From Podarcis erhardii (taxonomy: Eukaryota): a stretch of 64,000 nt of DNA. This document shows positions 1 to 64,000 of the stretch, piece by piece. The stretch lies in the NCBI GenBank assembly GCA_964252035.1, contig OZ176204.1; one strand, 5' to 3'. How positions within the stretch are numbered: the first letter of the stretch is position 1; every line of letters begins with the position of its first letter. The position numbers were made by a program, and so were the translations under genes. The notes under the pieces are model-generated. The model was not told where the DNA came from. It did no database searches and worked only from the letters and a program-made list of their open reading frames with translations.

Positions 1-2372
1 TTTTTTTATACATTCCATTCTAATTGATTTATATAGAAATATCAAAACAACTGCAACTTAGAGGACATTATGTTGAAGGCTTGGTGCTAGTATAAACTTC
101 AGTAAAACTGAGTGGCAGAGATACTACTTTCTCAATTTATCTGTATACAAGTATTGCTGTAAAATGTATTAGAGATAATAAAGCTGTTAGATGATCTTGG
201 ATTTGTTACTCATTCAGCCTCATTTTGACTTTGTTGTGAATGCTAACCTGGATCAGGATTATAAAAATACTTAATATATGAAAAGCGCTCTAATGTGATT
301 AAATAATTATCATAAACTAGCTTATCCTTGCTGTGAAAACAACAGCAGCAGCTGCAATCTGAACTTCCTAATCTGTTTGTAACTTGCATGCATGCAAAGG
401 GATTCTATGTGAAAGGATAAGAAAGGATATTTCACCTCACAAACATTCTTAATTGATTCTCATTTATTTTATGCTTGGATTTTCTGGAGCTGGGAATGTG
501 AAGAATCTTGGAGGGACTGGTTGATGACAGAAGCAGAGTGAGTGAATCACAGCTACTGGTAGTAGTTTGGAAGCAGATTATATCATGACTGATGTGTAAA
601 GTACTGGAAGTCAAAATCCCAGGAACGTAACATCGTTATCTCACTGCTGGCTAAGAAAAGATGCTTCTGCTACAATAGCCAAGGGAATGAACTAATTCTG
701 AAACAATTTTCAGCTGCTTAAAAGGTCTCCTCCTCTTATTGGTAGATCAGATTCCATGCACCTGCTTTCCAAAACTCAACATCTCATTCAAGTCTTAATG
801 TGGAACCAGCATACAAACAGCTGGTCAATACCTCTCCTTTCAACATAGCTGAGCTGTTAAGGTACAGAAACACCTACTTCATAAAAATGAAATGCTGTGT
901 GGGCCATGCAGCTTAATTAAATTATAGGACCAACTCAAATCATAATTATCAGCAACAAGATCTAATAGAATCTGCAACCACAGTATAGATTACCTGAGCA
1001 TGATATCACATTTCACAACTGAATGAGTAGGACTGTCATGAACTGGCAGGGCAACAGAAGAGAAGGAAGATGATCCTGGTGAAGGGTGTTGCTGGGACTG
1101 GGACTGGGAAGGAGAGGTTGGTGTAGGAAGTACTCACGAGGTGATGGAGGATGGCAAGGGGATGGGGGCCAGTGCACAGGAAACAGAACAGAAGGACCCA
1201 CGGTGGGCTCTGAGAGATAGAGAGGAGCTGGAGGGATGTTCTAGGAGGCAGAGGCTGAGGCAGGCAGGAGCCCACAGCCCAGCTCACTAGCTGACCGGGG
1301 GGGGGGGGTATTGCTAGCTATGGAAGGTGGTGTGTGATTTCTCAGGTGGAGTAGGCTCAGAAGAGGTGTGGGTTGCATGCTTCAACTAGCCCAGATGTTG
1401 CAGTCAGCATGCAAAGTACAAAGTGGAAGCAGAACTAATGTCTGCTCAACTTCCCAGGTTGGTTGGACCATGGCTTGGATGTTCTAGGGAGCTCTTTGAG
1501 ACTATGCATGTGTGGGACTGACCTCCAGGTGCCCTGACCCCTGGATCAGCTGCAGAGATGGGAACCAGGCTTGATTGGACCATGGACTTTGCCCTGCCAG
1601 ACTGTGCACTAGTATCTACTGTGGGATTGTGCACTCCAGAGGGACTTGCTACCAGGTGGCTCAGGACAAGGACAAATAGAATGGTGATATGAAGCACATA
1701 TGTAGTTACTGTGTTAATCATGGAGACTACACCATCTCCCTTCCTTGAAGTCAGGAGGAGGAGGCCTTGCAATTTCTGAGACTGTCTCTCTTGACATCCA
1801 AATAAATCTGGCCATATATCTAGACTCAACTCAGACCTAGGTCTACCAGGATTACGTCATTGTGGGTTGTTCAGCTTCCAAACAATAGAGGCTTTTAAAT
1901 CTGGCAAAGCCAACATATTGGCAGCAGTGTCATACACTAAAATCACTGCTTGTCATTTAATCATGTATATGAAAGTGTAGGTGAGACCATGATTTGCCAA
2001 AAAAACAACACAAAGGTACAGCTCAGCAAGACTGAAATGGAGGAATCTGACATCATGGATATGTTGCTCTTTCTCGATGCATGTTGGAATTTCTCAAATT
2101 TGCTTTTCTGCTTAAAGAAAACAACACTTAATTTAATTCTGATAGAGGAATTGAATCATTTTTTAACATCTCATTCAATCTTGTGAATAAATTCTAAAGA
2201 GATTTCAACAGGATGCATCTTGCACAGCACAAGAACAGGAAACAGCCCTGTCAATATTTTCAACTAGAAAATATGTAAGCTCTGCTGCAAATCAACAAAT
2301 CAACCTGCAGAGGTTTTTTTCTGTGATGGAATGAAAAAGGTAAACTAACAAACATTAACTATATCTTACATT

Positions 2373-2428
2373 GCTGTTGTTGTTGTTTAGTCGTTTAGTC
2401 GTGTCCGACACTTCGTGACCCCTTCGTG
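2373..2428 (-). mobile_element. Very short 3' tail of a Bov-B/RTE-type LINE or Sauria-type SINE
   Basis: (GTT)n followed by TAGTCGTTTAGTCGTGTCCGAC is the reverse complement of the typical tail. 10-bp TSD ATCTTACATT at 2363-2372 and 2429-2438. Confidence 0.7.
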
Positions 2429-5400
2429 ATCTTACATTAGCAAATTCCAAAGTTTATGCATTGTGTGAAGAACTACTTCTTATAGTCTGTCCTGAATTTT
2501 CCAACAGACAATGGCATTGGGAATAGTGAAAGGCAAATTCTCCGTTCTTCAATTTAGAATTGGCTTTTTATATATGAAAATTTCAGATGACTCTTGGGGT
2601 GAAAAATTAATGTTTGCTGAGAGTTCTCTCTAGCTTATGATGTTTGCACATGCATGTTGAGAGGCATTATTATTTTTCCTCTCAGGAATAGTAGTTTGAT
2701 TTCATCTCCCTGGCACCCATTTTACAGCACAAGCCATGATGGAAAGTTACTTAGAAAGAGATGAATTAAAGACAACAGCCCACTTTTACAAAGTTTACAA
2801 GAAATAATCAAAATAATTGATCAACCTAAATAAAGAAGATACTTGCCAAACAAAATGCTGCTTAACTAGTTTCTATGGTCACATATACTTCAAAACAGTA
2901 AACAAAGTGCTTCCTTTAGATTAAGAGGTTAATATATTAAGTTTTTTTCATGCACCTACCAAGCAGTTTGTTCAGCTTTAATGTTAATTATACATGTGCA
3001 GAATTTCATTTACTATTCCAGGTTGGAGATTATCGCCTTGAGGAAATGGCACTCAACTCATAATATATGTGAGCATTGTAGGCAGACAAATTCATATTCA
3101 AATCAAGTAATTACAGACTTCAGCAACATATTTAATTGGGGAAGCAAATCGGGATATACATGTGAACAGGATTCCTGCACTTTGTGGAGCCAACTAGAAT
3201 AATAAGGTGTGATTGATATTTTGCTCATCAAGAATTATTTTAGTGGTTGATTTCCTATGAACTATGCCACATTCTTTCACTTATTTTGAAAATATGATTT
3301 GCAAGGCATGAGTATCACAGAACAGGATGTCAGTTGAAGCTGAGCAATCACCTCTTCACAACTTGTACGGTTCAACAGTGTGAAGAAAAGAAGGTACAAT
3401 GACATGGCTTCTGAAGTTGTTCATCTAAGCAGAGCTCAAGAGATGTCAGTGGATATCTAGCTATAAACCTTCATGCCAAAGCAAGAAATCAAGAACTAAC
3501 TGAAAAAAATGAATATGGCATGCTAGACAATTTGGCTGTTTTGGGCCATGACAGCACAATGTTATGTGGCTCCAGTTCTTCCTGGACTGTTTTCAGAAGG
3601 GGATACAGGGGGACTGGTTTGTAAGGCAGCTCAGTGCTCTATGCTATTTAGTATCTTCATGAAACTGCTACTATCTCAGCATATTATTACCATGCTAATA
3701 TAACCATACTCAGGTGGACTATCTATAAAGAATTAGCTCACTTGCAACTCCTTCCTCTTTACTGGCATTAAAACACCACTTTTTAGCCAGAAATGTAAGC
3801 AAAGTTCAAACGTGGGTTATATAAAATAAAATAAACTATTAAAATGCAAGTGCAATCAAAAGCCATTTAAATGATAATGTGTGGTTTTGCTTCTGAAGTG
3901 GAATTCTCAAATTAAGTAGCAGAACCCAAATTCATTTCAAACACACCATACAGAGAACAGTGCTGTTTTGCATAGAAGATATAAGTCTATTTATATCCAC
4001 TGCTTATACTTCTGTGAACAGTGCCACTCACTTAGCCACTTTACTCCCCATAAATTGTGCCTAGCAATTATACTTGTTTGTATTCATTCCACCGTAACAC
4101 AGTAAGAACTGACAATGGATGAATGTCCACAGTTGACAAGATTAGTAATATCATTCAAAAACAGTTATTACAGGTAACTTCATCCTATAAACCAACTTGT
4201 TTCAACCCAACTAAATGTCACCCAAAACTTGGCAAGGTGGACAAATCTACCATTCTACCATAGAAAGGCCACTGGTCCTTAGTTTGAGGGCACAGATTGT
4301 GCTCCATATATTCAAACCTGGAGCCATTTTGGTACTTGGATGACCCATGAGACTACCTAAAACACATTCCCTCTACAGAGAATAACTGGAAGGACAAATC
4401 AGTGGATTTTACTCTTTAGAAATTCAACTGGATTTGACATATTTATGTTACCAAATTCTCTATCATGTCAAACACATGAAAATCATGCATAATCTGAATA
4501 GATTTTGGTACTTAATCCCGTGTGAGATAAAGGATGTATCAGATGCCAGAAAAAGCTTAATTGACAGCATGTGCGTAACATACAGTGACAAAGCTCTCAC
4601 AATTTAACAACATGCTGTCAAATGAAAGCAAATACTCTGTAAACATTTTATAGTATATGGCCTAATAAAGTTCTAGATTTGAACTCTAGTAACTCTGCAG
4701 TACCGCCTTTCATCTATTTCAAAGAAGAAATAAAAAAGATTTATAGTCAGGGTGGTTTAATTTTTAAAAAACGGAAATAGATCTTTATAGGATAAATAAA
4801 ACTTCTGACCCGCTAAGTGTGATTCTGTTTCTGTTACTCCTGGAAAAGACTTTCATATTTTACATTCTGCACCTATGCTGAAGGATAAAATATTGTATAT
4901 TTCTTCAAAGAAATGAAGTTGATTTAAAACATAATGTGTGACTGGATGCATGAATGTCTATTTTATTCCACATAAATGCTTCAGGAAGCTAGTGCATGCA
5001 ATGTGTTCCTTCCCCAAAGGACAAGGTGTTAAACAGAAATGCACCCCTGTCCTTCACATGATACATTTAGTATGCCTTCCACAATACATATGGCTATTAA
5101 TTTCCATATCAGAAGAAGTACATGCAATAATTTATGCTTGGATAACCTACAAGAAGCTTAAAAGGGAGGGAAAGCTGTTCATCTTCTATTTTGACACCTG
5201 GCTATGCTAGTGCCCAAGCCTATGCCCCATACCCTGCTCATGGAGTCCACAGAATTGAGCTCCCAGGTTTCAACCATTCCACAGCTGGTTTCACTACCTT
5301 GGCTCTGGTGAGTATTTAAGGGTATCACCTCTAGATATCTCTGCTTCCAGGAACAGGATGCAATGGTAGGCGCAACTGTCCAGTGTTATTCTGTATCAGC

Positions 5401-6465
5401 TATCATATTTTATATCAGCTACCAATTAAATCAGACTATTTGGTCACAGCTCACAGCCTACTTTATGCAGTAAATTTCCACTGTATTTCCACTGAAATCT
5501 ATGAGACTACATTATGACTGCACATGAGTAGACAGTATGTGGACTGCAGCCTTAAGATTTCTTTCTGCATTTTGTTATCTGTTGTTCTTTCCAAACTGTC
5601 CTTTAGAGTCTGATTGTAGGTTGTTTTCACTTAAATTGATTTATGAATATAAAATGTAATCAGAAAGCTATGCAGTCGTGCCATTGTAAACTAGACCTCT
5701 ATATGGACATTAAAGTCATGCCTGAGCTGCAGTATGAACATTAGAAGGCTGATCCTAAATTCAATCAAGAAACTCAAAAGCTACATACCAGCTCATGAAA
5801 AAAGACAAAGAAATTCCAAGATCCTGTAGCCTTTTCATTTCAGAAAATGCCCTGACACATTTTGAGCTTTACTGCTTTTCCTCTCTATGCTACTACAATT
5901 CATACATATTAACCAGCTCGTATTGCCTTTTTATGCAAACCCTTTTATTATAAAATCAACATGTTCACACTGTGTAATGTATTTTTATTGGATGACATGA
6001 ACAAATTGATTTTATAATAAAAGCACTTCAAAATAAAGGTATTCTTCAAACTTCCCCCATTGTCTATTTTATAGTGAATGTACAAGCCCCGTTCCCATGA
6101 TATTCATGGCTCAAATCTGCCACTTGCAGGCCTGCCTGTTCACAGCTTCTCTGCCTGTGATCCAAGCCATCTGATTTCCAGTAACTGAGGGAGTTGGAAT
6201 TCAGGCTCCTCCCATCATCAGCCAAACACCTAACCTGCTACTACCTAAGGAGGAAAATCATAATAGGTTGGGCAGTAATGGCAACAGGCAGAAACTCAGC
6301 AGGTCTTTATGGTCCTATGGCCCTTTGTCAACTATCTTACTCTTCTCCTTTCTATGTAACTTCTCCTTTTTTTCCTCTCTGCAGAATGTCCACTTTCTGT
6401 GTGCATGTCTGAAGTAACCTCCTTCTCTCTTAGCACCATCCTGCTATCTGCACCAAAGGCGCGCG

Positions 6466-6492
6466 CTCTCTCTCTCTCTCTCTCTCTCTGCA

Positions 6493-6527
<35 letters not shown>
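6466..6527. repeat. Compound microsatellite (CT)12-GCAGGT-(GA)16
   Basis: Read directly. The two arms are mutually complementary. Confidence 0.95.
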
Positions 6528-6531
<4 letters not shown>

Positions 6532-7049
6532 CTCTTGCTGCCATGTCTGGTGCTTTAAAGTGGACAATCATGTGGATCATTATTCAAAGGATTAGTGCCA
6601 GATGTTATTCTTAATACAGGATATGGAAACTGGTTGTAACTTGTCAGTGGTGAAAGCTACACTACACATGGTAAAAGGTTATTATTTCATATTTCCAGGA
6701 CTAAGCCACAGTATGGAAATATGTTCTGATGGCTTGCTGTCAAATCATTCTTTTAGTTTTACAGAAATAATACTTTTGTTACTGAAAATCTGAACTGTTA
6801 AAAAACAAAGTGCATGCAACCATAAGTAACTGTTCCTCAACACATTAAAAGCTTTAATGTATTTGTTTATTTGGTTGGTCTGGTGATCACTGTGTTTGTT
6901 TCTTCAAAAACAGCATTTGAATTCAATATTTTATGCCATATGCTTAATTTCTGACTCAGAGGTGCTGGGGTGTGGCTTTGCCCAAAAGTCATGCTCATGA
7001 TCTCCAACATACATTTAAAGCATGTCTTGAGTTACATTTTAGTAGTCTG

Positions 7050-7900
7050 TCAGGATCCTGCTGAGGGTCGTCTAGAAGTCATCTAGCCATAGGAGAGTTG
7101 AGAGGGCAAAGGTTGATGCAGGACATGATGTTTTAAGGAACAAGCCTGTTGTTTAATGTAACCTTCTCAACTCCACACCCAGCTTACACTCTGTTGCACA
7201 TCCAAGTCTTAGAGATTCATTGTCTTAGGCAGAAGAGCCACAATGGGGCCATCTATAACTGGGAACTTTAGCTTGTCCATTATCGCTTGGATCAGGATGT
7301 AGTAACTGTTTGTGCATGTCATAGCTTTGCAATTTTATAGCCATTTGGCCTTGAACCTTTTCCTAAAGATGGGGTGGGCTGATATGGATTCTCACTTCAT
7401 GTGTTCTTCTCACACCACAAAAGCACTCCTTGAGGTAAGGTAGCACAGAAATGTCTACTGGGTGATTTATTCTACACTGACATGACCTTGCACAGCAATG
7501 CTATGTCGTGCTGCTGTTGGAATGGCCAGTGCAATGAGCAATCTTCTGTATCAGACTCTTCGCCCCATTCATCCTCATTATCACTCATAGTCTGGGTGTG
7601 GTCTGTTGCCCCAGAAGAGGTATTGTCTGTTTCCTATAAGATTTGTACCATTGTTAGGTTGATGCACCTTCTGGTCTCTGCCCTAGAAACCATTTGCGCT
7701 TCAGCAGATGGATGGTTCTATTGCAGCTGTGGCTGTTGAGGAGGTGCAGACTGCAGGGCTGGAACTACAAATGAAATTAAAGCTTGAATCTCCTTGGAGG
7801 TGTCCACCTGCGAAGCTTCCTTAAGGGTTAACAGTAGTTCTCTGTGCAGCTGCAGTCGCCATGGCAAAGTTTGTGTCAGGAGCTGAACTCTCTGCTGTGG
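7050..7900 (-). mobile_element. Possible decayed DIRS-like retrotransposon ORF1 (gag-like) remnant
   Basis: Minus-strand fragments KLKFPVIDGPIVALLPKT ... ECKLGVELRRLH*TTGLFLKTSCPASTFALSTLLWLDD resemble, from memory, the P.vD.pva.L ... Lkk ... W..dl pattern of DIRS1 ORF1. Contains stops and frameshifts. Ends are uncertain. Confidence 0.4.
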
Positions 7901-10199
7901 TTAAATGTTATGATTATGGGTTCCGCACCAATATTATTTTATTTGTTCTAATTTGTTTGTTTTGTTTCCTTTTGATTTTTTTGAATAAAATTCAATTTAT
8001 TTAATTAATCCTCTCTTTTAGAAATGGCCACTAGAAGTAAACAATACACTCAAAATGACAACCAGGTGTTGTATGTTTTATGCTGCCACACTCAAATGGC
8101 TACCAGATGTTGTCCCCTGTGTCTGCTAATGGAGTCTGGAGTGGCATGATTCACAGGAACCTAATATGGAAGTTGGAGAACTGGCAGGGGGAAACGAGCC
8201 ATTAAAATATCTTGCCGTTGCCTCTACTCTGATCTGATCTGGACTATAGCCTGTGGTTGCAGTTTCTTAGGGGCTAACCACTGACATTAATGGAGGCAAG
8301 GAAAGGTCATTTAAATGCTGCATCTGATTGTGGAGATAAGAAATAAAGGCTGGGGTCAACTGATTGTTGCGCGGCAAGGGGAGTTGATCTACTAGCAAAC
8401 CCAGGTTAATCAGGTGGGCAGTCTAGGATTAAGTATTTATCATTCTACAATTAATTTTGTAATCTATCTACAATTAATTAATTAGAAAACTACAATTAAT
8501 TATTTAGCTAATTAGAAAATGCACACACCATGAAATAAAATAAAATGACAAAAGTAATAACACAGGAAGGAAAAAAGTGGTAAATTCAGCCATGTGGCAA
8601 ATTCAGCCAGTGTTTTAAAGCATCTGGCTCAGACCAGGACCCCTAGATGTTTCCACCTCCATGGGGAAAGGGAACAGTAGTGAAGCCAATGTAAGGCTAC
8701 AGGCAGCACACAAGGCAAGCAAGCACTTGGACCAATATAATTCAAAGCATTTCTATGAAGAAAGTAAAGTTCCTGTCTTGGATCCCTAGACAGTGCTAAC
8801 GCCACCCAGGTCCAAGATGATCAGTATGGGAGATAGGTGCATTACATTAAAAGCAACAAATAACTACAGTGAAGAGTCTGTACAGGGCTGGCCCAACCAT
8901 TAGGCAGAGTGAGGTGGCTGCTCCAGGCAATAGTTGCTGGGATGTGAGGAGCAGAAGAGGTGTTGAAAAACAGATCTGTGTGTGTGCACCATGGCCTGCC
9001 CCATGTCCCCTAAGCAGTGTATTAGCAGAGTTGAAGTAACATTCAACTGCTAGTCTAGTTCGATTCTGTACATGGAATAAAGCGGGGTGGGCACAATCTC
9101 ATAATTCACACTGGGCAGCCTTGGGCCTGTCCTAAGCAAAAGGAAGAAGCAGCTTCAAATTCTATAACTTATTTAAACATTATTTCCTCAAAGCTGTAAG
9201 GAAGAACAAAGAAAATATACACAAGCCAATATAAGATCCCTGTTGCAAGTCATAAAAGAACACAGTATATAAAAGGTGCTGGTAGGGAACCATTCCTACA
9301 CAGCTGCCGAGAAAATGCACCTCTAAAGGAGCTCCAGGGAATACCTGAGGGATGCAAGCTATCTTGGCATTCCAAGCAAATAAATGTTAATTGCTCATTC
9401 CCAAGTAAGACTGCTATGAGAAAATGGATGGCAAACAACAGGATTTCAGGCTCTGAGTATCAAGCCCCCACTCTCAAAAAAAATGTATGAGAAAGCTAAT
9501 ATATACAAGTGTTTCTGTTTTGTTTTAAGGAAACAGCTTTATTAGTTACATTAAGCCAACTTATTAACTGTCAAAACACTTATTTCCATCAGACTCACAG
9601 ATGCATTAATAATAAATTTCTGTCCCAGAGACTCACAAATGGTAGAATGTAAATCTGTTAAGCCATTGCCAAGAATCAAGCTAAAAAGAATTACAGAACC
9701 CCTTTTTTGCTCTACCATTTCATTGATTGGGATAGGAGAGCAGTGCGTCAAAGGGGGATGGAGTGTTTAATGGAAGGGCTTTCCGTGTGGAATGAAATGT
9801 CAAGGACATTTGCACAACTGAGGCTATAAATTCCACTTACTCTGGACAAGTGACATATGTAATTGTTCATAATGTAAAATCTAAAACATAAATGAACATT
9901 TAAACCAAGTTGAAATGCATTTTGGAGTTATTGTAGTATTTTCACTCTATTTGAAAATACATGATATGCAAAATAAAAAGTTATTAGTGAAAACTTAATA
10001 GCCAAGGGTTTATACTTGTCATACAGTCTTTGAAGCTAAATGGTGGCACCCAATATTGCTCATACTCAGAATGGACCCATTTAAATCAATAGACAAGTAA
10101 TTTAAGTGTGTCTTAGTTGATTATTATCCATTATCTGCAATCCCTTGTTTGTTCCCAAAATGAACTGTGAAATAAGATTTACTCACACATATATTGGGG

Positions 10200-10200
<1 letters not shown>

Positions 10201-10233
<33 letters not shown>
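10201..10233. repeat. (GT)n microsatellite
   Basis: Read directly. Confidence 0.95.
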
Positions 10234-10236
<3 letters not shown>

Positions 10237-11134
10237 CAGAACCAAAGCAGATTCAAAGGGCTCATTGGACTGGTGCAGATAACAATCTATGGATAAGAGG
10301 TCTAGAATAAGTTGCTGCACTAGGTGCTTTCCTGCTCTCTCATACTAATTCCCCCCACATGACTTCATCATGGTTAAAATATGTTAGTACCAATCATAGT
10401 AATGGTTTATAACTACTCATTGGTTCATCAAAACAGAAAAAGGGAGAAATGATTTGGGGGAATGGAAGGAGGTTACAATTGCAGAGGGGGCAGAGGAAGA
10501 AGGGAGTAACATCCGTTCAAGTCCTCTTGCTACTCTGCTGCAAAAGCTGCCAGCAAAGTCAGGGCTTTAATAGCTATTAAGAGAAGAAGAGAAAGACAAA
10601 CCAAGCAGCTCTCAGCCACAACCGTAAGCTCCCTCCCTCAAGTGGTTTGGCTCCCCAAAATGAAACTGGAAACAGCCAAAAATTACTATCCGCAAATAGG
10701 GTGGGAGATTGGAAGTGGCTGTTTTGGTTCACCCCTAGTTTAAGCTCCTTTCCGTAAAGGAGGCTCACCATTCAGGAAAAAAAAGTTTGCAATCAAACCC
10801 AAATAAGAGCACAACAAGCAAAGAAAAGTATGAGATAATCAAGAAGCGAGCCATGTAATACATACTTGTTATGATTCCAGTTTCACATGTTTGAAAAAAT
10901 ACTTAACCTTAAATATGGGAAGACAGCCGTCAGAATGCGAGTGTGACTATTCACAAGTCAAATCACCAAAACCGGGGGGGGGGGGGAGCTGTGGTACTTC
11001 AGTACCTGCATAATGTAGACTGTGTAGTCTATAATGTTTTTAAGAATTATACAAAAGGGGTAAAATATCCAAGTTTGAACATCACATAACTTTGCATATA
11101 TCAATTGTAGAATTGTTGACAGTGGAAAATTTAC

Positions 11135-11196
11135 CTGAAGAAGGTAACAAAAAACTGTACCAGGTCCATGATGGTATTGTGTTGTGAAAATGCGAT
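11135..11196 (-). CDS. ATRNL1: ATRNL1 coding exon (62 nt): IAFSQHNTIMDLVQFFVTFF(S), start of the transmembrane segment
   Basis: Strong acceptor ctttctttctcttttcag, donor CAG|gtaaat. Phase 0 to 2. QHNTIMDLVQFF is the ATRNL1-type sequence. The next exon (CFLSLLLVAAVVWK...) was not found in 1-11134. Confidence 0.95.
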
Positions 11197-11838
11197 CTGA
11201 AAAGAGAAAGAAAGTGGGGGGGGGAAACATGGTCATTTTTTACTGAGGCTACTTTAGACAAAGGTGTTCTTTCTAGTTGGTTAAATGAAAGCAGAATGGC
11301 TGAAGTCAACCTGTTGTTGATAATATACATCATTTTCTAAGGCCTACATTATGTAAGCAAATTATGTTACCAATCCATCAAGTCTAACCATTTTGAGAGG
11401 GGTTTTTGTTTGTTTGTTTTTTTACAATCAAGTGGTGTATACATTTTATCAAACAAACAAACTTGTCCTGCATAATATCTTAACTCCAGATTAAGAGCTG
11501 GATGGACTGGAAACATGAATGTATTATATACGAACCTAAGCCCAATTCAATATACGGTATTTGACTTGGGTAAGAACATAATTTTAATAGCAATATGTTA
11601 TAATATTAAGGCTACAATCCTTTGCACACTTACTTAGGAATAATATGAGGGCTAGTCTTTTGTTTTTGCCTGAATTTGGAAGGATATTTGGGGAAATAAT
11701 TCAGGGATAGGGGCTTATAATTATGGCAGGGAAAGAGGGAATATTGGTGACAAAACACAAAACGTATTTTATGCTGGTTAATTAAGATTGTTAAATTAGT
11801 ACAAAGCAAATAAAATAATTCAGAAAAAACAAATATAT

Positions 11839-12270
11839 TGTTACACGCCACCCTAATTCTGCCAAGCAATAGCAAAATGCCAGGGGTCCTGGCACTTAAC
11901 CAGGGTTTTTGTTCCTTTGGAATGAGACACACTGGAGGCTAGTGTCTTTAAGAAATATGGTTTATTTTACACATATTTACAACCTGGGTTTTGATGCAGG
12001 AAGTTCAGAACACTACATTCCAAGAGTGTTTCTTGTTGCTCATCTCATAACTTCAGCAAGCTTGGTTACCAAGCAGCAGCCAGTCATGTTCCCCATTTTC
12101 TCAGCGTAGTCTCTCCCAGCCAGCACCGCATGAAGCCCCCACTTCCTCAAAACCTCTGATTTTGTGAAAGGACACATTTTTTCTTCTGTGATATCACACA
12201 CCCCATTACCCTTGGCCATCTCCTCCCGTCCCAGCTTACATCACTGAACACTGAAATCTTGAACCTGACA
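11839..12270 (-). mobile_element. Possible solo LTR
   Basis: TGTTACA...CCTGACA termini and AATAAA on the minus strand near the low-coordinate end. No convincing TSD. Confidence 0.35.
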
Positions 12271-12609
12271 TTTGTCTTTGATCACTACATTTTAGAAAAT
12301 GGGATACAAGAAGCTTGTAAGATATTTCAATCCAACACATGAAAAGAGGCTTCTACATATAGTTTTCTTGCTAGATGAACAACAATAGGCATGCATGCAA
12401 ATGGCAATACAGGCAAGTTCTGCTCCCAGGTTCATCTGAATGCACAGAGCCATTTTCAAAAAATAGTGCTCTACTCTTCTTGCTGCAGACTGGATTTAAC
12501 AGACAGTTGACAATTACAGATTTCCAAACCATGGTTGAATGTAGGTCTCTTGGAAGATTCAAAATAGTTTACACTAGTCTTCTCTTTCTTAAGTGTCAGG
12601 CAGAGACTA

Positions 12610-12868
12610 CTGTATTTTTCGCTCTATAAGACGCTCCAGACCACAGGACGCACCTAGTTTTTGGAGGAGGAAAACAAGAAAAAAAAAATTCTGAATCTCA
12701 GAAGCCAGAACAGCAAGAGGGATCACTGCGCAGTGAAAGCAGCAATCCCTCTTGCTGTTCTGGCTTCTGGGATAGCTGCACAGCCTGCATTCGCTCCATA
12801 AGATGCACACAAATTTCCCCTTACTTTTTAGGAGGGAAAAAGTGAGTCTTATAGAGCAAAAAATACGG
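12610..12868. mobile_element. Tc1/mariner (Tc2/pogo-type) MITE
   Basis: TIRs CTGTATTTTTCGCTCTATAAGAC / GTCTTATAGAGCAAAAAATACGG, flanked by TA on both sides. Confidence 0.85.
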
Positions 12869-13105
12869 TAATTTATCATGGATGAAATCATTAAGCCCAG
12901 GGGTTTACCTGGGACCAAGGGCGCCAGCTCCTGGCGGCTGAGTCCTTTTGCCCTCCCCCATGCCCCAAAAACATGGAGGCAAAGCACGGAGCTGAGTGCG
13001 GCTCAGCTCCAGTGGTGGCTCCTTCTCTTCCTTCTCTTCCTCATGCCGTGAATGAAAAATGAGTGATTTGCTTGTGCGTGGTAAGCTATGGTTTATGTCT
13101 TACAG

Positions 13106-13311
13106 CAGAGCTTTCCAAACTTTTAATGTCGGTGACACACTTTTTAGACATGAATCATTTCGCGACACAGTAATTCAGTCTTACTAGCAAACTAGAGATT
13201 AAGCTAACTCCTTTCAAGCCCTGGGAGGAGTGTGGGGAACATTCCCGCAACACACCTACACACTGCAGCTGACACACTAACGAGTCACGAGACACAGTTT
13301 GGAAAGCTCTG
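13106..13311. mobile_element. hAT-type MITE
   Basis: 16-bp TIR CAGAGCTTTCCAAACT / AGTTTGGAAAGCTCTG. 8-bp TSD TCTTACAG/GCTTACAG (7 of 8). Confidence 0.85.
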
Positions 13312-14480
13312 GCTTACAGCTTCAAGAAAACAGCCAAAGAAACGCACGTGACTTGCAGAAATAATTTCCCCCAGTTAAAAACCAGTATCAGGCAGCAGAA
13401 CTAGAAAAGACCTCTGCCTAAGGCTTTGGAGATCTGTCATTAGACAGGAGGGACCATTTGGGGCTACATAAACCAATGATGTAAGACATATATTTCAGTC
13501 TGTAGGGTTTCTTCAGAGTACTAGTTTTAAATGGGAAGATAAAATACAGATAAAATATAAACAATTTCCAACAGAGTTCTATCATAGTTATATTATTAAA
13601 AAGCCATTTGTTGAAGGAGGTTTTACATTCTGCATGATGAGAATAATTTTCACTTATGGTATAAGCATTCATTTGAATTGTTCATTACACACATACACAA
13701 ATATATTATCAAGGAAAACTACTGCAATCAATAATCACAGTCCAGTTGATTATACCACGGTAGTCATATGAAAATATTTTAACCTCAGTTATTTCATAAG
13801 CAGGTAAGCATGTGAATTTTCATCATATCAAAAGGCAACCAAATACACTATTAATGAATAAATGATGTATAGATTACTGAAGAAGCTTGTGGATGTAATC
13901 TCAGAGCCTCGGTCAATACCAAATCCCTCTTTTTAAATGTTTCATAATCTCCTCTAGGAAGGCATCACCCAAATTTTCAGTCTGGCTTGGAAGTCTATAG
14001 CAGAAACACAGAGTAAGGTCACCGTTGTTTCCCTCCCCTACAATTTTTACTCATGTACTCTGAATCAGCCTTCCATGCCTCAGGCCATGGACCTCTTCAC
14101 AAGTATAAATTTCCTTTACATATAGTGTTATAGATAGTCTCCTCAGTGTGGATGTTAAACTCAAATCAGAACCATTTCTCCCTCAGTCAAATCGTATCCT
14201 AATCCCTACCTCACTTTTGAAATCAAGTCCTATCTCTGTCCCTGTCAAACTCCAGCTCTTTCCTTCTCTATCCCTAATTTAAGAAACTCCCTCAGAAACT
14301 GCTTGTCTTATTCTCTCTCCTGCCCCCTGCTCTGGCTAGCTGTCTTGGTAGCTTAATCATAGAGAGGCTCCAGCACTCTGGTGGAATTTCTGAGGGACTG
14401 CATCACCGGACACTGGTCTGGCACTGCTGTCTGCCACACCATCTCTTACCAGAAGTTCTTCCTCAAGGAAGTGGAGACCT

Positions 14481-14619
14481 TGTCAGTAAGGCATGAGACA
14501 CTTAATCTCAAGATCGTGGGTTCAAGCCCCACATTGAGCAAAAGGGTGCCTGCATTTCAGGGGGTGGACTAAATGACCCTCGTGGTCCCTTTCAACTCTA
14601 CAACTCTATGATTCTATGA
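14481..14619 (+). mobile_element. tRNA(Lys-CUU-like)-headed SINE with a CR1-type 3' tail
   Basis: Head GCATGAGACACTTAATCTCAAGATCGTGGGTTCAAGCCCCAC contains a B box. Tail GGACTAAATGACC...TTCAACTCTACAACTCTATGATTCTATGA. Confidence 0.8.
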
Positions 14620-14926
14620 AGCCAAACCTTTCATGACAACAACACCTGTGCGGCCAGTAATTTACTTCCAATATTCTCCTCTCTCTTCCTGGTCCACAAC
14701 CTTCAGCAGGAAGGAGTGATGAAGAAACCCACTTGTGCCCCAAAACCCTTCAGCTTCCTGCCCACAGTCTCACAGTCCTATACTATGGTAATTCAGACCA
14801 TCATAAATGTGAAGGACATGCTCACAGGCATGATCACAAATCAAGTTTAGGGAAGTTAAGCATGATAAGCCAGATTTCAAACTTCAGATTTACAATAAAT
14901 GACTCCAATCCACAAAAAGTCTAAAC

Positions 14927-15062
14927 CAGGCTTCCTCAACCTCGGCCCTCCAGATGTTTTGAGACTACAATTCCCAGCATCCCTGTCCACTGGCCCTGCT
15001 AGCTAGGGATCATGGGAGTTGTAGGCCAAAAACATCTGGAGGGCCGAGGTTGAGGAAGCCTG
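14927..15062. mobile_element. 136-bp hAT (Charlie-like) MITE
   Basis: Long TIRs CAGGCTTCCTCAACCTCGGCCCTCCAGATGTTT and its complement. TSD GTCTAAAC/CTCTAAAC. Same family as 60652-60787. Confidence 0.9.
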
Positions 15063-18000
15063 CTCTAAACCTTCCAATACTTCTCGATGACTAGGTTTTT
15101 ATTTTATTTCCTCCACACTAAAATACATGTTTCTGCCAGCACCAGTTATGACAGCAAAAAAAAATATCTTTTCACATTCATTAATTACATTCTTTCATTT
15201 TTCATTGTTAATAAATTAAGAAATTATAAATAGGAAAAACAAAAAAAGACAGTAAAACTTTAGCAGAGGGGTTACTAATCATTGAGCCCTGATGACATAT
15301 TTAATATGATACGGTTGGGCACAATGCAAAGTAAACTGCCTGGAGAGTGCTGATATGGATACTTAAACTCTATAAAATTATTACTTCTTACAGTATCATC
15401 AAAAATTGTAATTGAATTTCTTCCTGGATAAAATTATTATGCACTCCCACAGAGCCAAAATGCATGTTCTGTCGTAGAAGGAGTTGGTATTGACAAAGTC
15501 TTAAGATTAACACATTTTAGTGTCAATTGTCTGCTATATTTTCCCAAGGAAAACTAGTAACACCCCTTCCGACTAAGACAAACTTTCAACTTTAGAAGTA
15601 CAAGAGACAACAATTAGATACAAGAAGCAAATGAAAAAATGTTATGTGGCATTTTCATTTGGAGGAACAGGAAAAGAACAAATTACAATTTCCTGCCTCG
15701 TTTTACCTAAAATAAAATTCACTATATGTGAAATATCCAATTAATAAGAACTCATTTAAGAACACACGACACTAATATGGGCTAGTATTAAAAATGCCTT
15801 GCCATGTTGCAGGTTGTGGAGCTTCTTCTTCCTCAGTGTTTGATTTCCAGCTGAAATATGTGTACGTGTATAGACACATCCACCAGCTCTGTATTAAATC
15901 TGGGACACATGGTAAATGGGAGGGTGATCTCTGTGGTATCTGTTCTCAACAGAGTAGAGCAGAGTTCCCACCAGGTGCAACAGGGTGGATGGGGGACCAC
16001 ACAAAATACCTTGTGGTGCTCCATAAGCCAGTCATAAAAAAGTACTGTTTTAAGCTGTGCTACTGCCCTTGCATCCCATTTTTTGAGGTTGAAATAAACC
16101 CTTTTTAGGCAAATGCCTTCCACAGGTATGGAGAATGTGTAGGAGGGGAAATGAAACAGCATCTACTGACCCACCTCAACATCTGAAAAAGAGACAAATG
16201 CTCTCTACATTATCACAAATGCTGAACATTCAAAGATTCCCATCTGGGTGAAGAACCTATGGCAGGTTCTGTTTTCACATATCACATCCATCAGATAGAT
16301 ATTGGGGAACTCATGGATGACAGTCAATGTGGGATTAAAGGTAGAGATAAAGGTAGATCGGCAGTTTGAATCTGCGTGAAGGAGTGAGTTCCCGTTGCTC
16401 TGTCCCAACTTTTGCCAACCTAGCAGTTTGAAAGCATACCAGTGCATGCAGATAAATAGGTACTGCTGTGACAGGAAGGTAAACAATGTTTTCGTGTCCT
16501 TTGGCGCTTGTTATGGTGTTCCATGTGCCAGAAGCAGTTTAAGTCATGCTGGCCACATGACCAGGAAAGCTGTCTGCGGACAAACGCTGGCTCCCTCAGC
16601 CTCAGTGAGATGAGTGCTGCCTTTGACTGCACTTAACCATACAGGGGTCCTTTACCTTTAAAGGTAAGAGTCCCCTTCAATGTGTTTGCTGCACAAGAGG
16701 AGACAGTTAATTTGAAAAGGGCTCTAGTGACCAACTAAGTGGTCCCCTAGCGAGCATAACTATTATGAAAGGGTTTGAACCCTGGTTTTCCCCATCTTAG
16801 TAGGACACTCTACATACCACATCAGATTTCTCAATAGGACCAAAAGTAAGGTGCAAAGTGGGTCCCCCCCCCAAGGCCTCTGTTTCATGATGCCAGAAGT
16901 GCTTAGGCTCTGGTGCTCTGAAGCTGACAGGAACATTAGCACACCAGGGCCTGATTGCAATCCCAGACTGGTGTCTGAATGCTTACAAACTGAAATCATT
17001 CTTCTTCATAGAAACAATTTAGTTATAAAACAGAACCCACAGACACAATCCTCCATTATTATAGCCTACTACTGCATTTAAAGTTTAAAGTAACTGATGA
17101 GTTTTATATTTGTTTAAAAATATTCCATAACATACAGTGCTGGAAGACCCATACAAAGTTCAAAATGTTTACCCTTGCAGGCACTATATATAAATATGTG
17201 TGTTTGTGTGTACATGTATATATAATTTCTAGCTATCCTAGAGCAGCACGCTTATTAAACAAATGGTTTGCTGCAGTGACCTAATAAAAGTGGTAACAAT
17301 CACATGTGGGGTTTTTAATACACATATAACTCTCTCTTTTAAAAATCAAATTGTCAAAGCGTTCTTGCAGTTTGGAAATGGTTGGTTGGGAAATGTAGAA
17401 AGTGAAAATGAGTTTTTTACCTGAATATTGAAATCATTCATAATTCTACACTAAGCCTGCAAATTACGGAGGTTACATTCCACAGATCACATCTAAAGTC
17501 AAAATTGTGTAAAGTCAAAACCTATTGGATTAAATGGGAGATGGGATTGCCAATGTCTTTCATCCCAGAACCCTGCCTGTTTTATTTTATTTTTTAAAAA
17601 TGCTATGCACATAAGACTGAATACACACAAGTTAAATATTCATAAGTTGCAGGCTTAATGCATTTGGAAAATCTGCATGACATTGGTGAGATGCCAAGGA
17701 AAGGGTAAAGCAGTTTCCAAAATATAAAGACAGCAATTTTTCAAATGTTATTTTTATGAATGAAGCTAGTGCTATAAAACTATGGAAGCTATGGAATAAT
17801 AAAAACTGTGTTTTTGCAATAGTGCTTGTGCTTTACTTGATTTCACCAGATTAGCATATTTATGAGGTTACTTGCAGAGCCTCAAGGTTTAACCCACAAA
17901 TCAAAAGGTTTTTATCAGCGGGAGTAATAGATTACATGGAAGTCTGTGGCCTATCATATCCCAAAGGTACCCGCCTTTCATAACATTTATGTTTCTAGTG

Positions 18001-21000
18001 CTACTCTGTAGAAATCCCATTTTGTGATCTTTGCATGGCACCAATTCCATCTGTACTTCGTTGAACATCCAAACCAGGTTTCCCTCAGCAGATCATACAG
18101 GCTCATTCTTGTAGCACCTGCCTTTGTCTTGATCAGCCATTGATAATACCATGAAAAACAGAGATGCGCACAGTCTCTCTCGTTGGCATAGTCAGGATAT
18201 TTCAATCAAATGAGAACCAAAAGTATATTTTTATATAAACATTATGACCACCATACTCATCTTGTAAATCCAGTGAAACTATTTTGATAAGGAAAACTTC
18301 ATGCTGGACAGACAAGTTTTCATTAGTACAGCTCAGTGATGGCCTTACTATTAAGAAGAGTGAGGCAACTGCGCCTGGCAATTAATTTAAGGTGCTATGA
18401 AAGGGAAGCTTTTTATTATTATTAAAAATAATATTTGCAAATGAAACAACAAAGTAAAATACACCATAAAATAGTCATAAAGGCAAGGAGAATAAAAGTA
18501 CATGCTTTTTTAAAGTTAAAAAATGAATAATATAAAATATATTCTATAGTGGGATACAAGTTTCATATTTAAACAAAATTTATCAAGTATTCATAAACCT
18601 CACCAGATAAACTAATATTTAGTAGCAATGTGACAACCATGAAATTGCTTGGTCATATAAATCCCAAACAGCCCCCAAACAGATCCAATGTCTGAGGGGT
18701 CCATGCTGCCCCTGGCAACATGTATCTCATGGGTCACTTATTCAGAGATAGCAATAAACACAACTTTTTAAAACCCTAAGTCCAAAGAGTAACAAGTTGC
18801 ATCCTTCAATCCTTGAGAAATCACCAAATGAGCGGCGACCAGAAGATATAAAATTCCTGACAAATAATATTGACATTAGCACCATCAAAAATGAATAAAA
18901 GACATAATTTCGGATCCAAAGTGACCTGTTTGCCAATAACAATACTAATTTCTGTTATAACATGGCAGGAGTTAAGAGTTCAACAGCATCTGGAGGGCCA
19001 TAGCTTCCTCATACCTGTCATACAGGATCTTGCACAGACCATTGCACCCAGCTGTCATCAAAAGCACCATACATTTGATAAACAATGAGTGTGGGGAAGC
19101 AGGTTATATTATCATGTCACCTGGAATTTTGTAAAGCAAGTCTTAATCTATGTGAGAGATTGGGTCTTATTTTACAGAAGAAGGTGTGGCATACAGCTAG
19201 AGAACACGAGAGAAGACTCAAGAGAACAAAGGTAACTTTCTATTCCTCTGGCTGAAGTGAGGAATAGTAAAAAAAGCAACGTCCACAGCAGCATTTCCTT
19301 ATGAGATGGGAAACGATAGGTCACTCAAAAGTTTGGGATGGTTACATGGGTTGCTAGCATCCTAGAGGAAAAGCCTAGGAGATGGTGAACAGCAATGGTT
19401 GCTGACTGTTCCTAAAATGCTATCTTCTTTTACTCCTTTCTCTCACTACTTTGAAATAGGCTTATGGAAAAAAAACAGCCTGATAGCAGGATAGTGATCT
19501 GGCTGTGTACTCCAAACTAGTCCTTCCTTTAAAGGATCGCTGTGTGGATAGTTGAGAGCATTCTCCTCAGCTTGTTATCATACTCAGGAAAAGTCATTCA
19601 CAATTTAATTCTAGTTTACCTGCCTGCATCTTTTCTTGCAAAGCATGGCAAACTGCTCCCTCTGCTAGTTTTATAATCCCATGGTAAACAAACACTGTAC
19701 TTAAATAAGGGTGAACGCTAGAACAAGTACTTTAAAATTATTTATATGTATACCTGAATGTTACTGCCTTTTATTTGAGAACCCTGGCATTTTCTTATGT
19801 TCCTTAATTCATAAAGAGGTGGGAATATTTTATGTAGCCCCTTAGGGGAAATGTCAAATACATTAACTTGAGAGTCTGGTAACCTGAGATGCTCTTCTTA
19901 ACATAACCTCTGATTGAAAGATGCCAGAACATCACCACAGCAATTCAAGGAATTGTAATATAGCACTTCATCGCGCTTCACACATATTCATAACAGTCCC
20001 ATTGAAATTTCAGAAGTGTATTTTCAGTACTTCTACAAGATATGGAGTTCTCTCTTTGTAACTAAGGGGGATTTATATTCATGCTTAATAGTCCCTTCAT
20101 GATATGATTTTTCCCCCACACATGGATTTATTCTGTTTGCAAGCTGCTGTTTTAATTAAGGAAACCATTTGCTATTTTCACAGCAAACTCCATGGCCTGA
20201 ATGATGGGATCTTGTCGAGGGAAAAGGATGTACTTCCAGTGTCCAAGAACTGCAGGCTTTCAAGTTGCAAAACCTCTCAGTCAGGAATGGGGAAACACGC
20301 TTTATTGATCTGTGACTGCAGACACTTGCTCCCAAATATACCTGTGGTATATTTAGGGTCAACTGCCTGTACTATAGGAATATGGGGTGAAACAGTGAAA
20401 CACAAAATGGGAGGGGTCATGACTTCCATTCCAAGAGCTATGAGGTCTGCTTCACAGCTGTAAGGAAGGATGCAGCATGGATCATGATGTTTCATCATAG
20501 CACAAAGCCAAATGACTACCCATGCATTCAAGCCCAATTTGTGACATACATAATCAGAAAATATAGGGACAGGGTGGTTTCAATTTTTGCATTTTCCCAT
20601 AAACGTAATAAAATGCATTTTTCTTTCAATTCAAAAGCTTGTTGTATGCAGTGAAGTCATCCCATTAGCACAAGGTCTTCTGCCTGCACCATGAGGCTTC
20701 CTTTTCCTCTCTTCTTCCTGTGCACCCTTTCAAACAAACACTCAAATCTGTTTTGTGGGCACCCTCAACCTTCTGGAGTAGTTCGAGGGGGCATGTAAGA
20801 AGAGCAGAGGAAGAGGAAGTCCCATTGCAAAGACAGAAGTCCTTGTCGTAACAGGACAAATTTGTTGGCTACAATTCTACATTTTAAATACAGGCAACCC
20901 CCCATATACATGGGGGTTATGTTCTGAGGCAACGTGAGCATCAGTGAAATCACATATATTTGAAACACCATTGAAAAAGACTGCAGACACGCTGCTCCAC

Positions 21001-21920
21001 CCCCACCATTTTGTGATGTTTTGTGACATTTTTGGGTCACTTGCTGGTTTGGAGTGATGTGTGTATGTGTGGCCACACACATACTGAACGCATATAAATG
21101 GGGGGGTTAGCCTTATATTCTTTATTGGTTGTACAGTCTGTTGAAAACCATTAGCATTAGCTTTTCAGTTCTTAGTGTTTGTACTCTCAGAAGACAGGCC
21201 TACATTTTGCCAAAGCATCTTGTTCATTACAAGTATTATCCCTGTGAGACATATGTAATTTGAACCTTCCAGAACCCTATGATATATAAACAGTAGTAAC
21301 TTTCCTTCCTTGCCATATTAAAATCCCACAAACCAAAACACTTCTCTACAAGCCATGCACTTCCTTGAAAATCAATTATTTCTACCTACAGCCTTAATGG
21401 AAAATGCATCCTATGAAAAGTAAACTATCTACATATCACAGTGCTACAAATCAACACACCAATTATTTCTGCACATTTGTTTACATTTCCCAAAGCATCA
21501 GAATGTTGTAAAGGAAAAACTATTTATTTTCACTTCTGCTTATGTTCAATAATTATTGATCATTTTTCTCATTTCACATTTTGTGTTTTGGGGGGCAGGG
21601 GAGCAAATACGCAAATGTCAAAAAAGAAAATCGAACGTCGGCTATGAATCATATTCATATATATTCAATTTAAAAAAACCTTTGATGCCCTTTCTTTTTA
21701 TGACCTAAAAGACCCAGAGAAAGACTTCAGTGTTTTTCCCCCTACAGTGTATTTCATATTCTTGCATCATTCCTCCCCTATACATGGTTAAACAACCCTG
21801 AAAAGACTTTGAGCATTTTTTACACCCCAACATGAATCAAAGACATCAGAACTCAGGTACATTTGCAGGTCAATCATTTGATTACAATATTATCAAATGC
21901 AGATTTTGCAAAATGAATGA

Positions 21921-22837
21921 CTCCCCTGCTCGCATGGCGAACCTATTTGGGCTCATCCGCGAAAACTGATGGATCCTGATAGATTCCAACAAGCCTTGCG
22001 GGACCCTGCTCCTCCTGGCGACTCATTAGATGACCTTGTTGAGGACTGGAATAACCGGCTCTTGGCAGCCATTGATGAGATTGCACCTAAGCGCCCTCTG
22101 CGACCCCGTCGAAACCGGGCCCTTTGGTTTACTGAGGAGCTCCGGAAAATGAAGCGGCTAGAGCGAGTATGGCGACGGACTCGTGACGGAGCCTCCAGAA
22201 CATCTTATAGGACGCTTATGAAAGCCTATGAGATGGCTATGAAAGCTGCTAAGAAATCTTACTTTGCAGCTTCCATTGCATCCGCTAGCTCTCGCCCGAC
22301 ACAACTTTTTAGAATAATTAGATCAATAACGTCCTTACGAGGACAACCAAATTTAAGCACAAATTCGACCCACAACTGTGAGGCATTCGCGAACTTTTTT
22401 TGCGGAGAAAGTCCTGTTGCTCCGCCGTGACCTCCCTGCCAATTTAGATACAATGACTGAACTGGAGGCCCCTCGACTGACTTCAGGTCCAGTGTTGGAC
22501 CATTTCGATTGAATACTCCCTGCTGATGTGGATAGATTCCTCCAAGTTAGTAGGCCCACCACCTGCCTCCTTGATCCGTGCCCGTCTTGGCTGATTAGGG
22601 AGTGTCCAGATGTTGCGCAGACCCCCCTGGTTGAAATTATCAATTTGTCCCTTGACACAGGGACATTCCCAGGGGAACTGAAGGAAGCAGTGGTATGTCC
22701 ACTCTTAAAGAAAACTTCATTAGATCCCTTAGACCTATCCAATTACCGCCCAGTTTCAAATCTTCCATATCTGGGTAAGGTAATTGAGAGAGCGGTTGCT
22801 GAACAGCTTGGTAGGTTTCTGGAGGAAACATTGGCTT
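21921..22837 (+). mobile_element. L2-clade LINE, 5' part (5'-truncated ORF2), interrupted by the L1 composite
   Basis: Peptides RPTTCLLDPCPSWL and DLSNYRPVSNLPYLGKVIERAV. The reading continues after the L1 at 33412 (LDPFQSGFRPGFGTETAL). TSD GAAACATTGGCTT at 22825-22837 and 33412-33424. Confidence 0.9.
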
Positions 22838-22840
22838 AAG

Positions 22841-23166
22841 GACTTCCGGTCAGCGCCAGCGATTAATGGCGGACTTCTCCCGGAGCTCCGAGAGAAGTCT
22901 GCTCCGCGGGTTCGGGTCCTGCCGCTACGGCAAAGCGGGGACCCTCAGAAATTGCAGGCAGTGAAGCCTGCAAACAAGGAGGCTCGGCGGGTGCCTTAGG
23001 GGTCTCCCCAAACCATGAAGGAGCCTTTTTAAAGGCTTCGGAACGGCGCAGGGGGAGCGCGGCACTGAGAGCTGTCACCCAGTCTGTGGAGCGAAGCCGC
23101 ATCGCCATTATCGGAGAGCGCTGATTTCTTCCTGCAAATTGGATCCAAAAACAACTACTCGTGAGT
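22841..23166 (+). promoter_or_regulatory. CpG-rich L1 5' end: probable internal Pol II promoter and structured 5' leader
   Basis: ETS-like ACTTCCGG at the start, YY1-like AATGGCGG at 22865-22872, GTGAGT donor-like motif at 23161. Homologous to 44183-44515. Promoter role is inferred by analogy to mammalian L1. Confidence 0.65.
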
Positions 23167-23244
23167 AGGACTAAAAAGCGTAATTGGACTTAAGAATTTT
23201 ACAAATTCCGTCACGGGAAAAGGTACAAAAAGGAAGTCTGCCTT

Positions 23245-26200
23245 GGGAAACTGCTAGCATAGCAGTTGAAAAAAAGACAAAAATTAAATATAGTTACAAA
23301 TCTAGAGATTGAAGGGAGAATTGTTCAGAAACCCGAGGAAATTAGAAAGTGTTTCCAGAGATATTTCAAAGAACTTTATGCACAAGGGCTGCAGAAAGAG
23401 TTTGAGGTGGATCAATATGTCAAAACCAATGGATTACAAAAAATACCCCAGGAAATGAGAACAATCCTGAATGGTAAAATTACACGGCAGGAAATCGAAA
23501 GTGTCATACAGAACCTCCAACTAGGCAAATCTCCAGGCCCTGATGGACTTACCTCCAAATATTACAAGGTTTTGAAGGACTACTTGATACAACCCTTGAT
23601 GGAGGTCTGTAATCAGATTATGGAGGGGAGGAAGGCACCGGAAACGTGGAAAGAAGCTTTCATCACATTGATACCTAAACTAGAAACTGAAAAGACCCAA
23701 CTTAAGAACTACCGTCCCATCTCACTCCTAAATGTGGATTATAAAATCTTTGCGGACATTTTGGCAAATAGATTTAAAAAAGTCCTTAATGAAGTGATCC
23801 ATAAGGACCAGGCAGGCTTTCTCCCTGGTAGGCATTTGTTTGATAACACAAGAAACATCATCGACATTTTGGAACTTTTACAAACAAATCTTAACAGTAG
23901 AGCGGTGTTAATATTTATTGATGCGGAGAAAGCCTTTGACAACATTTCTTGGATGTTTATGAAGAAAAATTTGGAAGGGATGGGAGTGCGACGGGGGTTT
24001 GAAAATGGAATAGAAGCAATTTATTCAGAGCAAAAAGCTAAATTGATTGTTAACAATGTGGTGACAGAGGAGTTCAAAATAGAAAAAGGGACACGACAGG
24101 GGTGCCCCCTATCACCTCTATTATTTATTTCAGTCCTGGAGGTGCTATTGAACATGATCAGAAAGGACCGGTTGGTACAAGGAATCGAGGTCGGAGTGAA
24201 ACAATACAAACTGAAAGCATTTGCAGATGACTTGGTATTAACATTACAGGAGCCAGTCTCTAGTTCTAAAAGAGTTTTAGAATTAATTTCTGATTTTGGT
24301 CGAGTGGCGGGATTCAAGTTGAACAAACAAAAGACTAAGGTTTTAGCAAAAAATTTGACATCTACAGAAACAGATGAGTTCCTGAAAGAGACAGAATTAA
24401 ATGTGGTTAAAAAAGTGAAATACCTAGGGGTGTATCTGACCTCCAAAAATTTGAATTTGTTTAAAGATAATTATGAGAAATGTTGGTCAGAAATTAAACG
24501 AGACATGGAAATTTGGTCAAGATTGAAACTTTCCTTGTTAGGTCGAATAGCAGCTATAAAGATGAATGTATTGCCGAAAATGTTATTATTGTTTCAGACC
24601 CTACAGATCGTGGACAAGGTGGAATGTTTTGGAAAGTGGCAGAAGGATATTTCTAAGTTTGTTTGGCAGGGCAAAAAGCCCCGAATAAAGTTTAAAATTT
24701 TAACTGATGCGAAAGAAAGAGGGGGATTTGCCCTGCCAGACTTGAGGTTATATTATGAATCTGCAGCCTTCTGCTGGATGAAAGATTGGATTTTGCTGGA
24801 GAACACTGATGTCCTAGATCTGGAAGGGTTTGATAATGCTTTTGGGTGGCATGCATATTTGTGGTATGACAAGGTTAAAGTTCATAAACTGTTTAAAAAC
24901 CATATTGTTAGAAGAGCAATTTTTATGGTCTGGACAAAATACAAAGACTTATTGGAAAGTAAGACCCCGAGGTGGCTTTCACCGGTGGAGGCCAAGGCAC
25001 GTAAGAGACTCAATATGGAGGCCTATTGGCCAAAATATTGGGAAATAATTGAAAAAATTGGAGACAATTGGAGGTTACAGAGCTTGGAAAAATTAAAAAA
25101 CAAGGTGCGAGATTGGTTGCATTATGCCCAAATTCAGGAGGTTTTTAAAGTGGACAAAAAGGTGGGATTCCAGGTGGAAAAATCGAAATTAGAGACAGAA
25201 TTGTTAGAACCAAAAAATAAACTGCTCTCCAGAATGTACAACTTGCTGCTTAAATGGAACACACAGGACGAGATAGTCAAATCCGCCATGATAAAGTGGG
25301 CACAGGATATTGGACACAACATTATGTTTGAAGACTGGGAAAGGTTATGGAACACCGGAATGAAATTCACGGCATGTAGTGCCTTGACGGAAAATATTAT
25401 GAAAATGATATACCGGTGGTACATGACCCCAGTCAAGCTTGCTAAGATATATCACCTGTCTGATAATAAATGTTGGAAGTGTAATGAGGCGGAAGGGACA
25501 TTCTTTCACCTCTGGTGGACATGTCCGAAAGTGAGGGCCTTCTGGGAGATGATTTATAATGAGCTAAAAAAGGTATTTAGATATACCTTACCTAAGAAAC
25601 CGGAGGCCTTTCTTCTGGGCATTGTAGACCAGAATGTGTTAAAGAAGGATAGAACCTTTTTTATGTATGCTACTACTGCAGCAAGAATTCTCATCGCAAA
25701 GCATTGGAAGACACAAGATTTACCCACGCTGGAGGAATGGCAGACGCAGTTGATGGACTATATGGAATTGGCTGAAATGACTGGCAGAATCCGAGACTTG
25801 GGAGAAGAAGCAATGGAAGAGGACTGGAAAAAATTTAAGGACTATCTACAAAAACATTATAAGTTGTATGAATGCTAAGAAAATGCACCTTTTAGGAAAT
25901 CTTAGCCCCAGCAATAGCAATTAGGTGAAATGAAAATTAAGGTACAAGAAATTTGAGGTGGAATTAGGAAATAATTTTATTGTGTTTTAATTAAAATATA
26001 TAAGAATTGGTGTACAATATTTGGAATTTGATAACATGATAAATTGAAAGATACAATAAGTTATGAAATAAGATGACAAATTGCTGAAGTTTGTATTATA
26101 AATAATGCAAGGTCTGGAGGATGTGGGGAAGTCCAGTAGATTTGATAAAAGGATTACGGAAATTTGAAACTTTTATATTCTTTTTCTTTTATCTGTTTTT

Positions 26201-26272
26201 CTTTTCTGTATCTCTGTATCCTGTAAAATTAATAAAAATATTTTTAAAAAAATAAAAAAACAAAAAAACAAA
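23245..26272 (+). mobile_element. 5'-truncated L1 nested in the 5' UTR of the outer L1
   Basis: 20-bp TSD ACAAAAAGGAAGTCTGCCTT at 23225-23244 and 26273-26292. Patterned A-rich tail. Confidence 0.93.
23266..25878 (+). CDS. L1 ORF2 fragment (RT and C-terminal CCHC, EN lost by truncation), 870 open codons
   Basis: KSPGPDG, NYRPISLLNVDYK, DAEKAFD, GTRQGCPLSP, FADD, YLG, CWKC...HLWWTC. The start codon is only an ORF-caller artefact because the element is truncated. Confidence 0.9.
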   Translation: MKKRQKLNIVTNLEIEGRIVQKPEEIRKCFQRYFKELYAQGLQKEFEVDQYVKTNGLQKIPQEMRTILNGKITRQEIESVIQNLQLGKSPGPDGLTSKYYKVLKDYLIQPLMEVCNQIMEGRKAPETWKEAFITLIPKLETEKTQLKNYRPISLLNVDYKIFADILANRFKKVLNEVIHKDQAGFLPGRHLFDNTRNIIDILELLQTNLNSRAVLIFIDAEKAFDNISWMFMKKNLEGMGVRRGFENGIEAIYSEQKAKLIVNNVVTEEFKIEKGTRQGCPLSPLLFISVLEVLLNMIRKDRLVQGIEVGVKQYKLKAFADDLVLTLQEPVSSSKRVLELISDFGRVAGFKLNKQKTKVLAKNLTSTETDEFLKETELNVVKKVKYLGVYLTSKNLNLFKDNYEKCWSEIKRDMEIWSRLKLSLLGRIAAIKMNVLPKMLLLFQTLQIVDKVECFGKWQKDISKFVWQGKKPRIKFKILTDAKERGGFALPDLRLYYESAAFCWMKDWILLENTDVLDLEGFDNAFGWHAYLWYDKVKVHKLFKNHIVRRAIFMVWTKYKDLLESKTPRWLSPVEAKARKRLNMEAYWPKYWEIIEKIGDNWRLQSLEKLKNKVRDWLHYAQIQEVFKVDKKVGFQVEKSKLETELLEPKNKLLSRMYNLLLKWNTQDEIVKSAMIKWAQDIGHNIMFEDWERLWNTGMKFTACSALTENIMKMIYRWYMTPVKLAKIYHLSDNKCWKCNEAEGTFFHLWWTCPKVRAFWEMIYNELKKVFRYTLPKKPEAFLLGIVDQNVLKKDRTFFMYATTAARILIAKHWKTQDLPTLEEWQTQLMDYMELAEMTGRIRDLGEEAMEEDWKKFKDYLQKHYKLYEC

Positions 26273-26419
26273 ACAAAAAGGAAGTCTGCCTTTTCGATCT
26301 GTAGACACAGCAAAGCAAAGAGACTGCTAAACTGTAACCTTTGAAGACTGCTTTTGGTTAAAACAAAATAAAAAAATTCCTTCCAGTAGCACCTTAAAGA
26401 CCAACTGAGTTAGTTCTAG

Positions 26420-26457
26420 GTATGAGCTTTCGTGTGCATGCACACTTCTTCAGATAC
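26420..26457 (-). ncRNA. Mirror copy of the hammerhead ribozyme in the inverted Penelope arm
   Basis: Exact reverse complement of 27611-27648. Sense to the ATRNL1 pre-mRNA. Confidence 0.78.
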
Positions 26458-26969
26458 ACTGAAACAGAAGTCACCGGACCTTTCTATATAGTGAGAAGGT
26501 GGGGAGGGGTATTACTCAGAAGGGTGGTGGGAATGGGTGATTGGCAGATAGCTGCGATGAGCCTGTTGACGACTCTTAACGACTGCAATAGGTCTAACAG
26601 GAAAAAGCAAGGGGTGGGAAGGTGAAAAATGGCTTTGTCATGTATAATGAGATAAGAATCCAATGTCTTTGTTCAAACCAGGTCTCTCCATAGTTTTAAG
26701 TTTGGTGATAAGTTGCAATTCAGCAGCTTCTCTTTCCAGTCTATTTCTGAAATTCCTTTGTAATAGAACAGCTACTTTGAGATCTTGTATAGAATGTCCT
26801 GGGAGATTGAAGTGTTCTCCTACTGGTTTTTCTGTCTTGTGGTTCCTGATGTCGGATTTATGTCCGTTTATTCTTTGGCGTAAGGTCTGGCCTGTTTGTC
26901 CAATATAGAGAGCTGAAGGACACTGTTGGCATTTTATGGCATACACAATGTTAGACGATGAGCAATTAA

Positions 26970-27430
26970 CCAAAAGACCTAACACGGACACTGGCACCAG
27001 AGCCTGCAATAAACCCAGATGCCAACTTTGCTGCCACATACACCCGGACAACACCATTACTGGCCCCAACAACATCACACATACCATCTCGGGACTATTT
27101 AATTGCTCATCGTCTAACATTGTGTATGCCATAAAATGCCAACAGTGTCCTTCAGCTCTCTATATTGGACAAACAGGCCAGACCTTACGCCAAAGAATAA
27201 ACGGACATAAATCCGACATCAGGAACCACAAGACAGAAAAACCAGTAGGAGAACACTTCAATCTCCCAGGACATTCTATACAAGATCTCAAAGTAGCTGT
27301 TCTATTACAAAGGAATTTCAGAAATAGACTGGAAAGAGAAGCTGCTGAATTGCAACTTATCACCAAACTTAAAACTATGGAGAGACCTGGTTTGAACAAA
27401 GACATTGGATTCTTATCTCATTATACATGA
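26970..27430 (+). CDS. C-terminal GIY-YIG endonuclease of the Penelope ORF (truncated)
   Basis: CNKPRCQLCCH linker motif, then NIVYAIKC...LYIGQTGQTLRQRINGH...REAAE...GLN. Confidence 0.88.
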
Positions 27431-27610
27431 CAAAGCCATTTTTCACCTTCCCACCCCTTGCTTTTTCCTGTTAGACCTATTGCAGTCGTTAAGAGTCGTC
27501 AACAGGCTCATCGCAGCTATCTGCCAATCACCCATTCCCACCACCCTTCTGAGTAATACCCCTCCCCACCTTCTCACTATATAGAAAGGTCCGGTGACTT
27601 CTGTTTCAGT

Positions 27611-27648
27611 GTATCTGAAGAAGTGTGCATGCACACGAAAGCTCATAC
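27611..27648 (+). ncRNA. Minimal type I hammerhead ribozyme in the Penelope pLTR
   Basis: GTAT-CTGAAGA-A-GTGTGCATGCACAC-GAAA-GCTC-ATAC: stem I GUAU/AUAC, CUGANGA and GAAA core, palindromic stem II and palindromic AGCU stem III. Cleavage predicted after C27644. Confidence 0.8.
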
Positions 27649-28247
27649 CTAGAACTAACTCAGTTGGTCTTTAAGGTGCTACTGGAAGGAATTTTTTTAT
27701 TTTGTTTTGACCATGGCAGACCAACACGGCTACCTATCTGTAACTGCTTTTGGTTAAGTGTAACCCATTGATAAAAAGCAAGAACTAACCCCCCACCTAG
27801 CCAGCAGGAGCGGTGGGGAGAATTTCTGTTGAAAGTTTATTTCCTGCATGAAGGGAGAAGGGAAATTATATCCATTGTCTTTGCATCCTGAGGGAGGACT
27901 GCCTTGAAAGAGATAAAGACCTCTTAATTTTGGAATAACTTTAGGAACTTTACTGAACTTTACTGAAAGTTACTGTATCTGAGACTGTTTTTTAAAACTG
28001 TTACATATCTGCAACAAAAAGCTGGAACTAAGGCTTTCCCCTTTCTTTTAAGAAGAACTGGGGGGGGGCTACAAAAAGTATCCTTATTCTAAAAGACTCT
28101 GTAACTAAGCTGAGAACTTCCCCCCCTAGAGGAGACTTTGTTACTTTTGAAACAACTAAACTACTAGAAGCCCAGCCAGTGGAAATTTCCTATTGAAAAC
28201 AAACTGCTAAGTGTGGGACTGACCTTGACTGGGCATGATAGTGGCAT

Positions 28248-28822
28248 GGCAAATGGTAAAGAAAAGATAGAATCACTTCAGGAGAAAAGCCTCAGATCCG
28301 GTAAACATTACAGAAGGGCCTCATTGACAGGAGCAGCTGCAGCCTCACAAAAAAAATCTAAAGCTATGTCATCAGAAGATGTTTTGGCCAAAGCACTGGA
28401 AAAAATAAATCAATCTTTGGAACTTCTCACGAAACAAGGGAATGATACAAGTAAACAAACACTGGAAATTGAAGATTCTTTTGTGGAGATTTTTAAAGAT
28501 ATTCCTAAGCCTATTCTAGATGTGAGAGGTGACTACAGAGAGTTAGTCATATTATTGAAGAAAAGCAGAATCTTCTTTAGATGGGAATTTCCTCAAGGCC
28601 TGTCTTTTAAATACAGAGGGGGGAAAAATAAGAATTAAGACACCGAGCGACAAAGACAAATTTTTGAGAGAACACGAAGAAGATCTTGTGAAGGAGGCGG
28701 AAGCTGGAGAGGAACAAACACCATCGGGAAAGGGAATCTTGGACTTAGCAAACTTATCGTTTGGATTGCAGCTACCAACAGAAGAGGAACAACAACTAGG
28801 AGCTGTAGGAGGAGTAAGTAAA
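28248..28822 (+). pseudogene. Outer-L1 ORF1 remnant: N-terminus joined directly to the C-terminal domain
   Basis: IFKDIPKPILDVRGDYRELVILLKKSRIFFRWEFPQGLSFKYRG fits the L1 ORF1p CTD pattern. Frameshift near 28625. Acidic tail ends just before the ORF2 ATG. Confidence 0.7.
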
Positions 28823-28832
28823 TAACCCCATC

Positions 28833-31800
28833 ATGGCTTTGCGACTTCTGAGCTGGAACTGTAATGGTTTGAACATCCCTCGGAAGAGGAAGAATGTATT
28901 TCATATATTAAACAAGCAACAATTGGACTTAATTTGTTTACAAGAGACACGTGATGAGAACACATAGAAGATTACTTACTAACAAAAAATTAGGACAAGA
29001 ATTTGTCTCATCTGATAGAGGGGAAAAAAGAGGAGTTGTTATATATGCAAAAGACAAATTGATGCCGAAATTGAAATTTAAAGATGAACAAGGAAGATAT
29101 CTGGCAATTGAAATTCAAATCCAAGGACAGAAATTTTTGATTGTAGGAGTCTATGCACCAAATGAAAGTAAATCTGAATTCTTTAAGAAGTTGCATGAGA
29201 TCTTGTTGGACTTTTTAGAATGGAATGTAATTTTGATGGGAGATATGAATGGAGTTGTTTCCACAAACATGGATAAAGCGCAAAGACAAGTAATATTGAA
29301 GGATGGAAGACTACCAAAAACTTTTTTTGAATTGACTGACAATATGGATTTGGTTGACATTTGGAGAACAAAGAATCCCCTTGAAAGAGAGGGAACCTTC
29401 TTTTCTGAAGCCAAAATGACCTGGACTAGAATTGACCAAATATGGGCTACTAGAGGATTGGCACCAAAGATAAAAAAAGTGGAAATCTGCCCAAAAACAT
29501 GCTCTGACCATAACGCCGTGAAGATGGAAATGAACCAAACAACAGCTGGCACCTTCAGATGGAGAATGAATGACACCCTATTCAGAGACAAAGAATTCTG
29601 TAAAAAGGCCCCAAAAACATTGAGAGACTATTTTGAGATCAACCTGAAGACAAACGTTGAAAAAAGAGTAATCTGGGACGCAAGTAAAGCTGTTATGAGA
29701 GGGTTCTTGATACAACAAAATGCAATAAAAAAGAGAAGCCAGAATGCGAAAAAGGATAAGATTTTGGAAAAGATAAAAGAAGGAGAAAAGAAATTAAGAT
29801 CAAAACCAAAGTCTCAGGACATCTTGAGAGAAATTAAATTATATCAGGTCCAGTATATGGAATTGATGAACCAAGAAATAGAATGGAAAATTAAACAAAT
29901 GAGACAGAAGACCTTTGAATCCGCCGATAAATGTGGTAAATTTCTGGCTTGGCAATTGAAGAAGAGACAAAAACTGAATACAGTGACAAATTTGGAAGTG
30001 GATGGAAAGAACATTTATAACCCAACTGAAATCAGAAGCTGTTTCCAGAGATATTTTAAACAATTGTATGCACAAGGGCGACAAAAAGACTCTGATATAG
30101 AACAATTTTTGGAGAAAAATGGATTGAAGGAAATCTCAAGTGAGGGTAAAGTACTTTTGAATCAGAAAATAACAGAACAAGAAATTAGAGAGTGCCATTC
30201 AAAGTATGCAACTGGGCAAATCTCCGGGGCCTGATGGACTGACTTCCAAATATTATAAAGCTTTAAAGGAATGGATACTACAACCTTTGAAGGAAGTCTG
30301 TAACGAGATTCTTGAGGGGGAAAAGGCACCTGATACGTGGAAAGAGGCCTACATCACGCTTATACCGAAGACAGAGACTGAGAAGACCCAACTTAAGAAC
30401 TACCGCCCAATTTCTTTACTAAATGTGGATTACAAAATCTTTGCTGACATCTTAGCTAGAAGATTGAAAAAGGTATTGATGGGGGAGATTCATAGTGACC
30501 AAGCAGGCTTTCTCCCGAGAAGACATTTATCAGATAATGTAAGGAATATAATAGACATTTTGGAGATGTTAGAAGTTAATATAAACCTAACTCCTAATTC
30601 CTTTTTGTTAGGAATTACAGGAAGCGAGATCAATAGAAGTGATTATAAACTTTTTCAATATGCAGTGACTGCGGCAAGAATTTTAATGGCTCAAAAATGG
30701 AAACAAGAAGATTTACCAACATTGGAAGAATGGAGACGGAAATTGATGGACTTTGCTGAATTAGACAAACTGACAGGAAAAATCAGATACCAAAAGGATC
30801 ACAAGTTCATACAGGACTGGAGAAAGTTTACGATTTATCTGGAAAATATATGTGATGAACAGACAACGCTAGTCGGTTTTAAAGAGGCTTTGTGAGGAGA
30901 AAGGGTGTTGTAAGAGGGGAAAGAGCTGTAAAGATTTACTAACTAGCAATACAATTATAAAGGAAATGTGAATTAAATTTTAAAATCATGAGGATTGTGG
31001 AGGGAGCTGGGGGAAGTCTAAAAGAATTTATGTATTATATTGGAAAGTATGTGTTATTTAAATTTGTAAAAGAAAAACTTTTCTAAAAAATTAATAAAAT
31101 AAAAAAAAAGAAGTTAATATAAACACAAAAGCTGTTTTGATATTTGTGGACGCGGAGAAAGCCTTTGACAATATTTCTTGGACCTTTATGAAGAAGAATC
31201 TCCATGGTATGGGGGTAGGCCAAGGGTTTCAAAACGGTATAGGCGCAATATATTCTGAACAAAAGGCTAAACTTATAGTGAACAATGTGATTACGGAAGA
31301 ACTTAAAATTGAGAAAGGGACACGTCAGGGGTGCCCAATCTCCCCGTTACTCTTTATTTCGGTACTGGAGGTTTTGTTAAACATGATAAGAAAGGACCAG
31401 TTGGTTAAAGGGGTCCAGGTCGGAGCGAAACAATATAAATTGAGAGCTTTTGCAGATGATTTGGTACTTACATTACAAGAGCCAGAATCTAGTACTAAAA
31501 GAGTTTTGGAACTGATGCAAGAATTTGGTCAAATGGCAGGGTTTAAATTGAATAAGTTAAAAACTAAGGTATTAGAGAAAAACTTAACAGATATTGAGAA
31601 AGAGAAGTTTCAGAATGAGACAGGTTTAACTGTGGTTAAGAGTGTAAAATATTTGGGGATCAACATGACAGCTAAAAATATGAACTTATTTAAAGATAAC
31701 TATGAGAAATGTTGGAAACAAGTGAAAAAAGACTTAGAAATCGGGTCAAACCTTCAAGTTTGAAAGCTTCCTTTCCTTGTCTGGTCGAATAGCAGTTATA

Positions 31801-33120
31801 AAGATGAATGTATTGCCTAGAATGTTGTTTTTGTTTCAAACTTTGCAAATTGTGGACAAGATGGACTGTTTCAAGGGTTGGCAGCAAGACATTTCTAAAT
31901 TTATCTGGCAGGGCAAAAAACCCAGGATAAAATTTAAGATTTTAACTGACGCAAAGGAAAGAGGGGGATTTGCCCTGCCGGATTTGAAACTTTATTATGA
32001 ATCAGCAGCTTTCTGCTGGTTAAAGGACTGGCTGCTTCTCGAGAACACAGACATTTTGGATTTGGAAGGATTTAACAATTTCTTTGGGTGGCATGCATAT
32101 TTGTGGTATGACAAGGTTAAGGTGCATAAAGGTTTTAAAAACCATATTGTCAGGAAAGCATTATATAATGTCTGGATTAAATACAAAGACTTGCTGGAGA
32201 ACAAAACTCCAAGGTGGCTGTCACCAATGGAGGCAAAAGCTTTGAAAAAACTTAATATGGAGGCTAAATGGCCAAAATATTGTGAAATTTTAGAACAGGA
32301 GGGTGATAAATGGAAATTGCAGAGTTTTGAGAATCTAAAAGATAAAGTGCGAGATTGGCTTCATTATTATCAAATATTGGAGGTCTATAAGTTGGACAGG
32401 AAAATTGGCTTTCAGGTGGAAAAATCAAAACTGGAAACAGAGTTGCTAGAATCCAATACTAAGAATTTGTCAAAAATGTATAACTTGCTGTTGAAATGGA
32501 ATACACAGGACGAAACAGTTAAATCAGCTATGATTAAGTGGGCTCAAGATATTGGTCATAACATTATGTTTGCTGACTGGGAAAGGTTGTGGACCACCGG
32601 TATGAAATTCACGGCATGTAATGCCTTGAGAGAGAATATTATGAAAATGATCTATAGGTGGTACATGACCCCAGTCAAGCTTGCAAAAATTTACCACTTA
32701 CCAGATAACAAATGTTGGAAATGTAAAGAAAATGAAGGTACATTCTTTCACCTCTGGTGGACATGCCCAAGGATTAAGGCTTTCTGGGAAATGATATATA
32801 ATGAAATGAAAAAGGTATTTAAATATACCTTCCTGAAGAAACCAGAGGCCTTTCTCCTGGGTATGGTAAGCCACGTGGTGTTAAAGAAGGACAGAACTTT
32901 TTTTATGTACGCTACTACAGCAGCAAGGATTCTCATAGCAAAGTATTGGAAGACACCAGATCTACCCACTCTGGAAGAATTGCAGATGAAGATGACAGAA
33001 TACATGGGACTGGCAGAGATGACTGGCAGAATCCGAGACCAGGACAAAGAGACAGTGGAAGAAGATTGGAAGAAGTTTAAAGACTATCTTAATAAACATT
33101 ACAAAATTAATGAAGGCTAA
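28833..33120 (+). pseudogene. Outer-L1 ORF2 (APE EN, RT, CCHC), broken by frameshifts (~28950, ~30190, ~31760) and a nested insert
   Basis: MALRLLSWNCNGLN...ICLQET, GVYAPN, MGDMN, SDHN, KSPGPDG, DAEKAFD, FADD, CWKC..HLWWTC. Confidence 0.9.
30587..31108 (+). mobile_element. 3' end of a more divergent L1 subfamily inserted into ORF2 of the outer L1
   Basis: 16-bp TSD AGAAGTTAATATAAAC at 30571-30586 and 31109-31124. Encodes an ORF2 C-terminal ~100 aa, a 3' UTR and poly(A). Confidence 0.92.
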
Positions 33121-33411
33121 AAAGATATGGGTTTTAAAAATTAGTGGTTTGCAGGGGCATTGATTAAGGAAAAAGAATAGAATTAATAAAAACTATGGGA
33201 AATGTGGGAATGGATTTGCTGATAAAATAAATGAGATTAGAATACAGAAGGGGGAGGTGTGAGGAGGTCAGTGAAATTAGGTTTAGAAAATATGGTTTGA
33301 ACTTATACTTGTTTTTGATTTGTTTGTTTGTTCGTTTATGTTTTTATTGTCCTTTGTGTTTATATGTGTTTATTCAAAACTTTAATAAATATCATTTAAA
33401 AAAAAAAAGAA

Positions 33412-34845
33412 GAAACATTGGCTTTAGATCCATTTCAGTCTGGTTTCCGTCCTGGTTTTGGGACCGAGACGGCTCTGGTTGCCCTAACAGACGATCTCCG
33501 TAGACAGCTGGATCGAGGCGGGTCAGGACTGGTGATCCTTTTGATCACCAGCCTTTGACATGGTTGATCATGATCTTCTGGACCACTGCCTCGCAGACGT
33601 GGGGATACAGGGCATAGCCCGTAACTGGCTGTGCTCTTTTATCTCTGGTCGGGGACAGAGGGTGGCACTAGGGAGGGAAATGTCGTCGCGCCACTCCTTG
33701 GTGTGTGGAGTGCTGCAGGGCGCAATCCTCTCCCCAATGCTTTTTAACATCTTTATGCGCCCCCTTGCCCAGATTATCCGGAGCTTTGGGCTGGGCTGTC
33801 ACCAATATGCTGATGACACTCAGCTCTATCTGCTGATGGATGGCCACACCGACTCGGCCCCGAACACACTGACCAGATGCTTGGAAGCTGTGGCTGGATG
33901 GTTTCGTGGGAGCCGATTGAAACTAAATCCTTCGAAGACAGAGGTCCTATGGCTGGGTGGGGATGGCATGGGGATGAGGGACCAACTCCCTTCTCTTGCG
34001 GGGGCCCGATTAGTGCCATTGCCTTCCGTTCAGAGTTTGGGTGTAATCCTTGACGCCTCCCTTTCCAGCAACAGCCAAGGTGACATTTTTCCACCTTCGC
34101 CACATCAAGCAGTTGGTCCCTTACCTTTCCCTCCCCGACCTGGCCACAGTGATCCATGCGACGGTCATCTCCAGGCCTGACTACTGTAATTCGCTCTATG
34201 CGGGGCTGCCCTTGAAGCTGTCCTAGAAACTCCAGCGGGTGCAGAATGCTGCAGCGAGACTCCTCACGGGTCTCTGCCATGGGAGCATATTCACCCAGTG
34301 CTTTTCAAGCTGCACTGGCTCCCGGTGGAGTATAGGATCAGATTTAAGGTGCTGCTTTTGACCTTTAAAGCCCTTCACGGCCTAGGACCCTCGTACCTAC
34401 GGGACCGCCTCTCCCAGTATGCCCCACGGAGAGCCTCAAGGTCCATAAATAGCAACACCCTTGTGGTCCCGGGCCCTAAGGAAGTTAGATTGGCTTCAAC
34501 CAGAGCCAGGGCCTTTTCAACTCTGGCTCCGGTCTGATGGAACGCTCTGTCTCACGAGACCAGGGCCCTGCAGGATCTGATTTCTTTCCGCAGGGCCTGT
34601 AACACAGAGTTGTTCCGCCTGGCCTTTGGCTTGGAGCCAATTTGATTCCCTCCCTCCCTCTCTTTCTTTTTCTTTTCCTTCTCCTTCTGCGATGAGGCTA
34701 CATTTTAATATTTTAATGTTTCAATATTTTAATGTTGTATTTTTTAATTTTGTTTTTAAGTTGTAATCATTTAACTTGTTTTTATTATTGCTTGTAAGCC
34801 GCTCTGAGCCCGGCCTTGGCTGGGGAGGGCGGGGTATAAATAAAA

Positions 34846-34891
<46 letters not shown>
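33412..34891 (+). mobile_element. L2-clade LINE, 3' part with (ATT)15 tail
   Basis: RT motifs QGAILSPMLFN and QYADDTQLY. L2-typical LHWLPVEYRIRFKVLLLTFKALHGLGPSYL. Several small deletions and stops. Tail at 34846-34890. Confidence 0.9.
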
Positions 34892-34895
<4 letters not shown>

Positions 34896-34922
34896 GTGCA
34901 CATATCTAGTAAGATTAGAATA

Positions 34923-35163
34923 CAGTGGTACCTCGGTTTATGAACTTAAACCGTTCCGGAAGTCTGTTTTTAAACCGAAACTGTTCTTAAACTGAGGTGC
35001 GCTTTCCCTAATGAGGCCTCCCACCGCCGGTGCTCTTCCACCATTTGGATTACGTTCTTAGACCAAGGTAAAGTCTGCAAACCAGGACATTACTTCTGGT
35101 TTTGTGGAGTTTGTAAACCGAATCCTTCATAAACAGGGCTGTTCTTAAACTAAGGTACCACTG
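34923..35163. mobile_element. Tigger/pogo-like MITE
   Basis: TA-CAGTGGTACCTCGGTTT ... AAACTAAGGTACCACTG-TA. Confidence 0.88.
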
Positions 35164-37280
35164 TATGTTGATGCATGTACTAGTTATCATATGAAGTACA
35201 TTAGTATCTATTAGTATTTAGCAATACTTTCTTTCCAAAACAAGGTATGTACTAAAAACAAAAGAATTAATTCTAGTTGTAACATGCTGTATTATGGATA
35301 AAGAAAGAGTTGACACCAAAATAATGTGCTTTGGACCCTTATATTGCACATCCTTACTAACACTCAAACATCTGGTAAAATGATTAGGTATTGTTTGGGA
35401 AGAGGGAGGGGAGTGAATTCACTTCCCTTCTCTCCCTTCTGAATAGCCAAACAGTGGAAGTGAAGCATTGTTTAAGGGCTAGATGTATGTAGCCCTAATG
35501 GTGCATTTGATTCTCACAGTGAGAAAAATGCCCACAAAGTTTATTGGTATATGCATACAGCCTCTATCAGGATTGGGGCAAAGCTATTTAAAGGACCAAG
35601 ACATTGGTTTTTTTATGTAGTGACATTTGACGTAATAGGAAAAGTTCTATACCTTAGCCCTAAAAGTGAGTTCCTAGTGATATGGACTATATTTTACAGG
35701 TGAACCTATAGTACTAATATTATTCAGACCAATTAAGATTTGAGAGCCCAAATTTCATTGGGTTGCATCAGGAGTGTGCTCAGCAGACTTCTATTCATAC
35801 TTGAAGAAGGGGGCAGGGAAACAATCCTCACCTGAGCAGTACAAGAGGTGTGGTGAGGACTGCAAGTGGAAGGAGGAATCCGAAAATAGAGCCCGGCTCC
35901 TTCCTTCAGAGGGGAGCGAGCCTTCAGATGATCTCAGTGCTTTTGATGAGCAAATTGAGCCTTTCTGATCATGGAATAGTCAAATTGGCTCCAACCATTG
36001 TTTCCTACATTCTGATGCCATAAAACAACACCTTGCATGAAAAGATTCACAAATAATTCTCACAGAAAAGTGCTGCTGTCATCTGAATTAACTTCTTCTG
36101 GCACATTGATGTGGTTCACACATCATGCTAATCCATATAGGGGAGGGGGTTAAAAGTCATGGCTTGTTTAACTGGGTCTGGTCTGATCAAACGAACCATG
36201 GTGAAGGAAGCATGCTGGGTTCACATACAACATCAGTCACAATTAAAAACAAATCAAGGTTCATAAGGAAACAACCATAGCTTCAAATCATGGTTTAAGG
36301 ACAGTGAGCAAACCACAGTTGAGTGGCTGAGCAAGGTTCATATGTTCACACAGACTGCTAAGCTATATTTTAATAAACTATTTTAATGAACCATGGTTGA
36401 GTATTATGACTGAACCAGGCCATCAGCTGCTTACCCGGTCACTCTTACTCAATATTTTTAATTAATATTTTTAATTAATGTCTTACCAATTCAAGACCTG
36501 CCAAGTAATACACACATTCACACTTATTAATTTTTAGAGCTTATCTTGGGGGGGGGGGGGATGATTAGCTTTAAGCCTGATCATCTTACTAAACACATCT
36601 CTCCTTTTCTAAGCCCAGAAATTGAATTTGTAAAGTGAATGATTCTGAGTATGATTCACATATATAAAGTAAATTTAAATTATGACATCAGTTGCCAATC
36701 AACTTAACAGTGAATTACCAAATCCAATTTACTTAGAACCATGTAATTTAGATTAAATTAAACTTAATTCAATTTAAACTGTGATGTATAAATGTTGATG
36801 AGTTCTGCTGCTGAAGAATGCAAAGTACTGTACCTCGGCGTGGTCGTTCAATTGTTGAAGATAATAGTGCTTCAACTACTCAGAGTTAATGTGCTTTCTT
36901 TTGACATGCCACAATACGTACTAGTGTTTCATATTACAACAAAGGGTATATGAACACCAGTAGGAAAATCAAGCTGCACTTCAATTCCTTGGCAGCTGCA
37001 GTTCAATTCCTAGATGGCATTAGGCTGGGGAAGGCTAATCTATAGATCTGATCTGTATTTCATGTCTTGCACACTGCTTCCCATATCTAAGGAGGGGGCA
37101 TATTTGCCTTCACCTCCCTTCTTAATAAAATGATAGAGGAGGAGTTAGTTGCTCCTGCAGAGAGGGGAGGAGGCTAGTCATGTGAGGCCCTCCAGCAGAT
37201 AGGGAGGAGCTTGGTTTTATAAGCCTGCTCGTCCCCCAACTGTTCTTCTTTGAAAATTTGAAGTGTCTTCCCTCCCATAT

Positions 37281-37468
37281 AATAACAACAACAACAACTT
37301 AATATTTATACCCCGCCCATCTGGCTGGGTTTCCCCAACCACTCTGGGTGGCTTCCAGCAGAATATTAAAATACAATGATTCATCAAATATTAAAAGCTT
37401 CCCTAAACAGGGCTGCCTTCAGATGTCTTCTAAAAGCCCAATAGTTGTTTATTTCTTTGACATCTGAC
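37281..37468 (-). mobile_element. L2 3'-end fragment
   Basis: (AAC)n, then TTTATACCCCGCCCATCTGG...GCTGCCTTCAGATGTCTTCTAAAAG, the reverse complement of an L2-type tail. Confidence 0.75.
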
Positions 37469-37471
37469 ATA

Positions 37472-37816
37472 TGTCGGGCTTGGCCAGCTGTCTGTTGAAA
37501 GGGCTGAGCAGGAATTTTTGGGGGGGAGATTCCTTGATTGGTCTTACGGTCTCCCTGCTTTTTGCCTACTCAACACTGCTAGGACTAATTTGATTGGCAC
37601 TCTGGGAGTGGGGTGGTTTGGAAGCCCTTGGTAGGCATTGAGTATGGCAAGAAGGAAGTGTGTGAGGAAACAGTTGGGAAACTGTAGCATAGTTGGGTAA
37701 AGCATATCCTTCAGTAATCTGCCAGTGCTGATTGCCTAGGCGGGCTTGGAGAGGGTGCCTGGCATCCACATTTTAGGTGAACACTCAACAGTGGGGCCTA
37801 GGTGAGCATGCTGACT
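37472..37816. mobile_element. Possible solo LTR
   Basis: TGTCGG...CTGACT termini with a 5-bp direct repeat ACATA at 37467-37471 and 37817-37821. The 3' CA is mutated. Confidence 0.4.
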
Positions 37817-38217
37817 ACATACTCAAGGTTTTCCTAGCAAGGTGGCAGTTATTTCCTCCCCATCCTTAGCTGAGGAGCCAAAGCCTGTGGCTGCATCACA
37901 TACCCAGAGTCCTGAGTGGATGCGTCCCTACCAGAATAAATTCAACCCTCACTTCTTTTAATTTGCTTAATGGGGTCAATGTTGGTTTGCAGCTCCTCCA
38001 TCTTGTCATATTTTAATATATAAAACCTTATTCCAATGCTGCCTCATGAGTCTTCTTTTGGGCATGGGGGCAATATCTACTGCTGACAAAGCTACGAAAA
38101 AGGCTTCCAAAGGCTGTTTTTAAAAGTCTCCTGGGCTATATGTAGTTTCTAAGCTACTAGTATCAAGCACAGTTCAAAGAAGCTCCTGAGCTTTGGTGGC
38201 AAAGGAGAAGTGCAATA

Positions 38218-38459
38218 CAGTGGTACCTCGGTTTTTGAGCATCTCAGAAGCCGAACATTTTGGTTTTCAAATGCTAAAAACCCGGAAGGAAATACTTCCA
38301 TTTTTGAACACGCCTCGGAAGTCGACCGGCTTCCGCTGAGGTTTTTTTCAATTTTCTCAACTGAAATTGCAGACCACCCTTTGTACCTCAGTTTTTGAAT
38401 GTTTCGGAAGCCAAACAGTCTTCTGAAATGGATTATGTTAGAAAACCGTGGTACCATTG
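38218..38459. mobile_element. Tigger/pogo-like MITE
   Basis: TA-CAGTGGTACCTCGGTTTT ... AAAACCGTGGTACCATTG-TA. Confidence 0.85.
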
Positions 38460-39322
38460 TATTTGACCTTATCTGACTATGCTTGGCAAAGCTCCCTGAC
38501 CTTAAAGCTTAGCTAGAACCCTGTTATAGCCACACCTTACTACAATCACACTGGCTAAAAGAAGGGCCTGTGGAGGAAATAGATTAGCTGAACTAGTAGC
38601 TTCATACTCAGTAACAACTAGAAATCTCAAAAACTTACATCCTATATACCACACAACTCTCCTCAATCCTTTTACACCAATAACTCCAAGAATGGCTGGT
38701 TAGGACCTTATTTGTCCTGCCCAGAAATGGAGTTCTCTGCGCAAAGCGATCCAAGTGAGTGGAGTGGTAGTGATGGAAGTACCTAATATTAGAATATATC
38801 TGTCTGGCTGAGGCAGAACTCTCACAGGAAGCTAACAATTTAACAAAGATACGCTGAACTTAGAAACATCTATTAAATTATGTATCTAACAGTACAAATA
38901 TGCATTCATAAGATGTAAAGAAATACAAGAGCTTCAAAAATTCTTAAGTGGGAATATAGTAACTCCAGAAGCTTCAAAATTAGCTTCTATGATGAATGAT
39001 CCTTGCACCTAACGTAAAACATTTGTATCTAATTTCATCTGACAAATGTTGCAGAGCATGCACAAGGAGCCAGAGCTGAGGCAGGGAGTTAAGACACCTA
39101 TACCAATTAAATGTATGAGCGCTTGACAAGAAGGCTGCTTCCATTCTCTCAGGAAGCAATTTTTATCACTTCTTTGAACAACCAATCAGTCAACAGCCCT
39201 GGCCTGAAAACCCAGCACTAAAACTCCCACCAGCTGAACTCAAACAAAGCAAGATCCAAGTTTAAGATAAGCTGAATTACCTATTCAGGCATGCTGAAGT
39301 TCAAGGCTGTGTTTACTTAGAA

Positions 39323-39458
39323 CAGCCTTTCCCAACTTGGTGCCTTCCAGGTGCTTTGGACTACAACTCCCCTTGGGCTCAACCAGCATGGCTAATGGTT
39401 AGGGATGGTGGGTTTTGTCATCCAAAACATCTGGAGTGCACCAGATTGGAGAAGACTG
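39323..39458. mobile_element. Decayed hAT-type MITE
   Basis: Degenerate TIRs CAGCCTTTCCCAACTTGGTGCC / GCACCAGATTGGAGAAGACTG and the GACTACAACTCCC core seen in the other hAT MITEs. Confidence 0.65.
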
Positions 39459-39918
39459 CAGCGGAAACTGCACCGGTAAGGAACATTGTTTTCCCCTTCC
39501 TCTGTGGCATCAGTCACCACTCCAACCACCCCTCCCAAATTCAAATTTATTTGTATGCCTAGCAACTACCACAGCTAAGGAAAGAGGCAGGCAAAGATTC
39601 CTAAGCTTGGGTAAACCAGTGTTGTGAGAGTTAAGTTGGGAATTCCCTACTGAAATTCTCTAGTGGAATGGACAAGAGAGCAGTTCCATCCACTATTAAG
39701 CTCCAGTGGGACCCGCTGAGATTGTAAATGTCCAACCTTCCTGCAGTTTCCATCTAATCAAAGCCTTACTGTCCCTTAGAAGTACTGTAACTCTCACTGT
39801 GAAATAGACAGCTTCTCCGCTGCTCCCCCTGTTAAACAGCAGCTCCTTGGGAGGACATACCTGGACTTACTGGGGGGGGGGCAGAGGTGGGGTTACAATG
39901 GTGAGTGCTTCCCCAGCA

Positions 39919-40056
39919 CAGGCATGGGGAATCTGTAGCTTTTCAGATGTTGCTGGACTACAACTCCCATAATCCCTATTCATTAGTGATGCTGATTTAG
40001 GTTAATGGCTGTTAGGAGTCCAACAACATCTGGAGGATTGAAGGTCATCCGCCCCT
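39919..40056. mobile_element. Decayed hAT-type MITE
   Basis: CAGGCATGGGGAA...CAGATGTTGCTGGACTACAACTCCC...CAACATCTGGAGG...CCGCCCCT. Confidence 0.55.
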
Positions 40057-42534
40057 ACCCTGGCACATTTGGGCTAAATCTACCCCTTCCCACGCCCTCC
40101 ACACACCAAAAATAAAAAGAAAGAATAACTCATAGAAAAGTTTGTGCCCTGGACATGGAGAAGTGGTTTGCAAATGTGTTCAGAGAAGTGTGAACTTAGC
40201 AAGCATGGTAAGACTGTTGTCCTGACGCTCAGTATGGACAGGCCCTTTGGGGGCTCTTCACAGTTTGTTCTGGCTTTACTCATTCTGACAAATTTGATGT
40301 CTTCAGTAAGCCCTGTCTGCTTTACTGTACATGACTTTAGATAATTTAGAAATAAGTTGAACAGCATTGCTTCTAAAACAAAATTATTCTTAAACATATA
40401 TTTGATTTTCATCCAGTACAGTAGAAACATTCAGATCATATAAAAAAGGAGACAATATATATTTTAAAATTAATTCTTTCATAGGTGAAACAAAGGAACA
40501 GTGTTTCCCTACTTAATGTTTTCTGTAGGTGGTATAGAAGTGCACTTAAAGCAATTTCTCCCAGGAGATTGGCAGTAACAAGACATTCTGGAGGCAAGAA
40601 CAGTATTAGTAAACAAACACTGAAATATTTTTATGCTAGCAGGCTACCCACTGCTTTCATTCCAATACTGTTGAAATTAAAACTAAATACTAAGCTATGA
40701 ATTTTAACATATGCCACTGTGTTTTCCATACAGAAAATTATGGAAGCAATGTCTATATGCACGATGCTGATGCACAGTGCATGTTAAAGCTTTCCATGAG
40801 TGATTTTAAAAGGATTTTTTTAAAATTTTACAGTATTCATTAAATGTGAACAATTGCCTCAGAAAGCCTTAGATTACATTATGGGAAATGCTGCGTTTAG
40901 GTAACTCAAAGAACGTATAATACCTATAAACACAGAGTTTTATAATTTGCTATTTTTCTCAAATTTTACATTGTTTCTAAATATAAGTATAAATGTTTCT
41001 TGCTTAAGGGATTCAATTTATTTAGATATTTTGCTCACTTTCTGGCAAAATGTTCTGCTTTGGGGTAATAAGACATTTGCTTGTGCTGTATTTGTTGCAC
41101 TTTACAATAATTACATATTTGTTTTAAAAGGGTGGGGGAGGAGGGAAAGAGCTGCAGAACAGACATAACTACAAAACATTTTTTCTCTCTAGAATGAGGA
41201 ACCTTTTCAGTGTGCATCCAAAATACGTTAACAAATATAAGGGAAAGGCGGCAGAATTTGGTTCCTATTCATTAATCCATGGTTCAACAATAATTCCTTG
41301 TCTCTGTACCAAGCAAGCAAGGAGCACAGACCTTGGTAATGGGCACCTAGGCACTATAAATAGGATTTATGCAAAGCTGCACATAGGTTTAGAAGATTTT
41401 GTGCCAAAGGATAAGAAGAGAACATTAGAAAAGGGAAAATGAAGCATATGTGGAAGGAAACCATTTGAAACACAAGTGTTTCATCCACCATAAATATGGC
41501 AAAGTACATTCCATTTAAGATAACTGCACTTTCTTGCAATAGCAATTAATTTTGCCCTCTGGTATTTGAGTTGTGATTTTATTTTATTGACAGGAAACTA
41601 TATAAAGGTAAAGCTTATCAGATTAATAACTGTATTTACCAAACACTATCCCAGGTTCTTGAAACTTTTGTTGGAGAGACATAAAAGAGATGGATGGAAA
41701 AAGTTGATTTGCCCCACTTATCTGTGGTCAGGGGTTAATAAAATATTATCTCTAGTAGCAGGGAAAGTTTTGCAGTTAACCCTCCAAAATAGCCTACAAT
41801 CTGATAAAAATGGAAGCAAGGTCAGTCTAGCAATTCTAAAAGGCTAAAAATAAAAATAAAAATGAGAATGCTCTAGCTAATATATAATGTATAGTGAATC
41901 TTGCTAAAAGGTCACAAAAGTACTATAACACATTCCAATAAGAACTCAAAAAATATCATAATTATATGCACTTTTGAGGTCCACTATGAAATAATAATGT
42001 ATGAATTATGTACAATTTAAATTGTTGCCATTTATGCCCACACATTTCATGAGCATGACTTTGACATGCTTTTGATTGTCAATATGATTGAATACTTAAT
42101 AATATCTTGGGCTCAAGCATTAAAAGCATCTCTCTTTTAAACAAATGTATATTTCATTTTAGCATTTATATAAAGCATGTTTTAATTAAAAAGAACACTG
42201 TTTCTTTTCCTAGCGTTCATATAAAATAGTAAGAGGTAGAGTCAGAGAGAAATTACGAGAAACCCATTGTCTTCAGCGGTCCAAGAAAACAAGCATTTAA
42301 GACAAAGGATAATTAATACAAAACAAAATTAATACTTAGCCAGTTATTATGGAATTCAAATCAGTGGAAGACAAGTGCAAGGTATTATTTAATACAATTG
42401 TTGTGTGAATTTCTGATGTTTCAGTGCTAAAATTCCAGATACCAAATCACTGTCTCACATGGGGGGGGCATTCTGGTTGTGTACATTAACTGAATGTGCT
42501 TGAGGTCATGGCCTAATGCACAATTTCATACAGT

Positions 42535-42870
42535 TATTTATTCTCATTATTTATTAAATTTATATACCTCCTTCATATAAAGATCACAAGGTGGTTTACA
42601 GTATAAAAACACAAAATACAAAAACCCTCCCCCAACACATTTAAAAGACCATATATTGTTTAAGAAGCCAAATGCCTGGGTAAAATGGAATGTTTGTTAC
42701 CTGACACCTAAAGATATGTAGTGAAGGCACCAGGAGAGCCTCTCTGGGGAAGCTACTGCAGTAAAGGTCCATTCTTGTGTTGCCACCCTCCAGACTTCTC
42801 ATGGAAGGTCCCTGATCGCAGGGTCTGCATCAGTTCATATGGGGAGCGGTGGTCCTTGTGGTATTATAGT
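42535..42870 (-). mobile_element. Old L2 3'-end fragment
   Basis: TTATTTATTAAATTTATATACC tail, then sequence similar to the reverse complement of the L2 3' regions at 34400-34850 and 49100-49530. Confidence 0.6.
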
Positions 42871-44182
42871 TGCATAGTGCATCACATAGGCCCCTTATAT
42901 TTATAAGTTTGGTTCATTTACAGCTATCAAGGCAGAAGGCAACTTGAGGCTTTTCCCTAGCCTGTGTGTGTATTCCAGACTTAGCCATACTTGGTAGCTA
43001 TGACTAACTTAAGTCTCATTAATTTCAATGAGCCTACTGGAAGCATGAGAAAGTTTATATGCAATCTATCCATCTATCTATCTTGATATAGATATATTTG
43101 TGGAACTGCTTACTACCAATTTGTATGTTGGGAGGCGAATGAATGCATATGATTCTGTTTCCAAGTAGAAGATTGATATCTTTTGATACTTGCTTTAAGA
43201 GCCCAACAGGTTGCCAGCACCGGAGCATGCCATTTTACAAATCGTAACAATTTCTCCAAACTAACACAACTCTCTCACATCCCTTTTACATTATATGTTT
43301 GTGGCAAATCAGCCACAAGACTTTAAACTTTCCCTTCATCTGCAGATGGTCATTCAATCACTTTCATGAGTGAGCCTCCCTTTTTGGAAGAGCTAGGAGC
43401 AGCCAGAGGTCCTATGTTCTGTGTAATATGGCCGCAATTATTATTCCTTTTTTTAAAAAAAAAATTACTACTCTCTTGGCTATGCAGACAGACTTCCATC
43501 ATTTGAAAACAAAAACCTCTGTTCACTCTGAACACATTATGATCATATTAAATAGGGCTGAGATTTCCAATGTCACCTAAGGAAATTTGAAGCACTGTTC
43601 CTATTAAAGTTAATGGACAGAGAATATCCAAATCCCTTTGAAAACTGCAGCCAATAGATATGTTACCAACTGCAAAACTTGACAGCTGATTAAGAGAAAT
43701 CTATCTTTCATAATGATGCAGTGGATATAGTACAAGTGGAGCCTTATTAGAAACTTAACCAAATTATTCCAGAAATTCACGTTCTTCTCTGCATGATATA
43801 ATAGGAGGGGAAACAAGCAAGAGCTATTTGATTTACTTCATGATATACTGATTTTGAAGCTTTAGCTCACTTCAGTGTGATAATAAATTGCATTAAGCCC
43901 CTGTGTGCTGTTCAATAGCTTGCTACAACAGTATTAATGAAATTAGAAGGTCGTTCAATCTAATTATGTTTGTTTTCAGTTCAAATTAGAAAGATGTCCG
44001 TTAAATATTCAATTTACACAATATCTGTGCAATTTTATATCAGAATGATTAAATCAGAATGAGGAAGTGGGACTCAAAATTGATTTAACCACTGGAACAT
44101 TTTACAGACAATCAACATACACAATAGGAGAGGTACATAAGCCCTTAAGGAAATGGGGAATGCATACAAAATCCCCCACTCA

Positions 44183-46033
44183 AGGACTTCCGGGTTAGCG
44201 CGAACGGCTAATGGCGGATTCCCTCCGAGCTCCGGAGGGAATCGGCTCTACTGAGGACGGGTCTTGCCGTGCCGGCGACACGGGGACCCTCAGAAACCGC
44301 AGGCGCGGAAGCCTGCGGACTTGGTGACTCGGTGGGCACCTTAAGCGCCCTCCCCGACCCACGAAGAGCCTTTTTAAAGGCTGCGGAGAGGGTACGGAGA
44401 GTGGCGTGGTGCTGAGAGTAGACCGCTACCTCAGTAGAGCGAAGCCGCAAGCCATGGCCGGAGAGCGCTGACTTTCTTCCCAAAATTTGGACTGGATAAC
44501 AAAGGACCCGTGAGTAGTGGAATTTGGACTTTAAAAATTTTATCCTGTGAATTCGGCACGATCGGGGGATGTGTTAAAGGGAAGTCCGCACCCCCTCTAC
44601 TTATAGACGTTTCAAAGCAAGGAACGGAGATTTAAGGCGGAATGAATACTGTTTTGATGATTTAAAAGTTTCTCACAAATTTGATAGAACAAGATTTTTG
44701 TGCTGGAGAGAAAGGGAATTTGGAATTTTGTGTGTATCCCCCCCAAAAAACCCGGGAGTGTCCTATTTGGGTCCCGGAGGAAGAAGTGAAAGGAGTTTGA
44801 CAGCTGTCAAAGAAGCTGTCAAACGGGCGGACAAAGTAAAGAATTTTGCTATTCAATAACTCTTGGAATTAAAGCTGATACATTTGGACTGAGGCGATTG
44901 GAAACAAAGTATTGATAATAACAAAGTAACAGATTATTGGAAAAGGACTACTAAATAACTGAAAGCCCCCTAGGGGGAATTAGTGACATTACAATGGCTG
45001 CAGAGGGAAAATTACTGGCGGAGATAGAAAAAATGTTCTTTCTCGTGGGAATCCTGCAGGAGCAGAGTATGGCTCTGAGTAAAGTTTTTATGACCTTGAA
45101 TCCTGAAACAAACAACTCTGCTGAATGCACAAAGGAGATGCATGATAAAAATTCTGCAGCTGAGCAGGAAGAGATGCCTTTGGAATTGACAGAGAAAAAA
45201 GAAGGAGTTCAGACACTACAAGTGGAAAATATCAACCAGGAATCTGCAGCGTTAGAGTATGAGCAAGAAGACCTCTGGATTACAGACCTGCGAAAGATGA
45301 GAAAGAAGAAGAGAGAAGCCCCTGGAGTACTTGGAATATTAAAACTAGAAGGAACAAAGCAATATGATTGGGACTTTTCTCTTGAGTATGGAAAACTAGA
45401 TGGTCTTTCGCAGCAAACACTCTTCAACATTCTGAATGAAAGAAAATATGATCTGACTCTGACTGAACTCCTTCGGGGTCTTAGGACCATCAAAGAGGAC
45501 TACCAATATAGTTGGCAGAGAGGGACTGACAGAGAATCAGACGCCTCGGACGTGAGGAATCCGGGCTAGAAATATTTTTTGTTTGTTTTCTGGACATTTG
45601 TCTAGGAAGGGACAGAAACCGGGGCAGGGGGGGGAGAGAATAGAATTATAAAATGTTATGTTTTGTTTTACTTGGTCAATGTGACCTATAATTAATATAA
45701 TAAAGGGAAAATTTGTGAAGGGGAAGTTAGATCGACCTTAAAAAAAAAGAAATTAATGATTATAAGAGAATTGGATAGTTGAATATAGATAAACAAAAGA
45801 ATTTAATTTTTAAAAGCAATGTGAATATCTTTAAGAGGTTAGGTAAGAACTTGCTGAATTAATTTTGGAATTGGGATGTAAGAGGAGGGGGTGGGGGGAA
45901 GTCAATGAAAGTGGGTAAAGAAACTTAGGGTATGGAATTGTATTTGTGTGTTTGTTTGTCTTTGTCTTTGTGTGTGTGTCTGTTGTTATAAAATGTAAAA
46001 ACCCAATAAAAATTATTTTAAAAAAAAAAAAAA
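44183..46033 (+). mobile_element. 1.85-kb non-autonomous L1-like retroposon (L1-type 5' end, one short ORF, L1-type 3' end, poly(A))
   Basis: 17-bp TSD ACAAAATCCCCCACTCA at 44166-44182 and 46034-46050. 5' ~330 nt homologous to 22838-23166. No EN or RT sequence. Confidence 0.88.
44994..45569 (+). CDS. 191-aa ORF of the short L1-like element, function unknown
   Basis: Uninterrupted ATG-to-TAG ORF in good Kozak context (acaATGG), sitting in the ORF1 position. Acidic and helical-looking. Weak ungapped similarity of residues 1-30 to the outer-L1 ORF1 N-terminus. Confidence 0.6.
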   Translation: MAAEGKLLAEIEKMFFLVGILQEQSMALSKVFMTLNPETNNSAECTKEMHDKNSAAEQEEMPLELTEKKEGVQTLQVENINQESAALEYEQEDLWITDLRKMRKKKREAPGVLGILKLEGTKQYDWDFSLEYGKLDGLSQQTLFNILNERKYDLTLTELLRGLRTIKEDYQYSWQRGTDRESDASDVRNPG

Positions 46034-48889
46034 ACAAAATCCCCCACTCACATTAACTTGCCCATTCACTTAGCATACAGAACTTCTTTTTGCACTGGAG
46101 TAGAGAGGGAAAGTCAAGAACTTTTGGTGCACAACATAAGGACACACAGGGCTTTAAGATAATGCACTTACCTAGCGCTGCACCCATAATGGATGCTCCT
46201 GTTCAGGGTTTCAACTATGCCTCCTTCATTAAACTATAAATTAAAAGGTAAAGGGGGGCTCAAAGAGGCAAATTATTTTGCTCCCTCCTCTCCTTTTATT
46301 TTCCAACTGATACTTAACATATTCAGTTCCCTTTAGAATGTTTTTGGAAGGGATTCTGAGCTTTTAAAGCATTTTGTAATTTTATATAGCTGGAGATTAA
46401 TCCAAGCATGTAGATACCTCCCTCCTAATTCACAATGGCCCTGTTTTGACTCCAATCCTGTTGACATTCAGGATTGAAAAATTGTTATCTTTAAAAAAAA
46501 GGCATCTGGTAAACAGATGTATACACTCGTTCCCACAATGGCCCTCAATTTCTGAAACCCAGGAAGGGTGGGGAAGTACTAACTGAGGGGAGGGGACAAC
46601 ACACAGTGTGAATACATCCCACCAAGCACTGCCCACCAGTGTAAGATGGAAACATGACAGTTGAAAGTGCTTGTGTGTGGATGAAGAAAAAGCACACAAA
46701 ATTGCACATGAAAAATTCTATCTGTGTTACCCATGTGCACATTAATACTTTGGTGTATGTATAGCCATAGGCAAACACCATCCTTTGCTATTCCTGGTGA
46801 ACAGTATTGCAGCCTTAGTTACTATTTTTAAACTCCTTAGTTTCTTGCTGCCTGATTTGTATTTAGCAACATATGTATTATACAGGAGTATAATACAGGA
46901 GTGACAAATGCCCTTTAAACACTGTTCTCTGATTGTGGTCTCTAGTGTCAGTTCTTCTATGCACTCTGGTGATCAAAGGCCCAATCAATTTGCCAACATG
47001 TGTTCTGAGCCTTTTAACTCAGCAGCAGCACAGCCTCCCATTGTCCCTGATTATGGTTTCCCCCTCCTGCTTCCAGTCCAGTGACATATGCTTCTATTTG
47101 TGTAAACAAGGACTAAGATTCTGTGATTTATCCTTGAGAGATAATATCATGGAGGAACACATATCTCTGTCTCTTTCAAAGAATGGGTCCCAGAGCTGTT
47201 AGACCTCTTTCTCTTTCTTACATAACTTCAGAAATTTATGATTTAATCTATTTCATGGATGACATCTGAACTTCAGACTTGATTGGACTTAGTCTAGTCC
47301 AAGTATCTTCAAACTTTTCACACCCAGGGTCCTCTTTTAACCCAAACATGTATTTGGGGACCCATTTTTAACATTTTACTATATATTTGCATGGTGGCAG
47401 TTCTCTTGCTGCGACCCACTAGCAGGCCCTGACCCAGCAGTTGATACAGCAGTTGTATATAGAAGGATCACCATAAGGTTTAATAAACCTCTGCTTTCTC
47501 TTTCCTGTGCATGGTCTGTGCATGCATGCATGCCCCAAATCATATCATTATGGGGAATGGGAATCCTGTTCACCCATCTTCCATATTTCCATATAGTTGT
47601 TCTCCTCCACAATTCTCTCCAGTAATGCGAGTTTGTAGCTAAGTGCAAATGCTCTCTACTATGTCCTGCAACCACACATGGTTGGAGGACTCTTAGTGGA
47701 CTGGATTACACCCAGTCTAATTTAGTACTATATGGTACCATCCATATAATGTGATTTTTACCCTTTGGAAATATATAGCAAAGTTAAATGAAAGTCACTT
47801 GAAGACTCAATGGAATTAACATTTGTGAAACATTGCTTACAACCTTTTTATACTGCACTAGTTTCTAATTGCCTGATTTCTTCCCTTGTCTTGTAATCAA
47901 TGTTAACTAGAAAAGTTAATACGTTTTGCAAAAGAAAATTCATTAGCATTTAATTTAGATCTCTTCTTCTGTCCCCTATATAGCAATCTTTACAAAGCTT
48001 TAAAAGTCTACAAGGTTAAAACAACAAAAAGTTTTGCAAACGGTTAGACAGTGTTATAAAACATTCTCTCACAAACTCTTTCAGCAACATTCTGTAGTTC
48101 AATGCCCCCACCCCTGGACCAAGAGCTTTCTAGACTAGCATAAAAAAAGTGGCTATGCATTATATATATATGTGCAAGGATATATAGCTATATTTTATAC
48201 TTTCATTTACAGTTCTCCCCAAATATTGTGGCCTTTACTTAGAAAATTAGTTGTTCATATGTTCCACTGAAATAAACAGGATACTTTTCAATGAGACTTC
48301 AGTAAAACTAACTTTCTCTGGGTTTGAGTATCTGTTTTATGTTACATAGTAAGCATTCATAATCTAGGCATTCTAATATCTATAAAGCTGCCCAATAGAC
48401 AATATTATATATAGACAATTGCCTGAATTTTTCAGTGTTATTACTTTAGTTCTCCAACATGCCTCTACTTATAAAATTAAGACCAATTGCAGTAACAGAG
48501 AGGGCCCACTCCCGACCTCAGCCCACCTGAGCTGCGCACAAGCAGGTGGAGACTATGCCTGTATGTAACCTGTTTCTGCTCCTCCTGCTTCAATCGTCTG
48601 CTGGTTCTAGGAGACAGTGGAGCATGAAAGGTGGGGGCAGGAGGTCGTGGTAAGCTCTTGACTCTACACCAGCCTGACCTATCTCTCCCTCCTCCTGCAC
48701 CTATTCTTCACTCGCCATTCCTGCAGCTTCTCCTGCCTCTGACTCTTGTCTCCTGGCTGTTACAGGCTCTCCCAGGTCACTGATCCCTTCTTCCAAGTCA
48801 GATGCCAACCCCCTTCTCCCAGTGCCCATTCATCCGTATCCAGTCACCACTCCTCAGCGTCCAGTCAGTCCCTGACACTGCAGAGTGCC

Positions 48890-49535
48890 TTTTATCTGCC
48901 TTGGCTGGTGTCACAGCTGCACCCCTATCTGGACAGGGATAACCTAACTTCTAACATCTATTCTCTGGTAACCTCTGGGTTAGATTACTGCAAGACATTA
49001 TATGTGGGGCTGCCTCTGAAGACGGTTCAGAAACTGGCAGTTAGTTTCCAATTCAAAGGTCCAATTCAAAGTGCTGGTTTTAACCTACACAGCCTTCAAC
49101 AGCTCAGGGCTGCAATACCTCAAGGATCACCCTCCCCATATGAACTGACATGGACTCTATGATCATCATCTGATACTCTTCTTTGTGTGCCCCCTCCATA
49201 ATATGTCCTGAACATGGAAACACAAGTGTACCTTTTCTGTGGTGGCTCCCCACTTGCGGAATGCTCTTGCCAGGGAGGCTCACCTGGCACTTTCATTACA
49301 TATCTTTAGGCACCAGGCAAAAACATTCCTCTTCTCCATGTTCTTCCTCTATGATTCCCAGGCCTTTGGCTTATTAAAAAATCTATGGCTTTAAAAAAAT
49401 GTGTGGGAGGGAGTTACTGTTTCTGTTCATTATTATGGCGTGTATTTTTGTGTTTTAATATTACAAACCACCCTGTGATCTTTGGATGAAGTGTGACATA
49501 GAACTTAAATTAATTAATTGATTGATTAATAATTG
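48890..49535 (+). mobile_element. Old L2 3' fragment
   Basis: LDYCKTLYVGLPLKTVQKL and FKVLVLTY..L...G..YL remnants, ending in an (ATTA/ATTG)n tail. Confidence 0.75.
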
Positions 49536-52500
49536 TTGGGGGAAAGATGGGTGGCCCACTTACAAGTGAATTATAGTGAATAAAGTATTATAACGAGACA
49601 TTGTGGAAAACATGATGTTCTGCTGATAGCAAGGCTACCGTTGCTTGCAGCATTAACCAAACAACTTTATAAAAGGGAGGAGGCACTGTGTGACGCAGTA
49701 ACTCCCCACTTGTAAATTTTCTCCCATCATCTCCTCTGGGAAAAAAAAAATCAATGAAATCTTTCCTTCCACGTGCACTACATAGCTTATGTAGGGAGTT
49801 GCACTACAATCTGAATTTACTTGAACAGAATTGTTGGTGCAACCCAAGAAACAGTAGATAGAAAAGCCACTACTTCCTTAAGGTCTACTGTGCAACCCAA
49901 GTGAGCTTAGTTTTGAAACTAAAACCTTGCTACCAGTTCTTAGAGCCAGTGGCACCACAGGAAACAATGTCTTTTCAACTTATTCTCTGCAAAATTTCTG
50001 AACATTAAAGCTGACAATGAAAGCAGCGAGTTTTCCCATGGCATCATACACTTATACTGCAATCCTTCACATTTCTACTCAAAGTAAGCCACATTGGGCT
50101 CAACAGAGCAGACTCCCTGGTTAATGGGTTTATGTCTGCACCCCTGGTGAAAATACTAAGCTGGCAGCTGAACTGTTTACTGAGAGACTTGTCAGAGGAG
50201 CAGTTCAAAACAGGGGATAAACCAAATTTATACAAACATTTAAATATTGTTCTTGTAAACTTTATATACACCCTGAACAATAATCAGAAGAAGAAAATGT
50301 GGCTCATTCACTTAAAGAAAGAAAAGAGCAGTAATCATGGATCCCTCTTTCAACCCTTCAGGATACGCCTTCCACTTACAATAGAAGCAAATTGATTGCT
50401 TTGCAAGTAATATCACTGCAATTGATTTTTCCCCCATACCACCTCACTGGCACAGACAAACACAATTTTTAAGAAGTATTTTCTAAACAAATGCAGGGTT
50501 TTTTATAGTGAATATACATGAATTTAAATTAACTTTATTAGGTTAGAAAAATCAGTGTAATCATTTCACAAAAAGTGCTTAATCAGCTTAGGGAGGTTAT
50601 TACAGGCACAGTATGCATTAAGCAGCATTTCCCCCTTTTGTAATAGCTATGGGAAAAGTAGGAGCTGAGGGGGGGAAATCTATTTCCATTGATGCACAAG
50701 AGATTAACCACTTGAATACTTCCTAATATATGGGTTGTATAAGGTCAGGCGGAGAAACAACCATCTAGAGCTATTCATGACTATTTTCACTCAAGAACCG
50801 CAGCTAACCATTCTTAGGGTGTTGTTGAACATCACTAGCTCTGCAGTATGACTGCTGTGTTTTGAATAAGCAGTCAAAAATAATAATGTCACATTAACAT
50901 CAATAGAAACTTTAGAGGAACCACTGGGAGAACAAACCCAAAATTTCATTCAAATCATTAGTACACTATAACAAATACTCCCATTTCTTATATGTCATCG
51001 ATATGCACAATTTTGCTATTGTGGATCCTCCAGTAATATCCTAGAGGAATATACTCTATCCTTATTCCTTCCTCTCCATCACTTTGAAATGAATGCTTAT
51101 AAATATTTAGGACTGTGGTATGAAAACAAACATTTCCTCGAGGAAATGCTTAATATCCTGTCTTATTCTCTTAACCAATGTAAGTATTATTTTAAAACAG
51201 CCAGGAGGATTTTAATGCACGGACACTGCCTTGAAGCAGATCCCTGGTGTCCTCTTCTGATAGCTAGAGTGACCATCCCCTGAAGTACTTGACAAGGCCA
51301 AGGGCTGAGAAGGGCTGATCACTGGACAGCCCAAACCATATATATATCTATATTTACAAAAAGAATTCTGAGCAAAAATTATCAACCATGACCTTCCTAG
51401 CTTTCCATGGCCCAGTACATCATGAGTATGAATTATTAATGCTTTAAGGTACAGCCAAGATCTCACAGCACACCCTTATGGCCTGAGTTACCAGCCACAT
51501 CCTTTGTTTTGGAATGAAAGTAAAATCTATAATTGATTAGATTTGCTATTAAACATTAAATGTGATAGCTACATTTTACTTAATCGCATAAATTAAATAA
51601 ACATTGCAGAAGCAAATCTCAGTATACGCTTGTAAAATATCACAGCTATATCTTTCATATGAAATACAGTATGTACATATATATATATCCTTTATGTTCT
51701 AGAAATCAGCAATGGATCATGTCTTGGTCTGGGTGAGGGAGAACCCAAAGCGATCAGTACATTAGTTTGTAAAGATCTTATCTCAGGCATTCAAATGATA
51801 TACAAATTAAAACAGTGTGTGATTGGAGACTAATTATTTCTCAATTAGGTGTTTTGTTTTTAAAACATCAACTGAACTATGAACAGTATTCCCACTCCCT
51901 GACAAACTGTTTTAAATATGTTAATTTTTGTACAGTCACCCAAGAGATAGAGAATGATGCAGCTAGAAGCAGTGTTGAATGCCACCTAGTTAAACTCTTG
52001 GACTATGAAAGAAAACTATAATGTCCCCCAAGCAAATTTATTCAGATGTATCAAATCTTTTAATACCTCACAGTTTCCCAACCAAATTGCTCTATTTCCA
52101 AACAACCACCACCAGAATTTTCTCTTTATATCCAACTGCACTTATTTCCTGTTTTCCAACTAACATTAGTTACAATTTATGTTATAGCAACATTTTGTAC
52201 TATGTAATGGTGAATAATATCTTGAAAATATTTTAAGTTAAATTTTACTTTAAACTTTTTCTGTTTAGAACTATCCAAAGCTAAAATGAAAGCAAAGTTA
52301 AATGCAGTGAAATATCCAGAATTTAAATTTTAAAAAACCCCAAAGTTCTCAATTTGATGCTTAAAGAATATAAATTTTGGTACTTTACAAAGCTATCTAA
52401 AAATAATATTCCATAAAATAATGTAAATGTATCCTAAATCCATTTGAGTTTATTTAAAATGACAGGATTTGAAGACTTCTGAACAGAGTCAACAACTATT

Positions 52501-55500
52501 GGCTTAAAGGTTGTCCCATACATCAAAGGAATGTTCAAGTCTTATGTGAAGTATCAAGCCCAAAGAACCATTCTGAGGGCTCTATGTCCTGTTTTTATTA
52601 GAATTCATTTTCTACCCTTATTTTACAACAGATTTTACATTTACTAAAATGATATATTCAGAATAGTTTTTTAAAAAATTAATGTGCCATGCCACAATGT
52701 TGTCAATGCCCAATCAATATTTCAAGATTTATAATATTCGCATACAGCCATATTACTAACAGTCACCCTGGAAGCCATTAAGGTGTTTAGAAAATTGAAC
52801 CTTGAACAGTAAATCACTGTTATTACATTACTTACATTGCTGTGAATGGCTCTATTTGCAGCCTCTTGAGCATGTATGTGTGTATGCATGTATTTCTTCT
52901 ATATGAAAATAAGAAACAGCCTTAAGCCTTAGCATATGAAATGGTTCATGTTCTTCTTCAGCAATTGACCTAATATCTGCTTGTGTTACATGAATGAATG
53001 AAAAAGGTTCAGTTCTTCAGAAGTTTTTTGGTTAGGGGTTTCCAAATCTACTGAAAATCTGCCTTAATGGACAGTGAAATCAGTGTTGTAAGTATATTTC
53101 TTGTTAACCATTTAAAATATATATTTGCAGAAATCAAGCCAATAGATCTGTAAGACAGTTTATCACAGAGTCACTGGGCTGGCGCAGACCACAGGTGATC
53201 AAGTTCAAGTTTCCATTCAGAGAGGGGATTATTGGAGAAAATACAAGTTGCAAAAAGGTTTATAAGTTAAACTGTCTGCTACAGGTTTTGGAAATAAAAG
53301 CTTAGCAAAAGCAGGTGGGTGGGCATTGGGTCTCACCTAACCCAAATATTCCAAGGTCATCAGCATCAGCCTTCCACCACAAGGTTAGACACTTCCATAT
53401 ACTAAGCCCCTTCCTTCAGCTCCTCAGATTAACATTCATAATCCAATTTTAGGTATGTCATAAGTAGTTAGCCAATAAATACACTTTCATTCACAGCTGT
53501 GCAAATAGATATTGATGAATCAAGCAACTGAGCAAAGCCACATTGACAAAAGTCTCAAAACATCACGAAAGAACAGTTACCGATTCCAAATGCAGCACAC
53601 ATTCATACCCAGAGCACGAATCATGAAGGCCCAATTTAAACAATACTTATTCTACACACACACACTTTTCTATATGTGCCAAGCCTGGTAGCAGGTTTTG
53701 GCCTCACATACCATTGTTGTGCCTCCCTCTCTCCCGGCAAGTTATAAATGGTAACACACAAACCAGATCAGTGAAGACCTCTTGTTTAAATAAATGGGGC
53801 ATATCAACTTTGCTTGTTTCATATCCTACATCAATTCCTGGATAGTGATAGTGACCACATGCTTTGTGTGGAGGTGCCCTTAAACATGCCTTGGAAACTG
53901 CAATTGGTATGAAACATGGCTGTTAGACTGTTATATGGTGCATTGAGTTAGAGTCATATAACAATGTTCTGTTCTGAACTGAAGGTGCTATGAAGTCCTT
54001 AACAACTTGGAAAATTGATAACTGAAGAAACACCTCTCTCAATACTGTCCTATCCAAGCAATGGTCTTTTCAGGGGCACCCCATATTTGAATGTTACATA
54101 TGATATGGTTACAGAGGAAAGGGCTTTTTCTGTACTGGCACCTCACTTATAGAATTTTCTCCCCACTGAGAGCCACCTGGCAGCAATCTTGCCTTCATTT
54201 TGGCACCATGTTAAAACTCCCAATTTTACTTCTTAGATGTGTGGTTTGCATGGTCTACTTTGAAGACAGCAGATGAAAAGCCTTTCACTGTAAAAGTTCT
54301 AAATGAAAATCCATTGCTATCTGGGCTTTGTATTTTAAACCTGTTACTTAATCATACTGTTTAAAGGAGGAGAAAAATAATGTTGTCCTACTGTACTATT
54401 TTCGACAAAAAAGTCGAATCATTATGACATAATTTCTGCATGATTTCTGCAGAGGTTACACACTGTAAAATATTATATTGAAACCTCAGGGTAAGCAAGA
54501 GAGGACACTACTGAACTGAAGAAGAAAAAACTTCATTGGAAAGTTCTTTTTGCTGAAGAAAGCATTCTGAAATAGCTCTGAACCACTAATGTTCGAAACA
54601 ATCATTTTTATGTTGTGTGTTCAACAGTGCAGAAAGAATTAAGACCAATACGTGTTGAATTTTATTGCTGTGTTGTATATTGTTACACATCTGAAGTACA
54701 TTGCCTTTGAAACTGTGGGGGAGAAAACATATTTAACTTTTCTCTCCCATTTTAGTACATTTGTATTTTTAAAGTTTATACCAATGTCAAATTTTAACCT
54801 CGGTATTCATGTAAAGAGCTTTTGAGGAAGGCAGTATGCTTTCTGCATGTATTCATTCACCTATATACATGTAATTATATAGAACATATTCTAAATATAT
54901 ATAATATATAAGCAAGAAATACCTTCCATGCATGATTCTGCCATTTAATGAACACAAATTCCAGCTGCTAACTGATTAAATGATGACCTAACAAAAATCA
55001 GTTACTCTTTAGTGATCTTTTACCATCCTTGCACACATATATTTCCTGCAATCAAGTTCTTAGCCTTTGGATTGTTTGTTTTGAATTAACATAGCAATCA
55101 CTCTCTGTCGCTGTCTTTCAGTCCATAGCAAGCTAATGCTATATGAAGACAGGTGATACAAAGATGATTCAAAAATAGCCTAACCTAGTAGCAATATTTA
55201 TAAACCAGCTCATTATCTTATTCCTTGTGAATAGCTTATTTTTCCTACTGGAATGCCCCACTGCAGACATATCCCATATGACTGAAGGTGTTAAAAGTAT
55301 CAAAAAGCGAAGGCCAGTATAAGGGTATTTTATTCCAGTACTGTTTTTCATGTTCATAACGTTCACATATCCATGGATACTCAAGAATGAGAGCAGAGAT
55401 GTCATGGAGATAAAGTTAAACAAATATTTTCAACAGTAGTTACGAAGAAGGAGAAAGTAGCAAGATTATTAGGTCAAAACAGAAAAGGGAGTGAAAGGTT

Positions 55501-56963
55501 TAATTACCTGGATAAAATGCTACCTTTCTAAATGGGACAATATATATACCATGCAGATAAGATATTAAGGTAACATAAGCTGATCAGAAAGAATTAAAAG
55601 TACAGCTGACTTCATTTGGATTTTGGAGGTTAGACCATAGGAGACAGTGTGGTGCTAATGATGATGGCATTTGTAGTAATAAAATACAATATCTTTCATT
55701 AGTTTTGCATACTTTTTGAATGCCCCATGTACACTGGAGGTCCAAATGTCCCAAGAGTTGGCAAAGCTACGCTATCAAATGGCCTACATTGGATGTAACA
55801 CTGAAATATGCTTTATGTGAACATGCAGAAGCAAGCCTTTGGGTTGGCCATTTCCCCTTAGCATTGATTTGAAGGATGCTGGAAACATCCACTTCCCAGT
55901 TTAAACTATTGTTGTGCTCAAACCTGCAGGAAAATGTAATTAGTTTAAGACACCCTTCCCTAAGCTGGTGCCCCAAGTAGCATGTCAAATGCTCAGAGAT
56001 TATGGGAGCTGTAGTCCAAAACATATCAAGGGCACCAGGTCGGGGAGGTCAAACAAGTCAAAATTAAACTGTGGTTTATGGTCATGGCTTGTTAACAAGC
56101 TATGATTTTGCATTATATCTGAAACAGGGTTAATACCTGATGTCTCTGCCCATGGTCTCCACATACGAATTAGCTCTGCACACACAATGGGAACAGTGTT
56201 TTTTAAAGAAAATAAAGTTAAGAATTTTAATTTTGGATCCAGTCATAAATGCCTGACTCATGGAGTCTGTTGTACATTTCTAAGTATCCCTGAGCCCAAG
56301 AACAAAGCAATATTGACTTAAATACATATTTTAAGGATTGAACTTTTGGGCTTCAATCCTATACTACCTTACGTAGAAGTGGTAAGCCCCATCACAGTTA
56401 CCTCTGCGTAGGCATGTATATGTTTACACTGTCAGATGGCAAAAGAAGTATTAGAGAAGAGACACTGAAGCTAAATTTAAACATTGTTCATCTTAAATCA
56501 AATACTTCCAACTTTGTTTTATTGTTATGGAATACTTGGGTCCATGTACTAAATAATTATATATTTTCATAATCTTTGTATATATCCCAACATGTATAAA
56601 TAGGTAGGTGAAAGGTAAGGAGTTTTGTATCACAGAAGCAGCTAGGAACAACATGACTAAGCAGTTGAGTTTAAGTTTCCATTCTGTAGAAGTATAAACT
56701 TTTTTCTTTCAGCAATCAGGTCTCATTAATTCACAAGGTTTTCAGAGAACTACTTGTTTTTTAAAATGATCAAAAAAATAAACCATGCATTAAAAAAATA
56801 TGAACCACACAGATTTAACACTAAAGGAAACACCACAAGGCATTCACAATGACAGGGCCTTCCTCCATAGACAATACAGCCAGTTTTGCAATTCTGGTGG
56901 TCAGATCAGAGGAAAATGTTAATTTAATATAACAGAAGTATCATAGTTGTTATTTATACTAAC

Positions 56964-57121
56964 CTGTATTTTGATTGGCCATGAAAAGTTGCTGACATAT
57001 ACATAGAAAGTGATGTTTGGGTTGCTCCGAAAGTTGAATTTTTCACAGGAAAAACTATCTCTGTATTCCTTTATATTAGCCCTTGAAACTACAGGAATCT
57101 CTTCTCCTGATATCGTTCCAG
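56964..57121 (-). CDS. ATRNL1: ATRNL1 coding exon (158 nt): AGTISGEEIPVVSRANIKEYRDSFSCEKFNFRSNPNITFYVYVSNFSWPIKIQ
   Basis: Acceptor ...tactctcatag, donor CAG|gttagt. Phase 1 to 0, in frame with neighbouring exons. Confidence 0.96.
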
Positions 57122-58961
57122 CTATGAGAGTACATAAAAATAATGAAAAGCAAGCCCATTAAAAAAAAAATAATTAGCTTGTAGTCCATTCCATCTCAAG
57201 GACACACATGGTGGGGCACAACAATAAAACTAACAGGTATCTAGATATCCATTACTATAACAAAACTGTAGACGGAAACAAATTTAAATTCCTCAAAGCT
57301 GCTTAATTCCACCCAGTCCAAGGAAGGAGAAACAGTTTCAGAAAATGCACATTCAGCCTTGGATGAATATTCAGGAGAAAAGAACACTGAATTGTGCTGG
57401 ACAGAGTTCCTTTCTGCATACTTTGCTGCTTGAATCAAGCACACAGTTCATATGATCAAGACAGCACACTGGATTCATCTTTAAAATTATGATGGAATAT
57501 TATGGGGAAAGATCTCTAAAGTATAACATCTCTATAAGTGACTTCTATACATTTTCAAAAATGGCATGAGGAATATAAAACAAACATTTATACATATATC
57601 CTTTATATACTAGCAAAGATTATGAATAGTTGTTCAGATATTATGAATGATTAATGAAACATAAAATGGATTTGAAAGTTATATCAACTTTATCCCATTT
57701 CACCACACAGCTAATACAGTTTCCTCAAGTTACACTAAAATTGAATAAGTTATTCAAGTGTGTAAAAAATGTATTTTTCTTGATTGTGAAATATTACTTT
57801 AGTATCTCAACTATTCTTAGGACATCTCATATTCAACTTATTCCATTTGTAAGACATGAGAATCTTCAGCAATTCTGTTTGATCTGTAAATTGCTGAGCT
57901 GGTAAAAAGAAACAAAAGATCCCCCCCCCAAAGTAGGGGATTTCAAGCAACAATGAAGTAAAAGTAAAAGAAACTACACCTCAAAGAAAGTATTATTAAT
58001 TGGGAAACACACATTTGATAGCAAACAAGATACTGCCTCTAATATGCAGAGTACAGTGTGGGGTGGAGGCTGCAGGAAGAACAGCAGGGGGGGGCATTTG
58101 TCATTTTGCTTCTGTAAGTATTCTCCAGACTCGTGGAGGGGAAAGTACTGGGGAGAAAGAAGCTGGAACAAAGGATTTCAGTGGGAAATGGGTGAATGAA
58201 TGTATTAAGCTCCCCTTCCCATGCTGCTTCTCCCTTCAAGTGACCACCCACACTCACTTTCATTGCTGGAAGTAATCATGAGAATGAAAATTCCATTTTT
58301 ACCATGCATCTAGTTCCACACTAAACAGAACTAAGATTCAACAATGTACACTTTCAAAATCTGGAGTGGGAGTCCCATATTCTGCTTCACCAGTAAATGT
58401 TTGCATAGTAAATCATCCCTCAGTTTACTTAACAGTGTGTAGAGGGATGTGAATATGTGCTGCAGCACAACTCTCAATTTCTCTATGTGCAGTGCAACCC
58501 CAAAACTGCACTTATTTAGTGCAAAGGTCTGAAAGGGTCTTGTAAACATATTTGCAAGCCTCCTTACAGTTAGGAACAATGCCTGATTATGAGGAGGCTT
58601 CTTAAGTACATAAGGTAAATGTGATTGAAAGCTGCCCTCGGACCTTCATGCTAAACATGCAAAAGTCAGGCTTGAGGGGGTATAACTAGTAACAGAGGTC
58701 AGACCTACAGCTGTGCCCCAGTTTTCTGCAAATTTTCACCCTTGCATTTGCAGGATGAATACCTGAAGAGGATTTGTGTCACTGTATTTTTTACATGTTT
58801 AAACACAGACACACAAACACACACACGGACTAACTGAAGGACAAGGATGCAATGACAGGTCTCTTAGTGCTAGTTTTATGCAGTAATGAAACTTTGTCTC
58901 ATTTTACTGAAAATCACAAAAAATTCTTTAGGGACCAGTACAGTTTGACTGCCCATGGCAC

Positions 58962-59108
58962 CAGTGGCGTAGCATGGCTTGTCAGCACCCGGGGCAAGGC
59001 AAGTAATTTGCGCCCCCTAACCCGTGGATTTGCGCCCCCTAACCCTAACCCCCAGATGTTGTGCCTGGTGCGGCCGGCCCCCCCTGCACCCCCCACGCTA
59101 CGCCACTG
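58962..59108. mobile_element. hAT-type MITE with CAGTGGCGTAGC TIRs
   Basis: 12-bp perfect TIRs and a perfect 8-bp TSD CATGGCAC at 58954-58961 and 59109-59116. Confidence 0.9.
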
Positions 59109-60050
59109 CATGGCACCATCTCTTGCCTCCCTATTAGCCCCTTGAACTATTAACATCAAGTTCTTCCTATTCAGCAGTTTGTGGTAGTGCACCTAGGTAT
59201 GACACACAATCTGCAATGCTAGCACAGATCTCAGAAGAACAGGGAGTGCAGGTCTGCAAAATACATAGATATACAGTGGATACACAATGTGGAGCTACAC
59301 CTGGCTGCAATTCATCAGTGTGTGTACACCATATGTTCACAAATGTGCATCTCTCTTTCAAATGTTGCGGTGTTCCACAGGTAAAACCATAATTGACACC
59401 TGGAGAAACAGATCTGTCACATAAAGTGTGAAGCGCCTCCTGTTCTTAACCATTCTGCATAATTAATTAAAAATGCAATCAATGGTGCTCTCCTTGGATA
59501 TATTTTCAGAAAGTCAACAGAACCAATTCAAAGAAACTTTCTAAACAAAGCTTTTTATTAAAGCCAATGGAGAAACTGGGTTCAAAAGTTTGAAAAAAAA
59601 GATAAGCAGGTTCTTTTATCAGCACACACAGAAGGATTTTATTGTTTGATATCAACGTTAAGGTTAATAATTAAATTCCAGGCTTGAACACTGAAACAAA
59701 GAAATTAAAATCTCAGTCTCTGCAGTAGTTAAGAAAGTAATTTATCTTAATTAAAATCACTGCGTTCATAACACTGCGATTCTAAAAATTTAAAGAGCAT
59801 ACAAGGTTTTGCTACCCAAGTAATTTTAATTGAATAGGGAAGAAAGTTAACATGTTAATGAACCTTTATTCAGATTGCAAATTATCTGAGTTTTAAGTAA
59901 TATCATTAATAATAGCATAATGAGAATGGAAAAAGAATACATTTTATTAAGCTTTACTAATAAGAAACAAAAAGGCAATCATGTAAATATAGTTAGATGA
60001 TAAGTACTTGAGGGAATATGGAAGTAGAAATACATTATGGGCTTTCTTAC

Positions 60051-60129
60051 CTGTAGAGCCAATTGACCAAGTGATATTCAGGTTGAAGTTGTTTGATGCA
60101 TTAATTGATATGTCCAAATTTTTGTTTGA
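60051..60129 (-). CDS. ATRNL1: ATRNL1 coding exon (79 nt): SNKNLDISINASNNFNLNITWSIGST
   Basis: Acceptor ...aatttttttag, donor CAG|gtaaga. Phase 0 to 1. SNKNLDISINAS matches ATRNL1 rather than ATRN (QNRDLDMFINAS, from memory). Confidence 0.96.
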
Positions 60130-60370
60130 CTAAAAAAATTAAAAAGAAAATATGAAAATTACATAAGACTATTGCTTAAACAAGAAATGACCTTATTTCA
60201 ACTACAGGTGTTCAAACATATGCCCTGATCTTAAACACACTGGGCATGCTCCACTGACGTAGTTTTTCACATGCTACAAGGCCTTCGTCCTCTACAGCTG
60301 ATGACAGTGAAGGCCTCCATGAACTTGCAAAACTGCCATAGCTAATAACGGAAGCTCTTTGTGCATGTTA

Positions 60371-60552
60371 CCGTATTTACTAGAGTCTAATGCACCATCG
60401 AATCTAATGCACACCTCAATTTTCGGAACCTTGAAACAAAAAAAAAAGTATTTGCCGGTGAATGTAAATGTTCTATCAAACCTAAGGCGCATCTTAATAT
60501 TCATAACATAATTTGGCCAAAAAAATAGAGCATTAGATTTGAGTAAATACGG
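60371..60552. mobile_element. Tc2/pogo-type MITE
   Basis: TA-CCGTATTTACT ... AGTAAATACGG-TA. Confidence 0.85.
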
Positions 60553-60651
60553 TAGTTTCTGGAGTGCAATCACTACTGATTTCAAGGGGCTTCCCATTGA
60601 TTTGCTAATGGACAATTCCCCACAGCCACCAAAAAAGCTGTTCTTCTAGAG

Positions 60652-60787
60652 CAGGCTTCCTCAAACTCAGCCTTCCAGATGTTTTGAGACTACAATTCCC
60701 AGCATCCCTGACCACTGGTCCTGCTAGCTAGGGATCAAGGGAGTTGTAGGGCAAAAACATATGGCAGGCCGAGTTTGAGGAAGCCTG
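60652..60787. mobile_element. 136-bp hAT (Charlie-like) MITE
   Basis: TIR CAGGCTTCCTCAAACTC / GAGTTTGAGGAAGCCTG and a perfect TSD TTCTAGAG. Confidence 0.92.
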
Positions 60788-61132
60788 TTCTAGAGAAAGT
60801 AGGCTGCTTATCATCAATACCAGAAGAAAGGAGTAGTAGTACCTTCCCTGCCCTTGCTAGTGAAGCTGTAGGGTTGTAGGAAATGGCTGATTACATCAGC
60901 ATATTAGCTAATAAACTCAGGAATATTTAACTGAAAAGGAATATATCCAAGAGAATATAAGACTAACAATCTATCCATTTCACATGATAATATAAAATTG
61001 AACTTGAAATTTTATTTATAAGATTCAATGAAATTAACATGGACCCAAATGTTTTCCTATATTTTTTAGCTATAGTAAAGTCCAAATTAGTTGTTTTCTC
61101 AAGCAAGATTTCAGATTCACACCGTAGAAGAA

Positions 61133-61219
61133 GGTTGCAATCCTATACACACTTACCTGGGAGTAAGTCCAACTGAAGTCAATGAGCTTACTTCTAAGCA
61201 GATATGCATAGGATTGCAC
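61133..61219. repeat. ~85-bp hairpin-like interspersed repeat (TGCAATCCTA...TAGGATTGCA)
   Basis: 10-bp terminal inverted repeat. Related decayed copies at ~62062-62153, ~56352-56430 and ~11611-11640. Confidence 0.7.
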
Positions 61220-62569
61220 GGTAATTTGGTTAATTCAGAATTAAGGTGTGGAGCACCTCTTCAAATTGCATGCTCCTGAGAAATAAAAGCTCAGCCATCA
61301 ATGTCAATAGCTCTACAAAAAGGCATCTAAATTGCTACTATATTTGTAAAGTATGTGATATTATTAGGAAAAATGCTACGAACTGCAGCATTCCCATCTC
61401 ACAGCCACACAAGATATGTTTCAAGTTAATGTGTTGCTGATGAGTGTTTTCAGAGCAGAATTATTGCACTTCTCAGATCTGCTAAAGCATAAGGAATAAT
61501 TTTACATTAACTCTGCATAGAGCTAGTGTCATTGCATAGTTAAAGGTTTTTAAATTTATCATGTAGTTATTAACAATATTTTTATACTGCCCATTAACAA
61601 ACATTTATCTGCAGTACACACAAAATAGTCAAAATAAGAATACAGCTTGAACATAAAAATGAGTATCAGAATATAAGCAGGATAAAACCAGCAACAGTAA
61701 AAACAGTAGTTTCCAAGGTCTAAAAAGCAAGAAACTTGTTTCTAAAACTGAAAAATCTGGGACATATAGTCTACACCAGCTCCCAAAAAGTCTACAGTGT
61801 AAGCACCAGGTTAGCATTTCCATCAGTGAGAAGCCCTCTCCCTAATGGCTACCACCTAACTTCACTGGTAGAGATACCTGGAGAAGGAACTCTGAAAATG
61901 AACTTCAAGTCTTGAGAAGTATATATGGGTATCCTGGCTTTTAAAACAGCAACACTTTAAATATGGAATGAACACACACAAACACACACTTTATTTAACT
62001 TCTATAAACATCTGCCCTATCCACTGCCTTGTCCAAGAAAAAATAAATATTTTTCACACCTTACAGTACTATCCTAACCACGTCTACTAAGACATTAGTC
62101 CTACTGAATTCAATAGGGCTTACTCCCAAGTAGGTGGGGCAAGGATTGCAGCCTTAACAAGGGATTAATTGCAGTGACAAGCAGCTATTCATCCGCATAC
62201 AAGTGAGGAGGCACTGTGATATGCTCCACTGCAGAAAGACTGAAGCTAGCCAGCAACCAGTATGAGAGCATTAAGAAACATTTGGGCATCTGCAGGAGTG
62301 AGACAACTTAATTTACATATGTGTGGAATGGAAATTGATTTGAGTCCTAATGGATGAGGATATATATTTTACTTCAAAATCTGAGTTCAGTTATTATTCA
62401 AAACCTGAAGAAACCACTTGTTTTCCCTGAACTGAAAGTTGTTTATTTCATCCCTTCTTACTACCTTTTAGTTCCTACAAACAGTTTTAGAAAACCACCA
62501 GATATAATGGATACCTAGTCTACGATCACTAAATAATCATATTAGAGGCAGTTACTTATATTAGCTCAC

Positions 62570-62664
62570 CTGTTCAGGATTTGCAATGAAGTTTATGGCA
62601 GTGTGATGGCGATCATCTTCTTGTAATAAGCTGAAGGTAAACTGATAGTCAATCAGTAAGCTGT
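62570..62664 (-). CDS. ATRNL1: ATRNL1 coding exon (95 nt): (Y)SLLIDYQFTFSLLQEDDRHHTAINFIANPEQ
   Basis: Minus strand: acceptor ...tgtccacag, donor CAG|gtgagc. Phase 1 to 0. Peptide recognised as the attractin-family region after the last EGF-like domain. Confidence 0.96.
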
Positions 62665-62715
62665 CTGTGGACAAAACATTTAGAAATTAGCAGATGAGAT
62701 TGTCTTATATTCAGA

Positions 62716-62810
62716 TATATCTGAAGAAGTGTGAATGCACACGAAAGCTTATAACCAGAACAAACTTAGTTGGTTTCTAAGGTGCTACTGGACAATTTGT
62801 TTGTTTATTT
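62716..62810 (+). mobile_element. Short Penelope pLTR remnant with a decayed hammerhead motif
   Basis: ATATCTGAAGAAGTGTGAATGCACACGAAAGCTTATAA...AGTTGGTTTCTAAGGTGCTACTGG aligns to 27611-27690. Confidence 0.8.
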
Positions 62811-64000
62811 AGTCATGAATATTGTACATGGTTCTTCACTTGATTTGTTTGTGCTTTTATAATGGAAATAATCCATTTTGACCAGAGACAGGTGTTCCAA
62901 CAGACTAACAAGTCCCTGGACTACAGCCCATGATTTTCATAATGTGGCACTGAACCAGTCTGCTAATTCCCCCCTAAAAGTTTATCAGTTAAAAGGGTCC
63001 TTTCCAGTGGTATTTGTAATGTTGCTGGAGGTTTTTTTTATATTGATGAGAGTGCTGGGGGGGTGTTGTTAAGTGGTCCACTGAGACCTGTCCCCCTGTA
63101 ATTTTTAAGTGGTTCAAGAAACCACAAAATTTGAGAAGCACTGCTCAATTAATACTGTATGATTGGAAGATCATGGAATTGACCTACAAATCTTTTCACC
63201 TTTCTGTGGTATTGCATTGGTCTGCTCAGTCCTTCTATCTCAAGCCACAGCATGGAAAGAAGCAAGTGGAATGCAACAGTACTATGGGTCAGAGTAAAAT
63301 ATTGCCAGATCTTTACCATGAATTCTATTTGAAAAATTTAAATACTCCTGTAAAGCTGTACTATGCAATATATCTGAGTCACACAGCACAAAGGTCCATG
63401 AATTCTAATCATGGTCATATCTTTTCTAATATAGTTTTGCATTTCAACTGTTATCATTCTTGGATAACAGTCCTGGCAGGAGTCCTAATTTGTCTTTGAT
63501 GTCATTATCCCCAAAACATGTTCTTGAACTTCTAGGACAGTGACAATTATCAGGAGAAAAAGACTTGCCACAAACCACTTAGCTATCATCCCATGTTGAC
63601 AAAATGTTCTTTAGAGTAAACTATTGTAACTGCGAGAAGAAATCAGTCATTCCCCCATTACTTTTGCATAGGAAGTACCGACCCACAGCAACAGCAGAAA
63701 TATCAAGATGATAACACAGAACCTATCCCACATAAAATGCAAGAGCACATAGTGTCTCCCCAACCACAATTCTACAGCTCACTAGTCAGGAGGCATACAT
63801 GTAGAAACCCTTAACAGAAAGGTTAAAGTACATCTGAATGTCAATGATTTGACAGAGAACACCCACAAATCACATTTCTATTGGTGCTTTAAACATACAC
63901 CACTCTTCACCCCCCCACCCATAACTAATGTTATGCTGATCTTGAGCATGGAATTGAGCCCTCAGTGAGCATATTCTTCTGACTAAACTGCACTCCTGTC

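What the first reader, a model, noticed from the sequence alone, without database searches (positions are those of the whole stretch)
22850..23124. Covariation-supported ~275-nt multi-branched RNA structure at the 5' end of squamate L1-type elements
The 5' ends of the outer L1 (22850-23124) and the short element (44194-44472) are clearly diverged, yet by eye they fold identically, with substitutions paired across helices. Closing stem: TCAGCGC/GCGCTGA vs GTTAGCGC/GCGCTGAC. P2: CGAT-TAATGGCG/CGCCATTATCG vs CGGC-TAATGGC/GCCATGGCCG (2 compensatory pairs). Hairpin 1: GACTTCTC/GAGAAGTC vs GATTCCCT/AGGGAATC (4). P3: GCTCCGCG/TGTGGAGC vs a perfect 12-bp GCTCTACTGAGG/CCTCAGTAGAGC. Hairpin 2: GGGTCY-TG bulge-CCGCT/AGCGG vs CCGTG/CACGG (2), with 7-nt loops ACGGCAA and CCGGCGA. 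Hairpin 3: TTGCAGGC/GCCTGCAA vs CCGCAGGC/GCCTGCGG (2). Long arm: GCTC/GAGC vs ACTC/GAGT and GTGCC/GGCAC vs GCACC/GGTGC (3), capped by an invariant AGCCTTT-TT-AAAGGCT hairpin. Single-stranded linkers TCAGAAA and GAAGCCGCA are invariant, and the loop CGGC could pair with linker GCCG (speculative pseudoknot). About a dozen compensatory pairs point to selection on an RNA fold rather than on DNA promoter motifs alone. I do not recognise it as a described family. Candidate roles (inference): self-cleaving 5' ribozyme as in R2/RTE elements, IRES or translation control, or an RNP packaging signal that the non-autonomous element must retain.
Basis: partly seen in the sequence, partly recalled or inferred. 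Interest (0 to 1): 0.85.

Follow-up and report, generated by a model that had tools for sequence, protein, structure and literature searches.

The report
Structured RNA head of lizard L1
The first ~290 bases of wall-lizard L1 jumping genes fold into one large branched RNA shape that evolution has kept intact by paired mutations, which points to an undescribed RNA-level function at the start of these elements.

Summary
Window 22848-23126 and 44193-44473 are nt ~11-289 of two complete L1-type retroposons with target-site duplications: an L1 at 22838-33411 and a 1.85-kb half-L1 at 44183-46034. Both fold into the same closed multi-branch structure (z -5.2 and -9.1). I fetched four more heads from full-length L1s of Podarcis lilfordi. 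Across the six heads (57-81% identical), 92.9% of pair cells are paired and 34 of 91 pairs carry changes on both sides (slid controls 3-11; 0 of 500 shuffles). A fold derived from the two window copies alone predicts 88% pairing in the four held-out heads (controls 40-50%). G-U cells outnumber A-C cells 50 to 14, and the sense strand folds 8-20 kcal/mol better, so this is a sense-strand RNA. Rfam has no match. Published work noted the conserved lizard L1 5' terminus (GACTTCCGG...ATGGCG) but did not fold it. Function is inferred only. My best guess is a cis-acting protein-binding or RNP platform, with translation control the main rival; a ribozyme is unlikely. An Anolis L1 head shares the terminal motifs and a closed fold, but my model does not detect it. 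The scan's other notes did not report this structure on other DNA.

The parts
22838..33411 (+). Outer full-length L1. Its 5'UTR is interrupted by a nested 5'-truncated L1 (23245-26272) and a Penelope-like fragment (~26380-27900). ORF1 remnant at 28213-28638; ORF2 in pieces at 28833-33120.
   Evidence: TSD GAAACATTGGCTT at 22825-22837 and 33412-33424, poly(A) before the 3' copy. Pfam endonuclease and RT domains. Nested-element TSD.
22838..22849 (+). 5' terminus AAGGACTTCCGG. It holds the ETS-type core CCGGAAGT on the minus strand, lies outside the fold, and is probably an internal-promoter or start-site motif.
   Evidence: Shared by both window elements and by the L032 and L034 heads; variant GGACTTCCTGG in L029 and GGAGCTTCCGG in L035. 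Matches the published Anolis and zebrafish L1 terminus.
22848..23126 (+). Structured RNA domain of the outer L1, 279 nt in 11 helices. Closing stem 22848-22856/23118-23126. P2 22860-22871/23103-23113. Hairpin 1 22872-22899. P3 22901-22912/23081-23092. Hairpin 2 22914-22944. Hairpin 3 22952-22973. Long arm 22981-23073 with apical hairpin 23020-23039.
   Evidence: Fold; model R1 score 289 bits; helix coordinates; covariation.
22866..22872 (+). ATGGCGG, a YY1-like core inside the 5' strand of P2. It is invariant in all six Podarcis heads and present in Anolis.
   Evidence: The published Anolis consensus ends in ATGGCG. The YY1 assignment rests on my own knowledge and was not tested.
23093..23100 (+). 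Invariant unpaired linker GAAGCCGC. Its GCCG is complementary to the invariant CGGC of the hairpin-2 loop (22928-22931). This is a possible tertiary pairing or a protein contact.
   Evidence: Invariant in six copies that are 57-81% identical. There is no variation, so no covariation test is possible.
44183..46034 (+). Complete 1.85-kb non-autonomous half-L1 with a 191-aa ORF (44994-45569) and an L1-type 3' end.
   Evidence: TSD CAAAATCCCCCACTCA at 44167-44182 and 46035-46050. The ORF has seven homologues at 38-49% identity, all from Logan assemblies, and no Pfam match.
44193..44473 (+). Structured RNA domain of the short element, 281 nt, with the same 11 helices. Closing stem 44193-44201/44465-44473. 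P2 44205-44216/44450-44460. Hairpin 1 44217-44243. P3 44245-44257/44428-44440. Hairpin 2 44259-44289. Hairpin 3 44297-44318. Long arm 44326-44420.
   Evidence: Fold with z -9.08; R1 score 258 bits; coordinates.
23160..23167 (+). CGTGAGTA, a 5' splice-site-like motif downstream of the domain. It is invariant in seven aligned copies and also occurs at 44509-44516.
   Evidence: Not tested for splicing.
23232..23238 (+). GGAAGTC, a second ETS-type core about 395 nt from the 5' end and the reverse complement of the terminal GACTTCC. It also occurs at 44580-44586.
   Evidence: Invariant in seven copies.

Best explanation
Nucleotides ~11-289 of the sense transcript of Podarcis L1 elements, and of a non-autonomous half-L1 derived from them, form a closed multi-branch RNA domain. 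It has a closing stem, P2, three hairpins, a long-range helix P3 and a long bulged arm. Purifying selection has kept this fold by compensatory substitution across at least four co-existing L1 families. This much is shown.

The 5' edge of the domain overlaps DNA motifs of the internal promoter: ACTTCCGG (ETS-type) at the very start and ATGGCGG (YY1-like). That overlap would explain why the 5' strand of P2 is invariant while its 3' partner drifts. This step is inferred.

As the most likely function, I propose that the domain is a cis-acting recognition and assembly platform on L1 RNA. L1 ORF1p or ORF2p, or a host protein, would bind it to mark the RNA for RNP formation and productive, full-length retrotransposition. 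A trans-mobilised half-L1 would therefore have to retain it. This would be analogous in logic to the 5' protein-binding RNA of R2.

I put about 0.9 on 'selected sense-strand RNA structure' and about 0.35 on this particular function.
For: - **Same fold in six copies.** z-scores are -4.1 to -9.1.
- **Covariation.** In the model-based alignment, 92.9% of cells are paired and 34 of 91 pairs change on both sides, against 3-11 when partners are slid and a shuffle mean of 15.4 (0 of 500 shuffles reach the observed value). The sequence-only MAFFT alignment gives 32 of 93.
- **Held-out test.** The fold derived from the two window copies gives 88.1% pairing and 14 new double changes in four P. lilfordi heads, against 40-50% and 2-5 in the slid controls.
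- **Repeated compensation.** Every pairwise comparison shows 9-19 compensated pairs, even at 80% identity.
- **Long-range helices.** P3 has 8 of 12 covarying pairs; its two strands lie about 170 nt apart.
- **Strand.** G-U 50 cells against A-C 14, and the sense fold is 8-20 kcal/mol more stable than the antisense fold in all seven heads.
- **Platform idea.** Invariant unpaired stretches (GAAGCCGC, the CGGC loop, CGGA, internal loops of the long arm) suggest contacts beyond helices. The half-L1 keeps the domain. A half-L1 family only 40% identical in protein still ends its head with the same P2 and closing-stem strand (L024).
Against: No experiment or binding data exists, and the function is pure inference. 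Retention by the half-L1 is equally explained by the need for the promoter or for translation of its 191-aa ORF.

There are only six sequences, from two closely related species. The model-based alignment leans towards the structure; this is offset by the MAFFT and held-out tests. Helix 9 is weak at 78.6% paired.

L1 is not known to need a 5' binding site, and the known ORF2p anchor is the poly(A) tail (my own knowledge).
Confidence: 0.4

Rival explanations
1. Translation control. The domain is part of a cap-independent or shunting device (IRES-like), or a regulated block, that governs translation of ORF1 or of the half-L1 ORF.
For: A fold of -136 to -158 kcal/mol begins 10 nt from the 5' end. 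From established knowledge of scanning, this should impede 43S loading. The 5'UTRs are 812-1948 nt long and carry 5-13 upstream ATGs. The half-L1 that keeps the domain has an intact ORF.
Against: The domain lies 500-1600 nt upstream of the start codons, which is far for an IRES core. No similarity to any Rfam IRES family. Nothing was tested functionally.
Confidence: 0.25
2. RNA metabolism. A cap-proximal domain that stabilises the transcript (resistance to 5'-3' decay), aids export, or acts co-transcriptionally with the nearby U1-type site to favour full-length transcripts.
For: It sits at the extreme 5' end. An invariant 5' splice-site-like CGTGAGTA lies 35-45 nt after it in seven copies. Anolis work reports about 40% full-length L1 insertions (PMC5389967).
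Against: No resemblance to known exonuclease-resistant RNAs in Rfam. The link to the CGTGAGTA motif is positional only. The Anolis head lacks that motif.
Confidence: 0.15
3. Self-cleaving ribozyme that trims the element out of read-through transcripts, as HDV-like ribozymes do in R2, RTE and L1Tc.
For: A large conserved fold at the 5' end of a non-LTR element, with invariant unpaired nucleotides. There is a precedent in other clades (my own knowledge) and a small ribozyme in the human L1 5'UTR (PMC11620745).
Against: The whole domain plus 10 upstream nucleotides is inherited, so cleavage would have to occur upstream of an unpaired leader. The 5' ends vary by 0-3 extra G or A (GACTTCC, GGACTTCC, GGGGACTTCC, AAGGACTTCC). 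This is as expected for capped Pol II starts and not for a fixed cleavage site. The leader is a promoter-type ETS motif conserved as far as zebrafish L1. No Rfam ribozyme hit even at E up to 10. The topology is not a nested double pseudoknot.
Confidence: 0.05
4. DNA-level feature only. Palindromic transcription-factor sites of the internal promoter give an incidental fold.
For: ETS-type and YY1-like motifs sit at the start. The hairpin-1 apex CCGGAGCTCCGG is a perfect DNA palindrome in several copies. The published view is a conserved promoter terminus.
Against: Compensatory changes occur in helices whose strands lie 170-270 nt apart (helices 1, 2, 4). G-U outnumbers A-C 50 to 14, and the sense strand is consistently more stable than the antisense. 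Hairpin 1 is kept where the palindrome is lost (L029, L035).
Confidence: 0.03
5. A captured cellular structured RNA (SINE-like head or chimeric retrocopy), or a conserved antisense ORF (ORF0-like), explains the conservation.
For: All six heads have a stop-free antisense frame of 90-102 codons.
Against: No Rfam family matches. The antisense frames are in different phases at shared anchor motifs, and their translations differ. No homologous proteins were found. Base composition (A 0.20, C 0.28, G 0.35, T 0.17) makes antisense stops rare.
Confidence: 0.02

Closest known systems
Conserved 5' terminus of Anolis L1 'clade 1' families (Boissinot & Sookdeo 2016, PMC5381506)
   Same: The terminal motifs are the same: GACTTCCGGT ... 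ATGGCG. The 5'UTR is long with a CpG-rich start and is conserved across divergent co-existing families. One Anolis head (L027:4624-4915) also folds into a closed domain of about 290 nt with a GGUGCGC/GCGCAUU closing stem, z -3.5.
   Different: The paper treats the terminus as a DNA or promoter feature. It used RNAfold only on the ORF1-ORF2 spacer, not on the 5'UTR. Spacing between the two motifs is longer in Podarcis. The interior is not alignable, and the Podarcis model does not detect the Anolis head.
R2 retrotransposon 5' RNA: the roughly 300-nt structured, pseudoknot-bearing protein-binding region, and the HDV-like ribozyme at the R2 5' end (my own knowledge)
   Same: A large conserved RNA fold at the extreme 5' end of a non-LTR retrotransposon transcript, maintained by covariation. 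The R2 case is a precedent for such a fold directing the element's own protein.
   Different: Different clade, no sequence or Rfam relation, and a different topology. R2 is co-transcribed with rRNA and self-cleaves, whereas these L1s start at a promoter-type motif with variable extra G. Protein binding is untested here.
Human L1 5'UTR elements: YY1 site at the start and the minimal twister-sister-like ribozyme (PMC11620745)
   Same: The L1 5'UTR combines start-site transcription-factor motifs with functional RNA. An ATGGCGG core recalls the mammalian YY1 site CAAGATGGC noted.
   Different: The human ribozyme needs only about 35 nt and lies internally. No homologous 5'UTR sequence is shared, since mammalian 5'UTRs turn over rapidly. 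Here the structure is a 280-nt domain conserved across families.
3' stem-loops of stringent-type LINEs such as eel UnaL2 or zebrafish L2 (my own knowledge)
   Same: A cis-acting RNA structure that partner non-autonomous elements must share with the LINE.
   Different: Those are small 3' hairpins recognised by the RT to start reverse transcription. This one is a large 5' domain.

Membership tests
HDV-like self-cleaving ribozymes of non-LTR elements | Nested double-pseudoknot fold with P1 starting at the first nucleotide of the element | tested here: not met
   The fold is a closed multi-branch domain that starts 10 nt after the terminus. No HDV or CPEB3-type Rfam hit at E up to 10.
HDV-like self-cleaving ribozymes of non-LTR elements | Self-cleavage at a fixed 5' position | not testable with these tools
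   Indirect only: the 5' ends vary by 0-3 extra bases, which argues against a fixed cleavage site.
Any Rfam 15 family (ribozymes, IRES, snRNA, 7SL, SINE source RNAs) | Covariance-model score at or above gathering, or a suggestive sub-threshold hit | tested here: not met
   Zero gathering hits in the window. Only chance miRNA or lncRNA fragments at E 0.15-8. The same tool found a 7SK gene in L029, so it does detect structured RNAs.
Lizard L1 clade-1 5' terminus (Boissinot & Sookdeo) | Element begins GACTTCCGGTG-N8-ATGGCG | tested here: inconclusive
   Both motifs are present and terminal in Podarcis. The spacer is about 14 nt rather than about 8, and the base after GGT differs. The Anolis example L027 fits the published consensus.
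Lizard L1 clade-1 5' terminus (Boissinot & Sookdeo) | Belongs to full-length L1 with a long (0.8-1.5 kb) 5'UTR, ORF1 and ORF2 | tested here: met
   L029, L032 and L034 are 5.96-6.17-kb L1s with TSDs, and EN and RT genes are called in L029. The outer L1 has EN and RT domains.
R2-type 5' protein-binding RNA | Structured ~300-nt RNA at the 5' end, kept by covariation | tested here: met
   This is a resemblance in kind only; no homology is implied.
R2-type 5' protein-binding RNA | Conserved pseudoknot, and binding by the element's protein | not testable with these tools
   The loop CGGC and the linker GCCG are complementary, but both are invariant. Binding needs experiments.
Antisense ORF0-like coding region | Reading frame and protein sequence conserved among copies | tested here: not met
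   Phases differ at anchor motifs and translations diverge. No homologues.

The most novel reading that the evidence does not exclude
The domain is the lacertid form of an ancient RNA module at the 5' end of non-mammalian vertebrate L1. Its hallmarks (GGACTTCCGG start, ATGGCG, GAGCTCCG about 40 nt in) are reported from zebrafish, frog and anole L1. The module binds the L1 proteins or the ribosome directly. In that case the puzzling cross-family conservation of 5'UTRs outside mammals would reflect RNA-structure constraint rather than the lack of an arms race. L1 would then, like R2, have a 5' RNA signal that governs RNP assembly or completion of full-length copies.
Probability: 0.15. Interest if true: 0.85.

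Novelty: new variant of a known kind. Interest (0 to 1): 0.68.

Why it matters
L1 is the best-studied retrotransposon, yet no large covariation-supported RNA domain is known in its 5'UTR. Mammalian 5'UTRs turn over too fast to show one. Lizards carry many divergent, concurrently active L1 families, and that diversity exposes such a domain here.

The finding offers a concrete alternative explanation for the published puzzle that non-mammalian L1 5'UTRs are conserved across families. It also gives a candidate new RNA family and a defined set of helices for disrupt-and-restore experiments. Those experiments could separate promoter, translation and RNP roles at the L1 5' end, and could explain what half-L1 parasites must copy from their master elements.

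Tried and rejected
- **Rfam.** Searched at gathering and permissive thresholds on the window and on fetched loci; nothing found.
- **More copies in the window.** Four motif searches, blastn and the covariance model found only the two.
- **Pattern scans.** Scans of metagenome contigs and viral contigs gave 23 loci, all chance matches. The metagenome scan is now spent.
- **Antisense ORF as a way to fetch heads.** No homologues. The ORF itself was rejected as coding.
- **Homologues of the half-L1 protein.** All lie on ~1-kb Logan contigs that break inside or after the head.
- **Loci that gave no head.** Logan L1 contigs L030 and L031 start after the head. The Varanus locus L026 has no L1 5' end. 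P. lilfordi L028 is 5'-truncated. P. muralis L033 gave no head. One place (P0128) was withheld by the tool and I did not pursue it.
- **Anolis head.** Not detected by the Podarcis model even with filters off.
- **Paper supplement.** The supplement with Anolis consensus sequences is not held.
- **Literature.** Searches for an L1 5' RNA structure in lizards found none.

Full report
**What is there**

The two stretches are the 5' ends of two complete retroposons.
- The outer L1 runs 22838-33411. It is flanked by the duplication GAAACATTGGCTT and ends in poly(A). It sits inside an older GC-rich RT-bearing element.
- Its 5'UTR was later hit twice: by a 5'-truncated L1 (23245-26272, TSD ACAAAAAGGAAGTCTGCCTT) and by a Penelope-like fragment.
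- The short element runs 44183-46034. It is flanked by CAAAATCCCCCACTCA and carries a 191-aa ORF.
- Both elements begin (A)AGGACTTCCGG. The best ORF2 matches are Podarcis muralis and P. lilfordi proteins, so the genome is a wall lizard.

**Check of the observation**
- RNAalifold on the pair gives 87 pairs. Seventeen are changed on both sides and none is broken.
- Only these two copies occur in the window.

**More copies**

Public metagenome and viral scans gave only chance hits. I therefore reached genomic DNA through L1 proteins and their encoding contigs.
- Four further heads came from P. lilfordi: L029:5949-6226, L032:8061-8342, L034:5358-5633 and L035:6895-7169.
- Three of them belong to 5.96-6.17-kb L1s with 19-24-bp TSDs. 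These begin GACTTCC, GGACTTCC and GGGGACTTCC.
- The four heads fold alike, with z from -4.1 to -7.0.
- The six heads are 57-81% identical.

**Covariation**
- In the sequence-only MAFFT alignment, 32 of 93 predicted pairs keep pairing through changes on both sides.
- A covariance model (R1: 278 positions, 91 pairs) finds exactly these six heads in 218 kb of lizard DNA.
- On its alignment, 92.9% of cells pair and 34 of 91 pairs have double changes. Slid partners give 40-44% pairing and 3-11 such pairs. The shuffle mean is 15.4 and no shuffle of 500 reaches 34.
- The long-range helix P3 has 8 of 12 covarying pairs.
- To avoid circularity I derived the fold from the two window copies only and scored the four held-out heads in the MAFFT alignment. 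That gave 88.1% paired and 14 pairs with novel double changes, against 40-50% and 2-5 for slid controls.
- Every pairwise comparison shows 9-19 compensated pairs, even between heads that are 80% identical.

**Which strand and which molecule**

G-U cells (50) far outnumber A-C cells (14). The sense strand folds 8-20 kcal/mol better than its complement in all six heads and in the Anolis head. The selected structure is therefore in the sense RNA.

**Alternatives removed**
- Rfam 15 has no match at gathering or permissive thresholds. The same tool found a 7SK gene in L029.
- All heads have stop-free antisense frames of 90-102 codons. The phases differ at shared anchors, the translations differ, and no homologues exist. 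Composition explains these frames.
- A DNA-palindrome reading cannot explain compensation between strands 170-270 nt apart.

**Relation to the literature**

Boissinot & Sookdeo (PMC5381506) reported three things:
- Anolis clade-1 L1 5'UTRs are unusually conserved across families, with a terminus GACTTCCGGTG-N8-ATGGCG.
- Zebrafish L1 starts with GGACTTCCGGTT.
- Frog L1 shares GAGCTCCG about 40 bp in. GAGCTCCG is the hairpin-1 loop in four of the six Podarcis heads.

They folded only the ORF1-ORF2 spacer, not the 5'UTR. A full-length Anolis L1 that I fetched (L027:4624-11323, TSD ACACCCGGGCATCCC) has a head that closes on itself over about 290 nt (z -3.5). The Podarcis model does not recognise it. 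Deeper homology of the fold remains open.

**Mechanism**

Shown: a sense-strand RNA domain under selection, starting 10 nt from the 5' end.

Inferred:
- The first ~35 nt double as promoter motifs (ETS-type ACTTCCGG, YY1-like ATGGCGG). This would explain the invariant 5' strand of P2 opposite a drifting 3' strand.
- The variable extra G at the termini fits capped Pol II transcripts and argues against a fixed ribozyme cut.
- Invariant unpaired stretches (GAAGCCGC, the CGGC loop, CGGA) suggest tertiary or protein contacts.
- The 5'UTRs are 0.8-1.9 kb long with 5-13 upstream ATGs, so ordinary scanning past a -140 kcal/mol cap-proximal fold looks inefficient.

My estimates by function:

| Reading | Probability |
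|---|---|
| cis-acting RNP or recognition platform | about 0.35-0.4 |
| translation control | 0.25 |
| transcript stability or processing | 0.15 |
| ribozyme | 0.05 |
| DNA-only feature | 0.03 |
| captured RNA or antisense ORF | 0.02 |

**Verdict**

The structure is real, well supported, and not in Rfam or in the literature I could search. The limits are six sequences from one genus and no functional data.

Noticed in passing
window 23160-23167 and 44509-44516; L029, L032, L034, L035, L024: CGTGAGTA, a perfect U1-type 5' splice-site core, is invariant 35-45 nt downstream of the domain in all seven aligned copies. Another first-stage note on this genome reports an apparent intron in an L1 5'UTR.
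   Followed up: partly
window 23232-23238 and 44580-44586: An invariant GGAAGTC lies about 395-405 nt from the 5' end. It is a second ETS-type core and the exact reverse complement of the terminal GACTTCC. It could be a second factor site or a long-range pairing partner. It shows no variation to test either reading.
   Followed up: partly
window 23245-26272: A 5'-truncated L1 with an intact 870-aa ORF (RT plus C-terminal part, 82% identical to the outer L1 over its last 444 residues) is inserted in the outer L1's 5'UTR. The insertion point is 6 nt downstream of the GGAAGTC motif, inside the 20-bp TSD that contains it.
   Followed up: yes
window ~26380-27900: An inverted duplicate of a Penelope-like GIY-YIG endonuclease region (ORF 26936-27430 and its mirror image) is nested in the outer L1. 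Another note reports a hammerhead motif at 27611-27648.
   Followed up: no
window 22863-23108 (-) and 44208-44483 (-); all fetched heads: Stop-free antisense frames of 90-102 codons span every head. They are in different phases and are explained by base composition, so they are not a conserved ORF.
   Followed up: yes
window 44994-45569: The 191-aa half-L1 ORF has no Pfam domain. Its only homologues are seven proteins at 38-49% identity on short Logan contigs, which suggests a diverse lizard-specific half-L1 protein family.
   Followed up: partly
L027 (Anolis, P0097) and L033 (P. muralis, P0231): Public gene models named 'vesicle transport protein GOT1B isoform X1' and 'stress-associated endoplasmic reticulum protein 1 isoform X1' have products that are L1 ORF2 pieces. 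These are probably annotation artefacts.
   Followed up: no
L029:15167-15495: A full-length match to 7SK RNA (183 bits) lies about 3 kb downstream of the P. lilfordi L1. It may be a gene or a retrocopy.
   Followed up: no
window 22528-22839 and ~33425-34180: The host of the outer L1 is a GC-rich (50-55%) non-LTR element whose RT domain is split by the insertion.
   Followed up: partly

Follow-up and report, generated by a model that had tools for sequence, protein, structure and literature searches.

A recently inserted, high-copy non-autonomous retroposon of the lizard Podarcis erhardii with L1-type ends and a conserved open reading frame

Positions 44183-46033 of the window, by which we mean the whole stretch of 64,000 nucleotides of Podarcis erhardii DNA analysed here, hold a recently inserted, full-length copy of a high-copy, non-autonomous poly(A) retroposon family. 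Its features are listed in Table 1. The best explanation for the element as a whole, and one that we consider probable, is that it is a HAL1-like retroposon mobilised by L1 and carrying a selected protein of its own.

Table 1. Features of the element and its borders (window coordinates).
Feature	Position	Strand	Evidence
Complete non-autonomous poly(A) retroposon, 1851 bp	44183..46033	+	TSD and A14 as borders; no RT/EN; summed contig depth thousands of times that of the flanks
17-bp target-site duplication (TSD), 5' copy	44166..44182	+	Twin at 46034-46050; single copy at the empty site of organism B
L1-type 5' leader, CpG-rich, strongly folded	44183..44560	+	83% column identity with outer L1 22839-23210; CpG; fold
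Family-specific leader part, two hairpins (~44752-44777, ~44795-44824)	44561..44993	+	Fold z = -2.7
191-aa ORF, orphan, mostly acidic protein family	44994..45569	+	TAG stop 45567-45569; 15 full-length relatives
Conserved N-terminal helix, residues 1-35	44994..45098	+	Invariant M1, G19, L21, Q22; AF2 helix 2-35
Basic patch LRKMRKKKRE, residues 99-108	45288..45317	+	Weakly kept in relatives
Conserved C-terminal motif, residues 156-191, ending ASDVRNPG-stop	45459..45566	+	14-member alignment
Trailer of unknown origin, AATAAA 45699-45704, A9 45740-45748	45570..45748	+	No similarity to L1 3'UTRs
Complete L1-type 3'UTR, AATAAA 46005-46010	45749..46019	+	End-to-end alignment with outer L1 33121-33398
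Poly(A) tail, A14	46020..46033	+	Sequence
17-bp target-site duplication, 3' copy	46034..46050	+	Identical to the 5' 17-mer

The element is bounded by a 17-mer, ACAAAATCCCCCACTCA, that occurs exactly twice in the 64-kb window. It starts with the bases AGGACTTCCGG and ends in AATAAA (46005) and A14. The implied bottom-strand nick, TTTTGT/AT, is of the T-rich/A kind and L1-endonuclease-like. The corresponding empty site is found in a second organism (organism B), where a contig of 2,720 nt fuses window position 44179 straight to 46048. The 1868 bases that this contig skips are accounted for by the element (1851 bp) and a single copy of the 17-bp target. Since the site is empty in organism B, whose flanks at this locus are ~2.5% divergent, the insertion is younger than the split between the source organism and organism B. 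The first-pass annotation had described an intact TPRT insertion that lacks EN and RT, and both points are borne out: the duplication is perfect, the A14 tail is in place and the empty site exists, while no Pfam domain was found in any plus-frame piece of the element and a tblastx comparison with the L1 ORF2 copies within the window gave no match. A SINE with a Pol III head derived from tRNA, 7SL or 5S RNA was considered and rejected, as a tRNA search found none and Rfam at E values up to 1 returned nothing except a chance lncRNA match.

Abundance was gauged by placing contigs (not reads) from public runs on window positions 43700-46500, with run X1 representing the source organism (organism A). 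In the source organism, the single-copy flanks have a depth of 70-98, against a summed depth of 1.9e5 to 7.2e5 in every bin of the element and of 2.8e5 to 4.4e5 in the bins of the ORF. This amounts to an element-to-flank ratio of ~2,400-8,000, which is a ratio of summed contig depth and not a copy number, and which indicates that the family is very abundant and young. A total of 5,776 contig pieces of the source organism match, and 2,057 of these are at least 99% identical. The possibility that the copy is a one-off deletion derivative of an L1, which the first-pass annotation had named as one of the cases that would overturn its reading, is ruled out by the depth and by the protein relatives described below, both of which make the family multi-copy.

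The family is unevenly distributed among the organisms compared. Organism C has pieces of the ORF that are 96-99% identical. The leader is abundant in organism B, where depth is also high at 44734-44827, while the body of the ORF (45110-45579) lies between about flank level and ~10 times that level. Because the ORF body reaches thousands of times the flanks in the source organism but stays this low in organism B, despite a flank difference of ~2.5%, the depths suggest a very recent burst that is specific to the source lineage and took place after its split from organism B. Outside the first 450 bp, the hairpin stretch at 44752-44824 and the start-codon region are the most abundant parts in organism B, and these two parts may be common to other families.

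The window also contains a full-length but interrupted L1 (22839-33410), referred to here as the outer L1, which served as the reference for the L1-type parts of the element. Its leader starts at 22839 and, after nested insertions, resumes and is followed by ORF1 (ATG at 28366), ORF2 and a 3'UTR that extends to ~33410. ORF2 carries EN, RT and a CX2CX7HX4C motif. Nested in the leader are a 5'-truncated L1 (23245-26272), which lies between 20-nt direct repeats at 23225 and 26273, and a Penelope-like element (~26361-27741) with two inverted GIY-YIG ORFs and 15-nt repeats at 26346 and 27742. The ORF1 that starts at 28366 carries an internal deletion, and there is another L1 piece at around 30206-31140. 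For comparison with the element, the pieces of the outer L1 were each taken singly, as they stand in the window, rather than being joined, repaired or replaced by a consensus.

The first ~370 bp of the element align with the first ~370 bp of the outer L1 at 83% column identity, starting with the identical bases AGGACTTCCGG. The segment 44183-44560 is folded more strongly than its shuffles (z = -6.1), and the structured L1-type 5' leader of the first-pass annotation is thus upheld by both the alignment and the fold. The observed-to-expected CpG ratio is 0.97 in the first 318 bp, compared to 0.05-0.19 in the flanks, which fits a young copy. The leader probably contains the promoter and the transcription start. 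The octamer ACTTCCGG at 44186-44193, the reverse complement of the ETS-type core CCGGAAGT, sits at the putative transcription start of the element and of the outer L1 alike. An upstream ATG within the motif TAATGGCGGA is found at 44211 and at 22866, near +29 in both leaders; the one in the element starts a 38-codon uORF in the same frame as the main ORF. In all, the 811-nt leader holds five short upstream ORFs ahead of the main one. A consensus-like 5' splice site, GTGAGTAG, occurs only twice in the 64 kb, at 44510-44517 and 23161-23168, and thus at matching positions (~+325) in both L1-type leaders. This motif may be a conserved splice donor or a part of the folded leader.

The second part of the leader (44561-44993) resembles none of the other leader pieces of the outer L1. 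The hairpins within 44752-44824 consist of a CCCGGGA...TCCCGG pairing and the palindrome-rich GACAGCTGTCAAAGAAGCTGTCAAAC (fold z = -2.7).

The sole long ORF of the element starts at an ATG in a strong context (ACAATGG) and belongs to a protein family of its own. A word search found seven relatives of 188-214 aa with 38-49% identity over their full length, and a profile search of 1.84 billion representative proteins added eight further relatives of 129-215 aa, together with one spurious repeat protein. The family comprises 15 full-length relatives of 171-215 aa and one broken copy of 129 aa (P0013). The protein database holds called ORFs only, in which intact copies are over-represented, although the broken P0013 was still entered. 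No ORF1p, ORF2p or host gene came up in the profile search of the 1.84 billion representatives, and no longer or host-gene relative was found in these or in 5.8 billion clusters. A processed retrogene is ruled out by this lack of a longer or host relative and by the high copy number. A word search with the 40 N-terminal residues alone returned family members only. Pfam gave no match for the 191-aa protein nor for any of 14 members (0/14), a profile search of the PDB yielded chance matches only (E of 0.38 and above), a search of the ESM Atlas for relatives produced no usable match, and in a metagenome scan for relatives none of 67 pattern matches was confirmed.

The conservation of the family is concentrated at its two ends. 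In an alignment of 14 members, residues 1-24 and the final ~35 are well conserved and the middle is free; M1, G19, L21, Q22, A184, S185, D186, P190 and G191 are invariant, and the stop codon directly follows the PG in every one of the aligned members. The members differ by many indels, all of them in frame, and the two ends always share one frame. This pattern of conserved ends and in-frame indels argues for selection on the protein, with the reservation that the databases are biased towards open frames. Twelve of the 14 members are acidic, with a pI of 4.5-6.4. The only confident element in the AF2 predictions is a helix at residues 2-35 (pLDDT 77-88), while the remainder is modelled as low-confidence helix or disorder; mean pLDDT is 44 and 47 in the models, which contain no strands, at this low confidence. 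The invariant Gly19 in the region of the N-terminal helix is unusual for a coiled coil, and a complex prediction with three copies of residues 1-60 scored 0.07, which speaks neither for nor against a trimer. The C-terminal motif was also compared to the 2A “stop-carry on” peptide, D(V/I)ExNPG followed by P, and this candidate was rejected: the family ends in DVRNPG, DVIDPG or DLRSPG and then the stop, which is one residue short and lacks the E and the P of 2A.

From its sequence, the 191-aa protein is not a recognisable member of the ORF1p family, since it lacks an RRM and a CTD, carries the wrong charge and shows no link to ORF1p in sequence searches. The first-pass annotation had reached the same view, and the wider searches agree with it: Transposase_22, RRM and CTD of Pfam are matched by none of the 14 members, and the profile search brought up no ORF1p. 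The family profile detects no L1 ORF1 or ORF2 and scores the L1 ORF1 fragment of the window at E = 7, and a word search with the outer L1 ORF1 fragment as the query found nothing.

There is, nevertheless, a resemblance at the N-terminus. The first-pass annotation had aligned residues 1-30 with the start of the outer L1 ORF1, and the 9 identities in 30 that it counted are there. The BLOSUM62 score of this pairing is 29 (shuffle p = 3e-4), a score reached by a fraction of 8e-5 of 25,259 control 30-mers of the window. At the nucleotide level, 45 of the 105 positions of the first 35 codons are identical in register with the L1 ORF1 start (codon-shuffle p = 0.002), which none of 1,639 in-frame ORF2 windows equalled. 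Close family members have start-anchored scores of 15-22, against a null mean of -26, but distant members are not raised. The resemblance is thus above chance under four nulls, but the family profile misses L1 ORF1. On balance, we lean towards the leader and the first 30-35 codons having come from L1 with its ORF1, and the rest having been replaced or having changed beyond recognition.

A closer relationship would make the element a true half-L1, or HAL1 proper, whose ORF encodes a reduced ORF1p that has kept the role of coating and chaperoning the RNA of the element. The ORF does take the place of ORF1 behind an L1 leader, there is in-register similarity to the start of L1 ORF1 over the first 30-35 codons, and the one confident structural element is an N-terminal helix. 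However, the domains of ORF1p were matched by none of the 14 members, no ORF1p emerged from 1.84 billion proteins in the profile search or from the PDB, 12 of the 14 members are acidic, the predicted model is all-helical without strands, and the E value of 7 for the ORF1 fragment of the window gives no link either. We therefore regard a surviving ORF1p as unlikely.

The 3' end of the element is again clearly of L1 type. Its final 285 bp can be aligned over their whole length with the 3'UTR of the outer L1, and 45749-46019 is collinear with 33121-33398 at z = 10; for comparison, z is 5.5 for two true L1 3'UTRs from the window. The L1-type 3'UTR motifs read by the first-pass annotation are indeed present. 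The same annotation had pointed to an internal A9 preceded by an AATAAA as the hint of a fused 3' end, and both motifs are there (45740-45748 and 45699). The hint holds in so far as a complete L1-type 3'UTR begins right after the A9, but the 179 bp before it match nothing: this trailer has no similarity to L1 3'UTRs, to the 3' ends of ORF2 or to the part of the 3'UTR that follows it. Two L1-based sources for this region were tried and rejected. As a second, shortened L1 3'UTR, the trailer (45570-45748) scores z below 1, and an origin of the protein C-terminus from the tip of ORF2 fails because neither protein nor DNA similarity to the three ORF2 ends in the window was found. The length of the A-run varies between copies. 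It could be the remnant of a poly(A) tail or the A-rich start of the L1 3'UTR, the latter because the sequence at the ORF2 stop of the outer L1 is TAAAAAGA.

These features raise the alternative that the ORF is a captured cassette, in which a polyadenylated host or foreign mRNA, complete with ORF, AATAAA and the A9 remnant, came to lie between the leader and the 3'UTR of an L1 through template switching or nested insertion, and the chimera then became a master copy. The position of the AATAAA and the A9 just ahead of a complete L1 3'UTR speaks for such a fusion, and no L1 sequence of the window is matched by the middle of the ORF or by the 179-bp trailer. However, the 1.84 billion representatives and 5.8 billion clusters contain no longer or host-gene relative from which a cassette might have come, the A-run may be no more than the A-rich beginning of the 3'UTR, as TAAAAAGA in the outer L1 illustrates, and the AATAAA lies 36 nt ahead of the A-run, which is rather far. 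Capture is thus an improbable origin, to much the same degree as a shrunken ORF1p. The origin that we favour, by a modest degree, is that the element is an L1 derivative in which the leader, the opening ~30-35 codons of ORF1 and the 3'UTR were retained, whereas everything else in the two ORFs was lost or replaced.

Mobilisation of the element very likely begins with transcription from the L1-type leader, after which its polyadenylated RNA would be copied in trans by the ORF2p of autonomous L1 elements into a T-rich/A nick. Cell assays have shown that Pol II-made passengers of L1 require ORF1p in addition to ORF2p (PMC2666806), and a Pol II-type parasite would accordingly have reason to bring a factor of its own. 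The acidity of the protein and the sharp conservation at both of its ends lead us to favour, as the weakest link of this account, an adaptor to L1 proteins or host factors over an RNA chaperone. Tentatively, and with rather less confidence than for the origin, we propose that the acidic helical protein acts as an adaptor and not as an ORF1p-like chaperone: it may stay with its own RNA and recruit the basic L1 proteins, docking through the N-terminal helix, which is perhaps derived from ORF1, and through the invariant ASD...PG end.

A bolder version of the adaptor concerns the C-terminus. The invariant ASD-x-x-x-PG-stop might be a C-end signal that slows the release of the chain at the stop and so ties the protein to its own mRNA, or else a glycine-end dock for a cullin-type ligase; combined with an ORF1-like helix that captures L1 proteins, it would give the element a “cis preference” of its own. 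We offer this as a speculation with little likelihood. If true, it would be a novel means by which a protein-coding passenger hijacks a LINE.

The protein might instead act against something, by poisoning the trimers of L1 ORF1p, with which the first-pass annotation had proposed interference or co-assembly, or by disabling a host restriction factor. The possible ORF1-like helix, the acidic character that could bind basic partners and the invariant C-terminal end are all compatible with an antagonist. However, a parasite that depends on L1 gains nothing from blocking L1, and we find this role quite unlikely.

Whichever the activity, selection at the level of the element is likely to maintain the ORF, in that copies that make the protein would spread better. 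Of the 12 best-supported indels that distinguish copies within the source organism, none falls inside the ORF, which makes up 31% of the element. The ORF variants among those listed comprise seven non-synonymous and three synonymous changes (n = 10), a ratio of ~0.6 from too few variants to be informative. That the ORF is a chance or decaying frame, in a long non-coding passenger like SVA of which the RNA ends alone matter, is very improbable: 15 relatives, which are 25-50% identical, have retained a full-length frame that runs from one and the same Met to one and the same PG-stop in spite of numerous indels, and the probability of a stop-free frame of 200 codons arising by chance is near 7e-5.

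Several known elements invite comparison. L1 ORF1p itself (Transposase_22) has the same position in its element, an N-terminal helix and the weak in-register likeness over the first 30-35 codons; the lizard protein differs from it in having no RRM or CTD, in being acidic rather than basic and half as long, and in the absence of any link by sequence search.

HeT-A, a non-LTR retroposon of Drosophila telomeres, encodes only a Gag-like protein, obtains its RT from another element and needs its own protein for targeting. It is unlike the lizard element in that it belongs to the Jockey clade, is specific to telomeres and has a recognisable Gag with zinc knuckles.

The SVA and LAVA elements of hominoids are likewise Pol II-type, polyadenylated, composite elements of 1-3 kb that are mobilised by L1, flanked by TSDs and amplified in lineage-specific bursts (PMC3287187, PMC5174737). 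However, they are non-coding and lack an L1 leader, whereas the lizard element has a conserved ORF and both L1 UTRs.

The closest parallel is HAL1 of mammals, which encodes ORF1p alone and arose several times (Kojima 2018, PMC5753468). Like HAL1, the lizard element is a non-autonomous, multi-copy L1 derivative with L1 ends and one ORF, which has lost ORF2 and is very likely mobilised in trans. It differs in that the ORF of HAL1 is a recognisable ORF1p, while the lizard ORF is acidic, has no RRM or CTD and is ORF1-like over at most 30-35 codons, in the extra 179-bp trailer ahead of the L1 3'UTR and in its squamate host. Three of four HAL1 features were found, namely L1-derived ends, the absence of ORF2 and multi-copy spread by TPRT; the fourth, the coding of ORF1p, was not.

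We found no HAL1-like element described from reptiles in the literature. Given its abundance, the family is probably listed under one name or another in automated repeat libraries. The passengers of L1 known to us so far are either non-coding (SINEs, SVA and retrocopies) or encode a plain ORF1p (HAL1). Here, a family in one lizard lineage appears to outnumber single-copy DNA by thousands, and it encodes a small acidic protein that is nameless to domain libraries and sequence searches alike. If this protein helps the element to use the enzymes of L1, the family would be a natural system for finding out what a Pol II-made RNA needs, beyond its poly(A), to be copied by ORF2p. L1 in lizards is usually described as low-copy, and yet it would appear to be able to support a very successful parasite.
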